Source: Nitrospirota bacterium (GTDB lineage Bacteria; Nitrospirota; UBA9217). From it: DNA of 35,886 nt. The stretch is from contig CAVVUN010000007.1 of NCBI GenBank assembly GCA_963751455.1, positions 1 to 35,886 of the forward strand, in the 5' to 3' direction. Shown piece by piece: positions 1-35,886 of this stretch. The notes beneath the pieces were generated by a model that did no database searches, was not told the DNA's origin, and saw only the letters and a list, made by a program, of their open reading frames with translations. Position 1 is the first letter of the stretch, and each line of letters starts with the position of its first letter. Made by a program: the position numbers and the translations under genes.

Positions 1-866
1 GGTGTTCAAGGTTGTCCCTGAGAAGGGTAACGTCGGTACCGGCTAACTGCATTCGCCGCGGTTCCCGGTCCACGAGCGTGTATCCCACTGTATTCAGTGT
101 CCTACCGCTTGCCAAAGAAAATCCGGTCGAAAAATTATCACGGCTTAATACACCATAAGATATCCTTGAAGCCGCCATAGAGTGACTATTGAACGGAATT
201 CCCCTCCTGCCCGTATAAAACGGCATCCCCGACCCGGTCGTAATGCTCGCGGAAATGTCACCCCACTCCAGATCTTTGCTTGTCCCGATACCCCAGTCTC
301 GGTCATAACCAAAACGCATTCCGAGCGTCGAAAGAAGATGGCCGTGGCTGTCGAGATACGACGACAGACCGAAGGCCGGCCCGTTGTGACCCAGCCATAC
401 AGAGCTCCACGGCGTCTTAACTTTTAAATAGGCATTGTACACCTGATGCTCAGTTTTATAGCCGTCGTGTTCAAACTCGGGCGCATCCGATCCGGATTTG
501 TATGCCGGTGCCTGATCTTCGGTTTTATGGCAGATGACTATTGGCTCCTGCGGCCCCTGTACCGATGCCGATGCGGAGGCACCGCTGCTGGTCCGTGCGA
601 TCTGAGTGAGCGCAAGCCGGTACTGAAGAGCGAAGACAGCAAAATCGCCGGAATCGCCGGAAAACCGCTGAAGGTAGTCAAAGCCCAGGCTCGGTTTCTG
701 CATCACGGAGTTACGGCTTGACGAGTACGGAATTGTTTTATCGAGCGCCGATGAATACCCGAAAATTTCCTGTGCTTCAAAATATAGCAGATGATCGTCT
801 GCCTGAGATGTCCGGCTCCATAAGAAAATACAAAGGCAGAAAAAAAGCCTGCCATGCCTGTTCATG

Positions 867-1325
867 TTAAACATCAAACCGGTGGCTGCCTCTGAAGATG
901 ACCTTTCCCGCTTTGGTCACGGTAACTCGTATTTCCCACTCTCCAGGCATCACGATACTGATCGGGAGAAGATAATCTTTATTTTTCGAGATCTGGAACG
1001 GGCGATCGCCCGTATCATGAGCCCCGCGCATCGAAGGCATTCCTGAATCGCCCATAATCTGCAGGGAAGTTTCTTTTTCGCCTGCCTTGTTAAAGACCTG
1101 CACTTTTAAAATTACCGTTCCCATTTTGGGTTTCTCGGCAAAGCTATAAAGCAGGTATGCGTCATTCCCTATCGATATTTTTTTGCCCGGCCCGGGCATT
1201 GAAACGAATTGGGACTGTTGTTTCGTTCCGGAATCGTCGCGGCCGGCTGCAGGGAGAGACACATTGAGAAGAGTAAACGAGGCAAAAATCGCAGCAATGG
1301 TGACACTTTTTTTACCAATAGTCAT
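867..1325 (-). CDS. Periplasmic YtkA/FixH-like Ig-fold protein, possible metal chaperone
   Basis: 152-aa ORF with signal peptide and AGGAGG RBS. It carries the MPSMRGAH and MPGEWEIRV motifs typical of YtkA/FixH-like proteins. Confidence 0.7.
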   Translation of the reverse strand: MTIGKKSVTIAAIFASFTLLNVSLPAAGRDDSGTKQQSQFVSMPGPGKKISIGNDAYLLYSFAEKPKMGTVILKVQVFNKAGEKETSLQIMGDSGMPSMRGAHDTGDRPFQISKNKDYLLPISIVMPGEWEIRVTVTKAGKVIFRGSHRFDV

Positions 1326-1457
1326 GATCTCCTCCTTACGTCTTCAGGCTATTAAGGTCGATCTTCGCGGAATGATTGTTACATGGAGCAGTGATGTTTG
1401 TCAAGTTCGGCAGGGGAAAGTCATGGTTTATATAACATCTATAATTTTAATTTTACA

Positions 1458-1487
1458 TTGACACCCTCGATTCGTTTATTGTATGGT
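1458..1487 (+). promoter_or_regulatory. Sigma70-type promoter for the leader ORF and downstream operon
   Basis: TTGACA (1458-1463), 18-nt spacer, TATGGT (1482-1487). The GTG start lies 6 nt downstream. Confidence 0.5.
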
Positions 1488-1493
1488 CATCGT

Positions 1494-1775
1494 GTGCGAC
1501 TTATTTCTCTTCTCATTATTATGGTCATCGGTCTTTCCATAATCACGACCGGAGGATCATTCACGACTTATACAGCGGGAGAAGTCTCCCTCAACGCGCT
1601 CGACGTCTGCCACTCTTCTCCGGTTGCAACAACCTCTGACTTGCCATATATTTCCTCTGAATTCGGTCTCGTCATTCCCCTTGAAAAAGCATTTACTGCC
1701 GCAGCATTCGACCTTGACGATAAAACGTCCATCCTCTGCTTTGACGTTGAACGTCCCCCTGCATCTCTTTCTTAA
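1494..1775 (+). CDS. Small leader protein (93 aa): hydrophobic N-terminus, LDVCH, C-terminal ERPP; DUF2946/CruR-like arrest-peptide candidate
   Basis: In-frame GTG at 1494 within track ORF 1398-1775. Reads MRLISLLIIMVIGLSII...LDVCH...CFDVERPPASLS and lies directly upstream of an outer-membrane protein operon. Confidence 0.6.
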   Translation: MRLISLLIIMVIGLSIITTGGSFTTYTAGEVSLNALDVCHSSPVATTSDLPYISSEFGLVIPLEKAFTAAAFDLDDKTSILCFDVERPPASLS

Positions 1776-1870
1776 TCTCCTCGAACAATAACCTTTTTAC
1801 TGAGAAGTGCGGCAGAGCTGCGTTTTCTGCCCGTGTGTGACGTGCGGATGCTTTGCCGCAGACTTCCCCT

Positions 1871-1907
1871 CCGTTCACCCTGAGCCTGTCGAAGGTGAAG
1901 TGAACGG
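1871..1907. repeat. REP-like palindromic unit (CCGTTCACCCTGAGCCTGTCGAAGG type)
   Basis: CCGTTCAC...GTGAACGG inverted ends enclosing CCTGAGCCTGTCGAAGG, a widespread intergenic repeat core. Confidence 0.5.
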
Positions 1908-1973
1908 CGGCACTTCGGGAACTCTCTGCAACTGTTTTATGCTCCTGGCAATAAGAATATTGGAGATTAGAAA

Positions 1974-3011
1974 ATGAGATTTATTACAAGTGTCTCGTTG
2001 CTTACATTCTGTTTCTGTTCTTCCATCAGCACTGCCCACGCGTCCGGGCTTTGTTGTCAGTTATCAAGCGGGGTCCAGGAGAGTCTGTCAGGAGTAGCCG
2101 CTCCCGGGACTGAAGAGCTTTCGGTGCAGTTTAATTACAGCTTCAGCCGGATGGACCGTTTTATGGAAGGCGCGTCAAGCCGGTCGGTTGATGAAGCAGC
2201 GACGTACCGGAAGCAGGATGGAACAACGTACACTTCTTTACCGCTCTCGATGGACATGATCAGGTATACGTTGACAGCCGGGTATGGTTTTACCTCAAGG
2301 CTTAAGGCCTTTGTCTCCGTCCCCTACATCAGGAATACCATGGACATGACATCGAGCAACGGTATGATGCTTGGCTGGACGGACATGACCATGCCATCGA
2401 CATCCGGTCCGGGTGATGCAACCGTTATGGGGTTATATCGTCTCTACACAGACCGGGAAATCCGGCCGAGCGACGCGATAACCATCGGGCTGGGAATAAA
2501 AACACCCACAGGTTCTTCAACGGAACGAACTGCCGGAGGGAAGTTGATTCATGCGCATATGCAGCCAGGCACCGGCTCCTGGGATCCGTTGGTATCACTC
2601 ATCTATACGAAAATGTGGAATTCCCTTCTATTCCAGGCTGATGGAACATATCAACTCGCTACCAGAAACATTGAGGGCTACAAGTTCGGTAATTCCCTTG
2701 CTTTGAACGCCGCGGGCACCTACTCAGTATCCAGGGAATTTAATCTGACTCTGGGCCTCACCGGTCTCACGACGGGCAAGGCGAGCGACAGGAACGGGCG
2801 TTATTACGACCCGGTTTTGAACAGCAGTCTCATGGATGACCCTGCGAATACGGGGGGGAACAGCATCTGGCTCTCTTCAGGCGTTCAGGTCCTTCCGTTC
2901 GCAGGCGTATCGTTCGACATGAAGATCCAAGTGCCGGTATGGGAAAGGGTAAATGGCATCCAGCTTGTATCGACCTGGCTGGCTCTTGCCGGAGTCTCGT
3001 ACCGTTTCTAA
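1974..3011 (+). CDS. Outer-membrane beta-barrel 'transporter' family protein (MetA-pathway/porin-like) with Cys/Met/His motifs
   Basis: Signal peptide, N-terminal SGLCCQ, Met-rich loop (MDMTSSNGMMLGWTDMTM), IKTPTG and HAHMQPGTGSWD motifs, and C-terminal aromatic barrel signal VSYRF. Confidence 0.75.
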   Translation: MRFITSVSLLTFCFCSSISTAHASGLCCQLSSGVQESLSGVAAPGTEELSVQFNYSFSRMDRFMEGASSRSVDEAATYRKQDGTTYTSLPLSMDMIRYTLTAGYGFTSRLKAFVSVPYIRNTMDMTSSNGMMLGWTDMTMPSTSGPGDATVMGLYRLYTDREIRPSDAITIGLGIKTPTGSSTERTAGGKLIHAHMQPGTGSWDPLVSLIYTKMWNSLLFQADGTYQLATRNIEGYKFGNSLALNAAGTYSVSREFNLTLGLTGLTTGKASDRNGRYYDPVLNSSLMDDPANTGGNSIWLSSGVQVLPFAGVSFDMKIQVPVWERVNGIQLVSTWLALAGVSYRF

Positions 3012-3026
3012 AAAAAGGAGAAATGT

Positions 3027-4412
3027 ATGACGAGAATAATTGCGTTATTTACGACGCTGTCCATTGTGTGCCTTGCGCTATCGGGCTGCAGCAAATCGAA
3101 TTCAGGCGCCGGTCAGGCGAGCCTCAATCTGGCGGGCAGCAAGCAAGGCCAGGCCGTCGGATTCGCGGACGTGGACGGAGACGGCATTACAGACAAGCTG
3201 GTGGGCGCTCCCTATGCATCTGCAATATCAGGCCAGACGACAGGAGCGCTCCTGGTCTACAAGGGCAATACATCTGGCTACAGCTCAATTCCGTACCTGG
3301 TTTTGACGGGCGGTGATAATTTCGGCTATTCCGCTGCCGGCCTTGGCGACGTTGACGGAGACGAAATAGAGGACTTCGCAGTCGGCGCTATTCACGGGGA
3401 CGGGACAGAGGTATCGCTCAGCGGGAATGTCACCGTTTTCAAGGGTGGAAGCAACGGCCAGATAATAAAAACCGTGTCGGGTGAAGGACCGATGGATAAA
3501 TTCGGCGTTTCTGTTGCAGGGGGTGACCTGAACGCTGACGGGATCACGGATCTCATCGTGGGCGCCCCGTTCAACACGAATGATCCCGCGCTTTACCAGA
3601 GCGGAGCAGTATGTGTTTTCCTGAGCGCAAGCGGCAGCCAGGCTTTTACGAACCCGGTAAAGCTTTATGCCTCTTCAACAAATAAATCCATCGGATCGGT
3701 TGTCGCGTCAGGAGATGTGAATGGTGACGGCGCGGCAGACCTGCTGTTTTCGGCAAGCGGCAAAGTCCTCGTCTATTTCGGTGGTTCATCATTCACCCCG
3801 TCCATCGATTCGCCGAACATCACGATTAAAAGCAGCGCCTCCGGGTTCGGCAAAGCGATCGCCGTGATCGGGGACATCGATGGAGACGCAGTGCAGGAAA
3901 TCGCAATCGGCGCGCCGGGTGCCGCGATCAACACGGGGAGCGTCTATATCGTCAAAGGTTCGGCAACGGGGACCGTGAATCTCGATTCGGCGCCCGCAAC
4001 GCTCATGGTCCGGATCGACGGAGGAGGGATTTTCAACCGGTTCGGAGCTTCGATCGCGGCGCTGAACGATATCGACGCTGACGGAAAGCGCGATTTTGCC
4101 GTCGGCGCCCCGATGGCGGATGTTACCTCGGGCACCGGTCAGAACGTCCTCAGCGGCAAGGCTTATGTTTTCAAGGGCAAGGATATTACCTCATCAGCCA
4201 CCCTTGCCAGCGGCACAGCATTTAGCGGCAAGGTCAAGGACCAAGCCTACGGCGCGTCTCTCGCAGCTACGGCAAGCGGACAACTCGCAATAGGGGCGCC
4301 CCGCTCAAATGCCGACACGGGCGGTGTGGACATGGTCGATGCGGCGACTGGTGAGGCTGTTTCCGGAGGAAGCAGCGGCGGTTCAACAGGCGGCAGCGGT
4401 GACTGCCATTGA
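3027..4412 (+). CDS. FG-GAP (integrin-alpha beta-propeller) repeat lipoprotein
   Basis: Lipobox LSGC. Repeated FG...GDxxGDGxxDxxVGAP units. Gly/Ser tail ending GDCH. GGAG RBS. Confidence 0.9.
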   Translation: MTRIIALFTTLSIVCLALSGCSKSNSGAGQASLNLAGSKQGQAVGFADVDGDGITDKLVGAPYASAISGQTTGALLVYKGNTSGYSSIPYLVLTGGDNFGYSAAGLGDVDGDEIEDFAVGAIHGDGTEVSLSGNVTVFKGGSNGQIIKTVSGEGPMDKFGVSVAGGDLNADGITDLIVGAPFNTNDPALYQSGAVCVFLSASGSQAFTNPVKLYASSTNKSIGSVVASGDVNGDGAADLLFSASGKVLVYFGGSSFTPSIDSPNITIKSSASGFGKAIAVIGDIDGDAVQEIAIGAPGAAINTGSVYIVKGSATGTVNLDSAPATLMVRIDGGGIFNRFGASIAALNDIDADGKRDFAVGAPMADVTSGTGQNVLSGKAYVFKGKDITSSATLASGTAFSGKVKDQAYGASLAATASGQLAIGAPRSNADTGGVDMVDAATGEAVSGGSSGGSTGGSGDCH

Positions 4413-4431
4413 TCTTGAAAGCAGCAATTGG

Positions 4432-4549
4432 AACCACAGATAAACGCAGATGAAATGCAAATTGATCAGCAGCATGACTTCAGGATTTTATCTGACTGGC
4501 CATACAGTTTTTTGATTTACGTCTCAAATATCTGTGTTCATCTGTGGTT
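4432..4549. repeat. Intergenic inverted repeat element
   Basis: AACCACAGATAAACGCAGAT (4432-4451) and ATCTGTGTTCATCTGTGGTT (4530-4549) are 18/20 complementary. Confidence 0.75.
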
Positions 4550-4581
4550 ACTACTTTTAAAATAAACAGGAGGCATTTGTC

Positions 4582-5685
4582 ATGACAAAATTAATAGCCT
4601 TTTCAATAATCGCATTCATCGGGCTGGCCTCAATCGGCTACCTCTATGGAGAAACCCTTACCTATAATGCGACGTTTAATGCGGACGGTATGAAATATCA
4701 GCCCGCCCCGACCGGACATATCCCTGGCAAGGACAACGGGGCCGGCACGGGTCTTCACAATGCGGGCGAGGACTGCGGCATGTGCCATACGCCGAACGGC
4801 AAGGCCGGAAATTACGCGTTCACAGTCGGGGGCACGATTTACGAGGACCGGGCGGCCAGGCGAACGCTAAAGGGCGCCGAAGTCATTCTCCAGGATATCA
4901 GCGGCAAGGTCATCAGCATGACCACCAACGAGGCGGGCAACTTCTGGACCTATACCCCGCTCGCGGGCAACTCCTACGCGGTCTCAAGTCACAGCGGTAT
5001 GACCGACATTCTCTACACCGTGAATGGAGACGGCTCGGTGACGCCTGCGGACACGGCCTTACCCATGACTTGGGAATACAAGGCGTGGGTAAAAAACCCG
5101 GATGGAACAGTTCGCCACATGGTCACGATCGCACCGATCGGAGGCATGAGCGCTCCAAGAATGGGCTGCAACATGCACCATTCCGCGTTCGGGACGACCG
5201 GAGCCGCGTGGGCTACGCGAAAGAGTACTGTAGCAAGTTATCCTGCGTCGGGCTTGAGTTTCGGGAAGCATATTCTCCCCGTATTCAAGGCCAAGTGCGC
5301 ACCCTGCCATGTTCCCGGCGCCACCAAGACGAGACTCGCAACCATAAGCGATGTGCTGACGAGCTCAACCAATACCAGCACGCTCGCACTTACGAACAGT
5401 TCAATAACATCGATCGATTACAGCGGGGGGATTGATTTCCAGTCCTATGACGGTTCGACTGTAGCGGCGCTTGTAAGCGGGGTCACAACAACGATTACGA
5501 AGACAGGGATAAAAGCGCTCACCCTCCCCTATCAGTCGAATCCCGATGCCAGTCCGGTCCTTTCCAAGACGCTGATACAACCGGCCGGTGTTTGCATTCA
5601 TCCCGGCGGCACTTTCTGGACGGCCGAGGATCCGGATTACAAGGCCATCCGTGCATGGATCTCCGAAGGAGCTCAGAATAACTGA
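4582..5685 (+). CDS. Secreted c-type cytochrome (2 canonical CxxCH plus one CxxHH variant)
   Basis: N-terminal signal/anchor, HNAGEDCGMCH, CNMHH, CAPCH and C-terminal IRAWISEGA. AGGAGG RBS. Confidence 0.85.
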   Translation: MTKLIAFSIIAFIGLASIGYLYGETLTYNATFNADGMKYQPAPTGHIPGKDNGAGTGLHNAGEDCGMCHTPNGKAGNYAFTVGGTIYEDRAARRTLKGAEVILQDISGKVISMTTNEAGNFWTYTPLAGNSYAVSSHSGMTDILYTVNGDGSVTPADTALPMTWEYKAWVKNPDGTVRHMVTIAPIGGMSAPRMGCNMHHSAFGTTGAAWATRKSTVASYPASGLSFGKHILPVFKAKCAPCHVPGATKTRLATISDVLTSSTNTSTLALTNSSITSIDYSGGIDFQSYDGSTVAALVSGVTTTITKTGIKALTLPYQSNPDASPVLSKTLIQPAGVCIHPGGTFWTAEDPDYKAIRAWISEGAQNN

Positions 5686-5738
5686 AGGACCGGCTTTTTG
5701 TTCTTGTCGAACATGAAAATCCGGGATAATATTGCGGT

Positions 5739-6188
5739 ATGAACAACCAGCGGATAAATGTTTCATCAACCGTTCTGCTTCTTTTCTTTCTGCTTATAAC
5801 ACTCGTTTCCTGCTCGCGTCAGGCCGTTTACCCGGGGCCTGACGTGAGAGGAACGAATGTTGTTATCGATCTTTCCGTGCTGCAGCCGGAACTCCCGAAG
5901 TTCTATACATACACATTTCAGGGCAAGAAAATCAATTTTTTCACGATTCTTTTGAACGGCAAAGCAGTTTCCTTTCTCGACGCCTGCACGAGCTGCTATG
6001 CGCAAAAACGCGGCTATAAATACGATAACGGCACGGTAGTCTGCAGAGACTGCAATATGACATTTTCAGTTTACAAACTTGAAAAAGGCCTGGGCGGCTG
6101 CTATCCAATCAAAATAGAAGGCAGAACTGATAAAGGAAAATATATTATTGCCCTGACCGCGCTTCAAAGTGCAGTAAAGCGATTCTGA
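5739..6188 (+). CDS. DUF2318 / Fe-S-containing membrane (lipo)protein
   Basis: DACTSCY...GY...VCRDC...GGCYPI Cys pattern characteristic of DUF2318. Hydrophobic N-terminus with a possible lipobox (LVSC). Confidence 0.85.
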   Translation: MNNQRINVSSTVLLLFFLLITLVSCSRQAVYPGPDVRGTNVVIDLSVLQPELPKFYTYTFQGKKINFFTILLNGKAVSFLDACTSCYAQKRGYKYDNGTVVCRDCNMTFSVYKLEKGLGGCYPIKIEGRTDKGKYIIALTALQSAVKRF

Positions 6189-6488
6189 CGAGCCCAGCAC
6201 TTCTTATCTCTTCTCCGAAATGTCATCAGAGCCCCATGTCCCGTGAACGGCTTGCTGACGGAGCTTCAATAATCCGCTATACTGAAAACATGATTTTCTT
6301 GTAATTCTTAATTCTTTGCCAGAGGAAGCACGAGGACCGGTTTAAGGGTTTCATATCTTCTGTTCGTAAGCAAGGAAGGGAGGTGACACGGGGCTGAACT
6401 GATATTTAATTCAATGTTCTGAAACATCAATTAATAAACAGGTCGATTATCAGAAGTAAGAGAATCAGCAACTAACGAGGAGGTCACA

Positions 6489-7727
6489 ATGAAGGTTCTC
6501 AGTACATGTTTACTTCTGTTTCTCGCTGCACTGCCCTTGACGGCTGTGGGGGCCGAAAAGGCCAAGACCATCGATCAACTTGCAGCGATGTACGATTCAT
6601 CAAGTTGCAAAAAGTGCCATGCCGAGATTTACTCGCAATGGGAAAAATCGCACCATGCAAGGCCGCTGATGGGCGTAAAGGGCGGATTGATGCTTACGCC
6701 GCTAGCAAAAAAAGGTGGCACGGCTTTTTCTCCTGACGATCCCAAAAAAGCGACTATCGCGAATTATCCGTGTTTCAAGTGTCATCTTCCCCACGCTATC
6801 ATCTCTGCTGAGGATTCGGTGGCAGTCGAGCTTACCGAAGCCCTGCTGGTAGCCGCGGATGAAAAGGCTTCCGACAAGGCAAAAACTGACGCAAAAGCAA
6901 AAGTTGCGAAGCTTCAGATCACCTGCGTTGTCTGCCATAACACCAAGGCTATTATTCACAAACGGGAGCTCGGAGAACCTGAGAAAGGCGTGCTCTACGG
7001 CAAAAAGGACGTTGCGTCGCACCCGGACAAGACCTTCACCTCCGTAAAAAAGAGCGCCATTATGACGGATTCAGTGTACTGCGGACAATGCCACGGTTTG
7101 GGCCCGAATTTCGAGTTCGACCAGCCGTTCCAGTGCGCTAATCTCTATGGAAATTATCTCCACTCGTATATCCCTTCAGGAGGCACGCAGTCATGCCAGG
7201 ATTGTCATATGGCAAAGGGAGATCACGTTATCGCGCCCAATTTCAATGACGATAAGCAGACGTCGGAACTTCTGGCAAAGGCAATTAACCTCGATGTTCA
7301 GACATTGGGGTATGAGTGGTTGAGAAAAGCCGGAGATCTACACCCGAAACTCGTGGTCAATACCACGATAACGACAAGCGCCGGCCACCGCATTCCTGAC
7401 GGCTGACCGTCCCACAACAGAGTGGTCATGGTCGTGACCGCAAAATCTCCAGACGGCAAGGAAATCGCAAAAGCAGAAAGACATTATCATCCCCAGGCAA
7501 CGAACTGCAGAGATACAAAGATGAAGTACGGCGCTCAGTGGAAGGTGGCCAATATCCGGGACACGAGCCTTCAGCCCAGACAAGCCAAAAAAGAGAGCTT
7601 CGAGTTTGATTTACCGAAAGATGTGAGAACGGTAGATGTGACAGTCGATCTGTCATATGAAGCCTCAAAGCCGGACAATAAGTACCCGATCCACACGATT
7701 ACAAGAAAAGTGTCACTTGACCGATAG
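6489..7727 (+). CDS. extKL: Pentaheme c-type cytochrome selenoprotein, ExtKL-like (412 aa, Sec at codon 306)
   Basis: Track ORFs 6489-7406 and 7422-7727 are in the same frame, separated only by TGA 7404-7406, and read GHRIPDG-U-PSHNRVV. Five CxxCH motifs (CKKCH, CFKCH, CVVCH, CGQCH, CQDCH). Signal peptide. SECIS-like hairpin downstream of the UGA. Confidence 0.9.
7422..7441 (+). promoter_or_regulatory. Bacterial SECIS-like hairpin
   Basis: GTGGTCAT-GGTC-GTGACCGC: an 8-bp stem with two G-U pairs and a G-starting 4-nt loop. The loop begins 24 nt after the UGA. Confidence 0.75.
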
Positions 7728-7737
7728 TCGCGCTAAA

Positions 7738-7766
7738 AGCAACGGGGGCTGCATGCCCCCGTTGTT
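7738..7766. terminator. Intrinsic terminator between convergent genes, probably bidirectional
   Basis: AGCAACGGGGGC-TGCAT-GCCCCCGTTGTT stem, flanked by AAAA and TTATT. Confidence 0.75.
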
Positions 7767-7789
7767 ATTGAGACTGATAAAACGCAACA

Positions 7790-7942
7790 CCTCTTGATAA
7801 TTTCGGTAAGAAGGCCGTTCTCTCCGTAAAGAATGCCGAGCTGACAGCGGGTCGATGTGTCGTTCGGTTTTTTCTTGAGCGTCTTAAGGTATTCGGCGGG
7901 AAAGTTCGGGATTCGCTGTTTCTCAAGAGATGCCAAGTCGAC
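7790..7942 (-). pseudogene. Out-of-frame, truncated C-terminal (TPR-like) continuation of the NHL protein
   Basis: After the A7 run (7943-7949) a different frame reads VDLASLEKQR...KKKPNDTSTRCQLGILYGENGL, which looks like the start of a TPR. Confidence 0.55.
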
Positions 7943-10900
7943 TTTTTTTATGTTTCGTTTTGACATTTTTCTTTTCGATCTTACGCGTTTTCTGCTCCGT
8001 GGAAGGAAGTGTGACAGGCTTGAACAACTGCCAGGCCTGAATCGTGCCTGTTATGTCGGCCTTGCCCTTGGTTGACCATTCGCTGTATTTATCTGCGCCG
8101 TATTGCCATGCCCGGTTAAAAGATTGTCCGACCATCGTCATTTCGACGGGCACCCAAGCCGTTTCCCCGAACGGTATCAACAACTCCGGGGAAAAGCCGA
8201 GTTTCTTTCTTTCCGTCCATCTCACACCCGTATTGAACATGACAAACACATGCCCCGGGACATCGATAAATGCGGTATTGATGCCGACATTCTCGAGCGA
8301 TGCGGCAAACAGAATCGAGAGATCGTCGCAATCTCCGCTTTTTCTGAACAATGTATCACGCGGATACTGCAGATAGTCCACCCCTCTTTTTTCGGAAAAT
8401 TTCTCGAAGGGTCTGGACGGATCGACAATATTCTTGACTCCAAGCTTGCCGAGCGCGTCAAATATCGCACGGGCATATACTATGGATTGTTTAATATTGG
8501 CTTTTGCGTTCACATACGGCCGGATTGAGTCCGTGGTGAAGTCGGCCACAGGGGGATCCTTCGGGGTTACGAACGCCCCGATCCTCTCCTTCTGGTCCCA
8601 TACCACGGCATGCCGTTCATAGAGCATCAGGGGGAAGCTGCTTTTAATCGTGTTCGGCTCGCCTCCGGAATAGAAAGTAAGCGCGATCTCGCTTTGCAGC
8701 GGGGTGTTTTCCGTGACGCCGAGGATTTTGTTGTTGAATACCGGCTTGAGAGCGATTTCCACCTTTTGCTTCGGCAGCACCTGTTCAATATCGGCTTCGG
8801 TAGGAAAATCCATGAAATCCTTGATTGAGAAAACGACCTTGACCTTCTTGAATGAAATATCCGTATTATTCGTTATGATCACCCTGCCCGCCGGGTGAGA
8901 CTCGTAATATTTATACGCTGAAGAAAATATCTCATCGATCTCCACCTTTGTGACTTCAAGCGGCGGGAGAGTCGCGGACGGCCTGGGAGTCGCAGCAAAG
9001 ACAGGCTCCCCCGGCGAGCTTTCGTCGCCTTCCTTGCTCACTGCCGTCACACGGTAATGATAGACGGTGCCGTCGTCTAGCCCGGTATCCACGAACTCGT
9101 TCTTATCCACTGTTGCGGCGAAATCGAAACCGCGCGAAGGCTCATAGGTGCGATACACGTTGTATTGGTTTACATATGGCTCCGGGTTGGGCGGCCATGA
9201 AAGCTTCATTTGTTTTTCTACTGCTTCGATCCTGACCCTCCCCGGTGACGTCGGCATAAGCTTCGGGGTAATTGCAGCTACGGCGCTTGAGGCCATGCTT
9301 TCATATCCTTCTTTCGCCTTGCTGCTGATACGATAATAAAACGTGCGCCTGCTCGGCAGCTCTTTATCAATGAAGACGGGTTCCCTCTGTTTCTTGACCA
9401 GCTTGAACGGACCGGCCTCGGTTTCTCCCCGGTAAATATTGTACTCCTCTAAATAGCTCTCCCGGCCACCCCTCCAGCGCACGTGCACCTCGTTGGTCCT
9501 CGACCTGGCGGTGACCTCGGTCGGCACAGAGGGCGTCTGATGAAGTGAAAAGACCTGCACCCTCCCATTGCCGCGATCTCCTACATAGAGACGATAATTT
9601 TTTTCGAGGGTAAGACCGTGGGGCGACTTGAATTGCCCGGGTCCCGCACCCTCGCTGCCGAATTTGTGGCGGAAACGTCCATCCATGTCGAAAACCTGCA
9701 CCCGTGCGTTTCCTGCGTCAAGCACATACAGTTCTCCATCCGGTGACAGGACGATGCTGTCAGGAGCATTGAACTCTCCATCCCGACTGCCTGATTTTTT
9801 GATCTCCCAGATACGCGAACCGCCCGCATTATATTTGGCTATGCTGTCGTTTCCGCGATCTACCGCATACATGCAATCCTTTCCGTCCACTTCGATGTCG
9901 GCCAGATCATCGAACTTGATAGTGCCGGATTTCCCGAACAAGCTTACGAACATCCCGTTTGCAGTGAATATCTGCACCCGATTGTTTCCTGTGTCAGCCA
10001 CATAAACGTTCCCGCTCGCACTCACAGCGACACCCGCGGGCGAGTCGAACTCGGCATCATCCGATCCTGATTTCCCTACTACCAGGAGAAGATTGCCGTC
10101 AACACCGAATTTCTGCAGGCGGTCGTTGCCGGTATCCGCTATCCAGAAGTTGCCGGACCAGTCAAAAGCCAGATCGAGCGGATTTTTAAGCTTGCCAGGA
10201 TCGCTTCCGCGCGATGCAATCGATCTGCCCCCTGAAGCGCCGACTGCCAGAAGCTGATCGTTGGCAAGCGCCCACAGCTGCTTGTCGAAGGCGAGGCCGT
10301 CTACGACCGTTCGTATCTCTTTCTCGAATGAAACGGTAGCAGGCGGAGACGCGGCGAGGGGTCTGTCTTTTCCTTCAGCGTCTCCATCGTATTCGCATGA
10401 AAAGATCTGCAGCGAGTTTCGTTCGGCATCGAGTATGAAGAGATTGTTTTTATAAATGGCCATTCCGAGCATCTGCTTAAACTGGCCGGGGCCGTCCCCT
10501 CGCGAACCTTGAGATGTCAGGAGCTGCCCCTGGTGATTGAATTTTTTCACTTTATAATTTCCGGTATCGGCAATGTAAATGTTCCCGAAACTGTCGACTG
10601 TCATTCCCTGCGGAGAATCTAACTTCTCTGCTCCTTTGCCCGACTTCCCGAACGCAAGCAGCTGAGCGCCGTTCAGGTCGAATACCCTGACACTATCGTC
10701 ATCGGTGTCAAGAGCGTATATCTTATTCTGGCCGTCAACGATAACGGCTACCGGGGTCTTCATTGCGTCGTGCTGATCCCCTGGCGTAATCGTTCGAATA
10801 AAGATGCCATCAGTCGTCAGCACCTGAATTCTGCTATTCCCCGAATCCGCCACATATATCAATCCGTTCCGCACGGCTATACCGGACGGGCTGCTGAACT

Positions 10901-11309
10901 CAAGATCACCGCTTCCTTTTTCGCCTATGCTTCTGAAAAACGTTCCCGATGCCCTGAAAACCTGTACGCGATGGTTATCAGTATCTGCGACATATATCCT
11001 GCCGTTTTCGTCTAGGGCAATACCGGAGGGCGACTTGAATTGACCGAAATCCGTGCCTTTCGACCCCCACGTCCTCAGCTCCTTTCCGGTGTGGTCAAGG
11101 ACAAGCACCCGGTGAGCATCGGTGTCAGCGATGAATATCTGAGTCATCCCCATAGCAATCGCCCTTGGAGAATGAAGCCTCTTTTGGCCGGCTTCTTTCC
11201 TCGGATCGCTGATTTCACGGATGAATTCGATCTGATTCGAGAATGCATTTGAGGCCAGGAAGACAGCGCACAAAGAGGCTCCCAAAAAAAAGAGGTTAAC
11301 GCGCTTCAT
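7923..11309 (-). CDS. Large secreted protein with two NHL beta-propellers, two fibronectin type III domains and a transglutaminase-like domain
   Basis: Many F..P.GIA.D..G.IYVADT.N.RVQVF repeats, FN3 W...Y.IYR...YYRI patterns, and GDCDD...GHVF...VPVE motifs. GGGAGG RBS favours ATG 11309. Confidence 0.88.
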   Translation of the reverse strand: MKRVNLFFLGASLCAVFLASNAFSNQIEFIREISDPRKEAGQKRLHSPRAIAMGMTQIFIADTDAHRVLVLDHTGKELRTWGSKGTDFGQFKSPSGIALDENGRIYVADTDNHRVQVFRASGTFFRSIGEKGSGDLEFSSPSGIAVRNGLIYVADSGNSRIQVLTTDGIFIRTITPGDQHDAMKTPVAVIVDGQNKIYALDTDDDSVRVFDLNGAQLLAFGKSGKGAEKLDSPQGMTVDSFGNIYIADTGNYKVKKFNHQGQLLTSQGSRGDGPGQFKQMLGMAIYKNNLFILDAERNSLQIFSCEYDGDAEGKDRPLAASPPATVSFEKEIRTVVDGLAFDKQLWALANDQLLAVGASGGRSIASRGSDPGKLKNPLDLAFDWSGNFWIADTGNDRLQKFGVDGNLLLVVGKSGSDDAEFDSPAGVAVSASGNVYVADTGNNRVQIFTANGMFVSLFGKSGTIKFDDLADIEVDGKDCMYAVDRGNDSIAKYNAGGSRIWEIKKSGSRDGEFNAPDSIVLSPDGELYVLDAGNARVQVFDMDGRFRHKFGSEGAGPGQFKSPHGLTLEKNYRLYVGDRGNGRVQVFSLHQTPSVPTEVTARSRTNEVHVRWRGGRESYLEEYNIYRGETEAGPFKLVKKQREPVFIDKELPSRRTFYYRISSKAKEGYESMASSAVAAITPKLMPTSPGRVRIEAVEKQMKLSWPPNPEPYVNQYNVYRTYEPSRGFDFAATVDKNEFVDTGLDDGTVYHYRVTAVSKEGDESSPGEPVFAATPRPSATLPPLEVTKVEIDEIFSSAYKYYESHPAGRVIITNNTDISFKKVKVVFSIKDFMDFPTEADIEQVLPKQKVEIALKPVFNNKILGVTENTPLQSEIALTFYSGGEPNTIKSSFPLMLYERHAVVWDQKERIGAFVTPKDPPVADFTTDSIRPYVNAKANIKQSIVYARAIFDALGKLGVKNIVDPSRPFEKFSEKRGVDYLQYPRDTLFRKSGDCDDLSILFAASLENVGINTAFIDVPGHVFVMFNTGVRWTERKKLGFSPELLIPFGETAWVPVEMTMVGQSFNRAWQYGADKYSEWSTKGKADITGTIQAWQLFKPVTLPSTEQKTRKIEKKNVKTKHKKSRLGIS

Positions 11310-11440
11310 AAAAAACCTCCCGGTCAACTCTAAAGGAATAAGGACAGTTTAAGTTCCCCTGCAACTTTGGAATTATATCATAGATAAAATAGGATTAACA
11401 AGAAAGATAAGGATATTGACAATGTCCGCAAACAATTCGA

Positions 11441-12649
11441 TTATTCGTACCGGAGCGCCTGGATTGGGTCCTGGAGTGCTGCCTTGCGCGCCGGATACAC
11501 GCCGAAGAATACGCCGACTGCGGCTGAAAAGGAAAATGCCATTGCAATCGACCAGACTGAAACACTCGTTGGCAGAACATCGATGAAGAGAGGGATTATC
11601 AGCGCGATGCCGACGCCTATTATGATGCCTATGATTCCGCCGGCGCCTGAAAGCGTCATCGCCTCTATCATGAACTGTGCCATAATATCGCGGTTGCGGG
11701 CACCGAGAGCTTTACGGATCCCGATCTCGCGGGTGCGCTCACGCACCGAAACGAGCATGATATTCATGATGCCGATGCCTCCTACCAGAAGCGATATGCC
11801 GGCGATGCCCCCCAATACCGCCGTAAGCACGCCCAGGATCGTATTCATGGTCGAAAGAATCGCTCCCTGTGTCTGGATCGTAAAATCCTCCTTGTGCGCA
11901 TGGCGCTTCATGAGAACGTCCTTGATCTGCGCCACTGCACGGTCGGTGTCTTCGGAACGCGGCGTGGATGCTATGATCTCGAAGAGCGCATCCGTGTCAA
12001 AGAGTTCCTGGCCGCTCGTGACCGGTATGTATACAATATCATCAAGGTCCATGCCGAGGCTCATCCCCTTCTTCCGCATCACGCCGACGACCCGGTATCG
12101 GGCGTCAGAGAGCATCACCACCCTGCCGAGAGCGTTCTGGTTGCCGAAGAGTTCCGCTTTGGCCTTTGCTCCGAGCACCACGATCTTGGCCTTGGAATCC
12201 ACATCCGACTGAGAGATAAAATTGCCGGTATCCACGAAAAGGTTCCTGACCCGCTGGAATTCCTGTGTAGCGCCGATAATCATTACATCACGCCCGAGGT
12301 TCTGATATTTTATCTTGCCCGTACCGAACACAAGCGGGACCGCGTCGGTCAGGAGCCAGGCGCGCCTTTTCAGCGCCAGCGCGTCATCGTACGTAAGTTT
12401 GCGGACCGTGCCTGCTGACGGGGGATGAAAGCCGCCGCTGGTGCTCGTCTTTCCCGGGGTAATGATGAGAAGATTCGTGCCGAGTCCCGTAAGCTCTTTG
12501 GTGATGTAAAGCCGCGCTCCTTCGCCGATCGATACCAGCAGAATCACAGCCATTACACCGATGATGACGCCGAGCATGGTTAGCCCTGAGCGAACCTTGT
12601 TTGAAAGGATCGCTTCGAAGGCGACCCTGATTGTTTCGATTAAGTTCAT
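11441..12649 (-). CDS. MacB/FtsX-family ABC transporter permease
   Basis: RSGLTMLGVIIGV, GGIGIMNIMLVSVRERTREIGIRKALGA and PARKAALQDPIQALRYE. Confidence 0.95.
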   Translation of the reverse strand: MNLIETIRVAFEAILSNKVRSGLTMLGVIIGVMAVILLVSIGEGARLYITKELTGLGTNLLIITPGKTSTSGGFHPPSAGTVRKLTYDDALALKRRAWLLTDAVPLVFGTGKIKYQNLGRDVMIIGATQEFQRVRNLFVDTGNFISQSDVDSKAKIVVLGAKAKAELFGNQNALGRVVMLSDARYRVVGVMRKKGMSLGMDLDDIVYIPVTSGQELFDTDALFEIIASTPRSEDTDRAVAQIKDVLMKRHAHKEDFTIQTQGAILSTMNTILGVLTAVLGGIAGISLLVGGIGIMNIMLVSVRERTREIGIRKALGARNRDIMAQFMIEAMTLSGAGGIIGIIIGVGIALIIPLFIDVLPTSVSVWSIAMAFSFSAAVGVFFGVYPARKAALQDPIQALRYE

Positions 12650-12694
12650 TTCATTTAGCCGCGGATTCTACGATTAATATAATAAATCACAGTT

Positions 12695-13369
12695 TTACAC
12701 TGCTTCATCGCCTACTACCTGACCGTCCCGAAGAGTAACTCTCCGCTTGCATCGTGCTGCTACGCTCTGATCATGGGTGACGATGATTATCGTTACACCC
12801 TGATTGTTCAGGTCCGTAAGAATGTTGAGGATGTCGGCGCCGGAGCGGCTATCGAGGTTTCCGGTCGGCTCATCGGCAAGCAGCAGCGGCGGATTGTTTA
12901 CGAGCGCCCGCGCTATGGCTACGCGCTGCTGCTGGCCGCCGGATAGTTCCGTAGGCCTGTGGCCCATTCGTTCGGCAAGGCCTACTTTCTGCAGGAGCGG
13001 CACGGCCCGGGCCTTGCGTTCACGTGCAGGAATACCACTGTAGATAAGCGGGACTTCTACGTTCTTGAGCGCGGTAAAACGTGGAAGCAGATTAAAGGTC
13101 TGAAATACAAATCCTATTTTTCTGTTCCTGAGCGCCGCGAGTTCGTCATCGTTCATGGCGTCTATCGCCCGGTCCTCGAAACTATATTTTCCGGACGTCG
13201 GACGGTCCAGGCACCCGATGATGTTCATCAGTGTGGATTTCCCCGATCCGGAAGGCCCCATGATCGCGATCAATTCCCCTTGCTGAACGGTCAGCGAAAT
13301 GCCGGAGAGAACGGGAAGGATTACTTCTCCCATGCGGTAGGTCTTGGTTATGTTGGAAAGTTCGATCAT
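12695..13369 (-). CDS. MacB/LolD-type ABC transporter ATP-binding protein
   Basis: Walker [34 protein letters not shown] and VTHD. Confidence 0.95.
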
Positions 13370-13494
13370 CAACTATCTACTTTGTCACAAGCCCACTCCT
13401 TGTCATTTCGACCAGAGGGAGAAATCTTGATTTTGACGATCTGGTTAGCTGTGCCAGCAATGGTTACATCCAGTGTTTCTTCGAAATATACTAG

Positions 13495-13702
13495 TGTAGT
13501 GTCTCTTAAATGGACGGTATTATATGATGATTTCTCATCGAAAACTTATCTTCGCATAAATATTTGCTGATGAATTTGTAGGGCGACCCTTTAGGGTTGC
13601 TGCTGTTCCGGCGCTTTCAGCAAGGCTAAAGCCTTGCCCTACAAGTTTGGCTGCGGCCTACTGCCGCGCTATGACAGCACCAGTCGTTTGTGAGACACTA
13701 CA
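13495..13702. mobile_element. 208-bp MITE with CTAG target-site duplication
   Basis: CTAG at 13491-13494 and 13703-13706. TIRs are TGTAGTGTCTCTTAAATG and (reverse complement) TGTAGTGTCTCACAAACG. Excision restores the NKLVYFEE reading frame. Confidence 0.9.
13576..13644. repeat. GTAG-type REP palindrome inside the MITE
   Basis: TTGTAGGGCGACCCTTTAGGGTTGC...GCAAGGCTAAAGCCTTGCCCTACAA. Confidence 0.8.
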
Positions 13703-13991
13703 CTAGTTTATTAATGTTATATCTCTCGGTAAAGCCTTTAACCATTTTGTTTTTATGCTCGCATAATCTCCGTTCGAGATTGTTGGTTACTCCTATATAC
13801 ATTACCTTGTTGTTCCAATTTGTGAGAAGATATACGTAGTAACGATGTCTATCAGTCATAGCTTCTGCATACCTCAATAATTACTTGTCATTTTGACCAA
13901 CAGGAGAAATCGTTTGAACGAATCCTTTCAAGAACAAGATTTCTCACTTCGTTCGAAATGACAAAGTGAGGCTTCAATTTGCAATTCGTAT

Positions 13992-15086
13992 TTATTTACT
14001 TTCTTCTATCTTCACCTTCACCCCATCCTTGAGCCCTGCGGCCTCGGGATTGGTAATGACATACTGGCCGGCCGAAAGGCCTTTTCTGATCTCGGTGAAG
14101 CTCCAGTTCGTTTCTCCGGTCTCAACCGGTTTCAATTTCGCGACGACTGTTGCGCCCGGCCGGACAGTTTTGCCTTCGGCAGTGAACACCTGCTTTTTGC
14201 CCTCGCGCTCTACCACGCACTGCGACGGAACTGAAAGAACGTTGTCCACGGTTGCGATGAGAATTTCGATGTCGGCGGACATTCCCGGCTTTAACCGGAA
14301 ATCTTTTTTTGAAAAGTAGATCCACACGTCCGCAGTCCGTGTCTCGAGCTTGCCCCCGCTCACGATCGGCGATATCCTCCCGATCTTTCCACTAAATTTC
14401 TCTCCGGGAAACGCATCCACAGTGATCCTTACGGGTTGTCCCAGTTTGAGCCTTCCTACATCGACTTCATCGATAGTCGCAAGCACGTAGATCCGATCAG
14501 GATTAACAATGGTGACGATCTGCTTCCCGGGTAGAAGCAACTCTCCGACTTCGCAATATTTCTTTGCGATAACGCCGCTGAAGGGCGCGCGAATGACCGA
14601 ATAATCCCGCTTCACGCCCGCGTCACTCTGCGCGGCCTGGTACTGCGATTTGGCAACTTCATATGCCCTGCGGGCCGCATCAAGGTCCTGCTGTGCAAGC
14701 ATGCCTTTTTCAAACAGGCCTTCGATCCGTTTAAGGTTTTTTTCAGATTCTTCATGCGTCGCCCTGCTCTGAGAAAGAACGTTTTCGCTTTGTACGGATT
14801 CTTCGGTCAGGTCGAGCCGCGCAATGAGTGCGCCTGCTTTGACGATATCGCCTTCCTTCACCGGAAGCATGGTTATCCTGCCGGTCCGCTGCGCTGAGAG
14901 GGTTACTTCGGTCTCTGATTTCACGGTAGATGTGGTCGTAGCGTTCACAACCACCCGCAGTTCGCCAGGCTTCAATTCAGCAACATTTACGGAAACCGGC
15001 TTTTTGCGGGCCAGGAGAGCGACTGCGGCGACAATGACGATGATGGGAATGATCCAGAGAAGCTTTTTTTTCGTAACGAATGCCAT
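13992..15086 (-). CDS. MacA-like periplasmic adaptor (membrane fusion protein)
   Basis: N-terminal TM anchor, GRITMLPVKEGDIVKAG, IRAPFSGVI, IDEVDVGRLKLGQ and LKPGMSA. Confidence 0.93.
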   Translation of the reverse strand: MAFVTKKKLLWIIPIIVIVAAVALLARKKPVSVNVAELKPGELRVVVNATTTSTVKSETEVTLSAQRTGRITMLPVKEGDIVKAGALIARLDLTEESVQSENVLSQSRATHEESEKNLKRIEGLFEKGMLAQQDLDAARRAYEVAKSQYQAAQSDAGVKRDYSVIRAPFSGVIAKKYCEVGELLLPGKQIVTIVNPDRIYVLATIDEVDVGRLKLGQPVRITVDAFPGEKFSGKIGRISPIVSGGKLETRTADVWIYFSKKDFRLKPGMSADIEILIATVDNVLSVPSQCVVEREGKKQVFTAEGKTVRPGATVVAKLKPVETGETNWSFTEIRKGLSAGQYVITNPEAAGLKDGVKVKIEESK

Positions 15087-15098
15087 TTCGGTTCTACC

Positions 15099-15548
15099 TT
15101 ATCCGTCTTTTTCCGCGCTCGTTTCCAGCCGCTCTTTGATGTTTTTCATGAACCCCCGAGCCACCTCCCCGAGTTTTTCCGCGACTACGATGTCCTGGAT
15201 AAAACTGAACCGTCCCGTTACATGTCCCTCGATGCGATAGCATATTTCCGTTTCTTCTTCGGATAGTTTGCTCAGGGCGACAGACCCGGAAGCCTTGATG
15301 TTCTCTCCATACGCGACCCAGGACAGTTTTTCCATTTCGACCATGTCGTTCGTGTGCGTCTTCATCTCCAGGGTGCGCGCGAACGGTCCGAGCGAGAACC
15401 TGACGGTCCAGACCGAGTCGAGATCATCGATGATCTTAACGCTCATGCATCCGGGGAAAAGACAGCCTACTTCGCGGCGGTCTTTCATAAAAGACCAGAC
15501 GTACTCGATCGGCAACTTCACGCTGAAAATCAGTTCCTTGGACGGCAC
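15099..15548 (-). CDS. CoxG/SRPBCC (START-like) ligand-binding protein
   Basis: PIEYVWSFMKD...GCLFPGC pattern of CoxG-like proteins. GGAGG RBS and GTG start. Confidence 0.8.
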   Translation of the reverse strand: MPSKELIFSVKLPIEYVWSFMKDRREVGCLFPGCMSVKIIDDLDSVWTVRFSLGPFARTLEMKTHTNDMVEMEKLSWVAYGENIKASGSVALSKLSEEETEICYRIEGHVTGRFSFIQDIVVAEKLGEVARGFMKNIKERLETSAEKDG

Positions 15549-15571
15549 AATTACCCTCCTCTGTTAATATC

Positions 15572-16876
15572 TTATTCCGCTCTACCCGTTGCCTTTAACA
15601 ATCTGGCAACGCTCAACTGGTAGTCGTACTGGGCCTGAATATGGTCGGTCTCTGCCTGGACTGCTGCCAGCTGCGCATCGGTCACTTCTATATAAGGGCC
15701 GATACCTGCCTGATAGCGCCCCTGGGCCAGTTCCAGGTTTTCCCTTGCTTTTTGAACAGAACTGTTCATAACGTCGATGCGAACCTTTGCGCTTTCCATA
15801 TCCGCAAAGGACTGGTTGACTTCGAGAAGTATGGATTGCCTTGTTGTGTCCAGTTGCGCCTCAAGGACCATCAGATTGCCGCGCGCCTCTGCTATACGGC
15901 CTCTCGTCAAACCTCCCTGGAACAGGGGCACGGTCAGGATAATCCCGGCATTCCAGCTGTCGTCTATGTCACCTTCCAACTGACGCCCCTCAAACTGTCC
16001 CATATCAGACTGTCCCGTCGCCCAGTTATAGGCGCCGTTTGCAGACACGGTTGGCAAATAATTTGATTGCTCAGCGGCTACTCTTGCTCTGGCAGCCTCG
16101 ATATCCGTCTCTGCCTTCAACAACTCCGGCCGGTTTTTGATCGCTTCCGCCTGGGCTGTTTCGAGTGAAGGCATCGTCGGATTTGACGGCAGCGAATCTT
16201 CTATCTCCGTCGTTTTCCCGGGATCGATTCCCATGGAATTGTTCAGTGCTATGGTCCGGATCCGTACGTTATTTTTCGCGTTGATCAATGCGAGACGTGC
16301 ATTATTTACTTCCACCTCGGTACGCGTTACATCGAATCGGGGTTTTGAACCGGCGTTGAAAAATGCCTGCGCCTGCCTGAGATGGCTTTCGGCCTGCTCC
16401 ACTCTTTTTTGCTCCACAAGCACCAGTTTTCCGGCCGCCAGGAGCGCATAATAAGCCTGCTTGACGTTCAGTATCACGTCCTGGACCGTGCGTTCAAGAT
16501 CCCTTTCCGACGATTGCTTTCCCCACCGAGCAGCATCCACGTTGTTTCCCGTCTTTCCAAAATCATAGAGAAGTTGGTTGACCTGGAGGGTCGTGGTGTA
16601 GCTTTTCGTGATGCTCTCGCCGAAAGCTCCGCCTGAAGAGTGGTTCTCGCTGTAACCCGTGCTTCCCGTCAGCTGCGGGAAATAGGAAGAGGTCGCCTGC
16701 AGTTCGCGGCCTGAAGCTGCTCTTAAATTCCCGCGGGCCGCCTTGAGCGCAGGCTGGTTCTTAAGCGCCGTTTCTATGCATTCATGCAGGCCAAGCTTTG
16801 TATCTGCTGAGACCTGCTGAACCGCGGAAATCAACAGAACCATTATAACGGCTAACGATCGCAAAAAGCACCTCAC
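15572..16876 (-). CDS. TolC-family outer-membrane efflux protein
   Basis: Signal peptide and two OEP repeats (QLLYDFGK; VPLFQGG; ENLELAQGRYQAG). Confidence 0.93.
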   Translation of the reverse strand: MRCFLRSLAVIMVLLISAVQQVSADTKLGLHECIETALKNQPALKAARGNLRAASGRELQATSSYFPQLTGSTGYSENHSSGGAFGESITKSYTTTLQVNQLLYDFGKTGNNVDAARWGKQSSERDLERTVQDVILNVKQAYYALLAAGKLVLVEQKRVEQAESHLRQAQAFFNAGSKPRFDVTRTEVEVNNARLALINAKNNVRIRTIALNNSMGIDPGKTTEIEDSLPSNPTMPSLETAQAEAIKNRPELLKAETDIEAARARVAAEQSNYLPTVSANGAYNWATGQSDMGQFEGRQLEGDIDDSWNAGIILTVPLFQGGLTRGRIAEARGNLMVLEAQLDTTRQSILLEVNQSFADMESAKVRIDVMNSSVQKARENLELAQGRYQAGIGPYIEVTDAQLAAVQAETDHIQAQYDYQLSVARLLKATGRAE

Positions 16877-16942
16877 CGGGGTATTATATCACACTGCCTG
16901 TTGCTGCTTGCAATTTGTCATGGGCTATTGTATAAGGGTTTT

Positions 16943-17845
16943 ATGGGCCTTACCTTCAAACCGGCGGACCTGCAGTCTCTCGCGTTTCTTGTACTGCTCA
17001 GTATCATCACTGTCTGCTTCTTTCCGGCGGACCACCCGGCTGTCCGGCTTCTCACGACCTATTGCTTCCTTGCAGCCGCAATCGCTGCCTTTGCCTTGTA
17101 CAGGAATCGGGCGAAAAGTGAAAAAACCGGATTATTCCTGTATACAGCGCTGACCGTAACCGTCATCTCAATCGTTTTTAACAGCCTTGGAGACCTTATA
17201 GCCGGCATCTGGTCGCGCAGGTTCGATGACGTCCTGATCATGATCGACTACTCGCTTTTCGGGGTCCACCCTACGGTCTGGATAGAAAGAATGATCAGTC
17301 CTGCTGCAACCGCGGCACTCCAGTTCGCGTACATATCGTATTACTTCATCCCTGTTTCCGTTGCGTTCGTTCTCATTTCCAAAAACAGATACGATGAATT
17401 CGAACAGGCGCTGTTCGGCATAGTGCTCTGTTTTTATCTCTCCTATATCGGATACCTGCTCATGCCTGCGGTCGGACCCCGGTTCACGCTCGACCATCTG
17501 CAGACGGTCAGCCTGCAGGCCGGGCCCTTCATAAAATCGATCCAGGAAGGCCTGGACAGGCTGGAACACAACAAGACCGATGCGTTTCCCAGCGGACACA
17601 CTGCTGTCGCGCTCATGTCGCTCTATTATTCGTGGAAGTTCAAAGAAAAGATCCTTTTCAGGCTTATGCTTCCCATGGTTGCGGCGCTTATGGTCTCGAC
17701 CGTCTATCTCCGGTATCATTATGTGATCGACGTTATCGCGGGCATTGCCTTGACTGCTGTTGCCGTCTTTCTCGCTCCGTTTGTTCACGCAGGTTTGTCA
17801 CGCACAGCCAGGCATCCTCGCAAGCAGCGTCATGGCGGCGCCTGA
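16943..17845 (+). CDS. PAP2-superfamily membrane phosphatase/phosphotransferase (AUR1/IPC-synthase-like)
   Basis: Multi-TM protein with PAVGP, AFPSGH and YLRYHYVIDV motifs. Confidence 0.85.
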   Translation: MGLTFKPADLQSLAFLVLLSIITVCFFPADHPAVRLLTTYCFLAAAIAAFALYRNRAKSEKTGLFLYTALTVTVISIVFNSLGDLIAGIWSRRFDDVLIMIDYSLFGVHPTVWIERMISPAATAALQFAYISYYFIPVSVAFVLISKNRYDEFEQALFGIVLCFYLSYIGYLLMPAVGPRFTLDHLQTVSLQAGPFIKSIQEGLDRLEHNKTDAFPSGHTAVALMSLYYSWKFKEKILFRLMLPMVAALMVSTVYLRYHYVIDVIAGIALTAVAVFLAPFVHAGLSRTARHPRKQRHGGA

Positions 17846-18388
17846 CACCAGCGGAATCACAAGGTTGTCGTTCAGCCGGAACGAAACAAGCTCTACAGCA
17901 GCAGCGACAACCGCTCCGACCAGTATAATCGGCTTGATTACCTCTACACCCGCTAGCGGAAGGAGCAACCCCACGGTCGCGGCCGCCAGAACAAACGCAA
18001 AGGTACCTTCCAGGCTTTTATCCCCGATCTTTGTTTTTCCGTAGCGCTCCCCTACTGTCGTAGCTGCAACGTCGCCAAATGCCAGAAAGCATATGGCAGC
18101 TGTTGCTATATCCGTTCGATAGAGGTACAGGGACAGGCCGATACCGAGGATGTATGCAGGCGTTCCGGTAAGCTTATGTTCCTCGTTGCTGCGGACAAAG
18201 CTCCTGAATCTCTCGAATACAAAGCGGTTGACTGCCGGATTGCGAAGGCGGAGAAGATCGAGACCAAGCACAATGACGAACAGCACGGCATAGAAAAGCA
18301 GCGCCTTTTCTCTTCCGAGAACAAAATAGAGGGAGAGAAGACCAACGCCGCCGAAGAGATGATAAAATTTACGACCGAGATGCTTCAT
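17798..18388 (-). CDS. CTP-dependent lipid kinase-like membrane protein (Dgk1/phytol/dolichol kinase family)
   Basis: RKFYH, FGDVAATTVG, KSLEGT and NDNLVIP motifs. Confidence 0.85.
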   Translation of the reverse strand: MKHLGRKFYHLFGGVGLLSLYFVLGREKALLFYAVLFVIVLGLDLLRLRNPAVNRFVFERFRSFVRSNEEHKLTGTPAYILGIGLSLYLYRTDIATAAICFLAFGDVAATTVGERYGKTKIGDKSLEGTFAFVLAAATVGLLLPLAGVEVIKPIILVGAVVAAAVELVSFRLNDNLVIPLVSGAAMTLLARMPGCA

Positions 18389-18463
18389 ACGAAAAATGAT
18401 GCAGAGCGCAGAGGGCATAGCGCGGAGCGTAAAAAATAGAATCTTAACGCCATGCTCTCTGCC

Positions 18464-19591
18464 CTATGCACTATGCGGTAATATTTTCCTTTCATAAATT
18501 CTGTACTTCTTATACAACTTCCCGCCCATCAGTTCGCAGCCTTTTTTCATCAACTCGTTGTCCTCGAGCACCCAGGACATCTCGGCCCGTTCATACCCTT
18601 TGCGCATGGCGGCTTTGAAGGACTCCAGGTAAAGCAGGCCTTCTATGCCTTTTTTTCGGAACTCCTGTCTTACGCCCATGGTAAGGACCCGGATGTCGGA
18701 TATTTTTCTCGAATACCACAGGAATTTGACAAGCTCGAACGGGCCCAGCCTGCCGTTGACCTTGCTCAAAACCTGGTTATAATCCGGGACTGCCATGAAG
18801 AAGCCGGCAGGCTTGTCGTTAATTTCAGCCATGATCAAAAGCTCCGGCACGATGAGCGGTTTCAGCCGCTTCGCCATCGATTCAATTTCCTGATCCGTCA
18901 TCGGTACGAAACCCCAGTTATGACTCCACGCAGAATTGTAGATGTCCTTTACAGCTTCAAGTTCTTTTCTGAAGTTTTTCATGTCCGCCGGACGAATCTT
19001 CAGTCCGTGTATGCGGGCTTTGAGGGCTGAAGCCAGTTTTTCAAGCCGTTCTCCAGCGGATACGTTCTTAATGATGGATATATAGGCGTATAGATCCTTG
19101 GCCTTGGTCAGTCCGCACTGTTCCATGTAATCCAGATAATACTGCGGCGTGTACGTCATCATGATCATTGGCGGTGAATCGAATCCTTCGAGAAGGAATC
19201 CGCATTCATCGTTCGTTGACGGATTCATGGGCCCGCGCATGACCTCTATGTTTCGCTCCTTGAGCCAGTCTGCGGCAGCGTTCAGGAGACCGTCCGCAAT
19301 AGTAACGTCGTCAAGACATTCGAAAAAACCGAAAAAGCCGGCTTGTTCCCTGTGTATGTTGATGTGATTGCGGTCAACAATCGCAGCGATCCTGCCCAAT
19401 ACATCGCCGTTACGGACTGCGAGGAAACAGGCTGCTTCTGCGTGGCGAAAGAAGGGGTTCTTTTTACCGAGGATGAACTTCATCTCGCTGATAAGCTGCG
19501 GCACCCAATGAGGATTCCCTTGATAGACTTTCCATGGGAAGCGGATGAATTGGTCCAATTGTTTCTTGGTTTTGACATTCTTAATGTGCAT
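18464..19591 (-). CDS. cerS: GNAT-fold protein, probable bacterial ceramide synthase
   Basis: FIRFPWKVY..PHWVP, GRIAAI, GFFGFFEC, GPMNPSTNDECG, WSHNWGFVPMT and EMSWVLEDN. Directly downstream of spt. Confidence 0.8.
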   Translation of the reverse strand: MHIKNVKTKKQLDQFIRFPWKVYQGNPHWVPQLISEMKFILGKKNPFFRHAEAACFLAVRNGDVLGRIAAIVDRNHINIHREQAGFFGFFECLDDVTIADGLLNAAADWLKERNIEVMRGPMNPSTNDECGFLLEGFDSPPMIMMTYTPQYYLDYMEQCGLTKAKDLYAYISIIKNVSAGERLEKLASALKARIHGLKIRPADMKNFRKELEAVKDIYNSAWSHNWGFVPMTDQEIESMAKRLKPLIVPELLIMAEINDKPAGFFMAVPDYNQVLSKVNGRLGPFELVKFLWYSRKISDIRVLTMGVRQEFRKKGIEGLLYLESFKAAMRKGYERAEMSWVLEDNELMKKGCELMGGKLYKKYRIYERKILPHSA

Positions 19592-19618
19592 TGTGCGATA
19601 ATGAACTTTGGATCTGCT

Positions 19619-20797
19619 TTAAATGACTCCCAGTTTTTTCCCGGCTTTTTCGAAAACGGTGAGAACCCGGTCAAGCATCTCATCAGTATGCGTAGCCATA
19701 TAGCTTGTACGGATCATGCTTCGGCCGGCCTGTGTTGCAGGCGGCACCACCGGGTTTACAAATACTCCTTCGTCGTCCAGTATTTTACCCATCATGAATG
19801 CCCGCTCCATCTCCCCCATTAACAGCGGGATGATCGGGGTCTCTGCTGCGCCGGTATCATAGCCCATCTGCCTGAAAGCCTTCATCATTTTGTTGGTATT
19901 GCTCCAGAGCCGTTCTCTGCGGTCCGGTTCTTCGTCTATGATCTCAAGCGCCGCGATAACGGCCGCAACAGAAGCGGGCGGCGGGCTCGCGGAAAAAATA
20001 AGAGGACGCGAGTTGTGTTTCATATAATGTATTGTGTCCTCGTCGGCAGCGACAAATCCGCCTATGGATGCCATGGACTTGCTGTAGGTGCCCATGATAA
20101 TGTCGACCTCCTTCTCGAGGCCGAAATGTTCGGCCGTGCCGCGGCCGGTCCTCCCGAGTACACCGACGCCATGCGCGTCGTCAACCATGACCCGGGCGCC
20201 GCATTTTCTGCTGATCTTCACGATATCGGGAAGCAAAGCAATGTCCCCTTCCATGCTGTACACTCCGTCGACGACAACAAGTTTGCCGCGATTGCCGCAT
20301 TCGGTGAGGACGTACTCGAGGCTGTTCATATCGTTATGCCTGAATTTTTTTACTTCGGCAAACGAAAGCCGGCAGGCGTCGATAATGCTGGCGTGGTCGA
20401 GTTTGTCGAGGACAACTACATCATCTTTTCCGGCAAGAGCTGATATGATCCCGAGGTTCGTCTGGTAGCCTGTCGAAAAAGTAAGAGCGGCCTGCTTCCG
20501 GAAAAAAGACGCCAGTTTCTCCTCAAGCTTTACGTGGATGTCGAGCGTGCCGTTCAGAAAGCGCGACCCGGCGCAGCCGCTGCCGTATTTCCGGATCGCT
20601 TCGATCGCGGCTTGCTTCACCTTTGGGTGGCTGGTAAGGCCAAGGTAATTGTTCGAGCCCAGCATCACCATTTTCTTCCCGCACACGGTAACTTCGGGGT
20701 CCTGCTCCGACTCCACAACCCGGAAATAAGGATAAAAACCGGCAGCCATGACCTCTTTTGCCGCCGTATACTTTTTACATTTATCAAAGCAATCCAA
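19619..20797 (-). CDS. spt: Serine palmitoyltransferase (PLP alpha-oxoamine synthase)
   Basis: YPYFR, GSNNYLGL, GSRFLNGTLDIH, DDAHG, PLP lysine motif GTYSKS (SPT-type rather than KBL GTLGKA) and FSAS. Gene context agrees. TTG start with GGAGG RBS. Confidence 0.85.
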   Translation of the reverse strand: MDCFDKCKKYTAAKEVMAAGFYPYFRVVESEQDPEVTVCGKKMVMLGSNNYLGLTSHPKVKQAAIEAIRKYGSGCAGSRFLNGTLDIHVKLEEKLASFFRKQAALTFSTGYQTNLGIISALAGKDDVVVLDKLDHASIIDACRLSFAEVKKFRHNDMNSLEYVLTECGNRGKLVVVDGVYSMEGDIALLPDIVKISRKCGARVMVDDAHGVGVLGRTGRGTAEHFGLEKEVDIIMGTYSKSMASIGGFVAADEDTIHYMKHNSRPLIFSASPPPASVAAVIAALEIIDEEPDRRERLWSNTNKMMKAFRQMGYDTGAAETPIIPLLMGEMERAFMMGKILDDEGVFVNPVVPPATQAGRSMIRTSYMATHTDEMLDRVLTVFEKAGKKLGVI

Positions 20798-20834
20798 GGC
20801 TATTTCCTCCGCTATTCGTGAAGTAGTTGCTTAT

Positions 20835-21821
20835 TCAATGTAACCAGTTCTGTTCGCGGTACCATTTCCAGGTCGCCTCCAACCCTTTCCGGAGAGGATA
20901 CGCCGGCGTGAAACCGATTTGTTTCTCTGTCGTGCTCACGTCGCAAACCCAGTATCTTTGCGCGGCCTCCCGCACTTTCTGGCGGTTTGTAATTGGCGCT
21001 CGCGATCTGAAGATGCCGCTGCATTCGTATGCGAGCCCAACAAGGTAAGCCACCGGATACGGTATTCTAACGGTATAAGCTTTCACCCCTCCTGTTGTGA
21101 GCAGCGTTTCTCTGAAGTCCGACCAGGAATATGTCCTGTTCTCGGCCACAAAATATATTCCGCCGTTCGGCGTTTGCCGTTCAGCAGCCAGGACCATGGC
21201 CGCGGAAAGATCACCGACATAGCAGGGATTGATAAAATGTTCACCGCTCCCTATCTCAAGCGTAACACCGCGGCTGGCCCAGCAGAAAAGCTCGTATACG
21301 TCTCGGTCACGAGGCCCGTATACCGCCGAAGGCCGCATTATAACCACGGGAAAGGTGTCGCGGCAGGCGAGTGTTGCCTGCTCGGCAAACATCTTGCTCC
21401 GGCCGTAATCGGATACCGGGCGCAATGGATCGCCGGCGCAAACCGGTTTGCCGTCCGGGCTCGGACCTGCTGCCGCCAGACTCGATACCAGGATGAACTT
21501 GCTGATGCCGGGGTTATGACGGGCGCATGCTTCCAACAGATTGCTCGTGCCGACGTGGTTTACCGTGTAGTAATCACGGCTGCGAATCGCCTTTGTCAGA
21601 CCTGCAGCATGAAAAACAATCGACACGCCTTTTACTGCGGGAACGAGTGATTCAGGATAGAGGCAATCTCCCCGCACTATCGCGACGGGCAAGCCGGCAA
21701 GCCACTGCGGACGGCGCGGGTCTCGTACGAGGCACGTGACTTCATACCCTCGCTGGAGGAGCAATTCCACGAGGTGACTCCCCACGAAACCCGTACCTCC
21801 GGTCACGAGCACTCTTGTCAA
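20835..21821 (-). CDS. NAD-dependent epimerase/dehydratase (extended SDR), probable ceramide/3-keto reductase CerR
   Basis: TGGTGFVG, YGRSK and RPSAVYGPRD. Immediately upstream of spt. Confidence 0.8.
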   Translation of the reverse strand: MTRVLVTGGTGFVGSHLVELLLQRGYEVTCLVRDPRRPQWLAGLPVAIVRGDCLYPESLVPAVKGVSIVFHAAGLTKAIRSRDYYTVNHVGTSNLLEACARHNPGISKFILVSSLAAAGPSPDGKPVCAGDPLRPVSDYGRSKMFAEQATLACRDTFPVVIMRPSAVYGPRDRDVYELFCWASRGVTLEIGSGEHFINPCYVGDLSAAMVLAAERQTPNGGIYFVAENRTYSWSDFRETLLTTGGVKAYTVRIPYPVAYLVGLAYECSGIFRSRAPITNRQKVREAAQRYWVCDVSTTEKQIGFTPAYPLRKGLEATWKWYREQNWLH

Positions 21822-21833
21822 ATCTGTCCTCTT

Positions 21834-21951
21834 CGCGGTGTTCCTTCGGTGATTATAGTGAATAGCGCCGGGCCCTGAGCCGCTCCGGCAGGAGCCTTCG
21901 GCTCCTTAATAGCGCGAGATTCCGCAGACGGGTCCGTGAAGGAACGCCGCG
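21834..21951 (+). ncRNA. Candidate structured RNA of unknown family
   Basis: 14-bp closing stem, inner GGGCCC/GGGTCC stem, C(UUCG)G hairpin and two further small hairpins. G-U pairs favour the + strand. Confidence 0.35.
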
Positions 21952-21991
21952 TGGTTATGTTTACGCCCAGAAGTGCGGGCGGCAGTGAGAA

Positions 21992-22978
21992 TTACCGCGA
22001 TGTCTGAGTATTGATCGGCAAGCTGCATGCAGGAGTCAGATCGCACTTGTTGCATTCAAGTTCGATCGTACTGTGTGCAATTTTGAATTTTTCATGCAGA
22101 AGCGTTCTGATCCGGTCCAGTATGTCCCTGCTCCGGCTGACCGGCTGGTCTTCAATCAGGATGTGAGCGCTCATCGCATTAACGCCGGACGTAATTGTCC
22201 AGATGTGAATGTGATACGCTTCACGGACGCCTTCGATCTCCTCGATTTCAGCAGCGACCGTTTCGAGATTCAGATGTGCGGGCACGGACTCGAGGAGTAT
22301 ACTGACCGATTCTTTTACGAGCGTCCATGCCCCGTAGATGATGACAAGGGAAATCATCACGCTGAGCAAGGGATCGATATAATTCCATCCTGTTTTAAGG
22401 ATTATAATGCCGCCTATCACAACTCCTACGGAGGAGAGCGCGTCTCCCAAAATATGGAGGTATGCTCCGCGTATATTCAGGTTCGCGTGGCTGTGCTTGG
22501 TAAGTACAAGCGCCCCCGCAATGTTGGCGATAAGACCGATTGCGGCAACACCGAGCATAAGCGTGCCTTTCACCGGTTCGGGATTGATGAAACGGAGATA
22601 GGCCTCGTACATGATATAGAGGGAAATCAGCACAAGGATTATGCCGTTCACGAAAGCGGCAAGGATCTCGAGGCGGTAGAAGCCGAACGTCCTTCTGTCC
22701 GTAGCCGGCATAGAGGCGAATTTCAGCGCGAAAAAAGAGAGGACGAGCGCCAGGTTGTCGGTAAGCATATGGCCTGCGTCTGAAAGCAGGGCCAGGCTGT
22801 TCGATAAAAATCCGCCGATGACTTCCACCACCATCATCAGTATGGTAATCGACAGTGCGATCAGCAGGTCCCGCTTCCCGGACGAGGAGGACCGCAGTTG
22901 ATGGCTATGCTCGTGATCGTGCCCGTGATCGTGATCATGGTGTGCGTGATCGGCCTTATAAAACTCTATTGCAGACAT
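21992..22978 (-). CDS. czcD: CDF family Zn/Co/Cd efflux transporter (CzcD/ZitB-like)
   Basis: His-rich N-terminus, SLALLSDAGHMLTD, NIRGAYLHILGD and HIHIW. Confidence 0.92.
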   Translation of the reverse strand: MSAIEFYKADHAHHDHDHGHDHEHSHQLRSSSSGKRDLLIALSITILMMVVEVIGGFLSNSLALLSDAGHMLTDNLALVLSFFALKFASMPATDRRTFGFYRLEILAAFVNGIILVLISLYIMYEAYLRFINPEPVKGTLMLGVAAIGLIANIAGALVLTKHSHANLNIRGAYLHILGDALSSVGVVIGGIIILKTGWNYIDPLLSVMISLVIIYGAWTLVKESVSILLESVPAHLNLETVAAEIEEIEGVREAYHIHIWTITSGVNAMSAHILIEDQPVSRSRDILDRIRTLLHEKFKIAHSTIELECNKCDLTPACSLPINTQTSR

Positions 22979-22989
22979 GTTCAATATTC

Positions 22990-23808
22990 CTATTTTTTCT
23001 CCCAGAACCTGAGCTCGGTAACGGGCCTGATCGCCCCGATTTCCGAAGCATACTTATAATAGGCGAGGAGACCTTTTTTCTCTTCTACTCCGAATCCATA
23101 ACTCAAAGAACTCCAGTAATCGAAAAGCAAGCGTGCCGGCAGGCCGAAACGTTCCGCCTGCTCGTTAGCTATTTTTTCGAGGTTACCCAGGCCGTATGCC
23201 TTCGATTCTATTAGTATATCATATAGCACGCCAAGATCGTAATCAATATCTTTTTTATAATGTACCTGCCAAAGGGCGAACACAAAAGGCAAACCGGTGA
23301 ATTCCCGCCAGAGAGCGCCAAGATCGAAGAGATGGGGATGGGTAGGCGTTTTTTCTCTTTTCAATCCGAGGTCGCCTATGAAGAGCGCTGCATCGGCTTC
23401 GGGAAACGGATCCTCCCTGCCCTGGTCGAACGCTTTGAAATGCGCATGAACGGCATGCCGAATCTCGAGCAGTATCCTGAGCAGGAGAACGGAGGTGGCC
23501 GATGCGCTCGTGAGAGCTATTGTTTTCCCGTGGAGCTCCTCGATCGGGACTCTGCTTTGAAGAATAATGCTTCTGACCCTGTCCCGGGACGTAATGGAGA
23601 GGTCAGGAAGCAAAATGTACCGGGGGCTGTTCTTTGCATATTCAATGGAGGATGACGGAGAAACGTCGATTGTACCCTCGGACAAAAGTCGGTTCAACTC
23701 GGTCGGAATGCCTTCTACGACCCTGAAAGGGAATTTTGTCTTGCCCGTAATGATGCCTGCATGGGGAGGAAAACAATTCGAATAGGTGATATGGCCTAAC
23801 GTGAGCAT
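22990..23808 (-). CDS. mqnA: Chorismate dehydratase, futalosine menaquinone pathway (MqnA/MqnD family)
   Basis: GHITYSNCFP, PTELNRLL, SATS, LFIGD and DLGALWREFTGLPFVFALW. Confidence 0.85.
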   Translation of the reverse strand: MLTLGHITYSNCFPPHAGIITGKTKFPFRVVEGIPTELNRLLSEGTIDVSPSSSIEYAKNSPRYILLPDLSITSRDRVRSIILQSRVPIEELHGKTIALTSASATSVLLLRILLEIRHAVHAHFKAFDQGREDPFPEADAALFIGDLGLKREKTPTHPHLFDLGALWREFTGLPFVFALWQVHYKKDIDYDLGVLYDILIESKAYGLGNLEKIANEQAERFGLPARLLFDYWSSLSYGFGVEEKKGLLAYYKYASEIGAIRPVTELRFWEKK

Positions 23809-23895
23809 GGATACTATGTTAATTGCGAAGCAGAAGACCGAAAATAAAAAAGGATGATTGCCGCCGGGTTGTCATATTCTTCTTCTGCTTCGAAA

Positions 23896-26800
23896 CTATG
23901 CCGCCTTTCGCTTCTTCTTAAAAAAGTTCTCCAAGTCATCGACCAGCGTATAGACTACAGGTATCACCACAAGTGTCAGCAGCGTCGATGTGATGAGGCC
24001 GCCGATCACGGCAATGGCCATAGGCGCGCGTGTTTCCGCTCCCTCCCCCAGCTTCAGCGCCGTCGGAAGCATGCCGAAGACCATTGCGGCCGTGGTCATG
24101 ACAATCGGCCGGAGCCGGACAGGTCCCGCCTTTAAAAGCGCCTCTTCACGGGACATACCCCTGTGCCTGAGCGTGATCGTATAATCAATCAGCAATATTG
24201 CGTTCTTGGTAACGAGCCCCATAAGCATGATGATGCCGATAAGGCTGAAGATGCTGACGCGTTCTCCGGTGATAAACAGAAGTCCCATGGCGCCGATCAG
24301 GCTGACGGGCAGGGAGAACATGATTGTCAGAGGATGAACGAAACTTTCGAACTGCGACGCCAGGATCATGTAGACCATAATTACGGCGATAAGCAGTGCA
24401 AACGCAATGTTCTTGAACGAATCCTGCATTGCATCCGCCATACCGACATATTTCGTGCTCAGTTCAGGGGTGAGATTATTTTTTGCGATCTTGTCGAGGT
24501 CCTTCATCGCTTCGGCCATAGGTTTTGTCTTTTCCGTTGCGGCAAAGATCGTGGCTGCGCGCTGCCGGTTGTAATGCATGATGACCGTCGGCCCTTTTCC
24601 TGTCTGGATTGAGGTGACATCCTTCAGGCGGACGAGTTCCCCGGTCCCGGAGCGGACCCAGAGTGTATCGATATCTTCTGGATGGTCCCTTTCCGACGCC
24701 AGGAGCCTCGCGGTTATATCGTACCGCTCGCCCTCCTTCTGGTCCTTGTACTTGCCTACTATTTCTCCGCCGATCATCGTATTGACTGTTGCCCCGATGG
24801 AAGCCGCGCTGACACCGAAGTTTGCGGCTTTTTCGCGGTCTATGCCGATACTCACCTCGGGTTTGCCGCTTTCGATCGAGGTGTCCACGTCCACGACACC
24901 GGGCACCTTGGCAAAGGCGTCTTTGATCGCGAGCGTCCGTCTGTTCAAATCTTCAACTTCTCTTCCCCGGACCATAAGCTGGATCGGCACAGCGCGGAAC
25001 CCGCCGCCCACCATGCCGACGAGCTCGACGGACGGTTTTAAATCAGGCATGCCGACGAGAGAGTCCCGGACCTGTTTCATCGAATCCAGTTGGATCAGGT
25101 TCCGTTCCTTGCGCTCCTTCATATTGACGTAAATCTTGCTTTTATTCACATCCGACCCGAAATCCGAACCCGTCACGTAAAACGTGCTCATCACCTCGGG
25201 CCGCTGACGCAGCTGTTCGTCGATTTTTTCCATTACGCCGTCTGCCCGCGCGAGGGAGTAATCAATGGGAGTTTCCAGCCGTACGATAAATCTGCCCTGG
25301 TCTTCAGCCGGCAGAAATTCCTTGCCGAGAACGCCAAACAACACGATACCTGCGGCAACGCTAGCTGCTGCAAGCGCAATGACCTTCCAGCGATTCTTAA
25401 GCGCGAACGCCAGCAGCGGGCGGTACACATCGTACATTTTATCGAAACCCTTCTCGAGAAACATATAGACCCGTCCGTGTTTCTTCCGGTAACTCAGGAA
25501 ACGCGAAGTCAGCATCGGCGTCAGGGTAAGAGAGACAAAGAGCGAGATAAGGACTGCGACGGTTACGGTAATGCCGAATTCGAAGAAGAATTTTCCGACG
25601 ATGCCTTTCATGAAAGCGACCGGTACGAAAACGGCTACGATCGAGAACGTCGTGGCCATCACCGCAAGTCCGATTTCGGAGGATCCTTCCATTGCCGCCT
25701 TCACCGGCGGCTCTCCTTCCTCCATTCTCCGGTAAATATTTTCGAGCACGACGATGGCGTCATCGATCAGGATACCGATCGAAAGCGACAGGCCGAGCAT
25801 GGTCATGTTGTTCAGGGTAAAGCCGAATGCCTGGATAAATGCAAAGGTTGCGATGACTGATGTGGGAAGCGCGACTGCGCTGATGAGCGTGCTCCTGACG
25901 CTTCTCAGAAACACAAAAATGATCAAGACAGCGAGGCCCGCTCCCAGCCAGAGAGACAACTGGACATCTTCAATGGAACGCCGGATAAACTTCGACTGAT
26001 CGAAGGTAATGTCGAGGTGCGTTTTCTCAGGCGGTTTTACTTTCGCAATCGCTTCCTTTACCCGCTCGGCAACGGCCACCGTATTCTCGCCGGACTGACG
26101 TTTCACGGACAGTCCAACCGCGGTTTTTCCGTTGAATCGCGTGATCGAGCGCTGGTCCTCGAGACCGTCTTCGGCGCGGCCGATATCCCGCAATTTGATC
26201 AGTTTGCCGTGCCGATAGGCGATGACGAGGTCATTGAAGGCATCAGGCGTTTCGTACTCGCCCTTTGTTTTTACCACATATTCGGTGCGGCTGTTCTCGA
26301 CCCGACCGCCCGGCACTTCACGGTGTTCCTTGCCCAGGGCCTGTTTTATATCGTCGGCAGTCAGGGAGGCTGCATCCATCTTCTCGCGGTCTATCCAGAT
26401 CCGTACCTGACGCGTTCTGCCGCCGCTCATGGTCACTGAACCGACGCCCGGGATCTTTTCAATATCCCGCTTCAGGATTTTGTCGGCGTAGTGCGTAAGC
26501 TCTTTTATGGAACGATCTCCCCACACGGCGATCCAGATGATCGGCTGGTCCTCCGGGCTGATCTTTTCGATCACCGGCGGCTCCGTATCCCGTGGCAGCC
26601 GGTTTCTGACCGCGGCCACTTTGTCGCGGACATCCTGAGCGGCCTGTTCAAGGTTTCGTTCCAGGTGAAACTCGACCGTCACAACAGACTGCTCTTCCAT
26701 GCTGCGGGAAGTAATGGATTTGACGCCGTTGATCGTGTTTACCGCTTCTTCGATTACATCAGTGACGTCGATCTCCATGATTTCGGGACTGGCGCCGATG

Positions 26801-26952
26801 AGCTTGGTTGAGATGTTTACAACCGGGAAATCGATTTTAGGAAACAAATCGAGCGCCAGCCTCGGCAGGGCAATAAGTCCGAACACGATAAGCGCCACGC
26901 CTATCATGGTTATGAAAACCGGTCGTTTAATGGATATTTCAGGAAGACGCAT
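23896..26952 (-). CDS. RND efflux transporter, AcrB/AcrD/AcrF family
   Basis: 1018 aa with [25 protein letters not shown] and RLRPIVMTT. Confidence 0.96.
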
Positions 26953-27110
26953 GATTTAACCTCACGTAATATAAATAATGCAGTATAAAGATGAGGGACG
27001 ATGGACGAAGCATCAATATCAGCTTTGTTGCGTCCTTCGTCCTGGTGACCCTGGCCATACATCCAGCGCAGCGTACAAGCGAACGGTCATCCGGCATCCG
27101 TTCTGACTAT

Positions 27111-28403
27111 TTAATACTTCCCCAGTGTTCCGATGCTCTTCTTGAGCCGCAGAATCTCAAGTTGCTTATCATACGTCGCGTTTATGAGTTCCAGTTCCGT
27201 CCGTAACAACGCCTGTTCAGCATCGATAACCGACAGGCTGGTCAGCAGTCCTTCGGAGTAAAGTCCCTCGACGGCGTTGTAGTTGTCGCGCGCGAATCCG
27301 AATTGCGATGTAACCGTTTCAAGGACGGAATTTACAGTCTCCAGGCTGGTATACGAGTCGTACACTTCGTTCTCGATCGAGCGTTTCAATAACGCCGCCG
27401 ACAGCTCTGCCTGCCGCGCTTTGGAACGAGCCTCGGCTGTCTCCGACTTTGAGAGACCTCCTTCGAAAATGGGCACCTGCAATCGAAGCGCCCCATAGTA
27501 AATGGTGCCCTTGATGATGGTCTCTGGGTGAGAGCTCTGATACTGCAATGCGGCTTCGGCGGCAAGTTGCGGGCGGTGCGCACCGGCGACGATCGTAACA
27601 TTTTCCTCGGCTATTTTCATGTTTTGCAGGGCAGCCGCATAATCCGGACGGGTGGCTACTGCTGTTTCTTTTAAATGATCAAGGCCTGTTTGCGGTTTCT
27701 CAAGCGCCTCGGGTTCCACGAGTATCGCGTCCGTAGGGACGTTTGCCACGAGTTTCAAGCGCTCCCGGGCCCTCTTGACCGCTTCCTCCGCTCTTACGAT
27801 ATTGATCCGGGCCTGGCTGACCAATGTTTTAGCCCTGAGCAGCGCGGAGAGGTTCGCCTTCGTTTTCCGGGTGGCTGCTTCCCGCTCGGTTACTTTCCTA
27901 TGTTTTTCGGTTCGTTCCAGAGACTTCGTGCTGACATCTACCAGTTTCTGCGATTTTACTACTGCGTAATATGCCTCTGCCGCATTGAGTAATATGCCCT
28001 GTTTGGCTGCGTCAAGACCACTCGTGCTGGATTGACCAAGGGTCTTTGCAATCCGAAGAGCCGACATCGTCCTTCCGCCTGTATAGAGCGGTTGCCTCAA
28101 AACGACCGCGGCCTGGAACTGGTTCAACGGCTGGAATGTAAAAGTGTCTTCGCCGGCCGGAAGCTTTTCGTTATAGCGGGTAAAACCGGATTGTGCAGTG
28201 ACCGTAGGATACACATGACCCCATGCCTGGTCTAATATCGTTTGAGACTGGATCACATTCTCTTCAGCTATCTTCACCACTTCATTCGTCCCGAGGGCCG
28301 ACTCATACGCATCCTGAAGCGTATAGATTTTATCCGCTGCCTGAACGGGAAAAACGGGTCCGATCACCGCGATAAGCGCTGCGATTGTCAGTGTCATTCT
28401 CAT
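27111..28403 (-). CDS. TolC-family outer-membrane efflux protein
   Basis: Signal peptide, QPLYTGG and VPIFEGG OEP repeats. Its start overlaps the TetR stop. Confidence 0.9.
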   Translation of the reverse strand: MRMTLTIAALIAVIGPVFPVQAADKIYTLQDAYESALGTNEVVKIAEENVIQSQTILDQAWGHVYPTVTAQSGFTRYNEKLPAGEDTFTFQPLNQFQAAVVLRQPLYTGGRTMSALRIAKTLGQSSTSGLDAAKQGILLNAAEAYYAVVKSQKLVDVSTKSLERTEKHRKVTEREAATRKTKANLSALLRAKTLVSQARINIVRAEEAVKRARERLKLVANVPTDAILVEPEALEKPQTGLDHLKETAVATRPDYAAALQNMKIAEENVTIVAGAHRPQLAAEAALQYQSSHPETIIKGTIYYGALRLQVPIFEGGLSKSETAEARSKARQAELSAALLKRSIENEVYDSYTSLETVNSVLETVTSQFGFARDNYNAVEGLYSEGLLTSLSVIDAEQALLRTELELINATYDKQLEILRLKKSIGTLGKY

Positions 28404-29107
28404 ACGGTAGAAATCCTTTTTTGATTTATTTTGCCGGCCTTGTGCATTTCTTCTTTCGATGCAAGCCCGTTAAAAAAAAGCTCCGTAACAAAAGCACCGA
28501 ATTTTTTCGGCGATAAATTGACCTTTTTCCCGTGCACGTACTCCGCCATCGGCTGCAATATAAAATTATGAATAATAACGCCGACGAGCGAGGAAACAGC
28601 CAGGGCAGGCTCAAATTTTTTTAATTCTCCGTTCCGCATCCCTTCCTTGAATATCCTGGTAAGGCGCGCGTAATTGTCCGCGAAATACTTTTCACAGATC
28701 CAGGTGATGTTGCCGCCGCTGCCCGCAAACTCCATAGCCATAATTCTGCGGAGGTTCTCATTGATCTGCTGAAAACGGATAAAACTCTCGACATACTTTT
28801 CAATCTTTTTCCGTACAGGAGCAGCCGACTTGAATATGGGATCTTCCCAAAGCGCAGTGAGCGCCGAAAATGAGTCGGACAAGACGGAACGGTAAAGGTC
28901 CTCCTTGTCTTTGAAATGGTAATAGATCATTGCGTTATTTACGTTGGCCGCTTCGGACACCTGGCGGACAGAGGTTCCATCCAAACCATGTCTGGCGAAT
29001 ATCGTTCGGGCTGCGGCCAGAATGGCCGCTCGTGTATCGCCGTCCGGCTGGCCCGCCCTGGGTCGGCGTCCGGCTGTACGTTTATGGGATTTAGTTTCTT
29101 GTTTCAT
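28400..29107 (-). CDS. TetR/AcrR family transcriptional regulator
   Basis: ILAAARTIFARHGLDGTSVRQVSEAANVNNAMIYYHFKDKEDL helix-turn-helix. Confidence 0.95.
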   Translation of the reverse strand: MKQETKSHKRTAGRRPRAGQPDGDTRAAILAAARTIFARHGLDGTSVRQVSEAANVNNAMIYYHFKDKEDLYRSVLSDSFSALTALWEDPIFKSAAPVRKKIEKYVESFIRFQQINENLRRIMAMEFAGSGGNITWICEKYFADNYARLTRIFKEGMRNGELKKFEPALAVSSLVGVIIHNFILQPMAEYVHGKKVNLSPKKFGAFVTELFFNGLASKEEMHKAGKINQKRISTV

Positions 29108-29118
29108 ACGTTCTGTAT

Positions 29119-29178
29119 TTAACTAAACGGTTAATTAATTAAGGTGTTACTTTACAACAAATGAAGGGTCGATGTCAA
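29119..29178 (-). promoter_or_regulatory. tetR promoter with putative autoregulatory operator
   Basis: Minus-strand TTGACA (29178-29173), 18 nt, TAAAGT. Imperfect palindrome TTAACTAAACGGTTAATTAA (29119-29138, 16/20 symmetric). Confidence 0.6.
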
Positions 29179-29220
29179 GAATTTTAATGTGAATGAATAT
29201 GAGTGGAAATGCGGCAACGG

Positions 29221-29304
29221 GAGTGAGTGAGTGAGTGAGTGAGTGAGTGAGTGAGTGAGTGAGTGAGTGAGTGAGTGAGTGAGTGAGTGAGTGAGTGAGT
29301 GAGT
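29221..29304. repeat. Perfect tetranucleotide microsatellite (GAGT)21
   Basis: 84 bp of uninterrupted GAGT. Confidence 0.97.
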
Positions 29305-29320
29305 TAACTTAAATTGTGTA

Positions 29321-29722
29321 CTACTGTCTTGCGAGTTCGTCAAATGTGGTTTTTTTTAAAATATCGCCCACCTTAGTCTGAACGTTAAGCCATACGGAGC
29401 TCACAGGGCACTGTTTTGAGAAGTTGCATTTCTTTTTGTCCGCGAGACAAAGGTTAACATGCATTTTGCCTTCGATTGCTTCGAGCACATCGAGGAGGGA
29501 TATGTCCCGCGCCTGCTTCGCCAAAGAAAAACCACCCTTCACGCCCCTGTAAGAACGTACTATTCTGGCTTTGACCAGTTTCTGAAGGATTTTGGCGAGA
29601 AAACTTCTGGGGATTTTATACTCTTCGGAGATTTCGTTCACAAAACTGATTTTTTTAAAAGGCTGCCGGGAGAGATACAGGATACTTCGTATCCCGTAAT
29701 CCCCCTCTCGTGTTATTTGCAT
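29321..29722 (-). CDS. Rrf2 family transcriptional regulator with three Cys (Fe-S binding)
   Basis: MQITREGDYG, FLAKILQKL, SYRGVKGGFSL and C-x6-C-x5-C. The start was moved to ATG 29722. Confidence 0.92.
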   Translation of the reverse strand: MQITREGDYGIRSILYLSRQPFKKISFVNEISEEYKIPRSFLAKILQKLVKARIVRSYRGVKGGFSLAKQARDISLLDVLEAIEGKMHVNLCLADKKKCNFSKQCPVSSVWLNVQTKVGDILKKTTFDELARQ

Positions 29723-29856
29723 GATACCTACTATATCAAACCTTACATGCTTGTCAAGAAAAAGAACTAGATTTTTTTCACAACTCAGGGTCGTGTCATT
29801 GTTCAATGCAACGGTACAATAACAAACATCTTTTCACGCACATTCACTTCCTTTAC

Positions 29857-29932
29857 CGTCATTCCGGCTTGTCCGGAATCTTTCCTGCATTTTCAGAAGG
29901 ATTCCCGACGCGCTTCGCTTGCGGGAATGACG
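29857..29932. repeat. CGTC-type palindromic repeat
   Basis: CGTCATTCCGGCTTGTCCGGAATC...GATTCCCGACGCGCTTCGCTTGCGGGAATGACG. Confidence 0.8.
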
Positions 29933-30033
29933 TTATAGGGGTTTATGTGCGACTTTGACGGGACCGTGTTTCACAACTGCTGTGGGTGGAAATCGAGGAT
30001 ACCATTGTGATATAATGGATTACTGGAGAACAC

Positions 30034-30732
30034 ATGCAAATTCGGTTATTGTTCCTTCTCATTTCTCTTGTCCCCTTCACGGCTTCCGCGTGTAGTTCGG
30101 AGAACGGCTCTATCACCGGCGTTGCTTTCCCTGCCGCCGAAGGCGTCGAAGTCCGCGCTCTCGTCAACGGCAAACAGGTCGCAACCGCTAATCCGAATGT
30201 TCATGATGGAAGATTCATCATGACTGTACCTTCCGGAATTTATGAGGTTAGATTGTCGGTTCCGAATGCTGAGTTTCCCGTGGTATTCAAGGCAGTTGCG
30301 GTGCAGTCCGGAAAAACCACTGACTTATCGAACATAACCACGAGTATTCCCGCCTCCGGCAGCCCTTCAAGCTTTTTCTATGCTTCTCCGATAGAAGGAG
30401 TAAATTGGGCTTCAGGAAAAATCCGGGTGACAGGGACAGGTTTACCTCCTGTGGATGCTCCGAATCCCTCTGTCAGCCGTGAAGCTGCACGACGAGCAGC
30501 ACATGCCGATGCTCAAAGAAAATTGGTAAAAGCTATCTCCCAGATAAAGGTAAGCCCCAACAAGAGTTTGAAATCGAAACTTGGAGAAAATAAATTCACC
30601 GAGAAAATAGAGGGTTTTATCCGCGGTTATGCGGTTACGGACGAACGTGAGTTGGAAGGCGGCAAAATTGAAGTTGATATGGAACTGCCTTTGACCGGTC
30701 AAAACGGTTTATCACACTACCTTGGTCAATAA
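30034..30732 (+). CDS. Exported hypothetical protein (carboxypeptidase-regulatory-like N domain plus LPP20-like C domain)
   Basis: Signal peptide and GVNWASGKIRVTGTG...AARRAAHADAQRKL. GGAG RBS. Confidence 0.7.
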   Translation: MQIRLLFLLISLVPFTASACSSENGSITGVAFPAAEGVEVRALVNGKQVATANPNVHDGRFIMTVPSGIYEVRLSVPNAEFPVVFKAVAVQSGKTTDLSNITTSIPASGSPSSFFYASPIEGVNWASGKIRVTGTGLPPVDAPNPSVSREAARRAAHADAQRKLVKAISQIKVSPNKSLKSKLGENKFTEKIEGFIRGYAVTDERELEGGKIEVDMELPLTGQNGLSHYLGQ

Positions 30733-30753
30733 AGCGGAGTGGCGGAAATAACC

Positions 30754-31299
30754 ATGGGTATACTGCGCAGTCCGATACCGGCAAAGCTTTTCATAGGGAT
30801 GCTCTCTGTCGACCCTGCTCTTTTTGAAGAATGCGAAGTATTGTTAAAGCATGAATACGGAGCGACCGACTATGAAACCGCAATTCTGGCCTGGGACGGT
30901 ACGAACTATTACCGTGAGGAGATGGGCAGCAGCATAAACCGAAAGTTCATCTTTTTTAAAGAACTGATCGAACCTGGGACGTTGAGTGAAATCAAGATAT
31001 TCACAAACGTTCTCGAGGCACGGTTCGCCGGTGCTGCATCGAATGGCCCGCGTCGCAGGCTCAATCTTGACCCGGGATATGTTACGGAAGCCAAGGTCGT
31101 CCTAGCAACAACGAAAGATTTCCCCCATCGGGTATACATCGGAAAAAGTATTTATGCAGAGTCAACCCTTCGGTACAGCAGCAGGGATAAAACGTTTATG
31201 TCATTCGATCATACCTATCCTGATTACCGTACGGAAATCTATCGCGGATTCTTTAACGAGGCGCGGGACCTGCTGCGTGAAAGATTAAATCAAAGGTAA
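30754..31299 (+). CDS. DUF4416 family protein
   Basis: YYREEMG, RRLNLDPGY, LATTKDFPHRVYIG and TYPDY. Confidence 0.85.
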   Translation: MGILRSPIPAKLFIGMLSVDPALFEECEVLLKHEYGATDYETAILAWDGTNYYREEMGSSINRKFIFFKELIEPGTLSEIKIFTNVLEARFAGAASNGPRRRLNLDPGYVTEAKVVLATTKDFPHRVYIGKSIYAESTLRYSSRDKTFMSFDHTYPDYRTEIYRGFFNEARDLLRERLNQR

Positions 31300-31843
31300 G
31301 CGGTGGAGAAGTTTGTCTCTCAGGAGGTTGTCTGGTCGGCCGGGGTTTGTGCTGTTTGATCTTCGGAAAAAAAAGAAAGAAGTCTCTCGCGCACTTGACT
31401 GCATCGGGAATAATAAATTCCTGCACGTTCAAATGAATCGCGTCAAAAGGCTGAATTTCCTTTTCAACAAAACTGGCCCTGATATTCGGCCACTTCATAA
31501 AATCCCTTACTGACTGTCGTATCTGCTCATGTATCATCAGCTCGATGGTTTCAAAGCTGACCCTTCCTGCCCTTAAAAAAAAGTACCCTGTCGGAAAAAT
31601 TGAGTTCTTCCTCCTCACCTCGAGAGCACTCAGGAGTTCATTCTCACTAATAATCCCGTCTTCAACAAGAAGATCTCCGATCGCACGCGAATAGGGTGAA
31701 AAAGCCTGCAGAATGCTGCCTCGATGGAAAATAATGCTGCCTATATTATTGCCGGACTCGAGCACGAGTTCTCCGGTTTTTGCTTTTAATCCGATAAGCA
31801 GAAAAATATCGAGTAAATCAAAGTCCGCAGATTCGAAGTTCAT
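31253..31843 (-). CDS. DUF4388 (PatA N-terminal-like) domain protein
   Basis: FDLLDIFLLIGLKAKTGEL...GSIIFHRGSI and IGDLLVEDGII. Confidence 0.75.
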   Translation of the reverse strand: MNFESADFDLLDIFLLIGLKAKTGELVLESGNNIGSIIFHRGSILQAFSPYSRAIGDLLVEDGIISENELLSALEVRRKNSIFPTGYFFLRAGRVSFETIELMIHEQIRQSVRDFMKWPNIRASFVEKEIQPFDAIHLNVQEFIIPDAVKCARDFFLFFPKIKQHKPRPTRQPPERQTSPPLTFDLIFHAAGPAPR

Positions 31844-31993
31844 AGGTAACGATTTAACCACAAAAATCGGGCAAAGTCAAACCGGAAAAAATCACTTTTG
31901 ATTACGTTGATTTTTTTAGTAAACGAGTTAATAAATATATTGAAGGAAAAATGATTTTTTGACAGCTGAAATGAATAATTTAAAAATCTATTC

Positions 31994-32407
31994 CTAGTGC
32001 GCCTGTGAAACGATTGCGCCCTCGTCTGGGGGTGATTTCCGGTCAGTACAGTCGAGCGCGGCTTTTACTATCCGTCCAAGTTCCTTCACCCTGACCGGCT
32101 TGTTCACATATTCAAATACTCCGAGGCTGAGAGACTTAAGATAGGTTTCTACCGCCCCGTATCCCGTTAGCATGATAACGGGAACTGCAGGAAGGCTTTG
32201 CTTCAGCAAAACGAGAAATTCCAGTCCGTCCATTTCGGGCATGCAATAGTCGGTGATAATCAGATCAATAGCGGCGCCGCTGCGGACAACGGAAAGCGCC
32301 GACCTGGCATCGGGTTTGGCAATGACCGCATAGCCCAGCCTGTTCAGCAACTCACCGAGACATTTTAAATTTTCCAATTCGTCATCTACTAAAAGCAATG
32401 TCTTCAT
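31994..32407 (-). CDS. Stand-alone response regulator receiver protein
   Basis: LLVDDE, DLIITDYCMPEMDG, MLTG and KP. GGAGGTGA RBS before ATG 32407. Confidence 0.92.
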   Translation of the reverse strand: MKTLLLVDDELENLKCLGELLNRLGYAVIAKPDARSALSVVRSGAAIDLIITDYCMPEMDGLEFLVLLKQSLPAVPVIMLTGYGAVETYLKSLSLGVFEYVNKPVRVKELGRIVKAALDCTDRKSPPDEGAIVSQAH

Positions 32408-32492
32408 TTCGTCACCTCCGATCATTTATCGGTGTTTCATCAGCTCTCACTCCGGAGCAAAGTGCCAAAAACCTAGCAGTTAGAATAAATTG

Positions 32493-32508
32493 TGCAAGAC
32501 CAGTGCCT
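32493..32508 (-). promoter_or_regulatory. Sigma54 (-24/-12) promoter
   Basis: Minus strand AGGCACTGGTCTTGCA fits GG-N10-GC. AT-rich upstream region. Confidence 0.65.
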
Positions 32509-32686
32509 TTTAACATCCCTTTAGAAAACAATAGATTGCAAATGAGGCGGTGACGGGATTTAGACAGTAAAAAACAATAGGTTTACTTGATAATTTTCTA
32601 ATTGGTTGATTTTATAGATTATTTATAATTGGATCGTGATCAGTCAATTCAGTCTTCCGCCAAGGAACAAACAGTGCTTGCTTAGA

Positions 32687-32727
32687 TTGTACTTCCGAAG
32701 CGGGAATGACCCGCCTCGGAAGTACAA
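32687..32727 (-). terminator. Strong hairpin at the end of the feo transcript
   Basis: TTGTACTTCCGAAGCGGG-AATGA-CCCGCCTCGGAAGTACAA. No clear U-tail. Confidence 0.55.
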
Positions 32728-32734
32728 ATAACAC

Positions 32735-32896
32735 CTACTGCTCCTTGCACGCCTTGACAGCATATTTCTTTGTCGGGTTACAAGCTGCCGCGTCGCACCC
32801 CGGACAGTGCCCCTGTTTTTTCCATATCGAACGGTAAAGAAGGTAAAGTGCGCCGGTAATGATCAACGTCATTAGAAAAATATCTGTGAAACCCAT
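32735..32896 (-). CDS. FeoB-associated Cys-rich membrane peptide (53 aa)
   Basis: MGFTDIFLMTLIITGALYLLYRSIWKKQGHCPGCDAAACNPTKKYAVKACKEQ with AGGAG RBS, downstream of feoB. Below the ORF-track cutoff. Confidence 0.85.
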   Translation of the reverse strand: MGFTDIFLMTLIITGALYLLYRSIWKKQGHCPGCDAAACNPTKKYAVKACKEQ

Positions 32897-33075
32897 ATCA
32901 ATCTCCTTTTCTTTTTTGTTAAACGGTTTCGGTTATGATGCCCATGCTTCCATCGATAACGTATTTAAGGTAACGTATTAAACAACAACTGTACACCGTG
33001 ACCTATACGGGCTTCGTCACCGTTGGACGTACCAACGATCCTTTCCCGATACTGGCCTCGAAACTCTTTTGTCAT

Positions 33076-35358
33076 TTATCCCAATCCTGCAAGTCTCCCG
33101 CCCTGGTATATGGCAAACGCAACGACCCATGCCAGGACCATCTGATATGCGAACGCGATCCCGAACCACTTCCAGGTGCCGAATTCCTGCTTCATAGCAA
33201 TAGCTACGACCACACATGGCATATACAGCAGGACGAATGTTATAAAGGCATAGGCGCTCAAGGGAGTGAATTGCCCCTTGATTACGCTTCGTAAAGGTGA
33301 GCGTTCTTTTTGTTCTTCCGAGGATTCCTGCGCAGACATACTTTCGATGCCAAACCCGGAAACGACATTGACTACGGAATCACGGGCAGCGCCGGCAAAG
33401 CTCGTCCCGATCTCCTTAAAATCTTCAGTCAGCATTGGTATCTCTTTCTTTTCTTCACCCGCCTTTGGCACATAGATCTCACCCATGGTTCCGACCACAA
33501 TTTCCTTGGCGATCAGGCCTGAGACGAGCGATGATGCAGCTTCCCAGTTGCCGAATCCAAGAGGCTTTAAAACCGGCGCGATCACTTGGCCCATCTGACC
33601 CAGGTAAGAGTCTTTCTTGTGCTCCACGCCCCACGGAAGATTCAGAAGAAACCAGACGAGGATAGAGACTGCAAGAATATAGGTTCCCGCTTTGATCAGG
33701 AAATGCTTGCCCTTCTCCCATGTGTGGATCATCAGGCTCCGGAAGGACGGCATGCGGTAAGGCGGCAACTCCATGATGAACATCGGCGCTTCCCCTCTAA
33801 ACAGCGTTCTTTTGAAGATGATTCCCATGATGACCGCAAGAACAATACCCATCACGTAAAGCGACCAGAGGACCGTTCCTGCATGTGAAGCAAAGAAGAC
33901 CCCGATGAAGACAACGTACACCGGAAGCCGCGCGCCGCATGACATGAGCGGGATCAAGAGCGCGGTAAGCGCCTTGTCACGCTCGTTCTCCAGCGTTCGC
34001 GTAGCATAGACAGCGGGCACATTACAACCGAAGCCCAGAAGCATGGGGATAAAGGATTTGCCGTGAAGGCCCATGGCATGCATTGCCCTGTCCATCACGA
34101 AAGCCGCCCGTGCCATGTAGCCGCTTCCCTCGAGGAAAGTGATGAAAAACATCATCGCGAAAATGACCGGCACGAATACCAGCACGAAGCCGACGCCGGC
34201 GATGACGCCGTCCGTTGCAAGTGATACCGTCCAGTCTGAAGCGCCGACGACACCGAGAATCGCCTCGGTCCACCTTTTAAAGGGACCTGCGGTCATGGCG
34301 TCGATCCAGTCGACGAAAGGCGTTGACACGTCGAAGGTCAGCTTGAACATGAGCCACATGGCTGCCAGAAAGATGGGAATGCCGAAAAAGCGATTTAGGA
34401 CAATCCGGTCTATCTTTTCAGTCAACTCGGTCTTTCTTGTTTCCGGCCTGCGCAGCACTTCCCGCGTCAACCCCGCGGCCTGCCCGTACCGCGCATCCGC
34501 CATAAGGGTCTCCATGTCGGAATCATGCGCCTGCTCCAGATGTGCGGTCGCGTCCTCTATTGCGGACTCAATATTGCCGAGACTCACTTCTTTCAAGACC
34601 CGATCATCGCCTTCCATGATCTTGAATGTCAGCCAGCGTTTGGGATACCATTCAGCAAGCTCCTTATGCGGGCCAAGTATCGTTTTTTCTACAACCGATG
34701 CAGCAGCCTCTATGTCTTCTCCATATCGAAGTTCCTTGGTGCGTACCGGGTTATCCGCCGCTTCCAAGGCAGCCTTCAGAAGGTCTTTCAGACCGTTTTT
34801 TTTCGTAGCCACAGTCGGAACTATGGTCATCCCGAGCATCTTTTCCATGGTCTTTACATCGATTGTGTATCCCTTTTGTTCAGCTTCGTCATAAATATTC
34901 AATGCCATGACGACCGGGATACCCAACTCCAGGAGCTGTACCGTAAGATAGAGGTTGCGTTCAAGGTTCGTGGCGTCGACCACGTTTACGATAATATCCG
35001 GACGTTCGTTTACCAGGTAGTCCCGGGCGATTATCTCTTCCTGGGTATAGGGGCTCAGGCTATAGATTCCGGGAAGATCAACAAGCTTGATCACTGCGTC
35101 TCCGTATTCGAACTGAGCTTCCTTTTTTTCAACAGTCACGCCCGGCCAGTTTCCCACGTGCAGCCGGGTTCCTGCAATAGCATTAATGAGGGTAGATTTT
35201 CCAGAATTCGGGTTCCCGGCCACTGCAACGGTAATCGTTTTTTTCGATTCCAGCAGGCCTGTTACCGCCGAATCCTTTAACTGCGAACTTTGAGCACCCT
35301 GCATTCGCGCTTTCGCACTCATTAACGCTGGGTGCAAGTCTCCGAACTCCGAAATCAT
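33076..35358 (-). CDS. feoB: Ferrous iron transporter B
   Basis: GNPNSGKS, VGNWPGVTVE, DLPG and GFGCNVP. Confidence 0.97.
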   Translation of the reverse strand: MISEFGDLHPALMSAKARMQGAQSSQLKDSAVTGLLESKKTITVAVAGNPNSGKSTLINAIAGTRLHVGNWPGVTVEKKEAQFEYGDAVIKLVDLPGIYSLSPYTQEEIIARDYLVNERPDIIVNVVDATNLERNLYLTVQLLELGIPVVMALNIYDEAEQKGYTIDVKTMEKMLGMTIVPTVATKKNGLKDLLKAALEAADNPVRTKELRYGEDIEAAASVVEKTILGPHKELAEWYPKRWLTFKIMEGDDRVLKEVSLGNIESAIEDATAHLEQAHDSDMETLMADARYGQAAGLTREVLRRPETRKTELTEKIDRIVLNRFFGIPIFLAAMWLMFKLTFDVSTPFVDWIDAMTAGPFKRWTEAILGVVGASDWTVSLATDGVIAGVGFVLVFVPVIFAMMFFITFLEGSGYMARAAFVMDRAMHAMGLHGKSFIPMLLGFGCNVPAVYATRTLENERDKALTALLIPLMSCGARLPVYVVFIGVFFASHAGTVLWSLYVMGIVLAVIMGIIFKRTLFRGEAPMFIMELPPYRMPSFRSLMIHTWEKGKHFLIKAGTYILAVSILVWFLLNLPWGVEHKKDSYLGQMGQVIAPVLKPLGFGNWEAASSLVSGLIAKEIVVGTMGEIYVPKAGEEKKEIPMLTEDFKEIGTSFAGAARDSVVNVVSGFGIESMSAQESSEEQKERSPLRSVIKGQFTPLSAYAFITFVLLYMPCVVVAIAMKQEFGTWKWFGIAFAYQMVLAWVVAFAIYQGGRLAGLG

Positions 35359-35582
35359 TTCATCACCTCCACCGCGATCCCCTCGGCCTCTTTTTTGCGG
35401 AGCGAGAGCTTGTAATTCTTAATCGTTACCTCCATGGGGTCCCCGAGTGGAGCGATCTTCTCTACCTTCACCTCTTCACCCACAAGGACCCCCATGTCCA
35501 TAAGCCTGCGCTTTAGCGGTCCCAGCGCGCCCATTTTCGTAATTTTTCCCTTATCACCCGGCTTCAACATTGCTAAATTCAT
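35355..35582 (-). CDS. feoA: Ferrous iron transport protein A
   Basis: RRLMDMGV...APLGDPM...LSLRKKEA. Confidence 0.95.
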   Translation of the reverse strand: MNLAMLKPGDKGKITKMGALGPLKRRLMDMGVLVGEEVKVEKIAPLGDPMEVTIKNYKLSLRKKEAEGIAVEVMK

Positions 35583-35851
35583 ACTTCAATCCTCCGTACC
35601 AGAATCTTCATTGCCATTCCCCGGCCCATCGCGATCCTCGACTCATCGATTTTCAGCAGGATAGGTCCGCGGCCTTCATTATTCAGGACTTCCACGATTT
35701 TCCCGACGCGAAGACCCATATCCTCTACACGATCCTGGCAGCTTCTGGCCCCTGCAATGCCGCTGGAGTAACCGCCAGCGCACCGGGATCCGGTTTTTAC
35801 TTCCATTACTTCAGCGCGTTCATCCGCGCACAACAGCCCAAGAGGCATCAT
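35579..35851 (-). CDS. feoA: Ferrous iron transport protein A, second copy
   Basis: RVEDMGLRVG...SRIAMGRGMAMKI. Confidence 0.9.
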   Translation of the reverse strand: MMPLGLLCADERAEVMEVKTGSRCAGGYSSGIAGARSCQDRVEDMGLRVGKIVEVLNNEGRGPILLKIDESRIAMGRGMAMKILVRRIEV

Positions 35852-35886
35852 ATATTTTCTCCTACAATCTCCACGTGATTCCCACC

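Follow-up and report, generated by a model that had tools for sequence, protein, structure and literature searches.

A PAP2_3 membrane protein family tied to ceramide synthesis genes in Nitrospirota is a candidate Aur1-like ceramide head-group transferase

A membrane protein of the PAP2_3 family, encoded close to serine palmitoyltransferase (spt) and putative ceramide synthase (cerS) genes in a Nitrospirota genome, is strictly tied to ceramide synthesis in this phylum. With a confidence only a little above even, we interpret this protein as an Aur1-like transferase that adds a phospho-head group to ceramide, with phosphoethanolamine, donated by PE, as the most probable one, and we interpret the kinase-like gene that overlaps it as encoding a general salvage enzyme and not a dedicated partner. 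A first-pass annotation of the same DNA had proposed, as one of two readings, that the PAP2 protein is a phospho-ceramide synthase, and this is still the best reading, given its predicted Aur1-like fold, its motifs, and its strict tie to spt-cerS.

The window, meaning the whole stretch of DNA that was analyzed, is the entire 35,886-nucleotide contig C7 of a 5.7-Mb assembly. Its sphingolipid genes are ordered SDR, Spt, GNAT, and kinase-like membrane protein on the minus strand, and the last of these is convergent with the PAP2 gene (Table 1). Both ORFs of the convergent pair run from an ATG to a TGA. The database gene call gives the same 300 aa for the PAP2 protein, whose best relatives with names are from Nitrospirota, and 196 aa is the length of most close homologues of the kinase-like protein, whose gene begins 75 bp beyond the stop codon of cerS. 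The ORFs and a 60-orthologue alignment confirmed the gene pair, its convergent overlap of 48 bp, and the PAVGP, AFPSGH, and HYxxD motifs as first annotated. The overlap is confined to the variable C-terminal tails of the two proteins, and in one relative (G019) both matched regions abut; the 48-bp overlap was not seen as a fixed feature across relatives.

Table 1. Genes of the sphingolipid locus and its resident neighbors in the window
Feature	Position	Strand	Basis
PAP2_3 (PF14378) membrane protein, 300 aa; putative ceramide phospho-head-group transferase with a predicted Aur1-like fold, the triad H219/H259/D263, and the signature residue Y258	16943..17845	+	Pfam, orthologue alignment, model, co-occurrence
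Membrane protein of 196 aa resembling Dgk1 and prenol kinases; probably a general CTP-dependent lipid-alcohol kinase, uncoupled from ceramide synthesis	17798..18388	-	Motifs, homologue names, fold
Putative bacterial ceramide synthase bCerS, a 375-aa acyltransferase with a GNAT fold	18464..19591	-	Generic GNAT match, co-occurrence with Spt
Serine palmitoyltransferase Spt, 392 aa	19619..20797	-	NCBIfam and PDB matches
Putative CerR, a 328-aa reductase of the extended SDR/epimerase family	20835..21821	-	Generic SDR match, context
TolC, CoxG/START-fold protein, MFP, ABC ATPase, MacB-type permease; resident neighbors outside the sphingolipid unit	11441..16876	-	Kept where spt/cerS/PAP2 are absent

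The Spt protein scores 568 bits on the NCBIfam model SerpalmtaseCFB, below the equivalog cut-off of 640 yet nearer SPT than Kbl (403 bits) or BioF (390 bits). Its best PDB match is SPT (3a2b/8guh, E 7e-131), and the GNAT and SDR genes adjoin it. In searches, the GNAT protein matched only a generic GNAT family, and from its context we take it to be a putative bCerS. The SDR, which lies directly upstream of spt in most loci, is read from its context as CerR. A promoter and terminator scan gave results at chance level. A syntenic second copy of the window lies on contig C1 (G000:C1:45934-74369, L137) at 78-96% nucleotide identity and carries frameshifts in tolC, PAP2, kinase, cerS, and spt; a relative binned together with the host, or poor polishing of the contig, is the probable origin of this copy. 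With bin contamination at 5.4%, C7 or C1 may belong to such a relative; results across the family are independent of this question of binning.

To the PAP2 protein, Pfam assigns 83 bits for PAP2_3 and 43.8 bits for PAP2, and its motifs read PAVGP, AFPSGH, and HYVID. All 60 aligned orthologues keep P175, A176, G178, P179, R180, F215, P216, S217, H219, H259, Y260, and D263, and the H-H-D triad among these (H219, H259, D263) aligns with H255/H294/D298 of Aur1. PAP2-type phosphatases are defined by the motifs C1 (KxxxxxxRP) and C3 (SRxxxxxHxxxD). The protein lacks this canonical pair: Y171 and G178 occupy the Lys and Arg positions of C1, and C3 has S/A-T, reading S-T and not S-R here, like Aur1 STMYLTHHYFVD. 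Among 150 wider representatives examined, S-R was found in none of the 148 with a readable C3. The invariant residues R180 and R257 might replace the missing C1 and C3 arginines, which could permit some phosphatase chemistry. At 50% identity, the family comprises 1220 clusters (E up to 1e-30).

The model of the PAP2 protein (pLDDT 92.4) predicts an Aur1-like fold, an assignment for which Foldseek is the single basis. Aur1 structures were the only matches below E 0.001 (9vj4, E 2.5e-5, TM 0.60; 9ivc, E 4e-5), while PgpB, YodM, SMSr, and LpxE matched at E 0.055 or worse. The similarity to Aur1 (TM 0.60/0.63 over 290 columns) extends beyond the shared LPT core to an Aur1-type fold. Aur1 also led a sequence search with the single PAP2 protein (E 0.0013). 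In a profile search, YodM and PgpB scored above Aur1, and Aur1 alone aligned over positions 98-278.

We assessed co-occurrence in 161 Nitrospirota genomes that were at least 90% complete and in a family set of 64 genomes. Orthologues were required to share at least 47% identity for PAP2 (weak and paralogous matches dropped), at least 60% for CerS, and at least 64% for Spt (Kbl/BioF-like matches at 40-48% dropped). The first-pass annotation would have been refuted by a linkage to spt that is not conserved. For PAP2 this refutation failed, as the link proved to be conserved across the phylum: PAP2 was present in 68 genomes, all 68 of which also had CerS and Spt orthologues, and no genome had PAP2 on its own. 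The genomes are kin, so that these figures do not represent independent events. In 10/161, Spt and CerS were present and PAP2 was not. A CerS match was present in 80/161 genomes and co-occurred with Spt in 78 of the 80; Spt orthologues were found in 77 genomes, plus one (G045) in which Spt is frameshifted. Within the family, 45 of 64 genomes had both PAP2 and CerS, 16 had neither, and 3 had only one, all three of them less than 90% complete. Presence and absence were both seen inside genera g8, g19, g6, g17, and g11 and inside family f3 (G141).

The arrangement of the genes adds to this. The kinase gene has PAP2 on one side and spt-cerS on the other, with PAP2 and spt-cerS on different strands, and in loci that lack the ceramide genes it is flanked immediately by a CDF gene and tolC (7/28 relatives' loci). 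In loci without the cassette, PAP2 and spt-cerS are thus missing together, although the gene between them is kept. Among the best 80 of 204 related loci, PAP2 was beside spt or cerS without the kinase in 30 and with it in 15; the SDR was the sole neighbor in 7, and 28 loci were unlinked or short. Kinase-less loci that join PAP2 to spt or cerS occur in Nitrospirota, Desulfuromonadia, Binatia, Acidobacteriota, Firestonebacteria, and Planctomycetota. A genome-wide check of 36 hosts, mostly with an unlinked PAP2, found an Spt-like gene of at least 49% identity in 34, a count to be read without a base rate for those phyla; one of the genomes (G108) is unpublished. In a quick unrooted tree, the kinase-less PAP2 copies from Nitrospirota form one clade with those from Desulfuromonadia and Binatia (SH-aLRT 100) among kinase-linked copies, a topology that fits transfer of the cassette.

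Some hosts of this cassette carry a further gene set beside it. In Desulfuromonadia-type hosts, a divergent type I PKS with NMO-KS-AT-ACP domains is attached to the PAP2/cerS-spt-cerR cassette, together with a 277-aa protein without a known family and a second CerS-like GNAT (~38%). In some family members, the same unit is found on its own. The loci concerned are L039-L042, L046, L054-L056, L058, and L060, and also L131 and L133. It is possible that the PKS supplies sphingolipid chains in these hosts.

Which phospholipid donates the head group can be narrowed from the gene content of the host. MIPS was found in only 2/64 family genomes and not in the host (the positive control matched in B. 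thetaiotaomicron), and the four CDP-alcohol transferases of the host all score as PgsA or PssA and not as a PIP synthase. Queries with MIPS and PIP synthase gave no match in the host genome and, in 5 relatives, no more than motif-level matches. The host has neither an inositol-phosphate synthase nor a PIP synthase; thus, the donor is unlikely to be PI, and we rejected inositol as a donor in this host. The product of the PAP2 protein here is most likely a non-inositol phosphosphingolipid. Elsewhere, MIPS was not found in 5/5 deltaproteobacterial-type hosts, 2/2 Calditrichia, or 2/2 f3 genomes; 2/2 Blastocatellia had it, as did 4 genomes from other families of Nitrospirota. Among five tested genomes from other Nitrospirota families, four (L208-L211) have ino1 immediately upstream of a gene for a PIP-synthase-like protein, which scores 134-159 bits on NF045883 against a cut-off of 170. 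Inositol lipids are predicted for these hosts from their genes, and some PAP2 orthologues could use PI where this pair is present. We also rejected the idea that the residue at position 212 (Thr in 30 and Arg in 27 of 60) marks the use of inositol: Arg is found in the orthologues of Calditrichia, in which 2/2 tested hosts lack MIPS.

The remaining donors considered were PE and PG, both of which can be made by the host (psd-pssA and pgsA are present). Psd occurs in 160/161 phylum genomes and was uninformative as a discriminating test. The residue before the catalytic His is Tyr (Y258) in 60/60 orthologues and Tyr or Phe in 145/148 wider representatives. In trypanosome synthases, Ser at this position goes with IPC, and Phe or Tyr goes with SM/EPC (PMC11796370). 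By analogy, Tyr258 tilts the balance toward a phosphoethanolamine head group; the rule comes from the SMS/SLS clade, and Aur1 itself has a His there. An unlikely alternative, but the one that survives best, is that the same transferase takes PG as a donor and makes ceramide phosphoglycerol, or that the family is promiscuous and uses PI where the host makes it. PG would be as available as PE, the PAP2 family occurs in both MIPS-negative and MIPS-positive hosts, and the invariant basic residues R180 and R257 near the site could suit an anionic donor. However, the invariant acidic residues E208 and D213 (59/60) also flank the site, and in the trypanosome enzymes a bulky Tyr as the signature residue accompanies amine head groups. 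We therefore favor PE as the donor.

The preferred reading, transfer from PE, suggests the following route. Spt, bCerS, and CerR are predicted to make ceramide. By analogy with Aur1, whose H255/H294/D298 triad supports a two-step mechanism that releases DAG (PMC13133130), D263 would activate H259, which would attack the donor phospholipid with release of DAG. H219 would then activate the 1-OH of ceramide, which would take the head group. The kinase, if it acts on DAG, would recycle the DAG released by the transferase as one general job.

The kinase-like protein had no Pfam match (PF01148 included) and no NCBIfam or PDB sequence match. Its invariant residues (R6/H10, G105-D106, K124-S125-x-E-G128, and D174-N175) fit the RKxxH and CTP-transferase motifs; R6, H10, G105, D106, K124, S125, and G128 are invariant in 26/26 sequences, and K7 is kept in at least 90%. 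The automatic names of its homologues support the first-pass label of a Dgk1/dolichol-kinase-family protein, and a neighboring Atlas cluster at 0.95 is named diacylglycerol/polyprenol kinase and has PF01148 on 41% of its members. Its fold matches, weak for a helical protein, point in the direction of CdsA and CarS (Foldseek CdsA, E 0.055; VIA, Z 9.2 [rmsd 5.1, 160 aligned]; CarS, Z 7.6). On motifs, names, Atlas neighbor, and fold matches, we place it with Dgk1 and the prenol kinases, although this is less directly shown; the first-pass label thus stands on these grounds and not on a Pfam, NCBIfam, or PDB sequence match. By its motifs it resembles yeast Dgk1, plant VTE5/FOLK, and Plasmodium PolK, which are CTP-dependent lipid-alcohol kinases, and it may share a CdsA-like fold with them. 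It shares the R-K-x-x-H clamp with PolK (PMC10849223) and the conserved Asp of the CTP-transferase domain with Dgk1 (D177; PMC2459266). A PlsY-kinase fusion is hinted at by some automatic names of homologues; fused forms appeared as 4 weak matches, with lengths of 344-399 aa falling outside both searches. In two family genomes, a distant 450-475-aa kinase-domain protein lies beside a distant CerS-like GNAT and an acyl-CoA-ligase-family gene (L122:5182-7601, L123:6363-8722).

We found the kinase in 59/64 family genomes, including 32/32 good ones, and in 52/161 phylum genomes (one weak match dropped). Of these 52, 35 have ceramide genes and 17 lack spt/cerS. Since it is kept in genomes without ceramide genes, the kinase is a core gene with its own job, likely that of a general CTP-dependent lipid-alcohol salvage kinase. 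The first-pass annotation had instead made it a dedicated step, either recycling DAG for a eukaryote-like synthase or forming a ceramide kinase/phosphatase pair with PAP2. Such a coupled pathway is improbable. It would account for the placement of the kinase directly after cerS on the same strand, for its adjacency to PAP2 in 32/45 cassette-bearing genomes of the family (f1), and for family f3 (L124, L125), in which the kinase lies inside cerR-spt-kinase-PAP2 and no DAGK_cat was found above cut-off in 5/5 genomes; its position inside an spt...PAP2 cluster in two families (f1 and f3) suggests some benefit of linkage. However, the kinase profile had no match in 33/68 PAP2 genomes, close to half, and the cassette lies elsewhere while the kinase stays in 13/45 family genomes, in addition to the 17/52 kinase genomes without spt/cerS. 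The phosphatase half of the pair is further opposed by the missing C1 and C3 phosphate-binding residues of PAP2. The synthase part of the earlier proposal is therefore retained, and DAG recycling is possible only as a general, non-dedicated job of the kinase.

As to the substrate of this general kinase, DAG is our leading candidate at somewhat less than an even chance, and a free prenol is a possible but weaker one. The position of the kinase inside the cluster slightly favors DAG, and its mqnA and CoxG neighbors would favor a prenol. In family f6 (L126, L129), the run kinase-mqnA-tolC-exporter occurs without ceramide genes, an order that makes an isoprenoid/quinone link possible for the kinase and CoxG. 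The kinase was also considered as a replacement for DgkA, which was not seen: DgkA is present in 50/52 kinase genomes, as a DgkA-PAP2 fusion after ybeY. This fusion is presumably of the type that acts on undecaprenol.

The first-pass annotation had also joined the nearby MacAB-TolC-type exporter to a synthesis, modification, and export system, a role that we rejected. Loci that lack spt, cerS, and PAP2 keep the tolC-coxG-mfp-abc-permease run whole, and the exporter is not part of the mobile cassette. Between the MFP and ABC genes, a 216-bp element (13491-13706) is inserted, of which the genome holds ~25 additional copies (93-98% identity), and a 59-aa GIY-YIG fragment lies beside it (13698-13877, minus strand). 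A 183-bp stretch at 29786-29968 has three more matches on other contigs (86-100% identity). The window also holds genes for an FG-GAP repeat protein, a c-type cytochrome, an FtrD-like protein, and a multiheme cytochrome (3027-7406), and feoB (33076-35358).

Least probable of all is a role of PAP2 in dephosphorylating ceramide-1-phosphate, sphingoid phosphates, or undecaprenyl phosphates. Its PSGH motif and weak matches (22-27 bits, cut-offs 177-261) to the models of LpxE, PgpB, and undecaprenyl-PP phosphatase would point to such a lipid phosphate phosphatase, but against it stand the predicted Aur1-type fold, the absence of any PAP2 without spt/cerS in 161 genomes, and the presence in the host of BacA and the DgkA-PAP2 fusion for carrier-lipid recycling.

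We next compared the preferred reading, an Aur1-like head-group transferase, with known systems. BT_1522 of Bacteroides thetaiotaomicron, a phosphoinositol-dihydroceramide synthase, is Aur1-like, makes inositol phosphoceramide, and adjoins MIPS and PIP synthase (PMC9246714, PMC8791184). It resembles our protein in being a bacterial Aur1-like PAP2 protein, and its model, NF052609, is the best NCBIfam match of the PAP2 protein; however, the score is 28.3 bits against a cut-off of 480, and four orthologues score 0-45 bits. Whereas BT_1522 uses PI and sits with MIPS and PIP synthase, the PAP2 gene sits with spt-cerS-cerR in a host that has neither. Saccharomyces cerevisiae Aur1 (PDB 9vj4, 9ivc; PMC13133130) is the best fold match and shares the H-H-D triad, a C3 with S-T where phosphatases have S-R, and a PAxxP loop that replaces C1. 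It differs in sequence (~18% identity) and in the residue before the nucleophile (His293 in Aur1 versus Tyr258 here), and it has strict PI specificity and needs Kei1. The trypanosome SM/EPC synthases (TbSLS2-4, TvSLS) share Phe/Tyr before the catalytic His (PMC11796370), and PE is the predicted donor here, but these enzymes and SMSr belong to another clade, and mammalian SMSr is a weak fold match (E 0.066, TM 0.37). The CpgB route of Caulobacter crescentus (PMC11324152) likewise builds a phosphosphingolipid on Spt/bCerS/CerR ceramide; it differs in that CpgB makes ceramide-1-phosphate first, and PAP2 is not mentioned in that paper. The DAGK_cat-type kinase of the host also occurs in 2/5 spt-negative relatives.

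The locus had first been described as a possible new pathway. As BT_1522 is described in PMC9246714 as a proven bacterial Aur1-like ceramide head-group transferase, that wording was too strong, and the new element is a separate candidate Aur1-like family that would work in inositol-free hosts. In Bacteroides, ethanolamine phosphoceramide ranks with the most abundant bacterial sphingolipids, and the 2022 study that reports this describes a search by similarity to the fly enzyme that gave no candidate synthase (PMC8791184). Our literature search, in which coverage of subscription journals was thin, found no bacterial PAP2-type ethanolamine phosphoceramide synthase named. Tentatively, and somewhat short of an even chance, the PAP2_3 family may be a bacterial ceramide phosphoethanolamine synthase on the Aur1 fold that, in a four-gene cassette with cerR-spt-cerS across Nitrospirota, Desulfuromonadia, Binatia, and others, would supply anaerobic environmental bacteria with a phosphosphingolipid for which the same literature search gave no bacterial synthase. 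The kinase and the exporter are neighbors, to be left out of the proposed pathway. An Aur1-fold family tied to spt-cerS in inositol-free hosts is a concrete candidate for the ethanolamine phosphoceramide synthase, and it predicts phosphosphingolipids in Nitrospirota and Desulfuromonadia.
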